DNA of 64,000 nucleotides from the NCBI GenBank assembly GCA_963666285.1, contig OY762711.1. One strand, given 5' to 3'. The DNA is from Sedimentisphaerales bacterium. GTDB taxonomy: Bacteria > Planctomycetota > Phycisphaerae > Sedimentisphaerales > SM23-30. The translations under genes and the position numbers were made by a program. Shown in pieces: positions 1-64,000 of the stretch. The notes under the pieces are model-generated. The model saw only the letters and a program-made list of their open reading frames with translations, was not told the origin of the DNA and ran no database searches. Positions within the stretch are counted from its first letter, which is position 1, and the number at the start of each line of letters is the position of its first letter.

Positions 1-1
1 T

Positions 2-1993
2 ATTGCCACCAATACCATGGTCAAAGGCGGCGGGGCATATTTCCTTATCAGCCGTTCGCTCGGCGTTGAATTTGGTGGTGCTATTGGTATAGTATTCTTC
101 TTATCGCAGGCTATCTCTGTGGCATTATATGTTATGGGTTTTACCGAAACCCTTGCCGCCGTAAGCTCGACCGTAAGTGATAATTATTTGCTTACCGCGT
201 CTATCGTGAATGCTGTCGTATTTTTATGCGTATATATCGGTGCCGCCTGGACAATAAAAGTTCAGTATTTTATTCTGGCAATTCTTGCCGCTGCCATTGC
301 ATCTTTCGTGATTGGCGGCATAGGAAAATTCGATATCAATATAATGCAGGACAATATGTCCTCGGATTATACTCCCGGCAATAACCTCTGGACTATGTTT
401 GCCCTGTTTTTTCCTGCTGCTACCGGTGTCATGGCAGGTGCCAATATGTCCGGCGATCTTGCCAATCCCGGCAGGGCCATCCCCCGTGGAACTTTCAGCT
501 CAATTTTCGTTACTGCTATTGTCTATCTGGTATTCGCCGTTATACTCGGTTGTGCCTGCCCGAGAGAAGCATTATTACATAACGCGATGATTGTTTCAGA
601 AACGGCCCTCTCTTCTAAATTGATTGTCGCTGGTATTTTCGCCGCTACAATATCCTCTGCTCTGGGTAGTATGATGGGTGCTCCCCGCATTTTGCAGGCT
701 CTTGCCAAGGACCGCATTTTCGGCGTTCTTAACTTATTCATCCATGGCAGTAACAAATCCGGCGAGCCGCGCAGAGCCATTATTATGACATTCCTCATTG
801 CTGAGTTTGGTATCCTGCTTGGTAACCTGGATATGATTGCCCCTGTAATTACCATGTTCTTTATGATTACCTACGGCGTGCTCAATTTCGCCGCCTTCAA
901 GGAATATGTCAGCGGCAATCCAAGCTATCGCCCAACTTTCAAAATCAGGCACTGGAGTATCTCGCTTGCCGGTGCGATTCTTTGCCTGATGGTTATGACC
1001 CTGATCGATCCGCTTTGGGCGGTGGTCTCGATTGTTATCATGGCGGCTATCTATTATTATCTTGCCAAACGCGAGATAGAGTCCAACTGGGGCAATCTAA
1101 ACAGCGGCTCGGCTATCGAACGCGTACGTCGCGACCTGCTTCGGCTCGAACTGGAAAAATATCATCCCAAAAACTGGCGGCCCACCATTCTCGCCTTTGA
1201 AATGCATCGTGACGAAGATCTCGCTGCTGCTGTTATGGCCAGAAACCTGGCTGGCCGAAACGGGCTCCTTATTCTCGGTCAGGTGATAACAACCGATAAT
1301 GACGCTGTCCTGGACAGGCATACCCGGGTTCATCGCATGCTGCGAAAGAAAATTGCCGAAAATCAGCTCGACGCTTTCCCCGCCGTTACTATCGCCGATA
1401 CCACCGAAGATGGCATCTCCTCCCTGGTCCAATGCTGCGGGATAGGCGCTGTCAGGCCAAATCTGATTATGTTCAATTGGCCCGCAGACGAGGTTGAAAC
1501 TAAGGAGATTACTAACTCGATTAGAAATGTCAATAGCCTCGGTCGAAGTGTTGCCATCTTGAAGATCAAAGATCAACCGCATGATCCTTGGTATGTTCCC
1601 CGTGGTACTATCGATGTCTGGTGGCTCGGCCAGAGTAACGGAACCCTTATGATTTTGATTGCCCATCTGCTCAGAAATAATAACCTGTGGCGCGATCATA
1701 AGATCAGGCTGATTAGAACTATCAAGGATCCGGCCGGTATTGCTACGACCAGGCAGTATCTGAATGAATTGGCAGCTTCTGCCCGGATCGATGTCAAACC
1801 CACCGTTTTTGTCTCGGATAATTTTATGCAGTGCCTGCAAACGGAAAGTGCCCGTTCGTCGCTGTGTATTCTCGGGCTGGCCAATCCTGCCGAAATGCCA
1901 GATGATATCTTTGACCGGCTTACCGAAATGACTGGAGATTTACCCAGGGTACTGTTTGTCAATAGCTTTGGCGATATGTCAATTGAGGCATAA
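2..1993 (+). CDS. Amino acid permease / cation-chloride cotransporter (SLC12-like, APC superfamily), 5'-truncated by the window edge
   Basis: Frame is open from the window start (IATNTMVKGGGAYFLISRSLG). FFPAATGVMAGANMSGDL and KNWRP motifs, many TM helices and a soluble C-terminal domain typical of CCC transporters. Confidence 0.85.
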   Translation: MATNTMVKGGGAYFLISRSLGVEFGGAIGIVFFLSQAISVALYVMGFTETLAAVSSTVSDNYLLTASIVNAVVFLCVYIGAAWTIKVQYFILAILAAAIASFVIGGIGKFDINIMQDNMSSDYTPGNNLWTMFALFFPAATGVMAGANMSGDLANPGRAIPRGTFSSIFVTAIVYLVFAVILGCACPREALLHNAMIVSETALSSKLIVAGIFAATISSALGSMMGAPRILQALAKDRIFGVLNLFIHGSNKSGEPRRAIIMTFLIAEFGILLGNLDMIAPVITMFFMITYGVLNFAAFKEYVSGNPSYRPTFKIRHWSISLAGAILCLMVMTLIDPLWAVVSIVIMAAIYYYLAKREIESNWGNLNSGSAIERVRRDLLRLELEKYHPKNWRPTILAFEMHRDEDLAAAVMARNLAGRNGLLILGQVITTDNDAVLDRHTRVHRMLRKKIAENQLDAFPAVTIADTTEDGISSLVQCCGIGAVRPNLIMFNWPADEVETKEITNSIRNVNSLGRSVAILKIKDQPHDPWYVPRGTIDVWWLGQSNGTLMILIAHLLRNNNLWRDHKIRLIRTIKDPAGIATTRQYLNELAASARIDVKPTVFVSDNFMQCLQTESARSSLCILGLANPAEMPDDIFDRLTEMTGDLPRVLFVNSFGDMSIEA

Positions 1994-2030
1994 TTTTTTA
2001 CCGGGTTTAATGTTAAGGATTTAGGTAAAA

Positions 2031-2342
2031 ATGAAAAAAACAATTCTGATTTGTTCTATGTTTCTGGTATGCGTGATTAGTATTACCCTGAGCTTTTTTG
2101 CTGCCGCAGTCTTTGGAGTTGGTGTATACGATTATAACTTTTCTCTTTTTCATGAAAGTTCGACTAAATTAACGCCAGAAGAAATTCATGCTTTATTTGA
2201 ATCTATTCATCATTTAGTTGCTTTCTTTCCATGGGTTCTTACCGCGACTATTCTGGTAAATGCTGTTTTAATGGTATTATTAATCAGGCAATTCAATAAA
2301 GAAAAAAAAGCTATTATCAAGAGCTTCGAAGATGAGTCCTGA
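2031..2342 (+). CDS. Small hypothetical membrane protein
   Basis: 103-aa ORF with two hydrophobic segments and an RBS-like AGG upstream. Confidence 0.6.
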   Translation: MKKTILICSMFLVCVISITLSFFAAAVFGVGVYDYNFSLFHESSTKLTPEEIHALFESIHHLVAFFPWVLTATILVNAVLMVLLIRQFNKEKKAIIKSFEDES

Positions 2343-2389
2343 TAATCATTTCAGTATGAAATATAATGTACTAAGTTGCTGGTTTAATA

Positions 2390-3652
2390 TTATTTCGGCT
2401 GCTTGGTTATCTCCCTTAGCAGGCTTGTCGCAAAACTGCCTGCGGGTAATATAAATTCCAGCTGGATATATTCTCCGTCCCGATCACTTCCACCTTCGCA
2501 TTTCAACTCACGCGGAATTGCTGTTAGTGACCTTCGGCTGGTGCGGGCATAATATTTCTTCAAAGACTGGTTTACGGCATCATCTACCTGGTTTTCCTGG
2601 AGTATTCGATTTTCTATTTCGCCGGCTGCTCCTGTCAGCATCGATAGTCGCAGGCCGGGTAGCGGGCCGGTAGGGCTTATCTTGCGGGCATCACAGCGGA
2701 TCTGTTCGGCCGCAATATCCTCCACCCGAAAAACCGAACCGTTCGCATGGCAATAGGCCATATCTCCTTCCATTATTGTGTCGATTGTCGATATTCTGGC
2801 TGCCAAAACTTGGTTAAAAATATACGATTGCCATGCTGAAACATAGAGATTCTTCAATTTACTTTTTATCAGGAACGCAACTTTATGTTTTTTGCCGCCG
2901 TTTTTCACCAGGAGCTGCAAAGCCTTTCTCTGGTCGGCATAAGGATAAGGCCATAACTTACGGGCTTTACCGTATTCCCCCTTATCGTACATCTCTCTGG
3001 CCTGTTCTATTTTCCCGACATCAAAACTATTCGGTCTGCCAAGCATAAGATCGGCAAATTCCGTCAGATTATTCTGTACCAGGGCAAGTCCTAGTAGATG
3101 GCTGTCTAGCCTGTTACCGAATCGCTGCGGGCCAAAGTAATTTGGAAAACCTTTGTCTGCCAGGATCTCACAGGTTCTATTCGCCATTGCAAGAGCTTCT
3201 TCAAGCGGGCAATTCAATTGTCGCAGGCGGATAATAAATCGATTCCCTTTGAGATGGCCCAGATTTAAGATATTATCATGACGGGTTATTTCCAGTATGC
3301 GTAAACCATGTATTTTTATACGGTCCAGCGATATGGGGTCGATATTTTCTATCGATATCCATTGAGTGGTTATTGCATGGGCGTCTTTCATCCCGGCATA
3401 GCCAAATCGATATCTCGGGATATTGAGATAATCAGCTATCAGGGCTATTGCTTCTGGAGTACCCAGACCATTTTTTTCAAGTTTGATTATAGTATGATCG
3501 CCACTGCCGCTAAAGGGATATAATGGCAGCTCTTCCACTCGGAAATCTTCTGGCTTGAAGCGAATGATACCGCCTGTCCCGGGGGTGTCATTTGTTAAAT
3601 ACGGAAGGGCGGTAAATAGTGAATTACCGCTTAAAGTTTCTGTTTTGTTCAT
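2390..3652 (-). CDS. truD: tRNA pseudouridine(13) synthase TruD (long form)
   Basis: PEDFRVEE, GYAGMKDAHAITTQW, GNRFIIRLR, FPNYFGPQRFG and LPAGSFAT motifs. Confidence 0.95.
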   Translation of the reverse strand: MNKTETLSGNSLFTALPYLTNDTPGTGGIIRFKPEDFRVEELPLYPFSGSGDHTIIKLEKNGLGTPEAIALIADYLNIPRYRFGYAGMKDAHAITTQWISIENIDPISLDRIKIHGLRILEITRHDNILNLGHLKGNRFIIRLRQLNCPLEEALAMANRTCEILADKGFPNYFGPQRFGNRLDSHLLGLALVQNNLTEFADLMLGRPNSFDVGKIEQAREMYDKGEYGKARKLWPYPYADQRKALQLLVKNGGKKHKVAFLIKSKLKNLYVSAWQSYIFNQVLAARISTIDTIMEGDMAYCHANGSVFRVEDIAAEQIRCDARKISPTGPLPGLRLSMLTGAAGEIENRILQENQVDDAVNQSLKKYYARTSRRSLTAIPRELKCEGGSDRDGEYIQLEFILPAGSFATSLLREITKQPK

Positions 3653-3918
3653 TCAGGTTTCTACACAAGGTATATGGTACAGGACTCAACTCATATGAGC
3701 CCAAAGATCGAATATATAATCTACAAACGATGCTTTGTCCATCGAATACTGATAATGTTAATTATATTTTTTATTACAAACCGGGTATTTGCATATTCGG
3801 CCAATATACGAGGGATGTGCATAATCGATGTATTATTTCTGCCAATTTGGCATGGTTTTATGTCTGGTTATCGGCCTCTATTTTTTTAAGTTTCTATTTA
3901 GCAGGAGTTTATGTTTTG

Positions 3919-3934
3919 TGGCACAAGCCTTGCA
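3919..3934 (+). promoter_or_regulatory. Sigma-54 (-24/-12) promoter upstream of clpB
   Basis: TGGCAC-AAGCC-TTGCA is an exact match to TGGCAC-N5-TTGCW, about 60 bp before the ATG. Confidence 0.75.
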
Positions 3935-3994
3935 TATAGTATTCCGTTGGTTATTTTTATTACAACCGGATAGAAGAGGAGTTAATATTAAATT

Positions 3995-6589
<2,595 letters not shown>

Positions 6590-6637
6590 AACTATAACTG
6601 GCTGAACACACTTAACACCCTTAACCTCCTTTTTCAT

Positions 6638-6689
6638 TATGCCGCAGTGGTAAAGATAAACCCTTTACTATCGCGGCATATTTTATTTT
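6638..6689 (+). terminator. Rho-independent terminator after clpB
   Basis: TATGCCGC...GCGGCATA stem followed by a T-rich tract. Confidence 0.7.
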
Positions 6690-6778
6690 GTATCATAACT
6701 GATTTGTTTGATCTAAACATGAAGTTAGTATAATTGCTATAATGATTAAAACAAAAGACTAATATAAAAAATGGACAA

Positions 6779-7207
6779 TTATGTTTCATTATTAGGCCTT
6801 ATTTTTTGTATTTTTTGTACATCTTTATTTTTTAACTGATGTTCGATTTCACAAATAATAACATTGATTTCTGTTGCAACTTCTTGCTGCCACCTAATGC
6901 AACTTTCTGGTGCATTTTGGGGTAATCGACCTACGCTTTCATGTCTAAAAATTTTAAGTGAAATAAGATAGTATTCTTTATATTCTAGTAGGAGCCATAA
7001 GGAAGCTATTTGAACTGAATATGGAATAATTTCATCTTTACTGTCTTTTCCTCCAAATATTGTTTTTACTAGTTTAACGTAATTGTTATACCTATTGTCT
7101 GATATGCTTTGCTTGTAAGAGACATACCATCTTATAAAAGCACTGTATGTGGCTATGAATGCAGCAATAAATGTTAAGATTGGTCCTAAATATTTAAAAT
7201 ATTCCAT
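6779..7207 (-). CDS. Hypothetical protein, N-terminal TM helix, AT-rich
   Basis: 142-aa ORF with AGGAAAGG RBS; no recognised motif. Confidence 0.65.
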   Translation of the reverse strand: MEYFKYLGPILTFIAAFIATYSAFIRWYVSYKQSISDNRYNNYVKLVKTIFGGKDSKDEIIPYSVQIASLWLLLEYKEYYLISLKIFRHESVGRLPQNAPESCIRWQQEVATEINVIICEIEHQLKNKDVQKIQKIRPNNET

Positions 7208-7299
7208 TACGCAGCCTTTCCTTAATTCTTAATATAGTTTATGCTGCTTTTTCAGCAAAATTAGCATCTTAGCCGCTCAGCTTTATAAAGATGTATTTA

Positions 7300-7445
7300 T
7301 TATTTGTCCAGCTTTGTTGTCGCTTTATCCGCCACCAGTATTTTCATTTGTTCAATTGCTATCTTATTTACCCTGTATTTATGACGATTTCGCCATAAAT
7401 AAAATCTAATAGATTGTTTTCCTTAACCATTTGAAGACCAATTGT
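7300..7445 (-). pseudogene. Decayed remnant of a KilA-N-like DNA-binding protein gene (copy 1)
   Basis: Minus strand encodes KYRVNKIAIEQMKILVADKATTKLDK*, preceded by a broken LVFKWLRK segment; near-identical to 9165-9246. Family recognised from memory only. Confidence 0.5.
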
Positions 7446-7494
7446 TTAACGGCATTGTTCTTTTGAGATATTTGTTTTGTTTGGTTGATTTCGA

Positions 7495-8577
7495 TTATTT
7501 TATTTTGCCTTCACTTTTTTGAGTTGCTTCAATTTGCTTAATAATCTTATCAAAATCGCTTTCAAAAATCCTATCCTGAACAATGCGGTATTTTTCAAAT
7601 TCACTTTCGGCATGAGCCCTGGCAATTTCAGCTGTAACCTTACCCGCATCCTGAAGTATCTCTCGGTCAGTTGCCTCGATGAATCTGTTCAAGCGAGTTT
7701 CCCAGTCCTGCATGGACATCGGAATCTTACGCATCGCCATATCTTCTGCTACATCCAGATAGGCCGAAACCAGCCTCTGTAATTGTACCATTTCATTTTC
7801 AGTCAGATAGTTTTTAGCCACACTTACATCGAACTTTTGTATTTTTCCATCCGGCGCGTCCTTCCATGTGGTCAAACCCATGTTTTGCTTTTGATGATCT
7901 GCTCTATCTACAATCACTTCCGCTGCTGTTTGTCCATGAATGGCCCAATGCAGCTTATTTTGAACCGTCGCAAAAAAACGTTTGGTAGCTTGAGCTGTCA
8001 CATCATAGTCGATGGCTGTTGAATAAATATCGGTGATTTTCTGATAGAATTTACGCTCACTCAGACGTATTTCCCTTATACGCTCCAATTGCTCTTCAAA
8101 ATACTGCTCAGTCAGGATGGAGCCGCCATTTTTTATGCGTTCATCATCCATCACATAGGCTTTGATTGTATACTCCTTAATAATGGTGGTTGCCCATTTA
8201 CGAAACTGCACGGCTCGCTCTGAGTTTACTTTATAACCAACAGCAATAATTGCCGAGAGATTGTAGTGCTTTGTGTTGTAGCTTTTGCCGTCAGTGGCAG
8301 TTATCCGAAAATTTTGGATAACTGAATCTTCCTGCAACTCGCTGTCACTAAATATCTTCTTTAAATGATAGTTAATTGTTCTTACATCAACATCATAGAG
8401 CGTTGCCATCATTTTCTGGGTCAGCCAAATATTCTCATTTGCATACACAGCTTCAACGCCGCCATCACCGCTGGCTGCAACAAATGTCAGGTATTCCGCA
8501 GCTGATGAACGAATGATAGCCCTCTCGTTTTTGTCAGGTTTATTTTCCGTTTTATTTGTATTGTTTTTCATAACCAA
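7495..8577 (-). CDS. rhuM: Virulence RhuM family DNA-binding protein
   Basis: ENIWLTQKMMATLY, HYNLSAIIAVGYKVNS, IRLSERKFYQKITDIY and QNKLHWAIHGQTAAE motifs. Confidence 0.9.
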   Translation of the reverse strand: MVMKNNTNKTENKPDKNERAIIRSSAAEYLTFVAASGDGGVEAVYANENIWLTQKMMATLYDVDVRTINYHLKKIFSDSELQEDSVIQNFRITATDGKSYNTKHYNLSAIIAVGYKVNSERAVQFRKWATTIIKEYTIKAYVMDDERIKNGGSILTEQYFEEQLERIREIRLSERKFYQKITDIYSTAIDYDVTAQATKRFFATVQNKLHWAIHGQTAAEVIVDRADHQKQNMGLTTWKDAPDGKIQKFDVSVAKNYLTENEMVQLQRLVSAYLDVAEDMAMRKIPMSMQDWETRLNRFIEATDREILQDAGKVTAEIARAHAESEFEKYRIVQDRIFESDFDKIIKQIEATQKSEGKIK

Positions 8578-8638
8578 TTTAATAACAGTTAATTAACGAC
8601 ACCTTCTATACTCTTGTCTTTTGCACTTTACACTAATG

Positions 8639-8667
8639 ACTATACCATTGCCCAACCCAAAACTCAA
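8639..8667 (-). promoter_or_regulatory. Sigma-70-like promoter for rhuM
   Basis: TTGAGT-N17-TATAGT on the minus strand. Confidence 0.55.
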
Positions 8668-8754
8668 CAGGAAATATTAACGTAAAGTAATAACTTTAAA
8701 TTAGGACTTGATAACTTTTTAAATCCAAATGTATATCTTTATTATGACATATAT

Positions 8755-9168
8755 TTAATCTTCTTCGGCAATATCCTGTTTCCATTCATACCATTTAGAG
8801 TAATCATGACCATAGTCTTTGCCGGAATATCTTTCAAGTTCAGATACTATATGATCAAGTGTGTTATTGATTTTTTTGTTAGCTTCTGATATTTGGTCAT
8901 TTAGCTCTGGATTAATTGGAAATATTTGTATCTCGATTATTTTATTAACAAAATTAATAGCATCTTGCTTGTTGTTGATTTTTGGGTTTTCAATTTGCCA
9001 GTTATTGATTTTTTTAGCTAAATCAATACACATCGGTGTGTATTTGTATTTTATAAACCAGTATTTGGCAATAACAACTATTATTATAAATGTAATTATT
9101 GCTGACAGGACAGTAATCGCTAATTTTTTTAATTTGCTATACATTATACCGGCTATCGCACCTCTCAT
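8755..9168 (-). CDS. Hypothetical membrane-anchored protein, AT-rich
   Basis: 137-aa ORF with one TM helix; its ATG overlaps the TGA of the upstream remnant. Confidence 0.6.
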   Translation of the reverse strand: MRGAIAGIMYSKLKKLAITVLSAIITFIIIVVIAKYWFIKYKYTPMCIDLAKKINNWQIENPKINNKQDAINFVNKIIEIQIFPINPELNDQISEANKKINNTLDHIVSELERYSGKDYGHDYSKWYEWKQDIAEED

Positions 9169-9285
9169 TTGTCCAGCTTTGTTGTCGGCTTATCTGCCAC
9201 CAGTATTTTCATTTGCTCAATCGCTATTTTATTTAGCCTGTATTTAATCCCTTCAAATTCGACGGAATTAAAATAATATATCTTA
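9165..9285 (-). pseudogene. Internally deleted remnant of a KilA-N-like gene (copy 2)
   Basis: Minus strand reads FNSVEFEGIK-YRLNKIAIEQMKILVADKPTTKLDK*; differences from copy 1 are mostly synonymous in this frame. Confidence 0.5.
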
Positions 9286-9440
9286 TTTCACCCTCCGGCA
9301 CAATTACCAATTGCCACTTAAGTTGCTGTGGATACCGGCGTTAGCTTTTAAACACGTTCGCGACTGAAAATAATAAATTAGCCTCGGCGTAGCCGACACC
9401 TTCCCTTATGCCTTATCCCATATCCCTTATGCCTTTCTTC

Positions 9441-10349
9441 TCACCAAAACATCATCCCCGTCCCCACAACTGCGATAATCGCCCCGATTATCTCCCGCAA
9501 ATTGACCTTTTCCTTGAACATGAAAATCGAAAACGGGATAATCGTCACCGGTATTATTGACATAATGGTACACGCGATGCCGGTCTCCGTCTTTTGTATC
9601 GCCAATAATGACAGGGATACCCCGATAAAAGTACCAAAAAATGTGCTGAACAGCACAAGTGCCATCAATTTCGGCTTGGTTACCAGCTCTCTCATCTGTC
9701 TCCACGGCCTTATATATATGGCTACCAGCGTAAACCCTGTCATGCCGGCAATTATTCTTATATGGGTTGCCGCTAATGCACTGTATTCCTCGCCCATCCC
9801 GTATTTGCTCAATATCAGACCTATTGCCTGGCCCAGCATGCCGATCGTCGCATATACTACCCCCTTAATCGGATGCTTAAACTTCTTTGTCCCGTTTTCG
9901 CGGGTCAATATTACCGCCGACACCCCGGAAGTTGTCATTATCATCCCGAAGATATGACGCATCGCCAGGGTCTCATCCAAAAGGAAATACCCGATAACTG
10001 CCGCGACCGGCGGCACAAGCGAGTATATCAGCATCGATGTTCTCGATCCGATTATCGAAAATGCCTTTAGCAGGAACAGATCGCCTATCACAAAACCGAT
10101 CAGCCCGGAAGCGAATAGCCAGAACCAGCATGAACCTGACGCATCTGTCGGAATTGCCAGCCCGCGGATAAAAAATGAAGAAACAGTGAAGAATATGAAC
10201 GCCAGGTACATCCTGAATATGTTTATCGCCAGCGTACTGGCTCTTTTAGATATATATTCCGAACATAAACATGTAATTGTCCAGAGTATTACCGTTACCA
10301 ATGCGGCTATCTCGCCCGTTTTACTCGTTATTGTTTCAGATATTTCCAT
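9441..10349 (-). CDS. DMT/EamA family transporter
   Basis: 302 aa, about 10 TM helices, two EamA-like repeats. Confidence 0.9.
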   Translation of the reverse strand: MEISETITSKTGEIAALVTVILWTITCLCSEYISKRASTLAINIFRMYLAFIFFTVSSFFIRGLAIPTDASGSCWFWLFASGLIGFVIGDLFLLKAFSIIGSRTSMLIYSLVPPVAAVIGYFLLDETLAMRHIFGMIMTTSGVSAVILTRENGTKKFKHPIKGVVYATIGMLGQAIGLILSKYGMGEEYSALAATHIRIIAGMTGFTLVAIYIRPWRQMRELVTKPKLMALVLFSTFFGTFIGVSLSLLAIQKTETGIACTIMSIIPVTIIPFSIFMFKEKVNLREIIGAIIAVVGTGMMFW

Positions 10350-10443
10350 ATAGACTGTTTTTGGGGTAAATGGTTGCTGACTAGTGTCTTTATCTGCAAT
10401 TCGGCATTATACCTTATCGTTGTATAAATAATGAAGAATATTT

Positions 10444-10623
10444 TAGAGCACTTTAATATCTTCTGTTCCGATTTATGCCTCTGTGAGGACGAGGCTGACG
10501 AAGAAGAAAACACAGAAATATTGATATATTACGAGTATTTCTGATGAAGTCAGCCGAAGCCGCAACAGGCAAAAAGCGAACACGCCACAAAGTGATGCGA
10601 AGCATAATAATTAAATTGCTCTA
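10444..10623. repeat. Palindromic MITE-like element, family 1, copy 1
   Basis: TIRs TAGAGCACTTTAAT / ATTAAATTGCTCTA; nested stems GGCTGAC/GTCAGCC and CAGAAATA/TATTTCTG; highly similar to 23506-23658. Confidence 0.8.
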
Positions 10624-10627
10624 ATAG

Positions 10628-10659
10628 AAAAGGCTATGAAGCAGTCAGCTTCATAGCCT
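10628..10659 (-). terminator. Rho-independent terminator of the SEC-C gene
   Basis: Perfect 12-bp stem AGGCTATGAAGC/GCTTCATAGCCT followed by TTTT on the minus strand. Confidence 0.8.
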
Positions 10660-10666
10660 GTATTAG

Positions 10667-10910
10667 TTAACGTGAATATTCATGGCGGTTTACGCCGTCA
10701 AAATCTGCCGGTCTTCAGACAGCATTTCTTGAAATAACCTCCCGCTGCCACATGGGCACAAGTCATTTCTACCGAGCTTTTCTTCCAGCAGCTTCTCGCC
10801 GTGAACGACTCTGGTTCCCTTTTTAACTTTTGTCTCTGATGGATATCCTCTGCGACGTTTGCTCATTGGCTGGTTAAAAGCAGTCCTTTTGATAATTATT
10901 TCTGGCCATG
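10667..10910 (-). CDS. Small SEC-C (zinc-binding) motif protein spread over several frames; core ORF 10690-10866; recoded gene or pseudogene
   Basis: Core [20 protein letters not shown]...[16 protein letters not shown]. The +1 frame continues [10 protein letters not shown], the next +1 frame [20 protein letters not shown] precedes the ATG at 10910. Confidence 0.75.
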
Positions 10911-11161
10911 ATACACCTCCGTAAAAAAGAGTATTCTTTCCATCCGGACACTTATCCGGATTTGCATGTATTGTATATGATTACTGCTGTATTGGAATAG
11001 AAAACTCCAATTATAACTGTTTTTTTAGAATATTACTCTATTGTTAAGCATAATGGATTAAATAATCTTCGTAATATCCTGTTTCGCAATACAAAATAAA
11101 TTTTTAGCTAGCCGCCTGCCCTGAGTTCATCGAAGGGCCGCGGTATTTCTTCCCTAATATT

Positions 11162-11201
11162 AAAAAAAAGCCGCGAATGCTTCTTCACATCCACGGCTTT
11201 T
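11162..11201 (-). terminator. Terminator downstream of gpmI
   Basis: AAAAGCCG...CGGCTTTT hairpin with A/T tracts. Confidence 0.6.
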
Positions 11202-11266
11202 ATGTATTTTGAAAATAGTTGTCGCGTTAGCGACACCGCAATTTTTCACTTTTCATTATTCGCTTT

Positions 11267-12832
11267 TCACTTCAAAAGGCTTTCACCGGTCATCTCTTCC
11301 GGCTTCTCCAGTCCCATAAGATCCAGGCACGTTGGTACAACATCAGCCAGTCTGCCGCCTTCACGCAGCTTGCTGTTCTTGTGCTCTTCATCCACAATGA
11401 TCAGCGGCACAGGGAAAGTCGTATGAGCGGTATATGGCCCGTTTGTACTCTCATCCCACATCAGCTCCAGGTTGCCGTGGTCCGCTGTTATCAACGCAGA
11501 GCCGCCGAGTGCCTTAACCTTATCGATTACCTTGCCAACACATTCATCAACCACTTCAGCTGCCTTAACCGCTGCATCCATTACGCCTGTATGCCCGACC
11601 ATGTCCGGGTTAGCGAAGTTTACGATAAATACATCGTATTCCTTACTGTCCAGTTTCTCAAGAACGGTATCGCACACCTCATAGGCCGACATCTCAGGTT
11701 TCAGGTCATATGTTTCCACCTTTGGCGATGGTACCAGTATCCTGTCTTCCAGTTCAAATGGATCTTCCTTATTATCATTGAAGAAGAAGGTCACATGAGC
11801 ATATTTTTCTGTCTCGGCACATCTGAACTGTTTCAGCCCATCAACACTTAGCAGTTCACCGGCTATGTTTTTCATCTTCGGCGGCTTGGGAAACGCCACT
11901 TTCGCCGGAATTGTCTTGTCATATTCTGTCATACAGATAAAGTCAACTTCAGGCTTGCTGCCGCGATCGAAACCGTCAAAGTCGGCATCAACAAACGCAC
12001 GTGTCAGTTCGCGAGGCCTGTCACCGCGGAAATTAAAGAATATTACCGCGTCACCATCATCAATTGTGGCGATTGGCTTACCGTCGGCTCCGACAATATT
12101 GGCCGGCTCGATAAATTCATCTGTCTTGCCGTCATCATAACTTGCCTGCATATATTCAATTGCATCTGTTGCAGTGGCACCTTTACCATGACGTATACAG
12201 CTGAACGCTCTTTCTACACGCTCCCATCTCTTGTCACGGTCCATCCCGTAGAATCTGCCGCCGACGGATGCTATTTTTCCGCAGCCGATCTCATCCAGTT
12301 TCGCCTGGATAGCGGTCAAATATCCTTTACCGCTGGTCGGAGGACTGTCGCGACCGTCCATCAGCGGATGAAGATATACTTCTTCCAGCCCGTTATCTTT
12401 ACACATCTGAACGAATGCATACAGGTGACCCAGCAGAGAATGCACTCCGATATCACTGGCAAGCCCGGTCAGATGGAGTTTGCTGCCATTTTTCTTACAA
12501 TTTGCGATCGCATCAAGCACAATCTGGTTCTTCTGGAACTCGCCGTCACGAATTGCCTTGGTCAGACGCACTGATTCCTGGTAAACTACCCGGCCGGCAC
12601 CTATATTCTGATGACCTACTTCACTGTTGCCCATGGTTCCATCTGGCAAACCAACGTCTTCACCGCTGGTCGCGATTAGAACATTTGGGTATTCTGCTCT
12701 AAGTTTGTCATCATAAGGCGTATTTGCTTTACGGGTTGCATCATATTTATACCATTCAGGGTTTGGGTTATGGCCCCAGCCGTCACGGATAATTAGTACA
12801 AAAGGTTTTGTTCTGAGTTTTATTTCTGTCAT
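11267..12832 (-). CDS. gpmI: 2,3-bisphosphoglycerate-independent phosphoglycerate mutase
   Basis: DGWG, MGNSEVGHQNIGAGR, AETEKYAHVTFF, NPDMVGHTG and TADHGN motifs; start placed at MTEIK after a GAGGA RBS. Confidence 0.96.
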   Translation of the reverse strand: MTEIKLRTKPFVLIIRDGWGHNPNPEWYKYDATRKANTPYDDKLRAEYPNVLIATSGEDVGLPDGTMGNSEVGHQNIGAGRVVYQESVRLTKAIRDGEFQKNQIVLDAIANCKKNGSKLHLTGLASDIGVHSLLGHLYAFVQMCKDNGLEEVYLHPLMDGRDSPPTSGKGYLTAIQAKLDEIGCGKIASVGGRFYGMDRDKRWERVERAFSCIRHGKGATATDAIEYMQASYDDGKTDEFIEPANIVGADGKPIATIDDGDAVIFFNFRGDRPRELTRAFVDADFDGFDRGSKPEVDFICMTEYDKTIPAKVAFPKPPKMKNIAGELLSVDGLKQFRCAETEKYAHVTFFFNDNKEDPFELEDRILVPSPKVETYDLKPEMSAYEVCDTVLEKLDSKEYDVFIVNFANPDMVGHTGVMDAAVKAAEVVDECVGKVIDKVKALGGSALITADHGNLELMWDESTNGPYTAHTTFPVPLIIVDEEHKNSKLREGGRLADVVPTCLDLMGLEKPEEMTGESLLK

Positions 12833-12922
12833 ATTATGTTCCTCGTTTCTACTTTCTTCATTTACCCACAATGTTGGTACGTCTTTTATATCGTATGGTG
12901 CTTATTTTCCTGCTATTTACTC

Positions 12923-13125
12923 TTAGTTTACTTTAGCAGTTTTTAAGTTGCAATAACGAAGTGCCTCTGGTAAATCGCCTAAAAGGGCCTTCCCGCAACG
13001 CTTTGAATTAAATGTACTTTCGAGAATTAGCTCGGAAATACATTTAAATATAAAGTTTTTCATTCAAAAGGCCCTGTTCCGGCCTTTGCGTGTAATGTTG
13101 AACAGTCAAAAGTGCGAATCCGCAC
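12923..13125. repeat. Palindromic repeat, family 2, copy A
   Basis: Similar to 16328-16511 and 36464-36544; central stem TTAAATGTA..TACATTTAA, outer stem AGGGCCTT/AAGGCCCT, 3' hairpin GTGCG..CGCAC. Confidence 0.8.
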
Positions 13126-13582
13126 TCTTATTTCAAAAGGTTCAAAATTGTTACTTGTTATATCATATTGTCTTTTCAGAACATACAAACCACGTTAAAA
13201 AAGGTAGTTTGTATTATTTATATTATTTATGGGGTGCCCTCGGGGCAATTTCCCCATATTTTACTGCTCTACAGGACTATTGTCCCTTAGGATTATAGCA
13301 CAAACATTGTATAATAATAGTCGAACGGAAGTTTAAAGTAAAGTATGAGAAAAGTTTGCTAAACAATGGGTATATTTGTACTGATCAGCAGAGGATTATT
13401 ACTTTTAAGTAAGTAAATAACTTTTCCTCACCTAAATATTTGTGAAATCGACAAACATCAATAGCAATTTTCAGAGGTTGCTATAAGTTTTTAACAGCAA
13501 ATGTGTTTTATTTTTGCTCTGATGTTAGAGATTTTCACTGCTGTTTGGTTATAAATTCAAAGGCAAAAGAGAGCAAGAGAGA

Positions 13583-15193
13583 ATGAGAAGTAAAAGATCA
13601 CGGAATCTTTTTAAATGTTATTGGGCTTTGGGGATAATCTTCGTCACTTTATCTCTTATGCCGGTTGTATTCTGCGCGATTGCATCAGCAAATGATATCA
13701 ATTCTGTTAGTGATAATTATATATCATATAACTTTTCTTCCGATTTTAACCTTTATACTGATATTCAACTCGCAAATTCGATATCAAACGATGATATTTC
13801 AAATAATATCTGGCAGCAGGCGCAAACTGCCGTGCAAAATCGTTATCGAACTCATGATATTTTCAGTTTTGTTGACAATATGGATGTCGAACAGTCTTTC
13901 GATTTGCTTTTACAACTGTGGAAACTTGTAACTTATTATTACTATCACGATATCGATCAGTCAACTATGGTAAAAAATGCTTTGGTTGAACTGCAAATTG
14001 CAGCTGAAAGTGATGTGATTAAGCAAAGATATCATCTCTCTGAAGATAATTCTTCTTATCTTGTCTCTGAAATTCAAATCCTTATCGATAAATTGAAAAA
14101 TAAAGATGAAATTGATTACGCATGGCTTAAAATCGAACTGGAAAAAATTTCTAATTGCTGTAAAAAAATAGGTTTAGAAAATTCATGGCCGGTTTTGGAA
14201 ATTATTTTCGGTATCTGTGATAATCTTGATATTTATAGTAATTATCTTTTGCCGCAACGCTATTTTGATATGCTTGACGCGCTCAACGGCAGTTATAAAG
14301 GTATCGGAGTTGATATTATTTTCAGAGATGATAACTATCCGCTTGTTTTTGATGTTGTTGATAACAGTCCGGCGGCAAAAGCTGGTATAAAACCTGGCGA
14401 TTTACTTATCGAACTCGATAATAATTCACTAAAAAACATTGCTGAATACCAATATGACAACTGTTATTTACTGGCTGACGATGATAATTTCTCGATGAAG
14501 ATCAAACGTGACGATAAAACGTTCGAATTTGCTTTGAAAAAAGATAATGTAACGGCGCTGGATGTTAGAAATGTTCAAACATTAATTAACGCAACTACTG
14601 GTTTTATAAGAATTAGCAGTTTTGGTAGAAATACTGCCTCGCAAGTTGATAATGCTTTGAAACAACTTATCGAACAAGGTGCCGAAAGTGTTATTATTGA
14701 TCTTAGAAATAACGGCGGCGGCATGGTTTCTTCTGCTATTGAAACTGCTGATCTGTTTATTAAAGAAGGTAAAATCGTATCACTGAAATCTTATTCCGGC
14801 ATAAAAACTTATATCGCCGGTACCGATAACAAGCAAACTGAAGATATGTCTGTTGTTATCTTGGTTAATAAAGATACTGCTAGCGCTGCTGAGATATTTA
14901 CCGCCGCGCTTAAACAACATAATCGCGCGATTGTTATTGGTAAAACTACTTACGGCAAGGCTGTTGTGCAGACTGTTTATGATTTAGAACATAATGCAGG
15001 CGCTTTAGTATTAACTACTGCTGAATATTTCCCGCCTTCTGGTGAAAGTTTTAATAAAACAGGGATTAAACCTAATATTGAAGTTGTTAATACTGAAAAT
15101 GCGGATATTAATGAGCAAAATCAATCTATTACTGATAGAATTTCTGAGAGTAATCTCGATATTCGCACGGCGCTGAAGTGTTTGAGTAATTAA
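13583..15193 (+). CDS. S41 family C-terminal processing peptidase (CtpA/Prc-like) with PDZ domain
   Basis: GIGV and SPAAKAGIKPGD (PDZ); IIDLRNNGGG, TASAAEI and TYGKAVVQ catalytic motifs; N-terminal signal/anchor. Confidence 0.9.
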   Translation: MRSKRSRNLFKCYWALGIIFVTLSLMPVVFCAIASANDINSVSDNYISYNFSSDFNLYTDIQLANSISNDDISNNIWQQAQTAVQNRYRTHDIFSFVDNMDVEQSFDLLLQLWKLVTYYYYHDIDQSTMVKNALVELQIAAESDVIKQRYHLSEDNSSYLVSEIQILIDKLKNKDEIDYAWLKIELEKISNCCKKIGLENSWPVLEIIFGICDNLDIYSNYLLPQRYFDMLDALNGSYKGIGVDIIFRDDNYPLVFDVVDNSPAAKAGIKPGDLLIELDNNSLKNIAEYQYDNCYLLADDDNFSMKIKRDDKTFEFALKKDNVTALDVRNVQTLINATTGFIRISSFGRNTASQVDNALKQLIEQGAESVIIDLRNNGGGMVSSAIETADLFIKEGKIVSLKSYSGIKTYIAGTDNKQTEDMSVVILVNKDTASAAEIFTAALKQHNRAIVIGKTTYGKAVVQTVYDLEHNAGALVLTTAEYFPPSGESFNKTGIKPNIEVVNTENADINEQNQSITDRISESNLDIRTALKCLSN

Positions 15194-15540
15194 TTCTTCA
15201 TACTTATTATCTCACGTTTGTTTTTCTTTTTTTAATCTTTAGTTTTTATCTTTTTTCATCTCTTCATTTTAAATTTTAAGAGTATTTTTCTTTGTTGCTT
15301 TCTCTTTTTACTTTTAGTTTTTAATTTTTTTATCAATAAAATTGTTATTTCACTAAAAGTTTTTAAACAAAAAGAAGTTTTTTTTTAAGTTTTTTATAAA
15401 AAATGACAATAAAGGTATTGTGAAAGAAAAACGTAGGGAAAGTATGTTTTCATTTACGTTTTGTTGAAGGGGATGAAATTAAGAAGTGTGTTATTTTGAA
15501 AAATGAATATGTTTTATCGTAATTATTGTGATATTTCTTT

Positions 15541-15569
15541 TTGACATAATAATTATTGATAATTAGTAT
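15541..15569 (+). promoter_or_regulatory. Sigma-70 promoter of the histone-H1-like gene
   Basis: TTGACA-N17-TAGTAT. Confidence 0.6.
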
Positions 15570-15639
15570 TAGTGTTTATAGTGATTATTATGTTTTTTTT
15601 ATTACACGTTTACCGTTGCCGGAAGGAGGTAACTCAACC

Positions 15640-15987
15640 ATGGCAGTAAAGAAAAAAGTTAAAAAAGTAGCTAAGAAAGCTGCAAAGAAAGCAGTTAAAA
15701 AGGTAGCTAAGAAAAAGGTAGCTAAGAAAAAGGTAGCTAAGAAAAAGGTAGCTAAGAAACCTGCGGCTAAGAAAGTTGCTAAGAAAAAAGTAGCTAAGAA
15801 GGCTGTAAAGAAAGCAACTAAGAAAGTTGCTAAGAAAAAGGTAGCTAAGAAACCTGCGGCTAAGAAAGTTGCTAAGAAAAAAGTAGCTAAGAAAGCTGTA
15901 AAGAAAGCAACTAAGAAAGTAGCTAAAAAAGCTGTTAAAAAAGTTGCTAAGAAAAAAGTAGCTAAAAAAGCTGCTAAGAAAAAATAA
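15640..15987 (+). CDS. Lys/Ala-rich histone H1-like nucleoid protein (115 aa)
   Basis: Almost entirely K/A/V pentapeptide repeats (VAKKK, PAAKK); GGAGGT RBS before the ATG at 15640. Confidence 0.88.
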   Translation: MAVKKKVKKVAKKAAKKAVKKVAKKKVAKKKVAKKKVAKKPAAKKVAKKKVAKKAVKKATKKVAKKKVAKKPAAKKVAKKKVAKKAVKKATKKVAKKAVKKVAKKKVAKKAAKKK

Positions 15988-16074
15988 TATCAGTTAATCT
16001 GATATAGGATCTTATGGTTTTTGCCGTATTATCCGTTTTAGAAAGCTTGTTCTTTCTAAATTGTAGAGAAATAT

Positions 16075-16118
16075 TAACGGGGTTTCCCATTATGAGTGGG
16101 GGACCCCGTTACTTTTTT
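16075..16118 (+). terminator. Rho-independent terminator
   Basis: TAACGGGG...CCCCGTTA stem plus T-tract. Confidence 0.75.
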
Positions 16119-16327
16119 AAACCATTGCTGTTAAAAATGTTGTGGTGCTATTGTTGTCAGCCATAACATCTTTGATATGTGCAATATGGTTGACATTAGC
16201 TGCTGATAGGGTGTATATTCATAAGAGATATATTGTGAAGCTTGTTTGTATGGTTTTCACTGTATTTTTGATGGCAATTGATGCGAAATTTTTATTATAT
16301 TCGTTTTGATTTGTTTATTTTTACCCT

Positions 16328-16511
16328 TTAGTTAACTATCGCAGTTTTTAAGTTGCATAAATCGCCTAAAAGGGCATTACTGCAACAAAATAAATTAATT
16401 TACTTTCGAGGATTAGATCGGAAATGCAATTAAATGTAAAGTTTTTCATTCACAAGGCCCTGTTTAGACCTTTGCGTGTAATGTTGAACAGTCAAAAGTG
16501 CGAAGTCGCAC
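16328..16511. repeat. Palindromic repeat, family 2, copy B
   Basis: Direct-orientation homolog of 12923-13125. Confidence 0.8.
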
Positions 16512-16566
16512 CTTTACTATCTATAGATAATTTTTTTTTTAATACTTGCTGTTTTAGGAATATATA

Positions 16567-17805
16567 ATGACAAAACAAAGTACGCCTAAGGGAATGCGGC
16601 TGCATATTGGCTTATTTGGCAGGCGAAATGTTGGAAAAAGTTCTCTTTTAAACGCTATTGTCCGTCAATCTGTGTCAATTGTCTCCGATGTTGCCGGCAC
16701 AACTACCGATCCGATCGAAAAACCGATGGAATTATTACCTATCGGACCTGTTCTTTTCGTCGATACCGCCGGGGTTGATGATGTTGGCGACCTCGGAGAG
16801 ATGAGAGTTGAAAAAACTCGTGCTATTTTCAGGCGTACCGAACTTGCTATTATTGTTACTGACGGTCTTTGGGGTACATATGAACGGCAGCTTACTGAGG
16901 AATTGAGTCATTTCAATGTTCCGGTTGTCGCTGTTTTTAATAAAAATGATCTCGCCGTTCCCAATGAAGACGTAATAAATCAGGTCAACGACCAAAAAAT
17001 CGATTTTGTTATCACTTCCGCTCTCAATAACGACGGCATCGACAACCTTCGACAGCTTTTAGTCAAAAAAACTCCTAATGAGTTCCTGAATAACCCTACT
17101 ATTATGGGTGATCTTGTGCCCGCCGGTGAAATGGCAGTGCTTGTTGTACCAATTGACAAGGAAGCGCCCAAAGGCAGACTTATTCTTCCGCAAGTCAACT
17201 GTATTCGGGACCTGCTTGATAATGATGCCTATTGTATGGTGGTAAAAGAACGTGAACTGAGAGAATCTCTCGAACGACTTGCCAAACCGCCCGCAATTGT
17301 TGTCACTGACAGCCAGGCATTCCTCAAAGTTGATGCTGATACTCCGACTGACATCCCGATGACTTCGTTTTCCATTCTTTTTGCGCGTTTTAAAGGAGAT
17401 TTGAATGAATTTGTTGCCGGTGCTGTCAAAATCGACTCACTTAAACCTGGCGATAGAATATTAATTGCCGAAGCTTGTTCTCATCATCCTTCATGCGAAG
17501 ATATTGGCCGGGTTAAAATACCTCGATGGCTCAGGCAGTATGTTGGCGGTGATCTACAGGTTGATGTCATTCAGGGCCATGATTTCCCCGCAGACCTTGC
17601 CGAATATAAACTTATGATCCATTGCGGCGGGTGCATGTTCAATCGCCGTGAAGTACTCAGCAGGATTATGCTGTGCAAACAGGCTGGCATACCCGTTACT
17701 AACTACGGCTTGGCTATCGCCTATTCGCTCGGCATATTCAAGCGAGCACTAAAACCATTCCCCGGCGCTTATGAAATATATCAGCAGCTATTGAAACAAA
17801 ATTAG
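16567..17805 (+). CDS. hydF: [FeFe]-hydrogenase H-cluster maturation GTPase HydF
   Basis: GRRNVGKSS, DTAG, NKND, APKGRLILPQ, EACSHH and HCGGCM motifs. Confidence 0.96.
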   Translation: MTKQSTPKGMRLHIGLFGRRNVGKSSLLNAIVRQSVSIVSDVAGTTTDPIEKPMELLPIGPVLFVDTAGVDDVGDLGEMRVEKTRAIFRRTELAIIVTDGLWGTYERQLTEELSHFNVPVVAVFNKNDLAVPNEDVINQVNDQKIDFVITSALNNDGIDNLRQLLVKKTPNEFLNNPTIMGDLVPAGEMAVLVVPIDKEAPKGRLILPQVNCIRDLLDNDAYCMVVKERELRESLERLAKPPAIVVTDSQAFLKVDADTPTDIPMTSFSILFARFKGDLNEFVAGAVKIDSLKPGDRILIAEACSHHPSCEDIGRVKIPRWLRQYVGGDLQVDVIQGHDFPADLAEYKLMIHCGGCMFNRREVLSRIMLCKQAGIPVTNYGLAIAYSLGIFKRALKPFPGAYEIYQQLLKQN

Positions 17806-17864
17806 TGTTTGTAACTGATATCTCAATACTAATTCTATTCTAGCTGGCCGCCGGTATATTTGTA

Positions 17865-20318
17865 TTATTCGCACTCAAGCCCTAGTGTCGCTGCCGGCAG
17901 CCCGTCTGCCTCTGCCCTAACTGTCACTTTTCCAGCTTGTCGAGTACTTCGCAAAACTATCATGCACTTTCCGTTTCGGGTTGTTTTCTGCTTGCCAACC
18001 CAGGGCTCATCACTGAATATATCACTATTTGCCACTCCTCCCAGCTCTGCATCTCCTTCGACCTCAAAGCGAACCTGCCTGTCAGCATCCGGCACTACAA
18101 CACCGTATTTATCGACTATGCACACATCAATATAACCCAGGTCCAGTCCATTCGCCTTCAAACTCTTTACATCTGGTGTCAATTGTATGGCAGCCGGTTC
18201 TCCTGCCGTTGTCAAATTATGTTCTGCTACTATAATACCATTCCTGCGAGCTACTGCCTTCAGCACACCGGCTTCAAATGGCACCGTCCAATCAGTATAA
18301 GGGTTTTCTCCTATTATATACTCTTTCAAGCCAAGCGATCTGCCGTTCAAAAATAGTTCAACCTCATCGGCATTACTCATAATCTGCACCTCTACATTGC
18401 CATTTCCCCAGTTCCAGTGATCGCTCATAGGGTACCAGCTCCATCTCTTATTCCCGGTATTATTGAAATGCTCCACCAGTTGCCCTTTGCTCTCTTTCAC
18501 CCAGATATGCACCACAGGGTCATCATCATAAAAACACTGGTACAGCGTACCGATAGGAGTTATTTTATCGGTAATATCATAAAATGCTCGTCCCCAGACC
18601 TTTGTCGGCCATACCGATTCACCCAGGTAGTCGGTTGCCGTCCAGTAATAGTGACCAATTACTTTTTCCAGATCAAGCTCCAGCCATGAAATCTTACGTG
18701 TACCAAAGTCAAGATTCGTACTCGTTTCTGAAGCGATAAACATCAACTGCGGAAACCTTTCATAATCTTTGGCAAACATATTACCTGTATAGTTCCAGCT
18801 TACTACATCACTGTAAAATGCCATCTCTGCTGGATTGGAATTGACGAATTTTTCATATTCATCCCAGCAATTCCATTCCATCATACAATTTTCCCTCGCC
18901 GGAAACAGTCCGACCGTTACCTTCCGCGTCGGGTCGAGAGTATGTGTCAGTTCGGTCATTTTCTTGAGTATGCCGACTCCCCGGTCACGGGCGTCTTTAC
19001 GGCTCTCAAATTTCTCATCAAAATTTCCCAACTGCTTCAAAACCTCATTTCCCATACTCCATATATATACCGAGGGATGGTTGCGGTCTCGTTTTATAAA
19101 TTCTGTCAGATCACTTTGCCAGTAGTCACCAAATGGCGCTGCCCCGCCATAATACTGAGATGTCCACTTATCGTATGCCTCATCAAATACCAGAAATCCC
19201 AGCCTGTCCGCCGCATCTAAAAGCACCGGGGCATGCGGGTTATGACTCAATCTAACCGAGTTGCACCCCATTTCCTTTAACAGCAGTAGTTTACGCTCGT
19301 ATCCTTTTGCCAGTGCCGCACTTCCCAGACAGCCAAGGTCATGGTGCATATTGCCGCCTTTAGCTATCACTTTTTTTCCGTTCAGCAGCATCCCCTTATC
19401 CGGCATCATCCGTATCTCGCGAATTCCAATGACTGTTTCGTAAGCATCGACTGGCACAGCGTCTTTATATACCTTCGATTTGACAGTATAAAGATTCGGC
19501 TGATCGCACGACCATAATTGCGGATTGGCAATCTCTATTTCCTGGATAAATTTAATATTTTCACTCCCTCCAAGTGGCCCCGCGGCTGTTGCCTCGGCCG
19601 CTTTTTTACCATTCATATCATATATCTCTGTTACCAGTCTGACATTTTTTTTTACATGGTAGCTATTGTTTACTTCTGTCTCTATCCTTACCAGTGATAA
19701 ATCATTACGAACTATCGGAGTTGTGATATAAGTTCCATATTGTGGGATATATAGCTTGTCAGTAACGACCAGCCGTACATCGCGATAGATTCCTTCACCT
19801 GTATACCATCGCGAGGTATCTTTTGTTGTATTATCATATTTAACGACAATCGTGTTATCTTCGCCATATTTCAATGTGTGAGAAATTTCATATTCGAACC
19901 CCAGGTATCCGTTATTATGATTGCCTAGATAAACGCCATTAACAAAAACATCAGCCGAACGATATACCCCGTCAAACTGGACAAAGACTTTTTTCTCCTT
20001 TGCACCGGCATCAACAAAGAAATGCTTTTTATAACAGCCCTGGCCAAAAGGCAGCCAGCCGTTTGCACTAGTCGATTCTTCCTTACTGAATTTTCCACTT
20101 ATAGCCCCGTCATGCGGCAGCTGAACTTCCTGCCATCTGCTTTCATCTATATTGTCCAATTGTTCCAGATTTGGAGTGCCTTTGGTAAACTTCCAGTCAA
20201 AATTGAAATTCGTTATTTCCCGTCCTTCGGCATTCGCAGTTAAGCTAAGAAATGTAAATATAAGATAGAAAACTGGTAATATGCTGTTTTTTTTGCCGGA
20301 TGATACAGTTTTTTTCAT
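17865..20318 (-). CDS. Secreted glycoside hydrolase family 2 (beta-galactosidase-like)
   Basis: Signal peptide; SRWYTGEGIYR, MHHDLG, RLSHNP and RDRNHPSVYIWSMGNE motifs. Confidence 0.92.
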   Translation of the reverse strand: MKKTVSSGKKNSILPVFYLIFTFLSLTANAEGREITNFNFDWKFTKGTPNLEQLDNIDESRWQEVQLPHDGAISGKFSKEESTSANGWLPFGQGCYKKHFFVDAGAKEKKVFVQFDGVYRSADVFVNGVYLGNHNNGYLGFEYEISHTLKYGEDNTIVVKYDNTTKDTSRWYTGEGIYRDVRLVVTDKLYIPQYGTYITTPIVRNDLSLVRIETEVNNSYHVKKNVRLVTEIYDMNGKKAAEATAAGPLGGSENIKFIQEIEIANPQLWSCDQPNLYTVKSKVYKDAVPVDAYETVIGIREIRMMPDKGMLLNGKKVIAKGGNMHHDLGCLGSAALAKGYERKLLLLKEMGCNSVRLSHNPHAPVLLDAADRLGFLVFDEAYDKWTSQYYGGAAPFGDYWQSDLTEFIKRDRNHPSVYIWSMGNEVLKQLGNFDEKFESRKDARDRGVGILKKMTELTHTLDPTRKVTVGLFPARENCMMEWNCWDEYEKFVNSNPAEMAFYSDVVSWNYTGNMFAKDYERFPQLMFIASETSTNLDFGTRKISWLELDLEKVIGHYYWTATDYLGESVWPTKVWGRAFYDITDKITPIGTLYQCFYDDDPVVHIWVKESKGQLVEHFNNTGNKRWSWYPMSDHWNWGNGNVEVQIMSNADEVELFLNGRSLGLKEYIIGENPYTDWTVPFEAGVLKAVARRNGIIVAEHNLTTAGEPAAIQLTPDVKSLKANGLDLGYIDVCIVDKYGVVVPDADRQVRFEVEGDAELGGVANSDIFSDEPWVGKQKTTRNGKCMIVLRSTRQAGKVTVRAEADGLPAATLGLECE

Positions 20319-20434
20319 TACGAACCTCCTATTGTTAAAAAATGAAAAAAATGATATGTTGCTATTCTAAGTAAACTTCACCACTTATCAAGATAATCCC
20401 TTATCTCTTTTAAACTGGCAATCGGCCGGTTTGA

Positions 20435-21438
20435 CTAAAGATATTTCTGTAGTTGACTGGGAAACTGCTCATAATTAAACAGACTGTCATATTCCACAAG
20501 CCCCGAAAGTGCCCGCGAAAATATTCGATGTTCCTGCTCTTCCAGTATTGCGATTGGGTTCAATCCGCCCACTATCAATGCACCCGATCTGCCCGGCGAT
20601 ACCGGGATATCCAGTACCGACTGGCTTGCCAGGCCTATTTCCATTATTCCGCCCAGGCCCACTTCGACCAGCCGTTCGTTGATATTGATTATACGTTGCC
20701 TGCTCTCGCCCGGTACCTCACGAAAACTCGCCCCTATCAAACCGTTACCGTCATGTATCGCGCCGTGATAATCCGTCATACCGCTTCGGATAAATACCTC
20801 CAGCGGATCTATACTGGTCCCGTCATAATGGATTACCTCCATAAATCGAATTGGCTTGCCATTCTGTAGTTTCAATAATCCGCCGAACCGGGATGCCATC
20901 GGAATCCCGTGTTTCAGCAAAATACCATTAATCGTTATCGAACATACCGTACAAAATCCTACTTTATCTGGTGGTATCGTTATCTCGCCCACTTTCTCGC
21001 CCGGCCCAAACAGTGTCATAAGCCTGCCCATGCCGTAACCCTTTTCAAATACCTTGCATATCTTATGCACGCAGCTCTCCAGCTGATAAGGGTTCACCAG
21101 CGACGTATTCACCACAACGGTACCGCTTCTCATCGGCAGGTCAAGTTCATCCGGTATATCATCTGGTCTATTTTCGCCGAAAGATAACCAGGCTTCTGCA
21201 CTACTTTCGCAGCCTGCAGCTCTGCCAGGCCGTCCTGCGTTATCATTCGGCCTTTCTTTCCGTTCGGCGTCGTCAGGCCTTCTTCATCCAGCTCCTTCAG
21301 ATACAGCCGGACTGTTCGCTCGCTTATATCCGCGCCGCCTATCGCCAGCAGTCTGGTAATCTTTCCCGAACTTACATAATCATTCTGTTCCTTGATAACG
21401 TTTAGAATTGCCAGTTTTTTTTCGCATTTTTTTTGCAT
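20435..21438 (-). pseudogene. nrpR: NrpR nitrogen regulator (wHTH + NRD/DUF128), split by a 1-bp frameshift near 21143
   Basis: ORF 21130-21438 is the HTH (ISERTVRLYLKELDEEG); ORF 20435-21133 is the NRD (TVCSITINGILLKHGIP, GTSIDPLEVF, GGLNP). Adding one T gives YRMNFDLPMRSG. Confidence 0.8.
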
Positions 21439-21458
21439 TTTTTCTCACTTTTTCAATT

Positions 21459-21648
21459 GGCAAATTAGCCGATCATACCTGCTTGACCATGTTTCTTGCC
21501 GCATGTTTGCCAAAAAGGTCGGCAAAATAGGTGCTGAATTTGCCGATATTAAATTTTTTACGGCAATTTTGCCGTATTTGCTCAGGGTAAAATCGTTTGA
21601 CAGTGCTAATATTATATGTTTTATTCATATTTCAGGCAATAGTTTGCC
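21459..21648. promoter_or_regulatory. Cluster of GGCAA/TTGCC palindromes, candidate NrpR operators
   Basis: TACGGCAA-TT-TTGCCGTA (21559-21576), GGCA-N6-TGCC (21635-21648), GGCAAATTAGCC (21459-21470). Confidence 0.5.
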
Positions 21649-21867
21649 GTAAAAATTCTCTCATGCTCTATTGTCATTTGAAACATTGTTATTTCATATT
21701 TACGGGTATTTTGGTATTTGTTGCCCTTATGGTTAAAGTTTTGTGATACGCTGCCTTTAAGTTATGGTCGCGTTATAAATTCCCCTTATACCTGATACCC
21801 AATACTTTTTACCTCTCAAATTGGCCTTAGGTCGCTTTGAGTATATTTAATGAAGGAGTTGGCTATT

Positions 21868-23508
21868 ATGATTGATTGGCGAAAGAAAAATGATGCTTTA
21901 GGAACGGTTAATCGTGGCGATGCCTGCGAGTCAGGGTTGTGTACCTTATGTCTTTCCGACTGCAAGGGCAAATGTGAAACCTGGACGTCATGTCTCGTAG
22001 GACGCAAGCTGCTGTATCCGCGTGAGTTCAGTAAATCTACCTCCGGCTCCGGCAATATCTCAGCTCTTGGCACCGGCTATCATGCGCTGCGTATCCAGGG
22101 CTATGCCTATGGTGCTCACGGTCTCTCGGCAAATATGACAAACGATCCCGACGATTGTGTGTTCCCAAATGTCAATATCGAGACAACGTTCGGCGGCGAA
22201 ATCCAGACCAAATGCCGCGTACCTATTATGACCGGTGCGCTTGGCTCTACCTTTATCGCTGCGAAATACTGGGATTCGTTCGCCGTTGGTGCTGCTCTTT
22301 GTGGCTTCCCTATCGTTGTCGGCGAAAATGTCGTTGGTGTTGACCGCGAATCTGTTATGGACAAGGGCAAAATATCGTCTGCTCCCGAACTTGACCGTCG
22401 TGTCGATACTTTCCTGCGCTATTACGATGGCTACGGCGCTATTATCGTCCAGATGAACGTCGAAGATACCCGCAATGGTGTTGCTGACTATCTTGCACAA
22501 AAATACGGCGACAAGATCATCCTCGAGCTTAAATGGGGACAGGGTGCCAAGGATATCGGCGGCGAGATACAGGTTAATACTCTCGAATATGCCAGATTCC
22601 TCAAAGACCGCGGTTATGTCGTCGATCCGAACCCTTATGACCCGGTTGTTGAAGCTGCATTCAAAGATGGCAGCTTGAAATCTTTCGCACGACATAGTCG
22701 TCTGGGCGGTACTAACCTCGATACCGCTGAGCAGGTTCGTGAAAACTTCATGGCTGCTGTCGCCGAGCTGCGTAAGAAAGGCTTCAAGAGAATCTCGCTA
22801 AAGACTGGTGCCTACGGCATGGAAGCGCTCGCCATGGCGATCAGATTCGCTGCTGATGCCGGGCTCGACCTGCTCACTATCGACGGTGCTGGCGGCGGTA
22901 CCGGCATGAGCCCGTGGAATATGATGGAACATTGGGGGGTGCCTTCTCTGGAACTACATGCCAAGACATACGAATATTGCAAAATTCTTGACGAGCAGGG
23001 CATCAAGGTTCCCGATATCTCGCTCGCCGGTGGATTTGCACGCGAAGACCATATCTTCAAGGCGATCGCGCTCGACGCTCCTTATACCAAACTCGTTTGT
23101 ATGGGACGTGCTCCGATGATTCCGGGTTATCTCGGTTCCAATATTCAGGGTGTATTCCAGCCTGACACCAAACATCAGCTTAACGGATGCTGGGACGAAC
23201 TGCCCGCTTCTGTCAAAGAGTACGGCAACACTCCTGAAGAAATCTTCGCATGCTGGGAACAGGTCAAGGACAAGGTCGGTGCCGATGAAATGAAGAATAT
23301 TCCGTTCGGTGCTATCGCTATGTACGGCTACGCCGATAAGCTCGCCTGCGGACTGCAGCAGTTTATGGCTGGTGCTCGTAAGTTCAAACTTTCTGAAATA
23401 TCTCGCTGCGACCTTATGGCCGCCAACAGGGAAACCGCTTCCGTCACCGGCATTCCATACATGTGCGATGCCCTCGACGAATCTGCCAAAGCTATACTTA
23501 AAGCTTAG
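21868..23508 (+). CDS. FMN-binding glutamate synthase family protein (stand-alone GltB2-like)
   Basis: ELKWGQGAKDIGGE and TIDGAGGGTGMSP motifs; N-terminal Cys cluster CESGLCTLCLSDCKGKCE; AAGGAG RBS. Confidence 0.88.
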   Translation: MIDWRKKNDALGTVNRGDACESGLCTLCLSDCKGKCETWTSCLVGRKLLYPREFSKSTSGSGNISALGTGYHALRIQGYAYGAHGLSANMTNDPDDCVFPNVNIETTFGGEIQTKCRVPIMTGALGSTFIAAKYWDSFAVGAALCGFPIVVGENVVGVDRESVMDKGKISSAPELDRRVDTFLRYYDGYGAIIVQMNVEDTRNGVADYLAQKYGDKIILELKWGQGAKDIGGEIQVNTLEYARFLKDRGYVVDPNPYDPVVEAAFKDGSLKSFARHSRLGGTNLDTAEQVRENFMAAVAELRKKGFKRISLKTGAYGMEALAMAIRFAADAGLDLLTIDGAGGGTGMSPWNMMEHWGVPSLELHAKTYEYCKILDEQGIKVPDISLAGGFAREDHIFKAIALDAPYTKLVCMGRAPMIPGYLGSNIQGVFQPDTKHQLNGCWDELPASVKEYGNTPEEIFACWEQVKDKVGADEMKNIPFGAIAMYGYADKLACGLQQFMAGARKFKLSEISRCDLMAANRETASVTGIPYMCDALDESAKAILKA

Positions 23509-23658
23509 AGTAATATTTCCTGTTCCGATTAATGCCTTTGTGAGGGCGAGGCTGACAAAGAAGAAAACACAGTAATATTCATATATTACGTGTATTTCTG
23601 TTGAAGTCAGCCGAAACCGCAACAGGCAAAAAACGAACATGAAAATTAAATTGCTCTA
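23506..23658. repeat. Palindromic MITE-like element, family 1, copy 2
   Basis: Homolog of 10444-10623; its left end TAG coincides with the stop codon of the upstream gene. Confidence 0.8.
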
Positions 23659-23731
23659 AGCCCTTGGTGCTTGCGCTGATATTACTTTTTTGCATAACGA
23701 TTTTTCAGAGTTCCTCTGAACTATTATGAGG

Positions 23732-23768
23732 AAAGGGGCCGGCTGATGTTTAGCCGAGCCCTTTTTTT
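23732..23768 (+). terminator. Rho-independent terminator
   Basis: GGGCCGGCT..AGCCGAGCCC stem plus T7. Confidence 0.7.
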
Positions 23769-23861
23769 CAAGACAGATATTCTTTACGTTTTTATATTTT
23801 CATATTATAATTGATTTTATCAAAGTCACTGTTTTACGCTTTGTTTTGCTGTAACTCTTTT

Positions 23862-24026
23862 TAAGTGACTTCTGGAAATTGCTTTTGTTACGATAGTTTA
23901 AGATTTTGGTTGCTGACAAGGAACATAAGATCGTGTATATTGGACCATATGCTCTGTTTTATGTGACGCATGTCGGCAGGCAAAAGAAGAACTGGTCGAT
24001 CAAAATGAATTTTCAGAGGTGCTTTA
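23862..24026. repeat. Palindromic MITE-like element, family 3
   Basis: Imperfect TIRs TAAGTGACTTCTGGAAATT / AATTTTCAGAGGTGCTTTA; inner stems GCTGAC/GTCGGC and ACATAA/TTATGT. Confidence 0.6.
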
Positions 24027-24034
24027 ATCATTAT

Positions 24035-24730
24035 ATGTGCGGATCGGAAATTGAAAAACTCAAAAAGCCTTTATCGTCAAAGCGTCGTAAGTGGCTGCTT
24101 ATATTGCTTTTGTTCATCGTTTTCGGTCTCTTATCTCTTATTGCATTAGATTTCTATGTTTCATCCTGTTCTAAAGGTATGATTTATCATTCCATTGATG
24201 ATCTTCCTCACAAAAATGCTGCGCTTGTGCTCGGATGCAGCAGGACAACCAATGGCCGGATAAATTTATATTATCAGTATCGTATTGACGCCGCTGCGGA
24301 GCTTTGGGAAAAAGGGAAAATTGATGCAATTGTCGTTTCTGGTGATAACAGTCGCAAAGATTATGATGAGCCGACCGGGATGAAGGCCGATCTGGTCCAA
24401 AAAGGTATTCCCGCTGAATTTATTACTATCGACTATGCAGGTTTCAGTACTCTCGATTCGGTTATCAGGGCCGAAAAGATCTTTGGGCTCAAAGACTATA
24501 CTATTGTTTCCCAGCCATTCCATTGTAGCAGGGCAGTTTACCTGGCCGGTCAGCATGGCCAGTCTGCTATTGGATATAGTGCCAGAGATATTTCCGGGGC
24601 CTCGGGAATAAAAATAAGACTGAGAGAAATACTGGCCAGAACCAAAGCCGTTTGCGATATCCTTACTTCACGATCACCTGAATTCTTAGGCCGGTCCGAA
24701 CAGGTCAATTATCGCGAGAGGATTAAATAG
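24035..24730 (+). CDS. sanA: SanA/YdcF (ElyC-like) family protein
   Basis: ALVLG, VSGDNSRKDYDEP, DYAGFSTLDS, SQPFHCSRA and REILAR motifs; start moved downstream of the repeat. Confidence 0.88.
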   Translation: MCGSEIEKLKKPLSSKRRKWLLILLLFIVFGLLSLIALDFYVSSCSKGMIYHSIDDLPHKNAALVLGCSRTTNGRINLYYQYRIDAAAELWEKGKIDAIVVSGDNSRKDYDEPTGMKADLVQKGIPAEFITIDYAGFSTLDSVIRAEKIFGLKDYTIVSQPFHCSRAVYLAGQHGQSAIGYSARDISGASGIKIRLREILARTKAVCDILTSRSPEFLGRSEQVNYRERIK

Positions 24731-24747
24731 AAGTTTACCGAAATCTT

Positions 24748-24801
24748 TAGGGTATCTCTGGAAATTGCTTTCGCTAAAAATGAATTTTTAGGTGGCCTTT
24801 A
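24748..24801. repeat. Internally deleted family 3 element (ends only)
   Basis: TAGGGTATCTCTGGAAATTGCTTT...AAAATGAATTTTTAGGTGGCCTTTA matches both ends of 23862-24026. Confidence 0.55.
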
Positions 24802-25008
24802 TTCTTTACTTTGGCTGTCAGCCATTCAATAGCAGTATTCTTTTTTATATTTGTTTCAGTATTCCTTTTTGCTATAATATTTGAAATATCATTTAGTTGT
24901 TCAATCTGACACTAAATATCGCTTGTTTCAAAGGATTTTTCGCATTTGTTGCCTAATGCATGACTTATTATTGCGAAAATTAATTAAAATGGAGAAAATG
25001 GAGATATA

Positions 25009-25929
25009 ATGAGGAATACACTGATTATTCGGAATGTTGTGGGCATTTTTTTATCGTTAGTATATTTCTGTTCGGCCTCTACAGATATCAACTCTGATTG
25101 CAATATTGATATAGCAGATCTTCAAACAATGGCCGAACAATGGCTTTCTTCTCCGGTCGATACCCTGAACGATGGACTTACCGCATACTGGAACTTCGAC
25201 GAAGGGCAGGGCACAACCGCCTACGACCAGTCTGGCAGCGGCCACAATGCAACAATATATGGCGCTGTTTATACCGACGATGCTGTCTCCGGAAACGCCT
25301 TGAGTTTTGACGGCGTTAATGACTACGTCAACACCTTCCTCGATGTCAGCTGGTCAAATCAGCTTAGTTCTACAATTTCGCTCTGGATCAACCCGCAGTC
25401 CTCGACCCAGTATCAGGGAATTCTGGGCAAAGGCGAAGCTGGCGGCTACGGAGCTATGAATTGGGAATGGGCTATTACCCAATTTGAGGATAAATCATTT
25501 GGATTTACTTATCACAATATTTATGCTATTGGAGAGATTTCATGCGGTGTTCCAATTACCTCTCTTGACCAGTGGCACAATTTCATTGTAACTTACGATG
25601 CCTCTTCTCATATGGCAAAGTTCTATTTTAATGGGGAATATGTTATTTCTGATACTAACAATGACCCTTTAAAGGATCGATCTACTCCGATGCTGATCGG
25701 CCATGCCTATAGAACCCAGGGCAACAACTATTACTTTAACGGCTTGATTGATGAGGTGCGAGTTTATAACCGTTCGTTATCTGATGCCGAGGTTCGCTCT
25801 CTTTTCCTCCAGCCTTCCGGCACTGGCAAACAGATCGCCGACTTGAATGATGACTCAGAAGTCAACATCTTCGATCTCGGAATCCTCGCCAAACAATGGC
25901 TCTCAACTCCAACCGGCTGCGAAGAATAA
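25009..25929 (+). CDS. Secreted LamG (concanavalin-like) domain protein with dockerin/EF-hand-like repeats
   Basis: Signal peptide; DINSDCNIDIADL..WL and DLNDDSEVNIFDL..WL flank AYWNFDEG...FNGLIDEVRVYNR. Confidence 0.85.
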   Translation: MRNTLIIRNVVGIFLSLVYFCSASTDINSDCNIDIADLQTMAEQWLSSPVDTLNDGLTAYWNFDEGQGTTAYDQSGSGHNATIYGAVYTDDAVSGNALSFDGVNDYVNTFLDVSWSNQLSSTISLWINPQSSTQYQGILGKGEAGGYGAMNWEWAITQFEDKSFGFTYHNIYAIGEISCGVPITSLDQWHNFIVTYDASSHMAKFYFNGEYVISDTNNDPLKDRSTPMLIGHAYRTQGNNYYFNGLIDEVRVYNRSLSDAEVRSLFLQPSGTGKQIADLNDDSEVNIFDLGILAKQWLSTPTGCEE

Positions 25930-26113
25930 TATTGTAGCTGTACCGCAAGTTTGAGATCGTATATATTTCACACAACTTCATTACCACACGCCCGTCAGGA
26001 AGCGGTATATTACCACCTCCCATACGGCTTGCATTTCCCATCTAAACTCAACCCCGCATTCGTCAACCATACATACTGACTGCATCAACTTGATCTTTAC
26101 AAATTGTTTCTTA

Positions 26114-26548
26114 TCACTCTTTCGCACCATATTCCAGCAATAATTCAACTATATCATTGTGTCCCATATATTTTGCACTGAATATTGCTGTTTTTCCATA
26201 TTTACTTGGCAAATTTGGGTCAGCTCCATTTATTAACATTGCTTTAACACCTTCAAACCAACCTTCATAGGCAGCAAGAACAAGTGGAGTATTCTCAAAT
26301 TGGCTATTAATGGTATAATCAACCTTACCTTTAAGTATTTCACTTGCGATATCAATCATATCATAATCCATTGCCATTAGCAAAGCTGTACCATGCACAC
26401 CATCGTCTATTGTGTCAGCAAAACCATACTTTACAAGTAATTTTACCACTTCGATATTTCCTGCTTTAACGGCAAGGTGCATACAGCTCATATTATCAAG
26501 CTCATCTGGTTCCTTGGCACCATTTTCCAATAGAAATTTTACTACCCC
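26114..26548 (-). pseudogene. Ankyrin-repeat protein gene, 5' end removed at the IS30 boundary
   Basis: Frame starts mid-repeat at the IS end (GVVKFLLENGA); repeats HLAVKAGNIEVVKLLV, TPLVLAA, GHNDIVELLLEYGA. Confidence 0.75.
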
Positions 26549-27638
26549 GATTTTTTTCTGAAGTGCAACAAATGTTTTATTTGTAAAACACTTCAGTCGG
26601 TGTCCGATATCCCAGACACTTTCTGGGACGATTATTGAGTTTATTGACTACTTTGTCAATTTCTTTCTGGCTGACAAGGTTAAAATCTGTCCCTTTAGGG
26701 AAGTATTGCCTTAACAGTCCGTTAGTATTTTCATTTGTACCTCTTTCGCAAGAACTATATGGGTGGGCAAAATACACCCTGGTCTTAAGTTCTTTCTCCA
26801 GAGTCTTAAACTCAGCAAATTCTTTACCATTATCAACTGTCATTGTCTTGATCATTTCTAATGGTATTTCACGAAGCTTACTTATAGAAGCTTTGTTGTA
26901 ATCAGCTGCTGACTTACTGTCAAGTTTGACAGCTACCAGATACCTGCTTTTTCTTTCAACATGGGTAGCAATATAGCTCTTATGGTTTCTGCCAACCATA
27001 GAATCTGACTCCCAATGCCCAAGGGTACTTCGTTTATCTACATAGTCTGGGCGATCATCAATCATGCGTTTATCCGGTATCTGACCACGTTTATCGCTAC
27101 TACCATACTTTTTACGCTTCTTCTTCAAGCCACGCCTTAACTTCATGTATAGCACACCGCCATCAGATCTGTCATTACGAACATAGCGATAAATTGTGCC
27201 GGCACAAATACTCATATTACTACCATCTGTCAATAGTCTGCCGCTGATCTGCTCAGGTGACCACTCCTGGTTAAGTTTAGCAAGAACATGATCTAGAAGT
27301 TGCTTATCCTGAAGTTTATATGGTTGTTTTGAGTTCTCACGCCTCTTCAAATAGTATTTCTGGGCGAGATGAGCCTTATATTCTCCTGTCGAAGAAACAT
27401 TACGGCAAAGCTCTCTGTAGATAGTTGACCGGGATCTACCAAGTTTTTCAGCAATTTCTTCCATTGTTTTAGAATTTTCTCGCATTTTTAGTATCACTTC
27501 TCGCTCGTCAATGCTAAGATGTTTGTAGCCCATTACACCTCCGTCCTTTGGCTAGAGTCTTTGTTCGATATAAACTCTATCGGACGTTAAGTGTAGTGGG
27601 TTTTGTTACTTACATTTGTTGCACTTCAGAAAAAAATC
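26549..27638 (-). mobile_element. IS30-family insertion sequence
   Basis: Perfect 27-bp terminal IRs GATTTTTTTCTGAAGTGCAACAAATGT (26549-26575 and 27612-27638) around a transposase gene. Confidence 0.93.
26577..27533 (-). CDS. IS30 family transposase
   Basis: HTH STIYREL; WSPEQI, GHWESD, TVDNGKEF and ERGTNENTNGLLRQYFPK motifs. Confidence 0.95.
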   Translation of the reverse strand: MGYKHLSIDEREVILKMRENSKTMEEIAEKLGRSRSTIYRELCRNVSSTGEYKAHLAQKYYLKRRENSKQPYKLQDKQLLDHVLAKLNQEWSPEQISGRLLTDGSNMSICAGTIYRYVRNDRSDGGVLYMKLRRGLKKKRKKYGSSDKRGQIPDKRMIDDRPDYVDKRSTLGHWESDSMVGRNHKSYIATHVERKSRYLVAVKLDSKSAADYNKASISKLREIPLEMIKTMTVDNGKEFAEFKTLEKELKTRVYFAHPYSSCERGTNENTNGLLRQYFPKGTDFNLVSQKEIDKVVNKLNNRPRKCLGYRTPTEVFYK

Positions 27639-28224
27639 CGGGAAAGTGACTCCCAAATTCAATTGCATCACTATACTTGCTTTTTTCCCTGGAAAGCTCT
27701 GCTACATTTCCCCTGAGGTCATATATTCCAAGTCTGTTTACTTCTCCGCTTCCTACTTCACAGGTTTTCAATAATCTGGACTCGAATGGACCTCGAAAAT
27801 TATATTTGCCTCTCATTGTTATAGAATCTTCTAGGCTTGCGTCGGACAAATATTCTTTCCATTCAGCAAAACTTGGCAAACGATAAGAATATCCTTCTGG
27901 CAGTAAACCCATTACTTTTTCATATTCAGTAAGTTTTGTACAAAATATCTCAGCTTCTTTTTTTGTTACACTCTCAACAGGTAGCTTATTCTCTCCAAAG
28001 TGTGACGAAGGATTATAACCCATTATTTTTATAAATTGCTCTTGGGTAGTTTCATATTTACTTACCCAGTAGCCTTTTGACAACTTGATCATTTTCATGC
28101 TTAACTGATTGGTGAAGTCTTCCTGAGGGACAGGTATTACTGACTTATCATCCTTATGGTCAGTACTGCACCCAGATATAAAACTTAAACATGTCAAAAA
28201 TAATATTACTAATATTTGTTTCAT
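27639..28224 (-). pseudogene. FGE-sulfatase (formylglycine-generating enzyme-like) domain lipoprotein, 3'-truncated by IS30
   Basis: Lipobox ISGC; KYETTQ, LPVESV, YRLPSFAEW and NRLGIYDLRGNVAE motifs; ORF runs into the IS IR and lacks the C-terminal GFR motif; TTGTAT-N17-TATAAT promoter at 28296-28324. Confidence 0.78.
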
Positions 28225-28502
28225 TATGGTATTTTCCGAGTAAGAATATGTATTATTTCCATAAATTTTCATCCGCCAAATCAGATCCAGGCCGCATTAT
28301 ACCAAATCTCTCCCATCTATACAACCACTCCAATTCCTCTCAATTTCCAACAAATCTTGCATCGCATGGAACTGGGTGGGTAAATTCCGTAGCGACATTC
28401 AGGGAGCGAAGTAGTACCCACGCGGTTCTTCTATTAATTTATCACGAACGAAGCAAGTCCACCTTATAATTATTGGTACTTATCTGTGCCTTTGGATTTT
28501 TT

Positions 28503-29245
28503 TGTCAGGTACAGGTTCAAGATATAGGTACCCATGTCCTGAACGAACTCTTCCCCTTTCTTCTCGCTTCTTCCTTCTAACTTTTCACATCCTTGAGGTG
28601 TCGCAATTTTGATATAAACTCTACATATGCGTAAGCTTTAAACAAGACGTGAGCGACAGCGAATTATTCCTGATGTCAACGTACATCAGGACACCTCAAT
28701 TCTTCACTCTTAACTTTTCGTTCTTCACTTGTCGCACAGCGACATCTGGTCCGCCCACAGACTAATTTTTTTACTCACAACAGCCAAAGTATCAATCTGT
28801 CCGACTCACCCAACCCTCATTTAAGCGGGATAAACAAACATTTTTGCCTGTTTTTTATCATTTTTTATCATCAATTTCCTATCCCAAACTTCATACCAAT
28901 CCGTTACCCGCCTTTACCCCGTTTCGACCGTCCGTACCACCTCCGTAACCCGCCGCTTATGGTCCGTTCCCATCCATTCGCCGCCGCTGCTGGCCGTTGT
29001 CCGTTGCCCCCCGCGTGGCCGCCGCATACCTTCATTAGCCCGTCGCGTCATCGCCGTTATCCGCCGCTAGCCGCCGCTAGCCCGCTGCGCATGTTCGCAC
29101 CGTTTTTTACTCCCAAAACTAATATCCCCAAAACCATCGATACTTAAACATCTTACACTATTATTTTACGTGTACTTTTCACTATTGGATTATATTTAGC
29201 ATATGTCCTGATACTCAACCGTTACCCATGTCCTGAACTCACACA
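28503..29245. mobile_element. Possible non-autonomous IS481-like relic (ends without transposase)
   Basis: ACCCATGTCCTGAAC near both ends; tandem ATGTCCTGA repeats ending in ACA at 29245; TGT at 28503. Confidence 0.35.
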
Positions 29246-29281
29246 ACTTTTTTCCATCATTCTTACATCTTACTTTTCCCT

Positions 29282-31105
29282 TTAAAACATCATCTTATCT
29301 GCGTATAGCATCTGAAATTCCGCTCGCCCGGCAAGCTCGACATATTCCATTAATTCTGCCAGGTCACCCGCATAATGACGTAACGTCTTATTGGTAAGCA
29401 TCATAACCGCACCCATTCCCGCGGCATTACCGATAGAGACTATCTTCTCCACCGCTACCGCCGGAAACAAACCAACCCGCAGCGCACTCGCCGGATGCAG
29501 GTAGTTACCAAAAGCGCCTGCCATATATACTCTGTCAACATCCTCCATTTTCAGCCCGGCATTAGCCAGCAGCGTCTCAATCCCCGCCGCTATAGCCGCC
29601 TTACCCAGCTGGGTCTCACGTATGTCACGCTGTGTCAGCACGATATCGCTCCCGCAGCTGCTTTCACTTTCAGGCACAAGCAGAAACGCCGGCTGGTTAT
29701 TATATTCCGTTACCCGTCCTGCCAGCTCCGCAGGAACTTCTTCCGACAACTCTTCACCTGTCGGCATACGTCCGGTCTCGTCAACCAGCCCGTTTTCCAG
29801 CAGACACGAAATTATATCTACTAAACCGCTGCCGCAGATACCTTTAGCTTTGCAATCTCCGATAATGCCGAGTTCAACTTTACCGTTCTCGAAACTGAAT
29901 TTCTCGATTGCTCCGTTGGCCGCTCTCATACCGTACTGGATTTTTGCTCCCTCAAAGGCCGGTCCGGCCGCGGTACTGCAGCAATATATCTGCCCGTCAT
30001 GTGCCAGTACTATCTCGCCGTTTGTTCCAATATCAACCGCCAGCGACACGCCCGTATCATATTCCATCTCTGCTGCCAGCACCACTGCTATTGTATCACC
30101 GCCTATATGACCGGCCACCGCCGGGGCTATCATCATATAGCCGCCCGGATTGATATTCAGACCCGCAAGTGACGCATTTAACTTGACCGCATCGTTAAAC
30201 GCTGCTACATACGGTGCCTGGCCTATCTGGCCAACCGGCACATCCGCCAGTATATGCTGCATCGTTGCATTTCCAACAACAGTTACTTCATAGATATCTG
30301 CCAGATCTATCTGATAATTCTTTGCCAGCTCTCCCGCCAGGTCGTTTATCGCCTTTATTGCCAGGCCGTTAAGTATCTCCAGCCCGTTATTATGCTCGCA
30401 GGTATAATTGATCCTGCTGATTACATCATCGCCATGGGCTGATTGAGGGTTACCCATCGAACTGCGGCCCAGTACTTCTCCTGTTTCCAGGTCTGCCAGT
30501 GCCGCTACAATTGTGGTAGTTCCAAAATCTATGCCCAGACCGTATATGCGTGACCCCGGCTCAACAGGCTTAAGTCCAATAACTTCATTTTTGCTGTTAA
30601 TTATTACAATTGCGTTTTCTTTATCACGGCTGTCATAAATGCCGTTTCGCAGGATAGTCGGCAGCTGCTTGAGCAGATCATTTGTCAGGGTTGATTCTCC
30701 GCCTGCCATGTCCAGAATATCGTCAACCGCGTCTATAATCCGCTGGGCATCGCTGCGAAGGTCGCTTAGCTCCGGGGCGGTAAGCTTCAATCTGAGCTGG
30801 CGTAGTTCGGGTAATACTTTTTGGCTGCAATTCAGGTTAAAACCGTGCGACATAACCTTCATTGCACTGTGACGACTCGTATCTGGTATGGTAACGCTCA
30901 TATCGCAGTCTGGTATATACTGACAGGCCCGTACCGGCACATCGCTTCCCGATGGCATTACCAGGCATTTATCGCAGTTGCCCACGCCGCCGCAGGATGA
31001 AATTATCGCTATCCCGCATTTTTGGGCGGCTTCCAGTATTGTTTGGCCTTCTTCAATCGAAACACTTATTTCGTCCGGTAAAAAATGTATTATATGTTCT
31101 TTCAT
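29282..31105 (-). CDS. ASKHA-domain reductive activator of corrinoid proteins (RACo/DUF4445) with N-terminal 2Fe-2S
   Basis: CGGVGNCDKC; GIDFGTTT, DVISRI, DIGTNGEI, TAAGPAFEG, GICGSG and AGAFG motifs. Confidence 0.9.
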   Translation of the reverse strand: MKEHIIHFLPDEISVSIEEGQTILEAAQKCGIAIISSCGGVGNCDKCLVMPSGSDVPVRACQYIPDCDMSVTIPDTSRHSAMKVMSHGFNLNCSQKVLPELRQLRLKLTAPELSDLRSDAQRIIDAVDDILDMAGGESTLTNDLLKQLPTILRNGIYDSRDKENAIVIINSKNEVIGLKPVEPGSRIYGLGIDFGTTTIVAALADLETGEVLGRSSMGNPQSAHGDDVISRINYTCEHNNGLEILNGLAIKAINDLAGELAKNYQIDLADIYEVTVVGNATMQHILADVPVGQIGQAPYVAAFNDAVKLNASLAGLNINPGGYMMIAPAVAGHIGGDTIAVVLAAEMEYDTGVSLAVDIGTNGEIVLAHDGQIYCCSTAAGPAFEGAKIQYGMRAANGAIEKFSFENGKVELGIIGDCKAKGICGSGLVDIISCLLENGLVDETGRMPTGEELSEEVPAELAGRVTEYNNQPAFLLVPESESSCGSDIVLTQRDIRETQLGKAAIAAGIETLLANAGLKMEDVDRVYMAGAFGNYLHPASALRVGLFPAVAVEKIVSIGNAAGMGAVMMLTNKTLRHYAGDLAELMEYVELAGRAEFQMLYADKMMF

Positions 31106-31329
31106 TTGCAGTAATTATAACATCATTTTTGCACATCTTGTATTAAAAAGTCTGTCCGTTTAAGTGCTTAAATGGTTAATTCTAAAAAATTTAACACCAT
31201 TTAGTTGATAAAAATTGTGATAAATATCGAATTTTATTGAATTTACAATTCTCTCAATTCATGCTTGTTATATGTCGATATATAGCCATGTGTTGCTAAA
31301 CAGACTTAAACGAGCGAGAGAATAGAAAA

Positions 31330-32241
31330 ATGATTGAAGTATTGGATAATTGCGTGTTGGATTATAAGGAAATATTACAGGCTATAGATGCTCCAATAGC
31401 GATAGTTAACGAAAATAATATTATTTGCTATTGGAACAAAAGCATCGAAAGACTTACCGGTTTCAAGGCTGAAGAGGTGCTTGGCCAGCCATACAACACT
31501 TCACAGTTTCTGCCAGAACCAGAAAGTCATTCCCAAAAGCAGAGTTACGGGATAAATACCGTTCTGCGAGATGGCATACCTGCAACCTGGAAAGGTTTTA
31601 TCGTTAGAAAAAACGGTCAGCGGGTACCGGTAGAGTCCAGGATATCACCTATCAGGGAAAAGCAATCTGGTACCATTATTGGTGCAATAGGCATACTCCA
31701 TGACATCTCGGTTCTTGCCTCTATGGAACAGACCATGAAGGATATGCTCGTTACCTCTAGGCTGGACCATCTCACAGGCATTAACAACCGACATTCAATA
31801 GGTTCTATTCTCGAAAGTGAAATGGAACGCTCACAACGTTATAACCAGCCCCTGGCAGTCATTATGCTCGATCTGGATAATTTCAAAGGGGTAAATGATA
31901 CCTATGGCCATGAAACCGGTGACCTGGTGCTTCGTGAAACCGGCAGTATGCTTAGTTTCAACCTGCGAATGCCCGACTCGGTAGGGCGATGGGGTGGCGA
32001 AGAGTTTATTATTCTACTGCCCGGCAGTGACCTGGAAAAGGGCCGCAAGACCGCAGAACGTATCAGGGAATATATCGCGACTATTAAAATCCCGAATGTG
32101 GACAGGCCAATTACCGCAAGCCTGGGGGTCTCTCAATATGATCTTGGTATGAACGCTACTGAAATTGTCGCTAAAGCTGATGAGGCTATGTATCAAGCCA
32201 AACAAAACGGCAAAAACCAGGTTTGCGTATCTGAAAAATAA
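31330..32241 (+). CDS. PAS-GGDEF diguanylate cyclase
   Basis: PAS N-terminus, DHLTGINNR, RWGGEEF, RxxD I-site. Confidence 0.92.
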   Translation: MIEVLDNCVLDYKEILQAIDAPIAIVNENNIICYWNKSIERLTGFKAEEVLGQPYNTSQFLPEPESHSQKQSYGINTVLRDGIPATWKGFIVRKNGQRVPVESRISPIREKQSGTIIGAIGILHDISVLASMEQTMKDMLVTSRLDHLTGINNRHSIGSILESEMERSQRYNQPLAVIMLDLDNFKGVNDTYGHETGDLVLRETGSMLSFNLRMPDSVGRWGGEEFIILLPGSDLEKGRKTAERIREYIATIKIPNVDRPITASLGVSQYDLGMNATEIVAKADEAMYQAKQNGKNQVCVSEK

Positions 32242-32352
32242 AGGATATTCTGGCTTGCTCTTCCAGATTTGAATGATTAATTTTGCGACTTCTGATAGAG
32301 ATTCAAGTTTTGGTGTTACCTGTTTTGCGTTTGTTTCTTTACCATCTCAACT

Positions 32353-33928
32353 CTAATTACTGACAAAGTTGTTTCTTCCATTTTCCTTGGCACAATACAG
32401 GTTGCTGTCGGCTTTTTCTATCAGTTCTCGGGTGGTTTCAATATCATCGGTTAGTTCTACTAGACCGCAGCTTATCGATACATTCATACCTGGATATGGC
32501 CAGTTTATATTTCCTATTGAATGGTATATTCGTTCCAGGGCAGGTTTTGAGTGTTCTATATTCTGGTCGATAAATACCAGCAGAAATTCATCGCCGCCAT
32601 ATCTGCCCAATATATCGGAATCTCGTATCTCTTCTTGAATTGTGGCTACGATAGTTTTAATTACTTCATCACCTGTCTGGTGGCCGAATTTGTCATTAAT
32701 CTGTTTGAAATAATCGATATCAATTACCGAAGCGGATAGCTTATTGCCATATCTTTTAGCACGTGATATTTCTGATGTCAGTCTGTCAATAATAGACTTA
32801 TGGTTCAAAATACCTGTCATGCTGTCGGTTGTTGCCATGATTTCAAGCTGTTTGGATTTGGCCCTGATGGAATTCAGCAGGTCGTTAAACTGGATGGCCA
32901 AATAGCCGATTTCATCTTTACGTTGAATTGAATGTTCAATTTTAAGCTTTTGTGTTTTCTGAATCTTGGCTATTTCTCTTACCATTTTATATAGTGGTTT
33001 AAGGACAATTCTTTGGGTTAATATTCCCATTATGAGAAACAGGCCGAGAAAGATTACTGATATCATTATCAGCAGAGACTCTATAGTTACGATTCCCAGG
33101 GCTGTAATTTTGCCTTCAACTTCTTTGCTGATAATAAATAATGGCTTACCGGTTTGTGTGATATATATTGAAGATATCTGCTCTTTGTTGTCTTTTTGTA
33201 AATATCTGTAATTATACGATTTAAATATTTCACTTCTTTTTTCGACAATGTCGGTTACTCCAGTCAGAGCTTCGTCACCTATCACTTGACTTTCTTCAAA
33301 GGTCATACCTACATTATTTCTGATTTTGTCGAAAAACTTCTCATCAATAAATTTCCCCATCATGAGTGTACCGCGGTATGGTTCCTTGCCGTCTGATGGT
33401 AATATAGGACGAGATAAAACAGCCATATAGCGATCACCAATAAGTGGAAAATTAATGTAAACTTTTCTATCATCATAGCTTTCAGGTATTAATACGCCAG
33501 GGTTGAAATCTTTCTTTCCAGTTATTTCTGGCAGGTTAAGTTCTTTTTTACCCTCCAGGTTATAGCATTTCCCAAAAACTGGTTCGCCTGTTTTGTTATA
33601 GATGTATATCAGGTTGATATTCGTTGAGTAAAAAGAATCTTCGACCAGATTAGACTCGACAAAGTTTTCATTTCTTTCGTTTACGAATGTATATAAGTCG
33701 TCCCAGTTCCCCCAGTCTTTACAGGCCAGGTTCAGATGCATAAGTTCATTTTCAATACTTTTCTGGATCAGGCACAATTCATTTTGAGCCTTCTCATGCT
33801 CCAGATTGGCAAATGCTGGCTCTATAATATATGCGCTGACATACAAAAGCACGAATAGCCCTAAAAATGTTACCGAACAAGCAGTTACAAATAGTTTATA
33901 TTTAATTGAGTTTCTAAATTTTATCATG
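32353..33928 (-). CDS. CHASE4-HAMP-GGDEF membrane diguanylate cyclase
   Basis: Two TMs, DWGNWDDLY (CHASE4), KDEIGYLA (HAMP), RYGGDEF; start uncertain (33928 or 33981). Confidence 0.9.
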
Positions 33929-34225
33929 TAATTTCCATAATTCTTCCCTCTTTTCCTGTAAATATAGATGTTTTTAGCCATTGATTTATCGACCGAATAT
34001 TAAGCAATATTCACTTTGTTTTGTATTTTGAACTATTTACTATAAGATATTGTATTTGATATGTTTAGCTCTAAAATTGTAGCAATTGCATTACGATACA
34101 ATGTTATTTGCCGAAGCCGAAAAAATATAATTTATTTATTTTTTATCGGACATTTGTCGATATATCTGATTGTGTGCAGACTGTTTTATGAAAACTGAAA
34201 ATAATAATTCTGCAGGCGATAATTT

Positions 34226-34675
34226 ATGTTTTACTTTTTGGCACAAACAAATAAATTGTTTAGTAACAATCCTAACCCTTTGAAGCAATGGAGCAAATCT
34301 TTTCAGGATACTGCTAAATTTGATTCTGTTCTGGCTTATAAATTTCTGGGGATTATTGTTGCTATTATTCTTACCTTGATTTTGATAAGAAAAATTCATA
34401 TCAGGCATAATTATCATAAAACTACCCGCGAGTATAAGCTTTTTGAAGATCTGCTGGCCAAGCTAAATTTGACACGAACTGAAAAAAGCACCCTCAGACA
34501 GATGGCTAAGGAAGCAAGGCTCAAACAACCGGCTATGTGCCTGATTACACCGGGACTTATGCAGGTTTCCAAGGACCTCTGGCTGAAAGAAAAGGGCAAA
34601 AAGCTTATCAAAAGCGGGAAGATCCAGGTCCTCAATAATGTGTCACACAAACTTCACGACTACAGTCTTGTTTGA
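34226..34675 (+). CDS. Hypothetical membrane-anchored protein
   Basis: 149-aa ORF with one TM helix. Confidence 0.6.
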   Translation: MFYFLAQTNKLFSNNPNPLKQWSKSFQDTAKFDSVLAYKFLGIIVAIILTLILIRKIHIRHNYHKTTREYKLFEDLLAKLNLTRTEKSTLRQMAKEARLKQPAMCLITPGLMQVSKDLWLKEKGKKLIKSGKIQVLNNVSHKLHDYSLV

Positions 34676-34852
34676 GATATAGAATAAGCTCCTTTTGTTC
34701 ATTTCTTATATAACTGTCTGTTTGACAGTGGTTTCCAGTTACTGATATTTATTTTATTTTGCTGCGCAATATTGTGATATTTTTTGCTTATCTATAATAG
34801 ATACTTGGAAATAATATTTAAATTTCACAAATTTTAACATGGAGTATTTATT

Positions 34853-36448
34853 ATGAGACATGCAGAAGATTTATCATTGACCAGAAATAAATTGAATATT
34901 AAAAATCCGCAGAAGGTGCAGGGTTTTATTAGATTTATATTTTGTATTGCTACCTTACTGCTGATATATACCAAAAGCTCTGCAATATTTGATAAAACTC
35001 TTCAATTTGTTGATGAAATTTTGGTTGACGGCAAAATAAGATTTCAGGCTGTTGAAAGTATCAGGCTTTGGAACGGTATTACCTTTACTATATGTTCTGT
35101 TATCCTGACACTCATCGCTATTATTATAATTATAAATATGATAAGTGCTGTAAGGTCAATGCTTTCGCTCTTTGTGCCTGTTCATGTACCCGGTCCGATA
35201 TCAGAGAAAGATGTATTATCACTTTTCAAGGATAGAACAATTACAACTTATTCAAAGCCTACAAGGTTCATTAATATACTATGTTCGGTATTTAGTGAGA
35301 GATTGAGATTTGTAACCGGCGATGTACACCGACTTATATATATTACGATTTCTTCTTTGAAGTTTTGGCTTATTCTGCTTTCACTGCTGGTAATACCAAA
35401 ATTTATTTCTATCGATAACCCTGATCTGGCATGGATTATAAATAGTATTCCAATGCCTGTTTATCTGATTGGTATTGTCGGTCTTGCTTTTATTGTACGT
35501 TTGTCAGCAATTGTAGCTTCAATTCCATGCAGACCCGATGTTTATGTCTCTGAAAGTAGAAAGCATCAGGACAATACAGGTAATCCTGTAAACTTTCATA
35601 ATTATATCAACCATGTATTGAACGTAATACGCTATAAGAACTTTGAAAATAGAATTATATCTAATGTACCTCCGAGGGTTGGTCGCACGGAACGCGGACA
35701 GACTGACAGCTTTTCCTGCCGACTGCTGGCTGAAACACAGCCGGTACCCATACATAGAGGGTTTGCATTAAATTCCATTATATTATTGATCGGCAGTGCC
35801 ATAATGTGCATTTACGCGATATTTATAATTACTGCCATACCGGAAAAGGTTGTAATTACTGATATTACCGGTTTCAACAGTTTATCTGATAGCCAGAGAG
35901 CGAGATTGATGTTTAACATAATTATCTCTGGTCTGTCAATGGTTTTTGCTTGTTTTATTGCTCTCAAAATTGGCAGCAGTCTTAACTCATGGGGAAAACA
36001 CTTTGCTCATAAGTTCAGATTTGCTAGTAAGTTGTACTGGATAAATGTTAATGGAACTTATAGTGCCAGCAACATTGGTATTGGCGATGGCAGGGGAGGG
36101 CAGTTATATTCTCAACGTGTTGTTATGCAGGGTGATTCTTATATAACATTGTATGCTACCAGGATTATTACTGAATGTCATTCTCTTGATGAGCCCAGAG
36201 TTATGCTGACAACAAAACTATCAGTGGATTTTGAAAGAGAATTGGAGTATCTTTTGAATGAAATCGAAAATTATGATGATGCCGGTAAACTTGCCGGAAT
36301 TCAGCCTGACGATAAAAATATTCATAATATTATGGCTGCAAATAATATGATAAACCAGGCAAATGCGGCAGCGATGAAGCTTAACGGCTTTAATGTTGAA
36401 AGCAATGGATTGCAGTATTTGAATACGAATGAGAATTGCCAAAATTAA
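34853..36448 (+). CDS. Hypothetical multi-pass membrane protein
   Basis: 531-aa ORF, about 6 TM helices, GGAG RBS; family not recognised. Confidence 0.75.
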   Translation: MRHAEDLSLTRNKLNIKNPQKVQGFIRFIFCIATLLLIYTKSSAIFDKTLQFVDEILVDGKIRFQAVESIRLWNGITFTICSVILTLIAIIIIINMISAVRSMLSLFVPVHVPGPISEKDVLSLFKDRTITTYSKPTRFINILCSVFSERLRFVTGDVHRLIYITISSLKFWLILLSLLVIPKFISIDNPDLAWIINSIPMPVYLIGIVGLAFIVRLSAIVASIPCRPDVYVSESRKHQDNTGNPVNFHNYINHVLNVIRYKNFENRIISNVPPRVGRTERGQTDSFSCRLLAETQPVPIHRGFALNSIILLIGSAIMCIYAIFIITAIPEKVVITDITGFNSLSDSQRARLMFNIIISGLSMVFACFIALKIGSSLNSWGKHFAHKFRFASKLYWINVNGTYSASNIGIGDGRGGQLYSQRVVMQGDSYITLYATRIITECHSLDEPRVMLTTKLSVDFERELEYLLNEIENYDDAGKLAGIQPDDKNIHNIMAANNMINQANAAAMKLNGFNVESNGLQYLNTNENCQN

Positions 36449-36544
36449 ACTGCTCTAATATTCAACTTTCGCAGCTTTTAATTTACAAGGCTCTGTTCCG
36501 GACTTTGCGTGTAATGCGGAACAGTCAAAAGTGTGATACCGCAC
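36441..36544. repeat. Composite: family 1 right end (36441-36457) abutting an internally deleted family 2 copy (36464-36544)
   Basis: AAAATTAAACTGCTCTA followed by TTTCGCAGCTTTTA...CTTTGCGTGTAATGCGGAACAGTCAAAAGTGTGATACCGCAC. Confidence 0.65.
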
Positions 36545-36599
36545 ATTTGACGTTCTGTACAACTGAGAAAAAAACAAAACAGCAGAACAAGAAGGATAG

Positions 36600-37754
36600 A
36601 TGAAACTGAATAATAAGTTAAATATATTGGTTTTAGAAGCTTACGATGGCGGCAGTCATGGCGGCTTTCTGGATGGATTGATCAGTTGCAGTAAACATAA
36701 TTATGTTCGCCTCTCACTGCCTGCCAGGAAGTGGAAATGGCGGATGAGAGGCTCTGCTATCTGGTACGCCCGCAAATTACACAATATCTGGCCTGTCAAT
36801 GCCGGGTTTGCTCCGGATGGTGTCGACCTGATTTTTACTTCTGATATGACAAGTGTTGCCGATCTGAAGGCTTTGCTTCCTGTTAAGCTTAGATGTGTTC
36901 CGGTGGTATGCTATTTCCATGAAAATCAGCTCACCTATCCGCTCTCCGAACATGATGAAATTGACTATCAGTATGGATTTACCAACATAACATCAGCTTT
37001 ATCAGCTGATGCCGTTTGGTTCAATTCTGAATATAATCGTATGTCTTTCCTGGATGCTGCTGATGAACTTCTCAGGAAGATGCCTGATTTTGTACCGGAA
37101 GGTATCGCAGACGACTTAAGAAACAGCAGTATTATCATGCCGCCAGGTTTGAACCCTGGTGTTTTTATGGTTAATCGATCTGAAAGACAGTTTAATTGTC
37201 CGGTTATTTTGTGGAACCACAGGTGGGAATTCGACAAACAGCCGGAAGTTTTTTTCGAGACCCTTTACAATCTTGATGATGATGGTGTTGATTTTCGGTT
37301 AATCGTTGCCGGTGAATCATTTAGGACATGGCCGCCGGTCTTCGATGATGCTATGGAAAGACTATCAGAGAAGATTATTCACTTTGGTTATGCTGAAACC
37401 AGCCGCCGCTATTATGAACTTCTCGCCATGAGTGATATTGTAATATCGACTGCAATTCACGAGTTTTTTGGCTTAAGCGTAATGGAAGCTGTTGCTGCCG
37501 GTTGTTATCCATTACTGCCAAACAGGTTAAGTTATCCATATCTCATTCCCCAAAAATGTCACAATCAATGTATATATGATAGCGATCATGATTTGCTGGA
37601 CAAACTGAAGACCTTAATTACTTCAAAGGGCTATGAAACTAATAGTGATTTATCATTGCTGTCTAACACAACTTTTGAACTGAATTGGGATAAGCTGGTT
37701 GATAAATATGACTTGGAATTCACCAAAATACTGACAGGTGCTAATGAGGCTTGA
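36600..37754 (+). CDS. GT-B glycosyltransferase with DUF3524 (GTDC1/QTMAN-like)
   Basis: YDGGSH, LPARKWKWRMRGSA, YFHENQLTYP, WNHRWEFDKQPE, HEFFGLSVMEA and PNRLSYP motifs. Confidence 0.88.
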   Translation: MKLNNKLNILVLEAYDGGSHGGFLDGLISCSKHNYVRLSLPARKWKWRMRGSAIWYARKLHNIWPVNAGFAPDGVDLIFTSDMTSVADLKALLPVKLRCVPVVCYFHENQLTYPLSEHDEIDYQYGFTNITSALSADAVWFNSEYNRMSFLDAADELLRKMPDFVPEGIADDLRNSSIIMPPGLNPGVFMVNRSERQFNCPVILWNHRWEFDKQPEVFFETLYNLDDDGVDFRLIVAGESFRTWPPVFDDAMERLSEKIIHFGYAETSRRYYELLAMSDIVISTAIHEFFGLSVMEAVAAGCYPLLPNRLSYPYLIPQKCHNQCIYDSDHDLLDKLKTLITSKGYETNSDLSLLSNTTFELNWDKLVDKYDLEFTKILTGANEA

Positions 37755-37801
37755 TTTATCCAATAGCTTGACAGCGTAGAATAATGTGCAATTGTGAATG
37801 A

Positions 37802-37838
37802 AAAGTTCGAAATTAGCGTTACGATAATTTCGAACTTT
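37802..37838. terminator. Probable bidirectional terminator between convergent genes
   Basis: AAAGTTCGAAATTA...TAATTTCGAACTTT perfect stem. Confidence 0.65.
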
Positions 37839-37872
37839 GGATATAGAAAACAGAAATGTAATTATTTGTGGT

Positions 37873-38754
37873 TTATAGTGATAGATCTATTTCCAATTGT
37901 TTAATTTCATCTTCACACGCTGGTTGAAGAGGCATTCTTGGCGGACCTACCGGGTGACCTTTTATTGCACAGCCGGCCTTTACATATTGAGTATATTTGC
38001 CGCTGTTTTCGATTGCTGCCAGTGCCGGCAGAATCTTATACAGATATTCTCTGGCCGAAGAATAGTCCTTTTGCAATACACAAAGATTGTATAGCTCTAC
38101 ATGTTCTTTAGGCAGGACATTAGCTATGCCGCCAACCCAGCCGATTACACCCAGTGCAAATAATTCCAATGCAACACAGTCACCGCCGGCAAAAACAGCT
38201 ATGCTGTCTCCGCAGCGGCTTATAATTTCACTTACTCGGGTGGAATCACCGGTGCTTTCTTTGATGTATTTGACATTTTTAAGTTGTGCCAGAGCTTCAA
38301 CCTGTTCCGGCGTAATGTCAACTCCTGCACGTGCCGGGTAATTATAGAGCATTATCGGGATATCTATGGAGTCATTGACAGCCTCAAAATGTTTAAATAA
38401 TTCCGGGGGAGTTGGCAGAGAATAATATGGCGGGGCAATCAGCAAACCGTCTGCTCCGGCCTTTTCGGCTTGTTGGGAATATTCTATTACCTTTTTAGTT
38501 GAAGACGCGTTGGTACCTGCCAAAACCGGCACTCTGCCGGCAACAGCGTCAATAGTTACCCGCAAAACCTCGCTGCGCTCATGGTCTGTAAGGGCATAAA
38601 ATTCTCCGGTACTGCCTAGCGGGATAATCCCGTGAACTCCTTCTTTAATGAGGTAGTCAGCAAATTCGCCCAGTTTATCGTAATTAATCTCCTGGTTATC
38701 GTCCATAGGCGTTATCATTGCGACATAAACGCCTGTAAAATTACTTTTAGTCAT
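37873..38754 (-). CDS. DapA-family lyase; probable delta1-pyrroline-4-hydroxy-2-carboxylate deaminase
   Basis: GSTGE, LYNYP and IKES motifs; last gene of the hydroxyproline operon. Confidence 0.8.
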   Translation of the reverse strand: MTKSNFTGVYVAMITPMDDNQEINYDKLGEFADYLIKEGVHGIIPLGSTGEFYALTDHERSEVLRVTIDAVAGRVPVLAGTNASSTKKVIEYSQQAEKAGADGLLIAPPYYSLPTPPELFKHFEAVNDSIDIPIMLYNYPARAGVDITPEQVEALAQLKNVKYIKESTGDSTRVSEIISRCGDSIAVFAGGDCVALELFALGVIGWVGGIANVLPKEHVELYNLCVLQKDYSSAREYLYKILPALAAIENSGKYTQYVKAGCAIKGHPVGPPRMPLQPACEDEIKQLEIDLSL

Positions 38755-38844
38755 AAAGTGAACATCCTTTATTATTTATGGTTTCAAAAACGCTCTAGTG
38801 TGTGTCAGGCTATCATATTAGTGATAGCCGACAGGTAAAGATTG

Positions 38845-40356
38845 CTAGAAGCTCATCCATATGGTTTTCATTTCTGTGTATTGTTCGTGGGCGTAAATGG
38901 ATTTATCGCGACCGAAGAAGCCGGATTGTTTGTAGCCGCCAAATGGTGTGCCCATGTCGCCCTCGGCAAAGCAGTTTACTGAGACATTACCGGCTCTTAG
39001 TGCTTTAGCTATCCTGTGAGCTGAGTTCAGGTTAGTTGTGTAAACTGAACCAGCCAGTCCATATTCTGTATCATTTGCTACTGCAATAGCTTCCTGTTCA
39101 TCCTTTACTGAGATGACAGATAGTACCGGGCCGAATATCTCTTCAGCGGCGATTTTCATGTCATTTTTGACATTGTCAAAGATAGTAGGTTCGATGAAAT
39201 AACCGCCGCTTTCTTCGTGAATCCTATTACCGCCAAGTACGAGTTTGGCTTTTTCTGCCTTTCCGGCTTCAATGTACCCCAGCACCTTCTCCATATGAGG
39301 TTTTTCGATCATTGCCCCCAGAAGATTGTCAGGGTCCAGCGGATCGCCGGTTTTCCAGGTTGATGCCTTGGCTATGATTTTTTCCAGAACTGCATCTTTG
39401 ACCGATTCTTCGACAATAAGCCTGGAGCCGCAACTGCAATTCTCGCCCATATTCCAAAACGCGGCACTTACAGCGTTTTCGGCAACAATATCAAGATCTG
39501 CGTCTGCCATTACGATTTGAGGGCTCTTGCCGCCGCATTCGAGAATAATGCGTTTTAGATTAGATTGGCTGGCATAGTTTAGGAAGTATCTGCCTACTTC
39601 AGTCGAACCGGTGAAAGCTACCATATTGACATCCATATGCATACCTATTGCTTTACCAGCTGTTTCACCGTAACCAGGGACAACGTTAAATACTCCGTCC
39701 GGCATTCCGGCCTCTGCTGCCAGCTTTGCCATTAATAAAGCGCTTAGTGAAGTCAGCTCCGCTGGCTTTAATACCACACTGTTTCCGGTTGCTAATATCG
39801 GGCCGAGTTTCCAGGCTGCCATTTGGGCCGGAAAGTTCCATGGGATAACTGCCCCTACTACTCCCACCGGTTCACGAACTATAATGCCGAGATTATCCGG
39901 TCCGGTTGGTGAGATACTGTCATATAGCTTGTCGGCAGCTTCGGCATGCCAGCGTATGCATGCTATTGTTTCGGGAGCATCTATCTGCTCGCAGTCGCTA
40001 ATGGGCTTACCAGCTTCCAGGCAATCTAATAATGCCAGTTCCTGCTGGTGTTTTTCCATGAGGTCGCAGAATTTCAGCATGATTGCTTTACGTTCAGAAG
40101 GTGCCATTCCTGACCATACTCCCTTTTCAAAAGATAATTTAGCGGCTTTAACAGCCTTATCGACATCTTTGACATCACATTCTGCTATTTGAGCCAGCTC
40201 TTTGCCTGTTGCTGGGTTTTCTGTTGCAAACGTCTTTCCGCTGGCTGCTTTTACAAAGCTTCCATCAATAAATGCGTCAGTTTCAAAATGTAATTCTTTG
40301 GCAGCTTTAACATATTCGTCTTTTGTTAATAAGTCGCTCATAATAATTCCTTTCAA
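38845..40356 (-). CDS. Aldehyde dehydrogenase; probable alpha-ketoglutaric semialdehyde dehydrogenase
   Basis: PWNFP, FTGSTEVG, LECGGKSP and EEIFGPV motifs; substrate inferred from operon context. Confidence 0.85.
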   Translation of the reverse strand: MKGIIMSDLLTKDEYVKAAKELHFETDAFIDGSFVKAASGKTFATENPATGKELAQIAECDVKDVDKAVKAAKLSFEKGVWSGMAPSERKAIMLKFCDLMEKHQQELALLDCLEAGKPISDCEQIDAPETIACIRWHAEAADKLYDSISPTGPDNLGIIVREPVGVVGAVIPWNFPAQMAAWKLGPILATGNSVVLKPAELTSLSALLMAKLAAEAGMPDGVFNVVPGYGETAGKAIGMHMDVNMVAFTGSTEVGRYFLNYASQSNLKRIILECGGKSPQIVMADADLDIVAENAVSAAFWNMGENCSCGSRLIVEESVKDAVLEKIIAKASTWKTGDPLDPDNLLGAMIEKPHMEKVLGYIEAGKAEKAKLVLGGNRIHEESGGYFIEPTIFDNVKNDMKIAAEEIFGPVLSVISVKDEQEAIAVANDTEYGLAGSVYTTNLNSAHRIAKALRAGNVSVNCFAEGDMGTPFGGYKQSGFFGRDKSIYAHEQYTEMKTIWMSF

Positions 40357-41654
40357 TATAGTTCTGTCGATGCTTTATCGCAGCAGGTTTCGCTATATCC
40401 GGCCAGAGATTCGACTCTGACTGGAAATATGGGGGCGCGGTTAGTTGTTTTCTCCCATCCAAAAAGGTATCGTACTGCACCGCTGCATGTTCTGCCCTGG
40501 CATGGCCCCATACCCAAATGGCTATATAGTTTAGCTTCACGCCATAATGTATTGTTTTTTATATCTTTATATGCGGCATCTTCACAGCGGCATATAATTG
40601 TATCTGGTCGTACCAGTTCTTTTAGCTCATTCCTTAACGCGAAATGAAAATCCAGTGCCTTGCCAAATAGAATCGTTTTTGTTTTTTTCTTTTGGTAACG
40701 TTTGGCTGATTTATGGTTTCCGGTGCACGCATATCCGGCAATTAATCCTTCAACTAATGCACCATCAACTCCGGAGATACCAGTTGGCTCACCTGCACAG
40801 TATATGTTTTCCACAGATGTTTTGCCGGTATTGTCAGTAACAACCTTTTCCTGTTGTATTTCGCAACCCAGCAACTCAGGTAATTCCAGATTTGAACATA
40901 AGCCAAAGGCTGATGCCAGATAGTTGCAAGGCTCTGTCCAGGTTTTAGTACCGTTTGTGAGAGTAACGCTTTCGATTTTGTCTATGCCGTTAGCTTCTAT
41001 GGGCCAGCAATGGGTCTTGTACGGTATGCCCAGTAGGATAGATTGATATATAGCAGCCTGAACGATCTTCGATGGAGCCAGTTTTGGCAGTTTTATCCCG
41101 AATTTGATCAGGTTCGGCAAGTCGGCCTGTTCTGCAATCAACTTAACTTTTGCGCCGTGCAGCCTTAGGTGTGCAGCCGCGGCAAACAGCAGGGGACCGC
41201 TGCCGGCAAGTACGACCTTTTTATTTTTGACGTCCATGCCCAGTTTTGCCAGATTGTGCATCCCGCCTATCCCAAATACGCCGGGCAGTGTCCAGCCGGG
41301 AAATGGTACAAATATTTCCCTGGCACCGACCGCCAGAATCAGTTTTGAATATTTGACCTGCAATACATTATCTGGAGTTTCTACTAGAATTGTGTCCATA
41401 CCAGATGCGGCAAATACTGCAGCTTGGGTATAAATCTTAACTTTCGAGTTTTCAATTCTTCGCACCCATCCCCCACCCCCCATAGGTTGTTGATTTTGTT
41501 CGGCTGATTTCCAGATTTGTCCGCCTAAATTATTTGTAAGTTCGAAGAGTCCGACCGAGCAGCCAGACTCAGCAGCTGTGCATGCGGCAGCTATACCGGC
41601 TGGGCCACCGCCAACGATAACAACGTCATAATGCAATTTTTTACTATCTGTCAT
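40353..41654 (-). CDS. FAD/NAD oxidoreductase, D-hydroxyproline dehydrogenase alpha-type subunit (HcnB-like)
   Basis: GGGPAG, PFPGWTLPGV, ICRCED and GMGPCQGRTC motifs. Confidence 0.82.
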   Translation of the reverse strand: MTDSKKLHYDVVIVGGGPAGIAAACTAAESGCSVGLFELTNNLGGQIWKSAEQNQQPMGGGGWVRRIENSKVKIYTQAAVFAASGMDTILVETPDNVLQVKYSKLILAVGAREIFVPFPGWTLPGVFGIGGMHNLAKLGMDVKNKKVVLAGSGPLLFAAAAHLRLHGAKVKLIAEQADLPNLIKFGIKLPKLAPSKIVQAAIYQSILLGIPYKTHCWPIEANGIDKIESVTLTNGTKTWTEPCNYLASAFGLCSNLELPELLGCEIQQEKVVTDNTGKTSVENIYCAGEPTGISGVDGALVEGLIAGYACTGNHKSAKRYQKKKTKTILFGKALDFHFALRNELKELVRPDTIICRCEDAAYKDIKNNTLWREAKLYSHLGMGPCQGRTCSGAVRYLFGWEKTTNRAPIFPVRVESLAGYSETCCDKASTELY

Positions 41655-41896
41655 CTGGTTTCAACTTTCATACCTGATTTACATTTTGTCTGACAGCTGC
41701 GACAGTGCTGATTTCCATTAACGGTAACTGTACATTCAAAGCAGGTTCCCATGCCGCAAAGCGGACCTCTTGGGCTGCCGTCTGGCGATTTGTGAAATTC
41801 TGTTATCCCGGCTTTGGCTAATACTGAAGATAATATTTCACCTTCGCGGACGCTATGCTCATTTCCATTAATGTATATTGTTATCATATCAGCCAT
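41651..41896 (-). CDS. 2Fe-2S subunit (gamma-type, HcnA-like)
   Basis: CGMGTCFEC...RSCQT. Confidence 0.85.
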   Translation of the reverse strand: MADMITIYINGNEHSVREGEILSSVLAKAGITEFHKSPDGSPRGPLCGMGTCFECTVTVNGNQHCRSCQTKCKSGMKVETR

Positions 41897-43022
41897 TCTG
41901 TGCATCTCCTGCCATTATCCTGGATGGCAAATAGGGGGCTGTTGGAATTGAACTTTCAATATTATCGAGCATTTCGCTTATAATCTTGCCTGTGGCAATA
42001 GAGGTTGTAATGCCAAAACCTTCGTGGCCAGTAGCTGCCCATATTTTGTCTTCTCCGGGACAGGGGCCAATATATGGTGTTTTGTCTGGAGTAGCCGGTC
42101 TGAATCCAGCCCATGTTCTTATCGCCTGGAGATCTTTTAATTTTGGCATATATTCAAAGCATCTGTTAAGCATTTGACCAAGAATATCAAAATTAACATC
42201 CTTGCTGTAATTATCAAATTGCCGTGATGAGCCAATGATTATTTTACCATTTGCGCAAGGATGAAGATTAAAAGCAACCGATTCCTTTGCGGCAGAATGA
42301 GCGCTCTTGAGATATCCAAGCTCTATAATTTGATGATTAATCATACCAGGGTAACGATTAGTGACGACAAGATGTCCCTTACGTTTAATGACCGGAAGAT
42401 CGGTAATTAAATCTGAAGAATTGTAGCCAGCAGCTATTATGATAGTGTCAGCATGAATTTTAGAACCGTCTTTTAGGGTAACGGATCCATCTGATGTTGT
42501 ATTTATTACTTCTGTATATTGACGGATTTCAGCCCCATACGACTCAGCCAGCTTGGAAAATAGCTTTGCCGCTGCAGGTGGGTAAAGAACAGCATCGTCT
42601 GGAACCAATAATCCTCCTAAAAAACCAGGTTTCAAATTTGGTTCGGTTTCTGTGATAGATTTCTGGTCAAGTATCTCAACATTTACACCTCTACTATTGT
42701 AATATGTGAATCTATCCTTGACGGCATCCATTTCTTCCTGGTCGGCAGCTACCCACAGTGTACCGCAGCGGTTCCATTCGATTTTTTCAGTGTTTGTCTC
42801 TGCAAATTCTGTCCAAAGGTCGCGAGAATATCGGCAAAGTTGAAATTGGGATTCTGAATCATCAAGTACAACGATGTGTCCCATGCCTGATGCAGTAGTT
42901 CCTCCGCCAATCATTTGACGTTCAAGCAGTAAGGTTTTTCGGCCACATTCGGCGATATATTTCGCACAGCAGCATCCGACAATTCCGCCGCCAATTATGA
43001 TTACGTCATAAGTGGAATTCAA
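41889..43022 (-). CDS. FAD-dependent D-amino acid oxidoreductase, D-hydroxyproline dehydrogenase beta-type subunit
   Basis: GGGIVG, TTASGMGH, WAGFRPATPD and GHEGFGIT motifs. Confidence 0.85.
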   Translation of the reverse strand: MNSTYDVIIIGGGIVGCCCAKYIAECGRKTLLLERQMIGGGTTASGMGHIVVLDDSESQFQLCRYSRDLWTEFAETNTEKIEWNRCGTLWVAADQEEMDAVKDRFTYYNSRGVNVEILDQKSITETEPNLKPGFLGGLLVPDDAVLYPPAAAKLFSKLAESYGAEIRQYTEVINTTSDGSVTLKDGSKIHADTIIIAAGYNSSDLITDLPVIKRKGHLVVTNRYPGMINHQIIELGYLKSAHSAAKESVAFNLHPCANGKIIIGSSRQFDNYSKDVNFDILGQMLNRCFEYMPKLKDLQAIRTWAGFRPATPDKTPYIGPCPGEDKIWAATGHEGFGITTSIATGKIISEMLDNIESSIPTAPYLPSRIMAGDAQNG

Positions 43023-44008
43023 TGCTTAATCCCCCAGCAGAAAGGATCTGTTGTGTCGATAAGCAATCTTGATTCAGCATTAATGTACGCATTACCAGAT
43101 ATAATAGGGATAACTTTATCGCCATCCCATTTATATCTGGCTTCGAATCGGCTGCCAATAATACTTTCCTGTATCCATATTGATTCCTCAGCTAACAGAC
43201 CTTCAGCAGCCAGGCAGGCAATTCTGGCGCTGGTTCCAGTGCCGCAGGGAGATCTGTCGTATGCTTTTCCCGGACATAAGACAAAGTTGCGGCTATTGGC
43301 AAGGCTGGAACTTGAAGGACCGCAAAGTTCTATATGATCGACCTCAGGATAGCCTTGCTCATTTACACTTTTTCTAAGTTTCCAGGCGAAATCAATCAAT
43401 AATTCAACATTATCCTGCTCCAGGCGCATATTGTGATCTTCGCATAAATAAAACCAGTTTCCTCCCCACGCTATATCTCCATGGAAGGTTCCGGTGTCGT
43501 CTATTTTAACAGGGACATTCATGTGTTTACGGTAGCTCGGCACATTTTTGACAGAAACTTTATTGTCGCAAAGGGTTACTGTGACTTTACCTACCGGGGT
43601 GTCCAGGATGTGTTCGCCTGTTGTGATCTTGCCCATATAATGCAGTGTTTTTACAAGACCAATAGTACCGTGTCCACACATTCCAAGGTATCCTACATTA
43701 TTGAAAAATATCACCCCGCCAATAGTTGTGTCATCATCAGGTTCAATGTATAGAGCTCCAACATATACATCAGATCCGCGAGGTTCATTTACGATTGCAG
43801 ATCGGAAATGGTCATAGTTAGCTTTAAAACGATCTAGTTTTTCCACTAATGTTCCATTGCCAAGATCAGGTCCTCCATGAATTACGACTCTGGTTGGCTC
43901 ACCTTCAGTGTGGGAGTCAATGACGACGATTTCGTTGGAATTGTTTTGCGGCGAACCGGAAATAAAACTATACCCATTTATATTTTTCTGTTTTGTCTGA
44001 TGCATCAT
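43019..44008 (-). CDS. 4-hydroxyproline 2-epimerase (proline racemase family)
   Basis: DSHTEGEPTR, MCGHG and DRSPCGTGTS (two catalytic Cys), WGGNWF. Confidence 0.9.
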   Translation of the reverse strand: MMHQTKQKNINGYSFISGSPQNNSNEIVVIDSHTEGEPTRVVIHGGPDLGNGTLVEKLDRFKANYDHFRSAIVNEPRGSDVYVGALYIEPDDDTTIGGVIFFNNVGYLGMCGHGTIGLVKTLHYMGKITTGEHILDTPVGKVTVTLCDNKVSVKNVPSYRKHMNVPVKIDDTGTFHGDIAWGGNWFYLCEDHNMRLEQDNVELLIDFAWKLRKSVNEQGYPEVDHIELCGPSSSSLANSRNFVLCPGKAYDRSPCGTGTSARIACLAAEGLLAEESIWIQESIIGSRFEARYKWDGDKVIPIISGNAYINAESRLLIDTTDPFCWGIKH

Positions 44009-44363
44009 TTTGGAACTCTTAAAAAAATAATATGCCGATAATGCTATTTTGCATCAATATTTATTTCATTTCTTATACCAAGCTTATATATGTATTTTAC
44101 TACTTAAACAAAGGTGGAATCTAGAAGGTTTATAAAGAAAGGACTATAGTATTATTCTAAAATAATAAGTTTTTATTATAGAGCTTAGTTTATCGGTAAC
44201 AAACTTAACTCATATGCTCGATCCTGCAATATTTTGACATCGTTCAGTGTGTGCAGTTTCGAGAGTTTTAGCTTGGGAATGTTACAATTGATTTTGGCGA
44301 TGGACTTGAGTTCTGACTTGAGATTTGGCCAAAAGAATTCAACTGATAGATTTAAGAGAAGTT

Positions 44364-44397
44364 AAAAAAAACGGCACAGATTAAAATCTGTGCCGTT
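44364..44397 (-). terminator. Rho-independent terminator of the large CotH gene
   Basis: AACGGCACAGAT/ATCTGTGCCGTT stem plus poly-T on the minus strand. Confidence 0.8.
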
Positions 44398-44415
44398 GGT
44401 TGTTTTTATAGGGTT

Positions 44416-47400
44416 TTATTGTACACCCGGAGTTGGTTCAGCAGCATGCCAGTTGCCTGGGTCATTAGTATAGTTATTACCGGCTTCGGTTGGCCGTAAA
44501 TGTGTCAGGCTATTGCCGGTACCATCAGCCTGGAATGTCCAAGGCAGGCGGTCATCGTAATTAACCCTATCGGTACGGATATAGTACCTGTCTTTGCCGT
44601 AATCCTTATCGCCTGGAATTGCAATTTCCAGTTTCTCACCGTCATTTGACAACCCACCCGTATCCCACTGATATATTGTAGTGTTTTGCGGGACATTGGT
44701 ATAGTGAGCATTGAATGAGTTCAGGTCTTTAACCAGTAAAATAGACTGGTTAGGCATTAATACCAAATCATCCGGGAATTCAAATTCAATACCCTCTGTA
44801 AATTTCCATGGGATCAGCTCATTTGTTGACTGGGTATTATTTTCATCCAGATAAGTCGTTGCATAGGTGGCAGTAAGTACCGGGTTGCTTGAAATATTTG
44901 TTAACTCTATATATTCCAGATTCTGGTCGTCATCTGCCGGGTTGTACATGATTTCGGTAATAATGACCGGGCCTACTTTTGGATAAGCATTTTCGGCATT
45001 TGGAGTTTGAGCTGATTGCGGAACAAAATTCCAGGATCCATTTGATTTCTGATAGCGGCCGAAAGAGACATTAGATTCAGCGGCGTCGAATGATTCACTT
45101 TCTAAATAGCCAGTAAGTTCTTCTCCGGATGCAGATTGCAGATATAGAGTTTCGCCACCTTCACTCAAGGCAAATGCTATTCTGCATTGTGAGTCTGAAG
45201 TATTATTGAAGCTAGTCTCTTCAACTACAAAATAAGGATTTGCCGGGGTGAGAATAGTGTTAGCAGGAATTTGATATTTTTTGATCTCAGATTCTGAATC
45301 GTTGCTGTCGGACAGGAACCATCCGCTAATGTCAATTTCCAGGTCTGTGGTATTTTTTAATTCGATCCAATCTGGCAGCTCTGCATGTGAATGGGATAGG
45401 ATTTCGTTGATAACGATACTGCCTGGAGCAGGAACCTGTTCCTGTGCAGTTTCAGCTCGTCCAGGAGTACCTCCAATTATAGAGCTCGGTCTCCAGGCTG
45501 ATTTGCTATTCCAAGGATTTACCTGGCTGAGTGTCATTACCTCTTCGTTAGTTAAAGCTGCATTATAGAATCTGACTTCATCCATCCATCCATCAAAATT
45601 AGAAACAGTATCGTCACTGGAATAACCGAGCCAGTTGTTGGTTAATGTGTTAAGATCGGCAGGAGATAAACTGAAAGAGTCACTTTGTCCGATAATAAGC
45701 CCATCTTCATAGATAGTACATATAGAGCCATTTTTAGTGATGGCAAGGTGCGTCCAGTCACCAATATTTGTCTTAGATAATGATGTGAGTGAAACGGTCT
45801 GATACGGGTCTTTGATTGTGATATTATAGTAGCCATCCAGGTTAGCTGTAATAGTAATAGATTGATTGCTATTAGAACAATCCAGGATGCGAGCTGATTT
45901 GAATTTGTAAGGCAGCTTAATCCAGCATGAGAATGTGAAGTCACTAAGTTGTGATACTGTATCTTGTGGTAAGGATATATAATCATTAAAACCATCCAAT
46001 CTCAAACAGTTCTGAATAATACCGTTAGTTCGTGTTTTTGGAGTACTATTCATTAATTGAGCAAGTTGAGAGTAAGCAGAATTTACCAAGTAATTGGTTT
46101 TAAGTCCATCAAACCTGTAATCTGCGGTCAAACTATTATTTACTTCGGTTTCATAGTCATCTGTCAAGGTAAGCGAAAATCCTTTACCATCTGTTATGTC
46201 ATGCCATTGATCATCATAATCAATTTCTTGTATTTTTATATCATTAATATCTCTAACGGTGATCATTTCGCCAGAATTATCAAGCCTTCCAGTATATTGA
46301 CCAATGATTGGTCTGTTATTACCGTACTTATTGGTGAAAGTTTGAGTGTCTGCTACAACTAGAGCATATTGGCCAGGAGCTAAAGTAGTATCTGGGAATA
46401 CAAAATCAACACCATTGTTGATAGTGCAATTTGAAAGGTTAATAGTGGAATCACAAATATTGGTAAATTCGATGAATTCTTCGTTTGGATCAGAATAAGG
46501 GTTGAACATAATTTCTGATATTCGAAGACCTTCGTGTATTTTGCCAATTAGGAATGTTGCTTCCTTTAGGCTACTCCATGTGCCATTGTTAAGTGTTCTT
46601 GCCTTAATTGTTCCTGATTTGTCTACAGTTATAGGAGATGTGTATTCAATTGCTGAAGGCGATATAGAGTTGTTAGTATAGACGCCTCCCTCAAGTTCAG
46701 CTGAGATAACGAAGTCGGTGCTGTTTATAGATGTATTTATGCCATGTATAGCAAGAATATTTGTCCCCAATTTAAGTTTATCTAAATGGTTAGAAATAGA
46801 AAAAGATGTCATGCCTGTATTTTCGTGGCTGCTGGCTGTGCTGTTCCATGAAGGTGTTGTACTAATGCCTGCCTGTGCAACTTGCTGGCCATTGATATAA
46901 GCGACAAAGCCGTCATCGTATCGTATATTTAATGTCAGGAAATTCCATTGGTTATAGTTTGATTCTGTTATTTCGAATGGGATGCGAATATATATGCATG
47001 TATTAACTCCCCGCATTTCGTCAAGTACATCATAGCTGATATATGGCTTATTTGAAGTGGAGCTATTAATATCTACCTCATATCCCACACCACCGGTTTT
47101 ATCATTTATTACAGGAAGGCCATCAGTCCATTCAGAGTCATTATAAGGTTCATTTGCAGGCAGTCCCCGCCAGGACGTTCCGATATTATAGGTTGGTACA
47201 AGTATTTTTTTTGCAGCATTTTCAGGAACAAGTATGAAAGAGATATTTTTTTTAGTTTCTGATAGACGAGGGTCTTCTTCATTAAGCGTGTAATAAATTG
47301 TGCCAGACTGTCCAGTGTAGTTTTCAAGTGCTATATCAATTGGATACGTTCTTTTAGTTATATGAGTATTTTCACCGTCCAGGTATATTAAAGGGCCCTG

Positions 47401-50337
47401 AAAGGTAAATAATCCTTCGCTAATACACTGATTAAGGAATATGTTTTCACGGGATGGAATGAAACTGGTTGGTATATACTGGTTAACGTTGGTAATAACG
47501 CCGCTGACTTCATGAGCCAGCTCATTAAATATTTCTGTTAATGCAGTTTTCTGCATCCATCCATTAGCTTCAAAAAAGTGTTTCTGAATACGGTCACCGA
47601 ACAGTTGTTTGAAGTCAGGATTGGTTTTTAAGCCACGGTATAGTTTGGCAAGGTCATGGCTGCCAGTATTTAATCCATTTCCCACGGTGAAACAATTTCT
47701 TGAGACAGTGTTATCCATACCACCTTCACCGTCCCAGATGAAGAAGTGCCATTTTGGACTATCGCTTCGCTCGGAAGCGGCAGTCCAGTTATTCTGCGGC
47801 CAGTCCCAGTTTCCGCTCCAACATTGAATAATGAGGTAGTCAATGAATGAAACCAGGTCGATTTGTTCAGAGGCGGTCAGGTAATCAGTTGGGTTTGTAA
47901 GGTCATTGTTTGTGACAAAATCAATATAATTTTTGAAGGCTACTGTGTCACCATCTCTTGCTTCGAGGACATTGTCAGGCTGTACCCAGCCAACGACATC
48001 CCATGGCAGGTCGCTATCGAACATCTCTTGGCAGAAGTCTTCATTTAATCTTTCGCAAGGGTTGAAATATCCTTTATAAACACCATTTATATAAAGATTT
48101 GCAAAGGTTCCTCTTGAAGCTGGATGTCCCATATAATATTGTAGTCTTCTTAGCATTTCATCGCGAACAAATGGGTTACTAATATCATTATGGCCGGCAC
48201 GAATAACAAGAGCATCAATTTTATCAGCTTCAGGAAACTTTTCTAAAACAGGCTCTTCAAGATTATTGTTACCATATGAACTTCGGAAATACAGGCGTTG
48301 GCTGATCTTCCCGGTGCCATACCATATTCCAGAGCTAGGGGTAGTGTATCTAGGCCTCATCCATGCACTTCCGTGGACACGCAGGCCGCAATCCTCATGG
48401 AAACTCTCATCATATTTATTACTTATCCATTCGAAAGAAACAGGTCTTTCATAGTCCATGCCGTGCATAAGCATATTGTTATAGTCAGAAGAATTTACCG
48501 GATACCATATGTCGTTAGACCAAGAGCCGCCGCTTATTGCCATTACGCCGTTTGGATTGTAAAACACCTCTCCGGCTTCGCCATTAAGAGAGATGGCAGG
48601 AAGTCCTCTAGCAGCTGTGGTTTTGTTGAAAAGATATGAATTTGAAGCGATAGGGCTACTCTTGTGTCCTATTTTTTCTACAATAGCTCGTATGCATGTT
48701 CCGGTCAAACTGTTGCTTGTTATTGGTATGGGTTCTATGTATGTGTATCCATTTCTGCTGGTAGGGTCGCTGCCGTCAGTAGTGTATCGAATAACGGCAT
48801 CTTCGATGTCGGTGGATAATTCCAGTACAAACGAATCATTGTAAAAACCTCTTTTATGACTGAATTTTGGTTTTTTAAGTTCGGAGAGATAGCCAGGTTT
48901 GTTATCAAATCCTGGAGTTGGTAAAGCAAAGTAACTGTTAATATCGTCAAAGACACCATAGGAAATATTTTCTTCCTGCTTGGGGTAGCCCCAGAAATTA
49001 TCATTATCGTAATAAGTTTGTTTATATTCATGAACAACTTCACCAGCGGGACTAAATAATCCAAGATATTCTCCGTCTTTTGCTAGCGAAAAGTTTGTGT
49101 GTAAATAACCGGAAGAGTCGACAAATGGATAATTGCTGGGATGGTCGTCCTCTTCTTTTTTAGAAGCAAATACAAGGAGGTTGCCATGGGGTTCAATTGT
49201 AGTGTTTGGCGGAAAAGCCCACTTGCTTTTTTTACTTTCTTTATCTGTAAGAGTCCAATTGCCGATATTAAAATTATAATTGGTATTATTATGTAATTCG
49301 ATCCAGTCTGATGCTTCTCCAAGTCCGTCCAATATATGGCCGTTAATAGTATCGGGAGGATTTTCGCTATCATTATCTGCCATAAATTCACTGATAATTA
49401 CGGGACTAATTTCAAGATTCCATGTTTTAGCTAGATAGGAAAAGTCTGAATTGTCGATAATTGGATTGTTATTTCTATTTATACTACTAGTGTTGGAATG
49501 ACCATATTTGTAAATACTAAATATTTCCCAACTGCTTAGTTCTCGATTATATATACGTATATCATCGATGCAGCCATTATGGTGATATTTTGGAGTTTGA
49601 ATATTATCAGCCTGGTTAATGTCAGTGGCTCCAATTAATATGCTTTCGTTTAAGGAAGTGTTAATTTCTAAATCAAGTTCATTTGCATTTGTGTATATTT
49701 CAAATCCGTCAACAAACATTTTAACCTGATTTATATTATTGGCACCATCAGGCAGGACAATAGCAATATGATGCCATTGATCATCATGTAAATTATTGCC
49801 TCCTATCAATCTGGCGTTATAAATCCCTAACGCAAGCTGTCCTGTAATCTCGTCGATCATAATTATCCATTTTTTGCCAGCATCAGCTATGCCCCATGAC
49901 AAAATAGTATCCAGGCTTGTCTGTTCTTCCTTGTTCGTAATGAATGCGGTGATTGTTCTAGGTTCATGACCACCAATTCCTGATATATTTTCTGCAATAA
50001 TGTAATCGTCAATACCGTCAAAGTATAGTGCTCCACTTATTATGCCGCTTTCAGGTCGCCATTCAGGTTCTCCGTAAATGGTGTTTTGGGAACCAGAAAC
50101 AGATTCCAGGAGAGTCTCGCCGCCGGTTTCATCAAATTTCCAATAGGCGACAAGGCCGTCCTCTTCAATGTTTTCAGTCGTAAGCCACTGAAATGTAAGG
50201 ATTTGCAGATCAGCGATATCGACAATGCAATCGCCTGTTAGATCGCCAGAAAGATGGTTTGCCGCAAAAGATGCAGATGTTGATATTAGTAATATCAGAA
50301 ATAAAATATGTGCGGGTATGTATCTACACATTTTCAA
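44416..50337 (-). CDS. Large secreted multidomain protein: dockerin-like, LamG x2, lamin-tail domains, Fn3-like, CotH kinase-like
   Basis: Signal peptide; ISEFMADN/DWIELHN, ISEIMFNP, INEILSH, ITEIMYNP (LTD); IRYTTDGSDP; NWDWPQNNW...WHFFIWDGE (CotH). Confidence 0.85.
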   Translation of the reverse strand: MKMCRYIPAHILFLILLISTSASFAANHLSGDLTGDCIVDIADLQILTFQWLTTENIEEDGLVAYWKFDETGGETLLESVSGSQNTIYGEPEWRPESGIISGALYFDGIDDYIIAENISGIGGHEPRTITAFITNKEEQTSLDTILSWGIADAGKKWIIMIDEITGQLALGIYNARLIGGNNLHDDQWHHIAIVLPDGANNINQVKMFVDGFEIYTNANELDLEINTSLNESILIGATDINQADNIQTPKYHHNGCIDDIRIYNRELSSWEIFSIYKYGHSNTSSINRNNNPIIDNSDFSYLAKTWNLEISPVIISEFMADNDSENPPDTINGHILDGLGEASDWIELHNNTNYNFNIGNWTLTDKESKKSKWAFPPNTTIEPHGNLLVFASKKEEDDHPSNYPFVDSSGYLHTNFSLAKDGEYLGLFSPAGEVVHEYKQTYYDNDNFWGYPKQEENISYGVFDDINSYFALPTPGFDNKPGYLSELKKPKFSHKRGFYNDSFVLELSTDIEDAVIRYTTDGSDPTSRNGYTYIEPIPITSNSLTGTCIRAIVEKIGHKSSPIASNSYLFNKTTAARGLPAISLNGEAGEVFYNPNGVMAISGGSWSNDIWYPVNSSDYNNMLMHGMDYERPVSFEWISNKYDESFHEDCGLRVHGSAWMRPRYTTPSSGIWYGTGKISQRLYFRSSYGNNNLEEPVLEKFPEADKIDALVIRAGHNDISNPFVRDEMLRRLQYYMGHPASRGTFANLYINGVYKGYFNPCERLNEDFCQEMFDSDLPWDVVGWVQPDNVLEARDGDTVAFKNYIDFVTNNDLTNPTDYLTASEQIDLVSFIDYLIIQCWSGNWDWPQNNWTAASERSDSPKWHFFIWDGEGGMDNTVSRNCFTVGNGLNTGSHDLAKLYRGLKTNPDFKQLFGDRIQKHFFEANGWMQKTALTEIFNELAHEVSGVITNVNQYIPTSFIPSRENIFLNQCISEGLFTFQGPLIYLDGENTHITKRTYPIDIALENYTGQSGTIYYTLNEEDPRLSETKKNISFILVPENAAKKILVPTYNIGTSWRGLPANEPYNDSEWTDGLPVINDKTGGVGYEVDINSSTSNKPYISYDVLDEMRGVNTCIYIRIPFEITESNYNQWNFLTLNIRYDDGFVAYINGQQVAQAGISTTPSWNSTASSHENTGMTSFSISNHLDKLKLGTNILAIHGINTSINSTDFVISAELEGGVYTNNSISPSAIEYTSPITVDKSGTIKARTLNNGTWSSLKEATFLIGKIHEGLRISEIMFNPYSDPNEEFIEFTNICDSTINLSNCTINNGVDFVFPDTTLAPGQYALVVADTQTFTNKYGNNRPIIGQYTGRLDNSGEMITVRDINDIKIQEIDYDDQWHDITDGKGFSLTLTDDYETEVNNSLTADYRFDGLKTNYLVNSAYSQLAQLMNSTPKTRTNGIIQNCLRLDGFNDYISLPQDTVSQLSDFTFSCWIKLPYKFKSARILDCSNSNQSITITANLDGYYNITIKDPYQTVSLTSLSKTNIGDWTHLAITKNGSICTIYEDGLIIGQSDSFSLSPADLNTLTNNWLGYSSDDTVSNFDGWMDEVRFYNAALTNEEVMTLSQVNPWNSKSAWRPSSIIGGTPGRAETAQEQVPAPGSIVINEILSHSHAELPDWIELKNTTDLEIDISGWFLSDSNDSESEIKKYQIPANTILTPANPYFVVEETSFNNTSDSQCRIAFALSEGGETLYLQSASGEELTGYLESESFDAAESNVSFGRYQKSNGSWNFVPQSAQTPNAENAYPKVGPVIITEIMYNPADDDQNLEYIELTNISSNPVLTATYATTYLDENNTQSTNELIPWKFTEGIEFEFPDDLVLMPNQSILLVKDLNSFNAHYTNVPQNTTIYQWDTGGLSNDGEKLEIAIPGDKDYGKDRYYIRTDRVNYDDRLPWTFQADGTGNSLTHLRPTEAGNNYTNDPGNWHAAEPTPGVQ

Positions 50338-50794
50338 CTATTCTCCTATGTTTTTGTGGTGGTTTCTGGCAGGAATCTTCAGAATCATTAATTTATGATA
50401 TTGTGAAACCATAATTACTTACTTTTTTTCAGATTAACTTAATTCAAGTATAGTAAATTAGAGGTGGTGAAACAATTGATATATGTGTTTTTTAAGATAT
50501 TTATGTTATTTTTATGTTATTTTTCTGTGTTTTGGGTTTATCAAAAGGCAAGAATGGTAATTGAGGTAAATTATTATAAAATTATACTAAAATTAGGAAA
50601 TACTGCACTATTATCCAGTTTTTTGTTTGTCAATAGCGGCTCATTTCATTATTGTGTAATATAAGCTGGTTGAGAGAGAAAAAGTGTGTTGTTGGATATG
50701 TTAATATTTTTCAGGTAGTTACATGGTTTTCACTGCAAGAAAATATTAAATAAAATTGTGTTTTATATGTGGAATTTGTGTAGTATAGTATAAC

Positions 50795-50818
50795 TTTTAT
50801 TGATTTAGCTCAATAAAA
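50795..50818. promoter_or_regulatory. Candidate operator upstream of the hexuronate cluster
   Basis: Perfect inverted repeat TTTTATTGA-N6-TCAATAAAA just downstream of a TATAGT -10-like box. Confidence 0.45.
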
Positions 50819-50899
50819 TTACTTGAAATAAAACCATGAATTGTGGAAAATTAATAGCCTAGAGGGCTGAATAGGAGATTCAATTCAGGAGTATGTGTA

Positions 50900-52000
50900 A
50901 TGCCATTATTTGATGTAAAGCAAAAAGAACAATGCAAATACGATATTCTTTCACTTGGAGAGATTATGCTCAGGCTGGATCCAGGTGAAGGTCGCATTCG
51001 TACAACCAGGTCATTTAGAGCCTGGGAAGGCGGAGGTGAGTATAATGTAGCTCGTGGACTGCGTCGCTGTTTCAAACAACGCGCGGCAGTCGTTACGGCG
51101 TTTGCAAAAAATGAAATTGGTTTGCTTCTGGAAGATCTCATTCTACAGGGCGGAGTTGATACATCTTTGATTAAATGGTTTGATTATGATGGTATAGGCA
51201 GGACGATACGTAACGGATTAAACTTTACAGAGCGGGGTTTTGGAATCCGTGGCGCGGTTGGCTGTAGTGATCGCGGATTATCAGCAGCATCTCAGCTCAA
51301 GGCAGGCGATATTGATTGGGATGATATTTTTGGTAATATTGGAGTTAGATGGTTTCATACCGGAGGAATTTATGCCGGGCTGAGCGACACCACTCCGGAG
51401 GTCGTGATTGAAGCTATGAAATCGGCTAAAAAATATGGCACTATTATATCTTATGACTTGAATTACAGACCGTCTTTGTGGAAAGCTGTAGGTGGTCATG
51501 AAAAATGCCAGGAAGTAAATAAAGAGATTGCCAAATACGTAGATGTAATGATAGGAAATGAAGAAGATTTTACAGCCTGTCTGGGTTTGGAGGTTGAAGG
51601 GGTAGATGAACATCTTACAGAACTGGAAACAAGTGCTTTTGAAAAAATGATTAAAAAAGCAACACAGGAATATCCTAATTTCAAGGCAACTGGAACTACG
51701 CTTCGTAGTGTCAGGACTGCAACGATTAACGATTGGGGGGCAATGTGCTGGGCGGGAGGAGAATTCTATACCGCTACGCACAGGCCAAATCTGGAAATAA
51801 TGGATAGAGTTGGCGGAGGTGACAGTTTTGCTTCCGGTTTTATATACGGGCTTATGGAACTTGATGACCCTAAGATGGCGGTTGAATATGGAGCAGCTCA
51901 TGGGGCACTGGCAATGACTACGCCAGGTGACACAACGATGGCAAGCTTGAATGAAGTTGAAAAGCTTGTTGGAGGAGGCGTAGCAAGGGTTGATAGGTAA
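50900..52000 (+). CDS. kdgK: 2-keto-3-deoxygluconate kinase (PfkB)
   Basis: LGEIMLRL, GGGEYNVA, YDLNYRPSLW and DRVGGGDSF motifs; adjacent to eda and uxaC. Confidence 0.85.
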   Translation: MPLFDVKQKEQCKYDILSLGEIMLRLDPGEGRIRTTRSFRAWEGGGEYNVARGLRRCFKQRAAVVTAFAKNEIGLLLEDLILQGGVDTSLIKWFDYDGIGRTIRNGLNFTERGFGIRGAVGCSDRGLSAASQLKAGDIDWDDIFGNIGVRWFHTGGIYAGLSDTTPEVVIEAMKSAKKYGTIISYDLNYRPSLWKAVGGHEKCQEVNKEIAKYVDVMIGNEEDFTACLGLEVEGVDEHLTELETSAFEKMIKKATQEYPNFKATGTTLRSVRTATINDWGAMCWAGGEFYTATHRPNLEIMDRVGGGDSFASGFIYGLMELDDPKMAVEYGAAHGALAMTTPGDTTMASLNEVEKLVGGGVARVDR

Positions 52001-52109
52001 TATGTGAATGATAATAAATATTTTTCCTAGGTCTGATTTTTATAAATTGGCTTTGTGTCTTAAAAATAAATGATAGCTGAATACTAACTATAAGTTAGGA
52101 ATAAATAAA

Positions 52110-52742
52110 ATGGAAAAACTAAAAAATAAACCGGTTATACCTGTTGTCGTTATCGAAGACGAGGCAGACGCCTGCCCGCTGGCAGAGGCATTTCTTGCAG
52201 GAGGTCTAGATGTTATTGAAATTACTTTTCGAACAGAAGCCGCCTCAGATGCAATAGTTAGTATAAAGAAGAATTTTCCAGAAATGCTTCTTGGTGCCGG
52301 AACTGTTATCTCAATGGACAAGGCTAAAATTGCAGTTGACGCCGGTGTTGATTTTGGGCTGGCACCTGGTTTGAATCCTGAAATAGTGAAGTTTTTCCAG
52401 ACTAATAACACCTTTTTTATTCCTGGTGTTATGACACCTAGTGATATTGAAGGTGCGTTGAGTTTGGAATGTACTTCTCTGAAATTTTTCCCAGCGGAAG
52501 CTGCAGGTGGAGTAAATATGCTCAAGTCGATGGCAGCTCCTTATATTTCAGCTGGTGTTGCATTTTGCCCTACAGGCGGATTGAAACTCGATAATATGAA
52601 TGACTATCTACGTTTACCGTTTGTAAATAATATTGGCGGTTCATGGCTGGCTACAAAGCAGCAGATTGCCGACAAGCAATGGTCTGTTATAACAGGCCAG
52701 GTAAAAGCGGCGTTAAGCAAGGCTTCAGAAATAGAATTATAA
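52110..52742 (+). CDS. eda: KDPG/KHG aldolase
   Basis: EITFRT, GAGTV, KFFPAE and PTGG motifs. Confidence 0.93.
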   Translation: MEKLKNKPVIPVVVIEDEADACPLAEAFLAGGLDVIEITFRTEAASDAIVSIKKNFPEMLLGAGTVISMDKAKIAVDAGVDFGLAPGLNPEIVKFFQTNNTFFIPGVMTPSDIEGALSLECTSLKFFPAEAAGGVNMLKSMAAPYISAGVAFCPTGGLKLDNMNDYLRLPFVNNIGGSWLATKQQIADKQWSVITGQVKAALSKASEIEL

Positions 52743-52780
52743 TCAAGTAATTGTGTTGAATAAAGACACAGGAGTTAATA

Positions 52781-54184
52781 ATGAAGAAGTTTATTCACGA
52801 TGATTTTCTTTTACAGACTAAACAGGCAAGCAAGCTGTATCATGAATATGCCAAAGATATGCCTATCATTGACTTTCACTGCCACCTACCTCCCCAGGAA
52901 GTAGCGGGAGACAAAAAGTGGGCTAATGTCGCAGAGGTATGGCTGGGCGGTGACCATTATAAATGGCGTGCGATGAGGTCAAATGGTGTAGCTGAGAAAT
53001 TCTGTACAGGAAACGTTGCAGATCGTGAAAAGTTTGAGAAATTTGCGGAAACAATGCCTTATCTGCTGCGTAATCCGATGTATCATTGGACTCAACTGGA
53101 ATTGGCAAGGTATTTTGATGTCTTTGATCTGCTATCGCCTGAAACATCAGAGGATATATGGCAGCGTACTGGAGAAAAACTTAAAAGTATATCAGCCCGC
53201 TCTTTGATGAAAGAGAGTAATGTAGTTCTGGCATGTACTACTGATGACCCGATAGATTCACTGGAGTATCACAAACAAATCCTTACTGATGATTCGTTTG
53301 ATGTGCAGGTTCTGCCAACCTGGCGTCCTGACAAGGCAATGAAGATAGCGGACCCTTATACATACAATGAATATGTAGATAAGCTGGCAGCTGCAGCCGG
53401 TATGGCAATTAACAGTTACGATGATTTACTTGAAGCTCTGAGAAAGCGTCATGATTTCTTCCATGAATGTGGTTGCAGGCTTTCTGACCGTGGACTTGAT
53501 ACTGTTGTGTCAGAAACATTTAACGAAAATGAAGCTGATTGTATTTTTGCAAGAGTTCGTAATGGTGATCGCGTAACAGAGTATGAGGTTGCAGTATTCC
53601 AGACTTCTATGCTGCTTGAGCTTGCAATTATGGATGCAGATAGAGACTGGACAATGCAGCTGCATGTAGGTGCAATGAGAAATAACAATACTGCGATGTT
53701 TAATTCGCTGGGACCGGATACCGGTTTTGACTCAATTGCTGATTCCGGCTATGCCAAGGCATTAAGCAAGTTTTTGGATAGGTTAACAAGTATTGATAAA
53801 CTGCCAAAAACAATCCTTTACAATTTGCACCCTGGCGATAATGAGATGCTGGCAACTATGCTTGGTAATTTCCAGGATGGTTCGGTTCCAGGGAAAATAC
53901 AGTTGGGCAGCGGCTGGTGGTTCCTTGATCAGAAAGACGGAATGGAAAGGCAGATGGAAGCTCTTAGTCAGCTTGGTCTGCTGCGTCGTTTTGTTGGTAT
54001 GGTAACGGATAGCCGTTCATTTTTGTCTTATACCCGTCATGAATATTTCCGTCGGGTATTATGTAATATTCTTGGTAATGATATGGCTAATGGCCTTATA
54101 CCTGACGACTATGAGCTTGTTGGTCAGATGGTTAAAGATATTAGTTATAATAATGCTGCGACTTACTTTGGGTTTAATCTATAA
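52781..54184 (+). CDS. uxaC: Glucuronate (uronate) isomerase
   Basis: IIDFHCHL, DHYKWRAMR, CTTDDP, GWWFLDQ and TDSRSFLSYTRHEYFRR motifs. Confidence 0.96.
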   Translation: MKKFIHDDFLLQTKQASKLYHEYAKDMPIIDFHCHLPPQEVAGDKKWANVAEVWLGGDHYKWRAMRSNGVAEKFCTGNVADREKFEKFAETMPYLLRNPMYHWTQLELARYFDVFDLLSPETSEDIWQRTGEKLKSISARSLMKESNVVLACTTDDPIDSLEYHKQILTDDSFDVQVLPTWRPDKAMKIADPYTYNEYVDKLAAAAGMAINSYDDLLEALRKRHDFFHECGCRLSDRGLDTVVSETFNENEADCIFARVRNGDRVTEYEVAVFQTSMLLELAIMDADRDWTMQLHVGAMRNNNTAMFNSLGPDTGFDSIADSGYAKALSKFLDRLTSIDKLPKTILYNLHPGDNEMLATMLGNFQDGSVPGKIQLGSGWWFLDQKDGMERQMEALSQLGLLRRFVGMVTDSRSFLSYTRHEYFRRVLCNILGNDMANGLIPDDYELVGQMVKDISYNNAATYFGFNL

Positions 54185-54265
54185 TGATAGTATATGCTGT
54201 TTACTCCATGAGGGTATTTAGTGTTTAGTGATAAAATATATTTTTAGAATAAAGAAGTTTATGTA

Positions 54266-55084
54266 ATGAGTAATTTATTTGATGTAAAAGGAAAGCGAAT
54301 TGTTGTTACTGGCGGATCAGGGGTGTTGTGCAGTGAACTCGTCAGGTTTTTTGCTGCTCGTGGCGCAATAGTTTGTATTGGAGACTATAAGTTAGACCGA
54401 GCTGCAGGATTTGCGAAAGAAATTACAGATGCCGGCGGAGTTGCTTATCCTCTGAAAATGAATGTTGTTGTCAAAGAAGAGGTGGAAAATTCGCTGGATA
54501 AAGCTATTGAGCTGATGGGTGGTGTTGATGTATTAATCAATGGAGCAGGCGGAAATAAAAAAGAAGCTACAGCTACTGACGAGCTGTCATTCTTTGATAT
54601 TCCTGCAGATGCTTTTCGCTGGGTTTTTGACCTGAACCTGATTGGGGCACTGTTGCCGTCACAGGTTTATGGTAAATACATGGCGGAGCAAAAGAAGGGG
54701 ATTATTCTCAATGTTTCCAGCATGAATGCATATAAGCCGCTTACCAAGATAGTTGCTTATTCTGCTGCCAAAGCTGCGGTTAGCAACTTTACCCAGTGGC
54801 TGGCAGTACATATGTGCCAGAAGTACTCTACAGATATTCGTGTTAATGCAATAGCTCCGGGTTTCTTTTTGACCGATCAGAACCGTTTTCTTTTGACTGA
54901 CGAAAAGACCGGCGATCTTACCCCTCGCGGCCGGCAGATTATCGACCATACACCTATGGGACGTTTTGGTGATGCCGATGAGATCTGTGGTACAGTTCAG
55001 TGGCTCATAAGTGATGCTTCAAAATTTGTAAACGGCACTGTTATTCCGATTGACGGTGGTTTCAGTGCTTTTAGTGGTGTCTAA
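54266..55084 (+). CDS. uxuB: SDR-type D-mannonate oxidoreductase (fructuronate reductase)
   Basis: TGGSGVL, NGAGGN, YSAAKAAVSNFTQWLAVH and HTPMGRFG motifs; follows uxaC. Confidence 0.85.
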   Translation: MSNLFDVKGKRIVVTGGSGVLCSELVRFFAARGAIVCIGDYKLDRAAGFAKEITDAGGVAYPLKMNVVVKEEVENSLDKAIELMGGVDVLINGAGGNKKEATATDELSFFDIPADAFRWVFDLNLIGALLPSQVYGKYMAEQKKGIILNVSSMNAYKPLTKIVAYSAAKAAVSNFTQWLAVHMCQKYSTDIRVNAIAPGFFLTDQNRFLLTDEKTGDLTPRGRQIIDHTPMGRFGDADEICGTVQWLISDASKFVNGTVIPIDGGFSAFSGV

Positions 55085-55102
55085 TTATCTACGGAGTTTT
55101 AT

Positions 55103-56368
55103 ATGCTCTACTATTCAAGAGGCCATGAAAATGAAAGCCTGACATTATCTGATTTAAATGCCGGGCTGTGTGAAGCTTTAGATAAAATTGGCAATCGGCA
55201 AAAAGTGCTTGCTCTTCCGCCAGATATTACCCGTTTTTATTCTCGTGCGGGTAAGCTTACCGAATTTATCTGGCAATACTATGGTGAAAGACTGACAGAT
55301 ATACTACCAGCACTTGGCACTCACTATGCTATGACGGCTGAAGAGATTGATCGCATGTTTGGCCAGATCCCGCATGATCTCTTCAGGGTGCACGATTGGC
55401 GTAATGATGTAGTGACCATTGGTGAGGTGCCATCTGAGTATGTTAAGGAAGTCAGCGGCGGCAAAGTAGATTTTAGCTGGCCGGCTCAAGTGAACAGAAT
55501 GCTGATAGAAGGCGGACACGACCTGATTTTGTCAATAGGTCAAGTAGTACCGCATGAAGTTATTGGCATGGCCAATTATAATAAAAATATTTTTGTTGGT
55601 ACAGGTGGTGCAGAGGGTATTAACAAGAGTCATTTTCTTGGAGCTGCTTATGGTATGGAAAATATCATGGGACGGGCTGATACTCCAGTAAGAAAAGTGC
55701 TTAATTATGCATCAGATCATTTTGCCAAAGATATTCCAATTGTATATGTTCTGACAGTAGTTTCGGCAACCGAGGAAGGTCAGGCGATACGAGGTTTGTT
55801 TATTGGCGATGATGTTGAATGTTATGAATTAGCGGCTGAATTGTCGTTAAAGGTAAATTTTCAGATGCTGAATGAACCGCTGAAAAAAGCGGTAGTTTAC
55901 CTTGAACCGGAAGAGTTTAAGAGCACCTGGCTAGGTAATAAGAGTATTTATCGTACCCGCATGGCGATGGCTGATGGCGGTGAGCTGATTGTTCTGGCAC
56001 CCGGCCTGAAAGAATTTGGCGAGGATAAGGAAATTGACCGCCTTATCCGTAAGTATGGATATGTTGGTACTGATAAAGTCTTGCAGCTCACAAAAGAAAA
56101 TGAAGAGTTGAGTAATAACCTGAGTGCCGCAGCACACCTTATTCATGGATCGTCGGAAGGCAGATTTAACGTTACCTATTGTCCGGGAAATATCAGCCGA
56201 GAGGAAATTGAATCTGTCAATTTTACATATGCTGATCTGGACGAGATGCTTAAACGATATAATCCAGAAAAACTCCACGATGGATATAATACTGTCGATG
56301 GTGAAGAAGTATTCTATATTTCAAACCCGGGTCTTGGATTGTGGGCCTGGAAGGAGAAGTTTAAATAG
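55103..56368 (+). CDS. LarA/DUF2088 (lactate racemase superfamily) protein; probable D-mannonate/D-gluconate 2-epimerase (GntE-like)
   Basis: PPDITR, ALGTH, HDWR and VVPHEVIGMANYNKN motifs; sits between uxuB and a kinase plus gnd. Confidence 0.75.
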   Translation: MLYYSRGHENESLTLSDLNAGLCEALDKIGNRQKVLALPPDITRFYSRAGKLTEFIWQYYGERLTDILPALGTHYAMTAEEIDRMFGQIPHDLFRVHDWRNDVVTIGEVPSEYVKEVSGGKVDFSWPAQVNRMLIEGGHDLILSIGQVVPHEVIGMANYNKNIFVGTGGAEGINKSHFLGAAYGMENIMGRADTPVRKVLNYASDHFAKDIPIVYVLTVVSATEEGQAIRGLFIGDDVECYELAAELSLKVNFQMLNEPLKKAVVYLEPEEFKSTWLGNKSIYRTRMAMADGGELIVLAPGLKEFGEDKEIDRLIRKYGYVGTDKVLQLTKENEELSNNLSAAAHLIHGSSEGRFNVTYCPGNISREEIESVNFTYADLDEMLKRYNPEKLHDGYNTVDGEEVFYISNPGLGLWAWKEKFK

Positions 56369-56392
56369 TAAATTTATAATGGAGTCTAAGTA

Positions 56393-57463
56393 ATGACCGA
56401 AACATCAAAAAAATATGCTTTAATAATTCCAACAAGCATGGGGCTTCGTTTGACCCCTGCAAATTCACAGCCTTTTCATTGCAGTGATACTTTTAAGATG
56501 CAGGCTACCAGTGCCGAAAGTAATGTTGCAAGTGTTGTATCTTACCTGGGTATGCCGGTCAAGGTTTTAACGGCATTTGTTAAGGGTAGTCCGGTTTCTC
56601 ATTTTATCAAGGATAATATCAGAAGTCGTCGTATGGATTTTGAAGGACCTGAATTTGATCAGGGTGGCCCATGGGGGTATCGACACCAGATTAATATGGC
56701 AGATAGTGGATGGGGTTCTCGTGGGCCGCGTGTTCAGAATGATCGTGCCGGTGAGGTTGGTCGTGAGCTTTGTGTTGACGATTTTGATCTTGACAGAATT
56801 TTTGGCAAGGAAGGTACTACCATTGTGCATCTGTCAGGTCTGATTGCGGCATTATCCCCCAAGACCAGTAAGTTCTGTCTTGATATTGCCAGGGTTGCAA
56901 AAGAAAATGGTTCTCTTATCTCATTTGATCTAAACCATCGTGCCAGTTTCTGGAAAGGTCGTGAAAAAGAGCTGTCCGAGGCTTTCGCAGAGATTGCTTC
57001 TCGCAGTGATATTCTGATTGGTAATGAAGAAGATTTTCAGCTTTGTCTGGGGATCAAAGGTCCGGAATCCGGCGGTCAGGGTCTTGATGAAAAAATAGAC
57101 AGTTTTAAGGAAATGATTGGCAGGGTTCAGAAGGCATATCCCAATGCCGGTTATTTTGGTACAACCCTTCGAGAAGTTGTCTCGGCTAACTGTCACATGT
57201 GGGGGGCTTTGGTTACCGACGGTAAAGACTGGGAAGTAATCAAGCCGCGTGAGATCGGTGTTTTGGACCGTATAGGCGGTGGCGATGGCTTTGTTGGTGG
57301 CTTACTTTACGGCATTCTCAAGGGTTGGGATGTTCAAAAATGCGCCAGGTTTGGCTGGGCCAGTGGTGCATTGGCTGCAACTATGCTGACAGATTATGCT
57401 CAGCCTGCTGATGAAGATCAGCTTTGGAGTATATGGGAAGGAAACGCAAGAGTAAAAAGATAG
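56393..57463 (+). CDS. Second PfkB-family sugar-acid kinase; candidate gluconate kinase
   Basis: SAESNVA, FDLNHR, GNEEDF and DRIGGGDGF motifs; substrate inferred from context. Confidence 0.75.
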   Translation: MTETSKKYALIIPTSMGLRLTPANSQPFHCSDTFKMQATSAESNVASVVSYLGMPVKVLTAFVKGSPVSHFIKDNIRSRRMDFEGPEFDQGGPWGYRHQINMADSGWGSRGPRVQNDRAGEVGRELCVDDFDLDRIFGKEGTTIVHLSGLIAALSPKTSKFCLDIARVAKENGSLISFDLNHRASFWKGREKELSEAFAEIASRSDILIGNEEDFQLCLGIKGPESGGQGLDEKIDSFKEMIGRVQKAYPNAGYFGTTLREVVSANCHMWGALVTDGKDWEVIKPREIGVLDRIGGGDGFVGGLLYGILKGWDVQKCARFGWASGALAATMLTDYAQPADEDQLWSIWEGNARVKR

Positions 57464-57593
57464 ATTACTGTTTTGATCTGATACTCTAATGTCCTGTTTT
57501 GTAAGGTTTTATATAAAGGCATTGACTTTGTCCCTTTATGTTGAATAACATTATGATAAAGAAAAACAAATATTAATATATGGAGAATATATA

Positions 57594-59045
57594 ATGTCGA
57601 AAGCAGATATTGCTGTGATTGGTTTAGCTGTGATGGGTGAAAATCTGATCTTGAATATGGAAAGTAAAGGTTTTACTGTTGCCTGTTATAACCGGACAGT
57701 TTCAAAAGTAGATGAATTTATGGAAGGACGGGCTAAAGACAAAAACATTATTGGCTGTAAGTCTGTTGAAGAATTGGTAGCCAGTCTGAAGAGTCCTCGA
57801 AAAGTTATGATGATGGTTAAAGCCGGAAAACCTGTTGATTTGTGTATTGAGCAGGTATTACCACTTCTTGATGATGGAGATATCATAATTGATGGTGGAA
57901 ACAGCCATTTCCCTGATACCGTTCGCAGAACAGAACTGGTTGAAAGTCAGGGTAAATTATATATTGGTACCGGTGTTTCCGGTGGAGAAGAAGGAGCGTT
58001 GCTGGGGCCGTCAATTATGCCGGGTGGTTCGCCAAAAGCCTGGGAAGCTGTAAAGCCCATTTTCCAGAAGATTTCAGCTCATACAGATGCTGGTGAGCCT
58101 TGCTGTGACTGGGTTGGAGAAGGCGGTGCAGGGCATTTTGTCAAGATGGTTCATAATGGTATTGAGTATGGTGATATGCAGATGATCTGTGAAACCTACC
58201 AGATGATGAAACAGGGTCTTGGCATGACTAATGAAGAAATGCATGATGTTTTCAAAGATTGGAATGAAGGTGAGCTTGACTCATATCTGATCGAAATAAC
58301 TCGTGATATTCTTGGTTATAAAGATGATGATGGTGAAGCTGTTGTTGATTTTATTCTTGATACTGCCGGTCAGAAAGGTACCGGTAAGTGGACAGCGGTT
58401 TCTGCTTTAGATACCGGCCAGCCGCTGACACTGGTAACCGAAGCAGTGTTTGCTCGTTGTTTGTCTGCGTTGAAGGAAGAGCGTGTTGAAGCTTCAAAAG
58501 TACTGGCCGGACCAGGTAAGGTTTTCGATGGAAATAAAAAACAGATGGTCGATGATTTGCGTCAGGCATTATATGCTTCAAAAATCGTTAGCTATGCCCA
58601 GGGTTACCAGCTGATGAGAGCTGCGGCTGCTGAATACGGCTGGAATTTGAATTATGGAGGTATTGCCTTGATGTGGCGTGGCGGTTGTATTATCCGCTCA
58701 GTATTTCTTGGCAAGATTAAAGAAGCATTTGACAAAAATCCTGAATTAAATAATCTGCTGATGGACTCTTTCTTTAAGGATGCCATTGAGAAAGCCCAGG
58801 ATGCCTGGAGAAGGGTGCTGGTTGCATCTGTTCAGATGGGTATTCCTATGCCTGCAATTAACTCAGCCTTGGCTTATTATGATGGTTATCGTGCCGAGCG
58901 TCTGCCATCAAATCTGCTGCAGGCCCAGCGTGACTATTTTGGCGCTCATACTTACGAACGCATTGACAAGCCTCGCGGCGAATTCTTCCATACAAACTGG
59001 ACAGGTCGCGGTGGTACAACAGCGTCAACAACTTATAATGTTTAA
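57594..59045 (+). CDS. gnd: 6-phosphogluconate dehydrogenase, NADP-dependent, decarboxylating
   Basis: GLAVMG, GVSGGEEGA, KMVHNGIEYG, QKGTGKWT and QRDYFGAHTY motifs. Confidence 0.97.
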   Translation: MSKADIAVIGLAVMGENLILNMESKGFTVACYNRTVSKVDEFMEGRAKDKNIIGCKSVEELVASLKSPRKVMMMVKAGKPVDLCIEQVLPLLDDGDIIIDGGNSHFPDTVRRTELVESQGKLYIGTGVSGGEEGALLGPSIMPGGSPKAWEAVKPIFQKISAHTDAGEPCCDWVGEGGAGHFVKMVHNGIEYGDMQMICETYQMMKQGLGMTNEEMHDVFKDWNEGELDSYLIEITRDILGYKDDDGEAVVDFILDTAGQKGTGKWTAVSALDTGQPLTLVTEAVFARCLSALKEERVEASKVLAGPGKVFDGNKKQMVDDLRQALYASKIVSYAQGYQLMRAAAAEYGWNLNYGGIALMWRGGCIIRSVFLGKIKEAFDKNPELNNLLMDSFFKDAIEKAQDAWRRVLVASVQMGIPMPAINSALAYYDGYRAERLPSNLLQAQRDYFGAHTYERIDKPRGEFFHTNWTGRGGTTASTTYNV

Positions 59046-59054
59046 TCAATTACT

Positions 59055-59085
59055 GGCCGGACGGTTAAAACTGTCCGGCTTTTTT
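59055..59085 (+). terminator. Rho-independent terminator after gnd
   Basis: GCCGGAC/GTCCGGC stem plus T6. Confidence 0.8.
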
Positions 59086-59116
59086 ATGCGCATTAAAGCT
59101 TTGGTATATATTTGGT

Positions 59117-59473
59117 ATGGATAGTGGTTTATATATAGCAATCTTCAATCTCGAAAAGGCATTAACTATTGAAGTAGGAAAGTTTGGCAGGCATGACTTT
59201 GTGCCAGGTTATTATTTTTATGCGGGTAGTGCAAAGCGAAATATGATGTCACGGCTTGATCGACATGCCAGTCAAAATAAGCCGCTTCGTTGGCATATTG
59301 ATTATCTGTCTATTTATGCTCAAATGCTCGGCGCGGTTATTCTGGAAGATTTTGATATTACTGAATGTGAGTTAGCCGAAGAATTATCTTTATTATACCA
59401 GAGAATTATTCCTGGTTTTGGGGCATCTGACTGTAAATGTGAGGGACATTTGTTTTATAATGCTGAATTCTGA
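59117..59473 (+). CDS. DUF123 / GIY-YIG (Uri superfamily) nuclease-like protein
   Basis: GLY..YAGSA, RLDRH, WHIDYL and GFGASDCKCEGHL motifs. Confidence 0.85.
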   Translation: MDSGLYIAIFNLEKALTIEVGKFGRHDFVPGYYFYAGSAKRNMMSRLDRHASQNKPLRWHIDYLSIYAQMLGAVILEDFDITECELAEELSLLYQRIIPGFGASDCKCEGHLFYNAEF

Positions 59474-59699
59474 TACTTAGGCTTGTAAATTTCAGTTCCT
59501 TCTTCAAACCCTTCGAAAACGATTATTTTATTATAAGTTTGTATGTATTATTAATTTAATGGTTATATTATTAGGGGCTTTCATTTATTTTTCTCTTGAA
59601 TATGTTGTATGCTTTGGTATAAACTCTATAGGAAGTGGGGTAAAACTGATATAAATATATACAGCAAATTAAATTATAAAAAACTAATGGGTATAAGCA

Positions 59700-61883
59700 A
59701 TGTCAAGACTGATAATGATCTCCAATAGATTGCCGGTAAGCGTGTCGAAAGAAAACGGAGAGTTGTCTTTCCATTCCAGCGTTGGCGGTGTTGCAACTGG
59801 CATAGCATCTCTTGAGGATCCCAAAGAACGCCTTTGGATGGGATGGCCGGGACTCGCTAATGATCAGATTAATAAAAAAGAAGCTGAGAAGATAAAGAAA
59901 GAGTTGAAGTCACGCGGCTGCATTCCTCTTTTTTTAAGCGAGCAGGATATAGAAGAGTTTTATGCAGGTTTCTCTAATAAGACTATCTGGCCGTTATTCC
60001 ATTATTTTTCCACAAAATCTTCATTTAGAGATGAATATTGGAATACTTACAAACAGGTTAATCAGGCATTTTGTGACGAAATTGTTAAACATATTACGCC
60101 TGAAGATCAAGTATGGATTCATGACTATCAATTAATGCTTTTGCCCGGAATGCTTCGTGAAAAGATGCCGGATGCAGATATTGGTTTCTTTTTACATATT
60201 CCATTTCCTACCTTTGAACTTATTCGCCATCTGCCCTGGCGTATGGAAATTCTGGAAGGAATTCTCGGTGCCGACCTTGTCGGTTTTCATGAATACGACT
60301 ATGTAAGGCATTTTCTCAGTAGTGTATATCGAATTGCAGGGCATGAACATCACTTAAGCGAATTAGTTGTGGGTGACAGACTTGTCAGGGTAGATGCGTT
60401 CCCGATGGGTATAGATTATTATAAATATGCAAACAGCTTTGATTTGCCTGAAGTTAAGGCACAGGTTAATAATTATAGTACAAATAAAGAATTGCGTTTG
60501 ATAATTTCAGTTGACAGGCTGGATTATACAAAGGGTATATTAGAGCGATTGCTGGCATATAATACTTTTCTTACAGAGAACCCTCATTACCATGGAAAAG
60601 TATCTCTTATGATAATTGCAGTTCCTTCTAGAACGAAAGTTGATGATTATGCTGAGTTGCGAGATCAGATAGAAGTTACCGTCGGACGTATCAACGGTGA
60701 GTTCAGTACTGTCAATTGGATCCCTATACAATATCTCTATCGCTCTCTTCCTTTTGACCAACTGGCGGCTCTATATAATATTGCTGATGTAGCATTGATA
60801 ACCCCACTCCGAGACGGTATGAATCTGGTAGCAAAGGAATTTGTTGCCTGTCAGGAACATCGAGAGGAGCAGGGAATACTGATATTAAGTGAAATGGCCG
60901 GTGCAGCCTCCGAGCTTGGCGAGTCTTTAGTAATTAATCCATTTGACCATAGAAAGCTTGTTAATGCCATAAAGGATGCTCTGGAGATGCCCGATAAAGA
61001 ACGTAAGCGTCGCAATAAGCTTATGCAAAAGCGTTTATCGCGGTATACTGTCGGACATTGGGCAGAAGATTTTCTGAAACGATTAAAGGAAATAAAAAAT
61101 AAGCAGGAGTATTCTGTAACAAGAAGATTTATTCGTAAGCATCGTGCAGAAGCTACCTTAAATTATGCAACTGCAGAAAAGAGGCTTTTATTGTTCGATT
61201 ATGATGGTACTCTGGTGCCGTTCTTTAAACTTCCCGAGCAGGCATTTCCTGACGAAGAGATTCTTGGTATTCTCGAAAAATTAACAAATGATCCCAGGAA
61301 TCAGGTTGTTATTATCAGTGGCCGAGATAAAGATACTCTTGAAAAATGGGTGGGCCACTTTCCTCTTGCGTTGGTCGTCGAGCATGGAGCTTATGTTCGC
61401 AACGAAAATGGAAAATGGGAAACAATGGTTGCTCCTGAAAATGACTGGAAAAAAATTGTCAGACCTATATTTGAGCTGTATGTCGACAGGACGCCAGGCT
61501 CGTTTATTGAAGAAAAAGTATATTCACTTGTCTGGCATTGTCGAAAGAGCGAACCTGATCTGGCGAAGCTGCGTACACAGGAAGTAAAAAATGCTCTTGT
61601 TGATATGACTTCAAACCTGAATATAGGAGTGTTTGAAGGTAATAAAATAGTAGAGGTAAAAGATATTGGAGCTAATAAAGGTCAGTCGATTATCAATTGG
61701 GCCGGCAGTGATGATTGGGACTTCATTTTTTGTGCCGGGGATGATTATACTGATGAAGATATGTTTAATGCTCTTCCGGAAAAGGCCATATCATGTAAAA
61801 TCGGTATGGGGCCCTCAAATGCGGTTTATCGATTAGATTCACCGTTTGAATTGAGAGCGTTTTTAAAGTCACTAATAGAATAA
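59700..61883 (+). CDS. Bifunctional trehalose-6-phosphate synthase/phosphatase (OtsA-OtsB fusion)
   Basis: SNRLP, WIHDYQL, FLHIPFP, DRLDYTKG and DGMNLVAKE motifs; HAD domain DYDGTL...GDDYTDEDMF. Confidence 0.95.
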   Translation: MSRLIMISNRLPVSVSKENGELSFHSSVGGVATGIASLEDPKERLWMGWPGLANDQINKKEAEKIKKELKSRGCIPLFLSEQDIEEFYAGFSNKTIWPLFHYFSTKSSFRDEYWNTYKQVNQAFCDEIVKHITPEDQVWIHDYQLMLLPGMLREKMPDADIGFFLHIPFPTFELIRHLPWRMEILEGILGADLVGFHEYDYVRHFLSSVYRIAGHEHHLSELVVGDRLVRVDAFPMGIDYYKYANSFDLPEVKAQVNNYSTNKELRLIISVDRLDYTKGILERLLAYNTFLTENPHYHGKVSLMIIAVPSRTKVDDYAELRDQIEVTVGRINGEFSTVNWIPIQYLYRSLPFDQLAALYNIADVALITPLRDGMNLVAKEFVACQEHREEQGILILSEMAGAASELGESLVINPFDHRKLVNAIKDALEMPDKERKRRNKLMQKRLSRYTVGHWAEDFLKRLKEIKNKQEYSVTRRFIRKHRAEATLNYATAEKRLLLFDYDGTLVPFFKLPEQAFPDEEILGILEKLTNDPRNQVVIISGRDKDTLEKWVGHFPLALVVEHGAYVRNENGKWETMVAPENDWKKIVRPIFELYVDRTPGSFIEEKVYSLVWHCRKSEPDLAKLRTQEVKNALVDMTSNLNIGVFEGNKIVEVKDIGANKGQSIINWAGSDDWDFIFCAGDDYTDEDMFNALPEKAISCKIGMGPSNAVYRLDSPFELRAFLKSLIE

Positions 61884-61911
61884 ATAATATAACATAAAAA
61901 AGAACTGTATT

Positions 61912-63714
61912 ATGAATAATCTTGATTATGGAGTAATTGGAAATTGTAAAAGTGCCGCTTTGGTCTCAAAAGACGGAAGTATTGACTGGTGTTGTCTGCC
62001 TGATTTTGACTCTTCTTCGTTCTTTGCAAAGATTTTAGATCAAGAGAGGGGTGGTTGTTTTGCAATTGAGCCTGTAGGAGATTACAAGGTTACTCAAAAT
62101 TATATTCCCCGCACAAACATACTTACAACAACTTATACTCACGGGCAGACAAAATTTGAAGTAAATGATTTTATGCCGAGATTTCAAAATACGCAGGGAC
62201 AGTATCATTGTCCGCCTGAAATTATCAGGTATATCCGTGTATTAAAAGGAAGACCGGAGATTCGTGTAATTTATGATCCTCGTCCGGCGTATGCTCAATA
62301 TGAAGCATCCAAGACTTTGACTGAGCATTATCTTAAACATTACACAACTGAAGGACCGTACGAATCAGTTTATTTATATAGCGATCTGGAATTAAGTGAT
62401 ATTGCCGATAGTCGTCCTGTTTTGCTGGAAGATGATTGTTTTATGGCAGTTTGCTATAATCAGAAATTGTATAAGCCTGACTTGGATTGGGTGGTTCTTG
62501 AATTTGAACGTACAAAAGTATATTGGATGGGATGGCTTGCTAAGACAACAGTCATGTCAGGTTATCAGAAAGAAATCGAAAGAAGCTCACTTGTTTTGAA
62601 GATGCTTGCTTCGCAGAAGACAGGTGCTATTTTGGCGGCTGTAACTACTAGTCTTCCTGAAACGATAGGTGAAGTGCGTAACTGGGATTATCGTTTTTGT
62701 TGGATTCGTGATGCTTCTATGACTATTAATATTCTAGTCCGTCTTGGGCATTATAATGTTGCCAAGCGATTCTTGAACTTTATTTTGGATATTGTCCCAT
62801 TTAAGGATGAACGTGTCCAGATTATGTATCCTGTCAACCATCGAAGAAGTATGGAAGAAAAAGTTCTGCCTTGGCTGGGAGGTTATGAAAATTCCAGGCC
62901 GGTAAGAATAGGTAATGCTGCTGCTCTTCAAAAGCAGAATGATATTTATGGGGTTTTGCTTGATGCTATTTATCAAAGTTTGCAGTTTTTCCATGATACT
63001 ATGGATAATAAAGAGGATGTCTGGACTGTAGTTCGTACTTTAGCACGTCATGTTGAGCATAACTGGCAGGAACTGGATTCAGGTATCTGGGAATTCAGGA
63101 CAGAGCAAAAACATTTTGTTTTTTCAAAAATTCTATGTTGGGCTGCTATGGATAGAGCTGCCAGGATAGCGGCTTTTTTTGAGAAACGAAATGAAGCCAG
63201 GGAATATTCCAAGTTCCGTGATAATATAAGGCAGGATATCCTGGAAAATGGTTGTGACCCGGAAACCGGGGCTTTGGTTCAGCATTATGGCTCTGAAGCA
63301 TTAGATGCTTCAAATCTATTGGCACAGCAATATGGCTTTTTGTCCTCCAAAGATCCAATATTTGAAAAGACTGTTTTGCAAACTTATGACAGGCTCTGCA
63401 AAGATGGGCTTATGTATCGCTATAAAACGCCAGATGATTTTGGTGAGCCTAAATCATCTTTTACTGTTTGTACCTTCTGGATGATTAAGAGCCTTTATCT
63501 TATCGGGCACAAAGAGCAGGCCGTTGAAATGTTTGAGAAACTCCTGTCATATAGTAATCATCTGGGGTTGTTTAGTGAAGATATTGACTTTGCATCTAAA
63601 CGATTACTTGGGAATTTCCCGCAAGGGTATTCTCATATTGCGCTTATAGATACGGCCCTGACAATTTCTAATAGTCCCAGCTGGTTTATTGAGGCGGAGG
63701 ATTTTCGGCCTTAA
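61912..63714 (+). CDS. Glycoside hydrolase family 15 (trehalase/glucoamylase-like)
   Basis: TTSLPE, RNWDYRFCWIRD, GIWEFR and LGNFPQGYSH motifs. Confidence 0.92.
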   Translation: MNNLDYGVIGNCKSAALVSKDGSIDWCCLPDFDSSSFFAKILDQERGGCFAIEPVGDYKVTQNYIPRTNILTTTYTHGQTKFEVNDFMPRFQNTQGQYHCPPEIIRYIRVLKGRPEIRVIYDPRPAYAQYEASKTLTEHYLKHYTTEGPYESVYLYSDLELSDIADSRPVLLEDDCFMAVCYNQKLYKPDLDWVVLEFERTKVYWMGWLAKTTVMSGYQKEIERSSLVLKMLASQKTGAILAAVTTSLPETIGEVRNWDYRFCWIRDASMTINILVRLGHYNVAKRFLNFILDIVPFKDERVQIMYPVNHRRSMEEKVLPWLGGYENSRPVRIGNAAALQKQNDIYGVLLDAIYQSLQFFHDTMDNKEDVWTVVRTLARHVEHNWQELDSGIWEFRTEQKHFVFSKILCWAAMDRAARIAAFFEKRNEAREYSKFRDNIRQDILENGCDPETGALVQHYGSEALDASNLLAQQYGFLSSKDPIFEKTVLQTYDRLCKDGLMYRYKTPDDFGEPKSSFTVCTFWMIKSLYLIGHKEQAVEMFEKLLSYSNHLGLFSEDIDFASKRLLGNFPQGYSHIALIDTALTISNSPSWFIEAEDFRP

Positions 63715-63718
63715 AACA

Positions 63719-64000
63719 TTAACTGTTTGCCGTTGCTCTGTAAAAACGGCCGGTAGCTTCAGCTTTTGTTTTATTGCCTTGGCATATTTGAGCTTTTAAA
63801 CTATATAATCCGTGCGATTCACTAACCAGCCACGCGTTAACCTCAGTTTCGACTTCTATTTCGATGGCGTGCCGATATTTTGTGGTTAGTTCTATTGTTA
63901 AAGCTTTGATACCCAGGGCAAACAGGCAGTGTACCATGGCACAATCAAGAATGGAAGCTGTGATGCCGCCATGAACAATGCCGTTGTAACCCTGATATTT
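63719..64000 (-). CDS. PaaI family thioesterase, 5'-truncated by the window edge
   Basis: Frame is open to the edge: KYQGYNGIVHGGITASILDCAM hot-dog-fold motif. Confidence 0.85.
   Translation of the reverse strand, partial: KYQGYNGIVHGGITASILDCAMVHCLFALGIKALTIELTTKYRHAIEIEVETEVNAWLVSESHGLYSLKAQICQGNKTKAEATGRFYRATANS

What the first reader, a model, noticed from the sequence alone, without database searches (positions are those of the whole stretch)
10628..10921. Small SEC-C gene readable only through four serial +1 frameshifts at slippery/stop sites
Seen on the minus strand: a strong SD (GGAGGTG), then ATG GCC AGA AAA TAA. Skipping one nt at AAA-TAA (10896-10901) gives NYQKDCF. Skipping at TTT-TAA (10874-10879) enters [14 protein letters not shown]...[14 protein letters not shown]. 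Skipping at TTT-CAA (10729-10734) restores the canonical SEC-C end [10 protein letters not shown]. Skipping at TTT-TGA (10698-10703) gives [10 protein letters not shown], which stops 7 nt before a perfect terminator. The product is 79 aa. All four shifts are +1, three sit on UUU and three are followed by a stop. Established: prfB CUU-UGA, Euplotes AAA-UAR and influenza PA-X UUU-C are +1 shift sites of this kind. Only one other frameshift is evident in the 64 kb. Inference: a recoded gene whose full four-Cys zinc site is made only when termination or decoding is impaired, e.g. a translation-stress sensor. The third shift is best supported; the two 5' shifts could instead be one -1 event or a leader ORF with reinitiation at 10866.
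Basis: partly seen in the sequence, partly recalled or inferred. Interest (0 to 1): 0.85.

Follow-up and report, generated by a model that had tools for sequence, protein, structure and literature searches.

The report
Triple-frameshift zinc-knuckle gene beside RNA repair
A tiny bacterial gene is broken at three phenylalanine (UUU) codons, as its relatives in several phyla are at two to four such codons, so its zinc-knuckle protein would be made only if ribosomes slip forward at each one, which likely makes it a switch that turns on with translation stress and is often placed ahead of RNA-repair genes.

Summary
Real, but three shifts, not four. The first AAA-UAA shift is a miscount: the 11-codon leader (10909-10877) is one frame. 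Three +1 breaks at UUU-U/C (10879, 10734, 10703) give a 79-aa basic SEC-C protein. Short-read contigs match the locus exactly. All 153 parsed homologs (at least 6 phyla) are broken too, at UUU-Y codons. Reading every in-frame UUUY as one Phe yields the full protein in 122 of 144, mostly with three steps. Which sites are used changes between lineages, the shifted segments show a coding signature, and UUU-C is avoided off-target. This is conserved recoding, not decay. Homologs often lead RNA-repair genes (48 of 124) or sit in tRNA arrays. Their terminators lie unusually close to the final stop (44 of 67 within 12 nt, against 16 of 232 ordinary genes here). Likely mechanism: peptidyl-tRNA-Phe slips when A-site decoding is slow, three gates in series give a steep stress switch, and the output is the protein plus, at some loci, terminator read-through. 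No expression data; frameshifting is inferred. Not found in the papers searched. This scan noted the family before on another genome (e1-5201118).

The parts
10914..10920 (-). Shine-Dalgarno GGAGGTG of the gene
   Evidence: SD-linked starts found in 144 of 153 parsed loci
10877..10909 (-). Segment 1: 11-codon leader from ATG to the first UUU, one frame (no AAA-UAA shift)
10874..10879 (-). Shift site S1, UUU-UAA (+1)
   Evidence: of 153 loci: +1 in 103, +2 in 29, in frame in 12, no SD-linked start called in 9
10735..10875 (-). Segment 2: Arg/Lys-rich core plus first half of the SEC-C knuckle (CPC); the piece that databases call as a 55-70 aa SEC-C protein
   Evidence: Pfam PF02810 E 1.1e-6 over profile positions 1-14 of 19 only; 1043 relatives
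10738..10743 (-). prfB-like internal SD (GGGAGG) 3 nt before S2; present here, not conserved family-wide
   Evidence: -10.9 kcal/mol with the genome's anti-SD; SD word 2-4 nt before the codon in 6 of 63 S2-shifted loci
10729..10734 (-). Shift site S2, UUU-CAA (+1); completes the SEC-C with KKCC
   Evidence: shifted in 63 of 153, TTT+Y in 61 of those 63
10704..10730 (-). Segment 3: second half of the zinc knuckle (CC) and linker
   Evidence: synonymous share 0.42 in this frame against 0.14 and 0.14 in the others (48 distinct sequences)
10698..10703 (-). Shift site S3, UUU-UGA (+1)
   Evidence: shifted in 99 of 153, TTT+Y in 95 of those 99
10667..10699 (-). Segment 4: conserved C-terminal DGxNR tail and final stop; a fourth family site (YF-RE) is unshifted here
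   Evidence: synonymous share 0.48 against 0.14 and 0.09 (80 distinct sequences); S4 shifted in 129 of 153 loci
10623..10659 (-). Intrinsic terminator (12-bp stem, U tail; also terminator-like on the + strand), 7 nt after the final stop
11166..11201 (-). Terminator after the upstream gene; the SEC-C gene is likely its own transcription unit (no sigma-70 match found in 10300-11400)

Best explanation
This is a small conserved gene broken at three UUU-U/C codons, whose 79-aa basic zinc-knuckle (SEC-C) protein would be made only when the ribosome slips +1 at all three, likely as a switch that responds to translation stress. Shown from sequence: the breaks, their conservation, their restriction to in-frame UUU+Y, coding selection on every segment, a usual count of three with changing positions, and the link to RNA-repair genes and tRNA arrays. 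Inferred: peptidyl-tRNA-Phe(GAA) re-pairs from UUU to UUU/UUC when the next codon (stop, CGA, CAA and others) is decoded slowly, for example when tRNAs are cleaved or uncharged or ribosomes are inhibited. Three gates in series would make output rise roughly as the cube of the slip rate: near zero normally, steep under stress. Inferred outputs: (a) the full protein, a predicted nucleic-acid or ribosome-binding factor of the RNA-repair response that acts in trans (needed for this window and for loci with convergent neighbours); (b) where repair genes or tRNAs follow, a ribosome that reaches the last stop would cover the terminator 5-12 nt downstream and allow read-through.
For: Breaks conserved in 153 of 153 parsed loci. 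Of 120 database proteins the script could classify 113, and only 1 of those has both CC and the DG tail in frame. The rule 'every in-frame TTTY = one Phe' gives the full protein in 122 of 144 loci (2 steps: 12; 3: 91; 4: 19); AAAR, CCCN, GGGN or no rule give 0 of 144. In a separately drawn set, 14 of 17 loci passed; 2 of the 17 overlap or closely resemble earlier loci. The three loci that the script's anchor missed all carry the breaks, and L247 uses a new fifth UUU-U site yet still totals three. S2/S3/S4 patterns among 147 loci: 011 80, 101 48, 110 10, 010 6, 100 3; 111 and 00x never occur (independence would expect about 35 and 30). On a poorly resolved tree the well-supported branches force 3-4 changes for each main pattern. 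Every junction has natural in-frame variants giving the same peptide (S1 12, S2 89, S3 53, S4 20). Off-target avoidance: the Phe of G-F-P is TTC 80 times and TTT 6 times, against TTC-Y 807 and TTT-Y 630 in neighbouring ORFs. Context: co-oriented Hen1, Thg1, AAA_33 kinase, TROVE/Ro60, RNA ligase, slipin, RlaP or ARH within 1.4 kb downstream in 48 of 124 loci, opposite strand in 1; tRNA within 1.5 kb in 33 of 152. Stop-to-stem distance 12 nt or less in 44 of 67 homolog terminators, against 16 of 232 in own-genome genes and 11 of 50 in neighbouring ORFs. Published: UUU_Ynn is +1 shift-prone in bacteria even without a stop (PMC5009743, passage). Low Gln-tRNA makes wild-type peptidyl-tRNA-Phe slip at UUU-CAA, the exact S2 sequence (PMC3617221, passages). 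tRNA arrays, rtcB and hen1-pnkP are induced by translational stress in Anabaena (PMC8421152).
Against: No RNA, ribosome-profiling or proteomic data: frameshifting, its rate and its trigger are untested. 22 of 144 loci fail the obligatory rule, some through wrong start calls or sequence errors and 6 through an off-target UUU-C in the core; 3 more such cases. So slipping is context-dependent, not automatic. The count is not strictly three (2 in 12 loci, 4 in 19). In this window no repair gene follows (a repeat and an EamA transporter do), and the genome's RtcR/RtcA/RtcB/tRNA-array operon is about 4.6 Mb away. 17 of 44 tested opposite-strand ORFs after the gene are real convergent genes, including at L008 and L024, which share this window's shift pattern, so read-through cannot be the universal output. 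Failing the last shift stops more than 12 nt before the hairpin in only 46 of 76 loci; in 23 the ribosome would run into it anyway. The short stop-to-stem distance could also reflect relaxed constraint because ribosomes rarely get there. The samples are rich in Planctomycetota and kin are not independent. The protein's partner and activity are unknown.
Confidence: 0.6

Rival explanations
1. The gene is mainly a cis-acting attenuator leader. The ribosome that completes all shifts, perhaps arrested by the conserved DGxNR...YFR tail at the last stop, blocks the terminator and lets transcription run into repair genes or tRNAs; the protein is secondary.
For: 22 of 37 loci with a co-oriented annotated gene (repair genes, plus DinB in 4) within 700 nt have a terminator between them. 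Failing an earlier shift stops more than 12 nt before the hairpin in 153 of 163 cases, and the last shift often adds only 2-4 residues while moving the stop 7-13 nt closer to the stem. Coupled ribosomes antiterminate intrinsic terminators (PMC7858274, passage). Planctomycetota are not among the phyla classed as runaway transcribers (PMC13323073, passage), and own-genome genes avoid short distances.
Against: 17 loci have a real convergent gene next, so there is nothing to read into. 23 of 76 last-shift failures run into the hairpin anyway. The 45-residue core and four Cys are far more conserved than a spacer needs (synonymous share 0.69). In this window only a repeat and EamA follow.
Confidence: 0.2
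2. The shifts are a fixed-ratio throttle that keeps a potent or harmful small protein at very low copy number, with no sensing role.
For: UUU-Y is intrinsically shift-prone (PMC5009743); a product of three small rates gives a very low constant level; A-site codons are mixed.
Against: A weak promoter or RBS would do this more simply, yet the SD is strong in most loci. The gene sits with stress-induced repair genes. Six-T and seven-T versions of S1 (one versus two steps) coexist in close relatives, which fits high slip rates in an induced state better than tiny fixed ones.
Confidence: 0.12
3. The frame is restored without ribosomal slippage: by a quadruplet tRNA-Phe(GAAA), by U-deletion editing or cut-and-ligate of the mRNA through the neighbouring repair enzymes, or by RNA-polymerase slippage.
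For: A plain four-base reading fits 122 of 144 loci; ligases and end-healing enzymes are neighbours; ARAGORN called one GAAA-anticodon tRNA in L147.
Against: The L147 element has a broken acceptor stem and a poor D arm, and a scan of the own genome and all loci found no convincing 8-nt-loop tRNA-Phe; the genome's single tRNA-Phe has a normal 7-nt loop. Three T's suffice, while A-runs of 4-5 in the core of 97 of 153 loci are never broken, and the same TTTY out of codon register is left unshifted in 6 loci. This points to decoding, not the polymerase.
Confidence: 0.06
4. A pseudogene, homopolymer assembly errors, or two unrelated mini-ORFs with reinitiation at 10866.
For: Breaks lie in short T-runs; an ATG exists at 10866; the gene is patchy (among 40 relatives only G036 has a full match).
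Against: Identical in short-read contigs; same breaks in 153 of 153 loci from at least 6 phyla; purifying selection after the shifts; internal start absent in 55 of 147 loci.
Confidence: 0.02

Closest known systems
prfB (release factor 2) programmed +1 frameshift, CUU-UGA
   Same: Chromosomal bacterial gene, short 0-frame leader ending at a shift codon plus stop, +1 P-site slip used as a sensor (PMC5009743, passages). Here S2 even has an SD-like GGGAGG 3 nt upstream.
   Different: One shift versus usually three in series; Leu CUU versus Phe UUU; only UGA versus UGA, UAG, UAA and sense codons; internal SD not conserved (6 of 63 at S2, 3 of 103 at S1, 4 of 99 at S3, 0 of 129 at S4); the product is not a release factor.
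ermCL ketolide-induced frameshift and pheL leader frameshifting
   Same: A frameshift in a leader ORF moves the ribosome into downstream RNA structure and can switch on the next gene (PMC5009743, passage).
   Different: ermCL: single drug-induced shift, translational attenuation, no conserved trans-frame protein. pheL shifting was judged incidental. Here the trans-frame product is a conserved 79-aa zinc-knuckle protein and the element is a transcription terminator.
UUU-Y +1 sites: E. coli argI, Yersinia yopN-tyeA, influenza PA-X; UUU-CAA reporter in Salmonella
   Same: Same slippery tetranucleotide; at UUU-CAA peptidyl-tRNA-Phe slips when Gln-tRNA is scarce (PMC5009743; PMC3617221).
   Different: Those are single, low-level or error-type events; none is a conserved serial array.
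Euplotes and mitochondrial genes with several frameshifts
   Same: Several +1 shifts needed for one protein (2 in an Euplotes gene, 10-12 in mitochondrial genes; PMC5009743, passage).
   Different: Eukaryotic or organellar, near-constitutive or corrective, with altered decoding machinery. Here the host code looks standard (12,036 TTT-Y codons in ordinary long ORFs) and the shifts are confined to one gene.
SEC-C motif proteins (PF02810; SecA metal-binding domain, YchJ, YecA/UPF0149)
   Same: C-terminal CPCGSG...KKCC knuckle; matches solved SecA and YchJ C-terminal peptides (E 3.5e-8 to 9e-6).
   Different: Only the roughly 20-residue knuckle is shared; all NCBIfam family scores are far below cut-off. 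The basic N-terminal part and the DGxNR tail have no solved relative. Databases hold only the truncated single-frame pieces.
Translation-stress regulons: Anabaena trn L-array/TrcR, and RtcR-RtcAB
   Same: Same cargo of tRNA arrays, HNH, slipin, RtcB, Hen1-Pnkp, GNAT and DMT genes, induced by ribosome inhibitors (PMC8421152; PMC10272220).
   Different: Those are controlled by DNA-binding regulators; 'SEC-C' occurs 0 times in either text and no frameshift-gated gene appears in the passages read.

Membership tests
Evolutionarily selected programmed +1 ribosomal frameshift | Frame break conserved in position and direction across distant homologs | tested here: met
   153 of 153 parsed loci broken; at least 6 phyla
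Evolutionarily selected programmed +1 ribosomal frameshift | Conserved shift-prone motif allowing re-pairing in the new frame | tested here: met
   TTT+Y at 61 of 63 S2 and 95 of 99 S3 shifts
Evolutionarily selected programmed +1 ribosomal frameshift | Protein-coding selection in the new frame | tested here: met
   synonymous share 0.42 and 0.48 in the recoded frames, 0.09-0.14 in the others
Evolutionarily selected programmed +1 ribosomal frameshift | Trans-frame product or shifted ribosomes shown experimentally | not testable with these tools
   no RNA run listed; needs reporters, MS or Ribo-seq
prfB-type autoregulatory frameshift | CUU-UGA site sensing one release factor | tested here: not met
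   UUU sites; the following codon is UGA 93, UAG 58, UAA 12 or sense 209 of 372 steps
prfB-type autoregulatory frameshift | Internal SD about 3 nt upstream of the shift codon | tested here: not met
   present at this window's S2 but in only 6 of 63, 3 of 103, 4 of 99 and 0 of 129 shifted sites at S2, S1, S3 and S4
Ribosome-controlled transcription attenuator | Intrinsic terminator within ribosome reach of the leader's stop | tested here: met
   7 nt here; 12 nt or less in 44 of 67 homologs against 16 of 232 controls; the 12-nt threshold is recalled from Johnson et al. 2020
Ribosome-controlled transcription attenuator | Regulated co-oriented genes directly downstream | tested here: inconclusive
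   repair genes in 48 of 124 homologs, convergent genes in 17; here only a repeat and EamA
Ribosome-controlled transcription attenuator | Read-through depends on ribosome position | not testable with these tools
   in silico, earlier failures stop short in 153 of 163 but last-shift failures in only 46 of 76
SEC-C motif (PF02810) | Profile match above cut-off with four metal ligands | tested here: met
   28.8 bits against cut-off 20.4 for the first half; the last two Cys are supplied after S2; solved SecA and YchJ knuckles matched
SEC-C motif (PF02810) | Binds Zn or Fe | not testable with these tools
   inferred from the motif only
YecA/UPF0149 or YchJ/UPF0225 (database labels of the truncated pieces) | Full-length family model above cut-off, N-terminal domain present | tested here: not met
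   NCBIfam scores 26-34 bits against cut-offs 68-158, knuckle only
Quadruplet decoding by a frameshift-suppressor tRNA | tRNA-Phe gene with an 8-nt anticodon loop in the carrier genome | tested here: not met
   single canonical tRNA-Phe(GAA) in G000; the L147 candidate is degenerate; other genomes were checked only within fetched loci

The most novel reading that the evidence does not exclude
A new class of bacterial regulator: a serial-frameshift AND gate that reads out ribosome frame-keeping at tRNA-Phe directly. Selection holds the number of gates near three while their positions turn over, and full passage both makes a zinc-knuckle effector and, by parking the ribosome on the terminator, switches on RNA-repair operons, Ro60/Y-RNA and spare tRNA arrays after tRNA or ribosome damage.
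Probability: 0.35. Interest if true: 0.93.

Novelty: new variant of a known kind. Interest (0 to 1): 0.82.

Why it matters
Regulatory +1 frameshifting in bacterial chromosomes is known from very few genes, each with one shift. A family in which two to four (mostly three) shifts are kept across phyla, with sites swapped but the count nearly held, is a natural experiment on how cells build a steep response from an error rate. It offers a ready-made reporter of translation fidelity and a testable answer to how RNA-repair operons and spare tRNA arrays are switched on where they carry no dedicated regulator. More than a thousand database entries for this family appear to be truncated or out-of-frame pieces of the real protein.

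Tried and rejected
Four-shift reading and AAA-UAA site: rejected. Quadruplet tRNA-Phe: one GAAA call in L147 is degenerate, none in G000. Rfam scan of 10300-11350: nothing near a gathering score. Sigma-70 promoter scan: 0 sites. The TCCGGA palindrome upstream of the gene: its other exact-pattern copies lie inside a coding gene on the opposite strand, so it is not taken as an operator. Conserved prfB-like internal SD: not family-wide (one search used a wrong anti-SD and is superseded). AlphaFold2 model of a natural in-frame relative (P0090, alignment A2, 33 rows): mean pLDDT 50, pTM 0.34, unusable, so no fold search was run; ESM Atlas gave only SEC-C clusters, TM under 0.5 by query. No RNA holder listed, which says nothing on expression. 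Phage records: no match; plasmids: 2 records; viral contigs: 3 full-length matches among 10 loci. No complex prediction was sent, because no single partner is conserved. The hairpin finder is heuristic (it missed this window's own hairpin and misplaces some stems); one search is the better count. Rows dropped: 12 of 165 loci (3 no anchor, 1 contig end, 8 motif not parsed; the 8 printed also show breaks or decay), 9 without an SD-linked start, 6 with unclear S2-S4 calls. Literature searches that found no description of the family: and a term search in PMC3711429 (main text only; its supplementary cluster lists were not seen and could hold this family). A 2016 RNA-repair genomics review (recalled, Burroughs and Aravind) is not held and could mention the gene as a neighbour.

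Full report
OBSERVATION. On the minus strand the SD (10920-10914) and ATG (10909) open an 11-codon frame that ends at UUU-UAA (10879-10874). Reading in-frame TTTY as one Phe takes three steps (F11, F59, F69) and gives a 79-aa product ending at 10667 (P0123). A 12-bp hairpin with a U tail starts 7 nt later. Contigs of two runs of one sample, possibly the source sample, match 10578-11140 with no difference or gap, so the breaks are in the DNA. The pattern alone is not rare enough to convince: 9 of 1217 short SD-led ORFs of this genome extend the same way.

HOMOLOGS. The middle piece found 1043 proteins, 354 confirmed GTDB stretches (80 kept), 587 metagenome stretches (80 kept) and 3 full-length viral-contig matches. 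Of the 120 listed proteins the script classified 113, and only 1 of those holds both the CC and the DG tail in frame. I parsed 153 of 165 loci (the window included); 12 were dropped. Four family sites emerge: S1 (leader-core), S2 (F-KxCC), S3 (F-DG) and S4 (YF-RE). No locus is in frame at both S2 and S3. S1 is +1 in 103, +2 in 29, in frame in 12 and uncalled in 9; S2 is shifted in 63, S3 in 99, S4 in 129. Named loci cover Planctomycetota (61), Acidobacteriota (9), Armatimonadota, Pseudomonadota, Vulcanimicrobiota and Actinomycetota; 79 have no phylum. The gene is patchy: 13 of 201 genomes of the own phylum, 6 of 251 and 2 of 251 in two other phyla (each count includes the seed genome), and a full match in 1 of 40 close relatives.

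THE RULE. Treating every in-frame TTTY as one step yields the whole protein in 122 of 144 loci with an SD-linked start (12 with two steps, 91 with three, 19 with four). AAAR, CCCN, GGGN or no rule yield 0; TTTN 90; TTYY 42. The 22 failures include wrong start calls, likely sequence errors and 6 off-target UUU-C codons. In separately drawn genomes 14 of 17 loci pass and 3 fail on the same off-target codon; 2 of the 17 duplicate or closely resemble earlier loci. The 3 loci that script missed are all broken, and L247 uses a new site in the core while leaving S3 and S4 in frame, again totalling three. Among 147 loci S2/S3/S4 read 011 (80), 101 (48), 110 (10, this window), 010 (6) or 100 (3), never 111 or 00x, where independence would give about 35 and 30. 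Kin inflate this, but on a weakly resolved tree of the in-frame core the well-supported branches still force 3-4 changes for each main pattern. Segments reached through a shift keep a coding signature (synonymous share 0.42 and 0.48 in the recoded frame, 0.09-0.14 in the others). The off-path Phe of G-F-P is TTC 80 times and TTT 6 times, against 807 to 630 for Phe-Y pairs in neighbouring ORFs. A pseudogene or assembly error is thereby excluded.

WHICH MACHINE. The signal is tied to the codon: TTT+Y precedes 61 of 63 S2 and 95 of 99 S3 shifts, three T's suffice, A-runs of 4-5 in 97 of 153 cores are never broken, and the same four letters out of register are left alone in 6 loci. This argues against polymerase slippage. 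A quadruplet tRNA was sought: ARAGORN's one GAAA call (L147) is degenerate and the genome's only tRNA-Phe is canonical. The codon after UUU is a stop in 163 of 372 steps (UGA 93, UAG 58, UAA 12) and otherwise UUU 92, CGA 49, CAA 42, CAG 9 and rarer ones, so no single release factor is sensed. A prfB-like internal SD exists at this window's S2 but in few homologs. Papers support P-site slippage: UUU_Ynn is shift-prone in bacteria without a stop (PMC5009743, passages), and scarce Gln-tRNA makes wild-type peptidyl-tRNA-Phe slip at UUU-CAA (PMC3617221, passages). That the same happens here is inference.

CONTEXT. Of 124 homolog loci with at least 700 nt downstream, 48 have a co-oriented repair-type gene within 1.4 kb (Thg1 11, Hen1 10, AAA_33 10, RNA ligase 9, TROVE, slipin, HD-AAA, RlaP, ARH) and 1 an opposite one; 5 have DinB. 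33 of 152 loci have a tRNA within 1.5 kb, many being arrays with the gene inside. In three TROVE loci the spacer matches RF01656 just above its gathering score; that this family is Y-RNA-like is recalled. The separately drawn loci repeat the theme in six (L231 ARH, L232 RlaP, L233 ligase-kinase-Hen1, L234 ligase, L235 kinase-Thg1, L236 kinase). In Anabaena such arrays, rtcB and hen1-pnkP are induced by translational stress (PMC8421152, passages and section 22; PMC10272220, passages). Against a purely local role: this window's gene is followed by a genome-wide repeat and an EamA transporter, while the genome's RtcR-tRNA array-slipin-RtcA-RtcB operon lies at C1:5.22 Mb (RtcR, RtcA and the PrfH-like ORF named from recalled motifs). 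17 of 44 tested opposite-strand ORFs are real convergent genes, including at L008 and L024, which share this window's shift pattern.

TERMINATOR GEOMETRY. 67 of 145 loci have a terminator-like hairpin within 120 nt, and 44 of the 67 start within 12 nt of the final stop. In ordinary genes of this genome 16 of 232 do (900 sampled, median 38 nt), and in neighbouring ORFs 11 of 50. Coupled ribosomes mask terminators that close (PMC7858274, passages; the 12-nt figure is recalled), and Planctomycetota are not listed among runaway transcribers (PMC13323073, passages). 22 of 37 loci with an annotated co-oriented gene within 700 nt have the terminator in between. Failing an early shift leaves the ribosome more than 12 nt short in 153 of 163 cases; failing the last does so in 46 of 76, lands within 12 nt in 7 and runs through in 23. 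So attenuation is plausible at a subset. The short distance also fits the simpler idea that ribosomes rarely reach the last stop.

THE PROTEIN. It has a basic Arg/Lys-rich start, a SEC-C knuckle (PF02810; solved SecA and YchJ peptides) and a conserved DGxNR...YFR tail. No full-length family fits and the structure model is unusable. In 89 of 153 loci the four Cys are complete without an S2 shift, so the element that is always gated is the tail. Nucleic-acid or ribosome binding is a prediction from charge, knuckle and context.

MECHANISM. Shown: breaks, conservation, codon specificity, coding selection, count, context and terminator spacing. Inferred: P-site +1 slippage of tRNA-Phe driven by slow A-site events; a roughly cubic response; a trans-acting product; read-through at operon-leading copies. 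Confidence is about 0.9 for programmed recoding, 0.85 for ribosomal slippage and 0.6 for the whole stress-switch reading.

NOVELTY. It works like prfB or ermCL recoding but fails their defining features, and multi-shift genes in the review passages I read are ciliate, mitochondrial or retroviral. Nine paper searches and a term search of PMC3711429 found no description; one relevant review is not held and no supplements were read. This scan reported the family earlier on another genome (e1-5201118), after my own reading was on record; it agrees but is not independent support. The terminator spacing, the 2-of-3 pattern, the fifth site and the off-target avoidance do not appear in the lines shown for that note. 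Verdict: real, a new variant of programmed +1 recoding, interest 0.82.

Noticed in passing
window 10440-10625: Genome-wide interspersed repeat between the terminator and EamA: read depth about 25 times the flanks with many variant copies; its end matches six other places. A second repeat lies around 11100-11275.
   Followed up: partly
G000 C1:5220400-5231740: Complete Rtc-like stress operon: divergent RtcR-like activator, sigma-54-like promoter, 9-tRNA array with an embedded slipin gene, RtcA-like, GFA-like, RtcB (PF01139), PcfJ-like and PrfH-like ORFs; a DinB lies about 6 kb away. No Hen1, Thg1, TROVE or RNA-ligase match in this genome with the queries used.
   Followed up: partly
L136:2176-2246, L139:6217-6290, L195:2413-2482 (similar in L148, L158, L171, L186, L188, L190): Conserved ~70-nt element between the SEC-C stop and the Ro60/TROVE gene; matches RF01656 just over gathering; candidate undescribed bacterial Y-RNA-like RNA.
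   Followed up: partly
L016, L057, L059, L121, L129, L144 (just after the gene): Inside tRNA arrays the gene is followed by a hairpin 5-15 nt after the stop and then tRNA-Cys; the arrays are rich in tRNA-Arg isoacceptors, matching the frequent CGA codon after UUU.
   Followed up: no
L147:4235-4306 and L146:4409-4484: ARAGORN calls with four-base anticodons (GAAA, degenerate; CTGT, in an otherwise well-formed cloverleaf).
   Followed up: partly
L198, L199, L200 (viral contigs); plasmids CP114562.1, CP114554.1: The gene also occurs on viral contigs (L198 and L199 within tRNA arrays) and on two Manganitrophus plasmids where it is unannotated.
   Followed up: partly
L013, L035, L127, L133, L167: In these loci (Acidobacteriota where named) a DinB polymerase lies next to the gene, apparently with its own promoter.
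   Followed up: no
window 7495-8577 (-) and 15556-15987 (+): A RhuM-family protein (PF13310) and a Lys/Ala-rich histone-like repeat protein lie nearby; no link seen.
   Followed up: no
G000 C1, at least 9 places (e.g. 908922, 1129968, 589903): A repeated element carries a strong SD and a short MYVDIRNN-like ORF of variable length.
   Followed up: no
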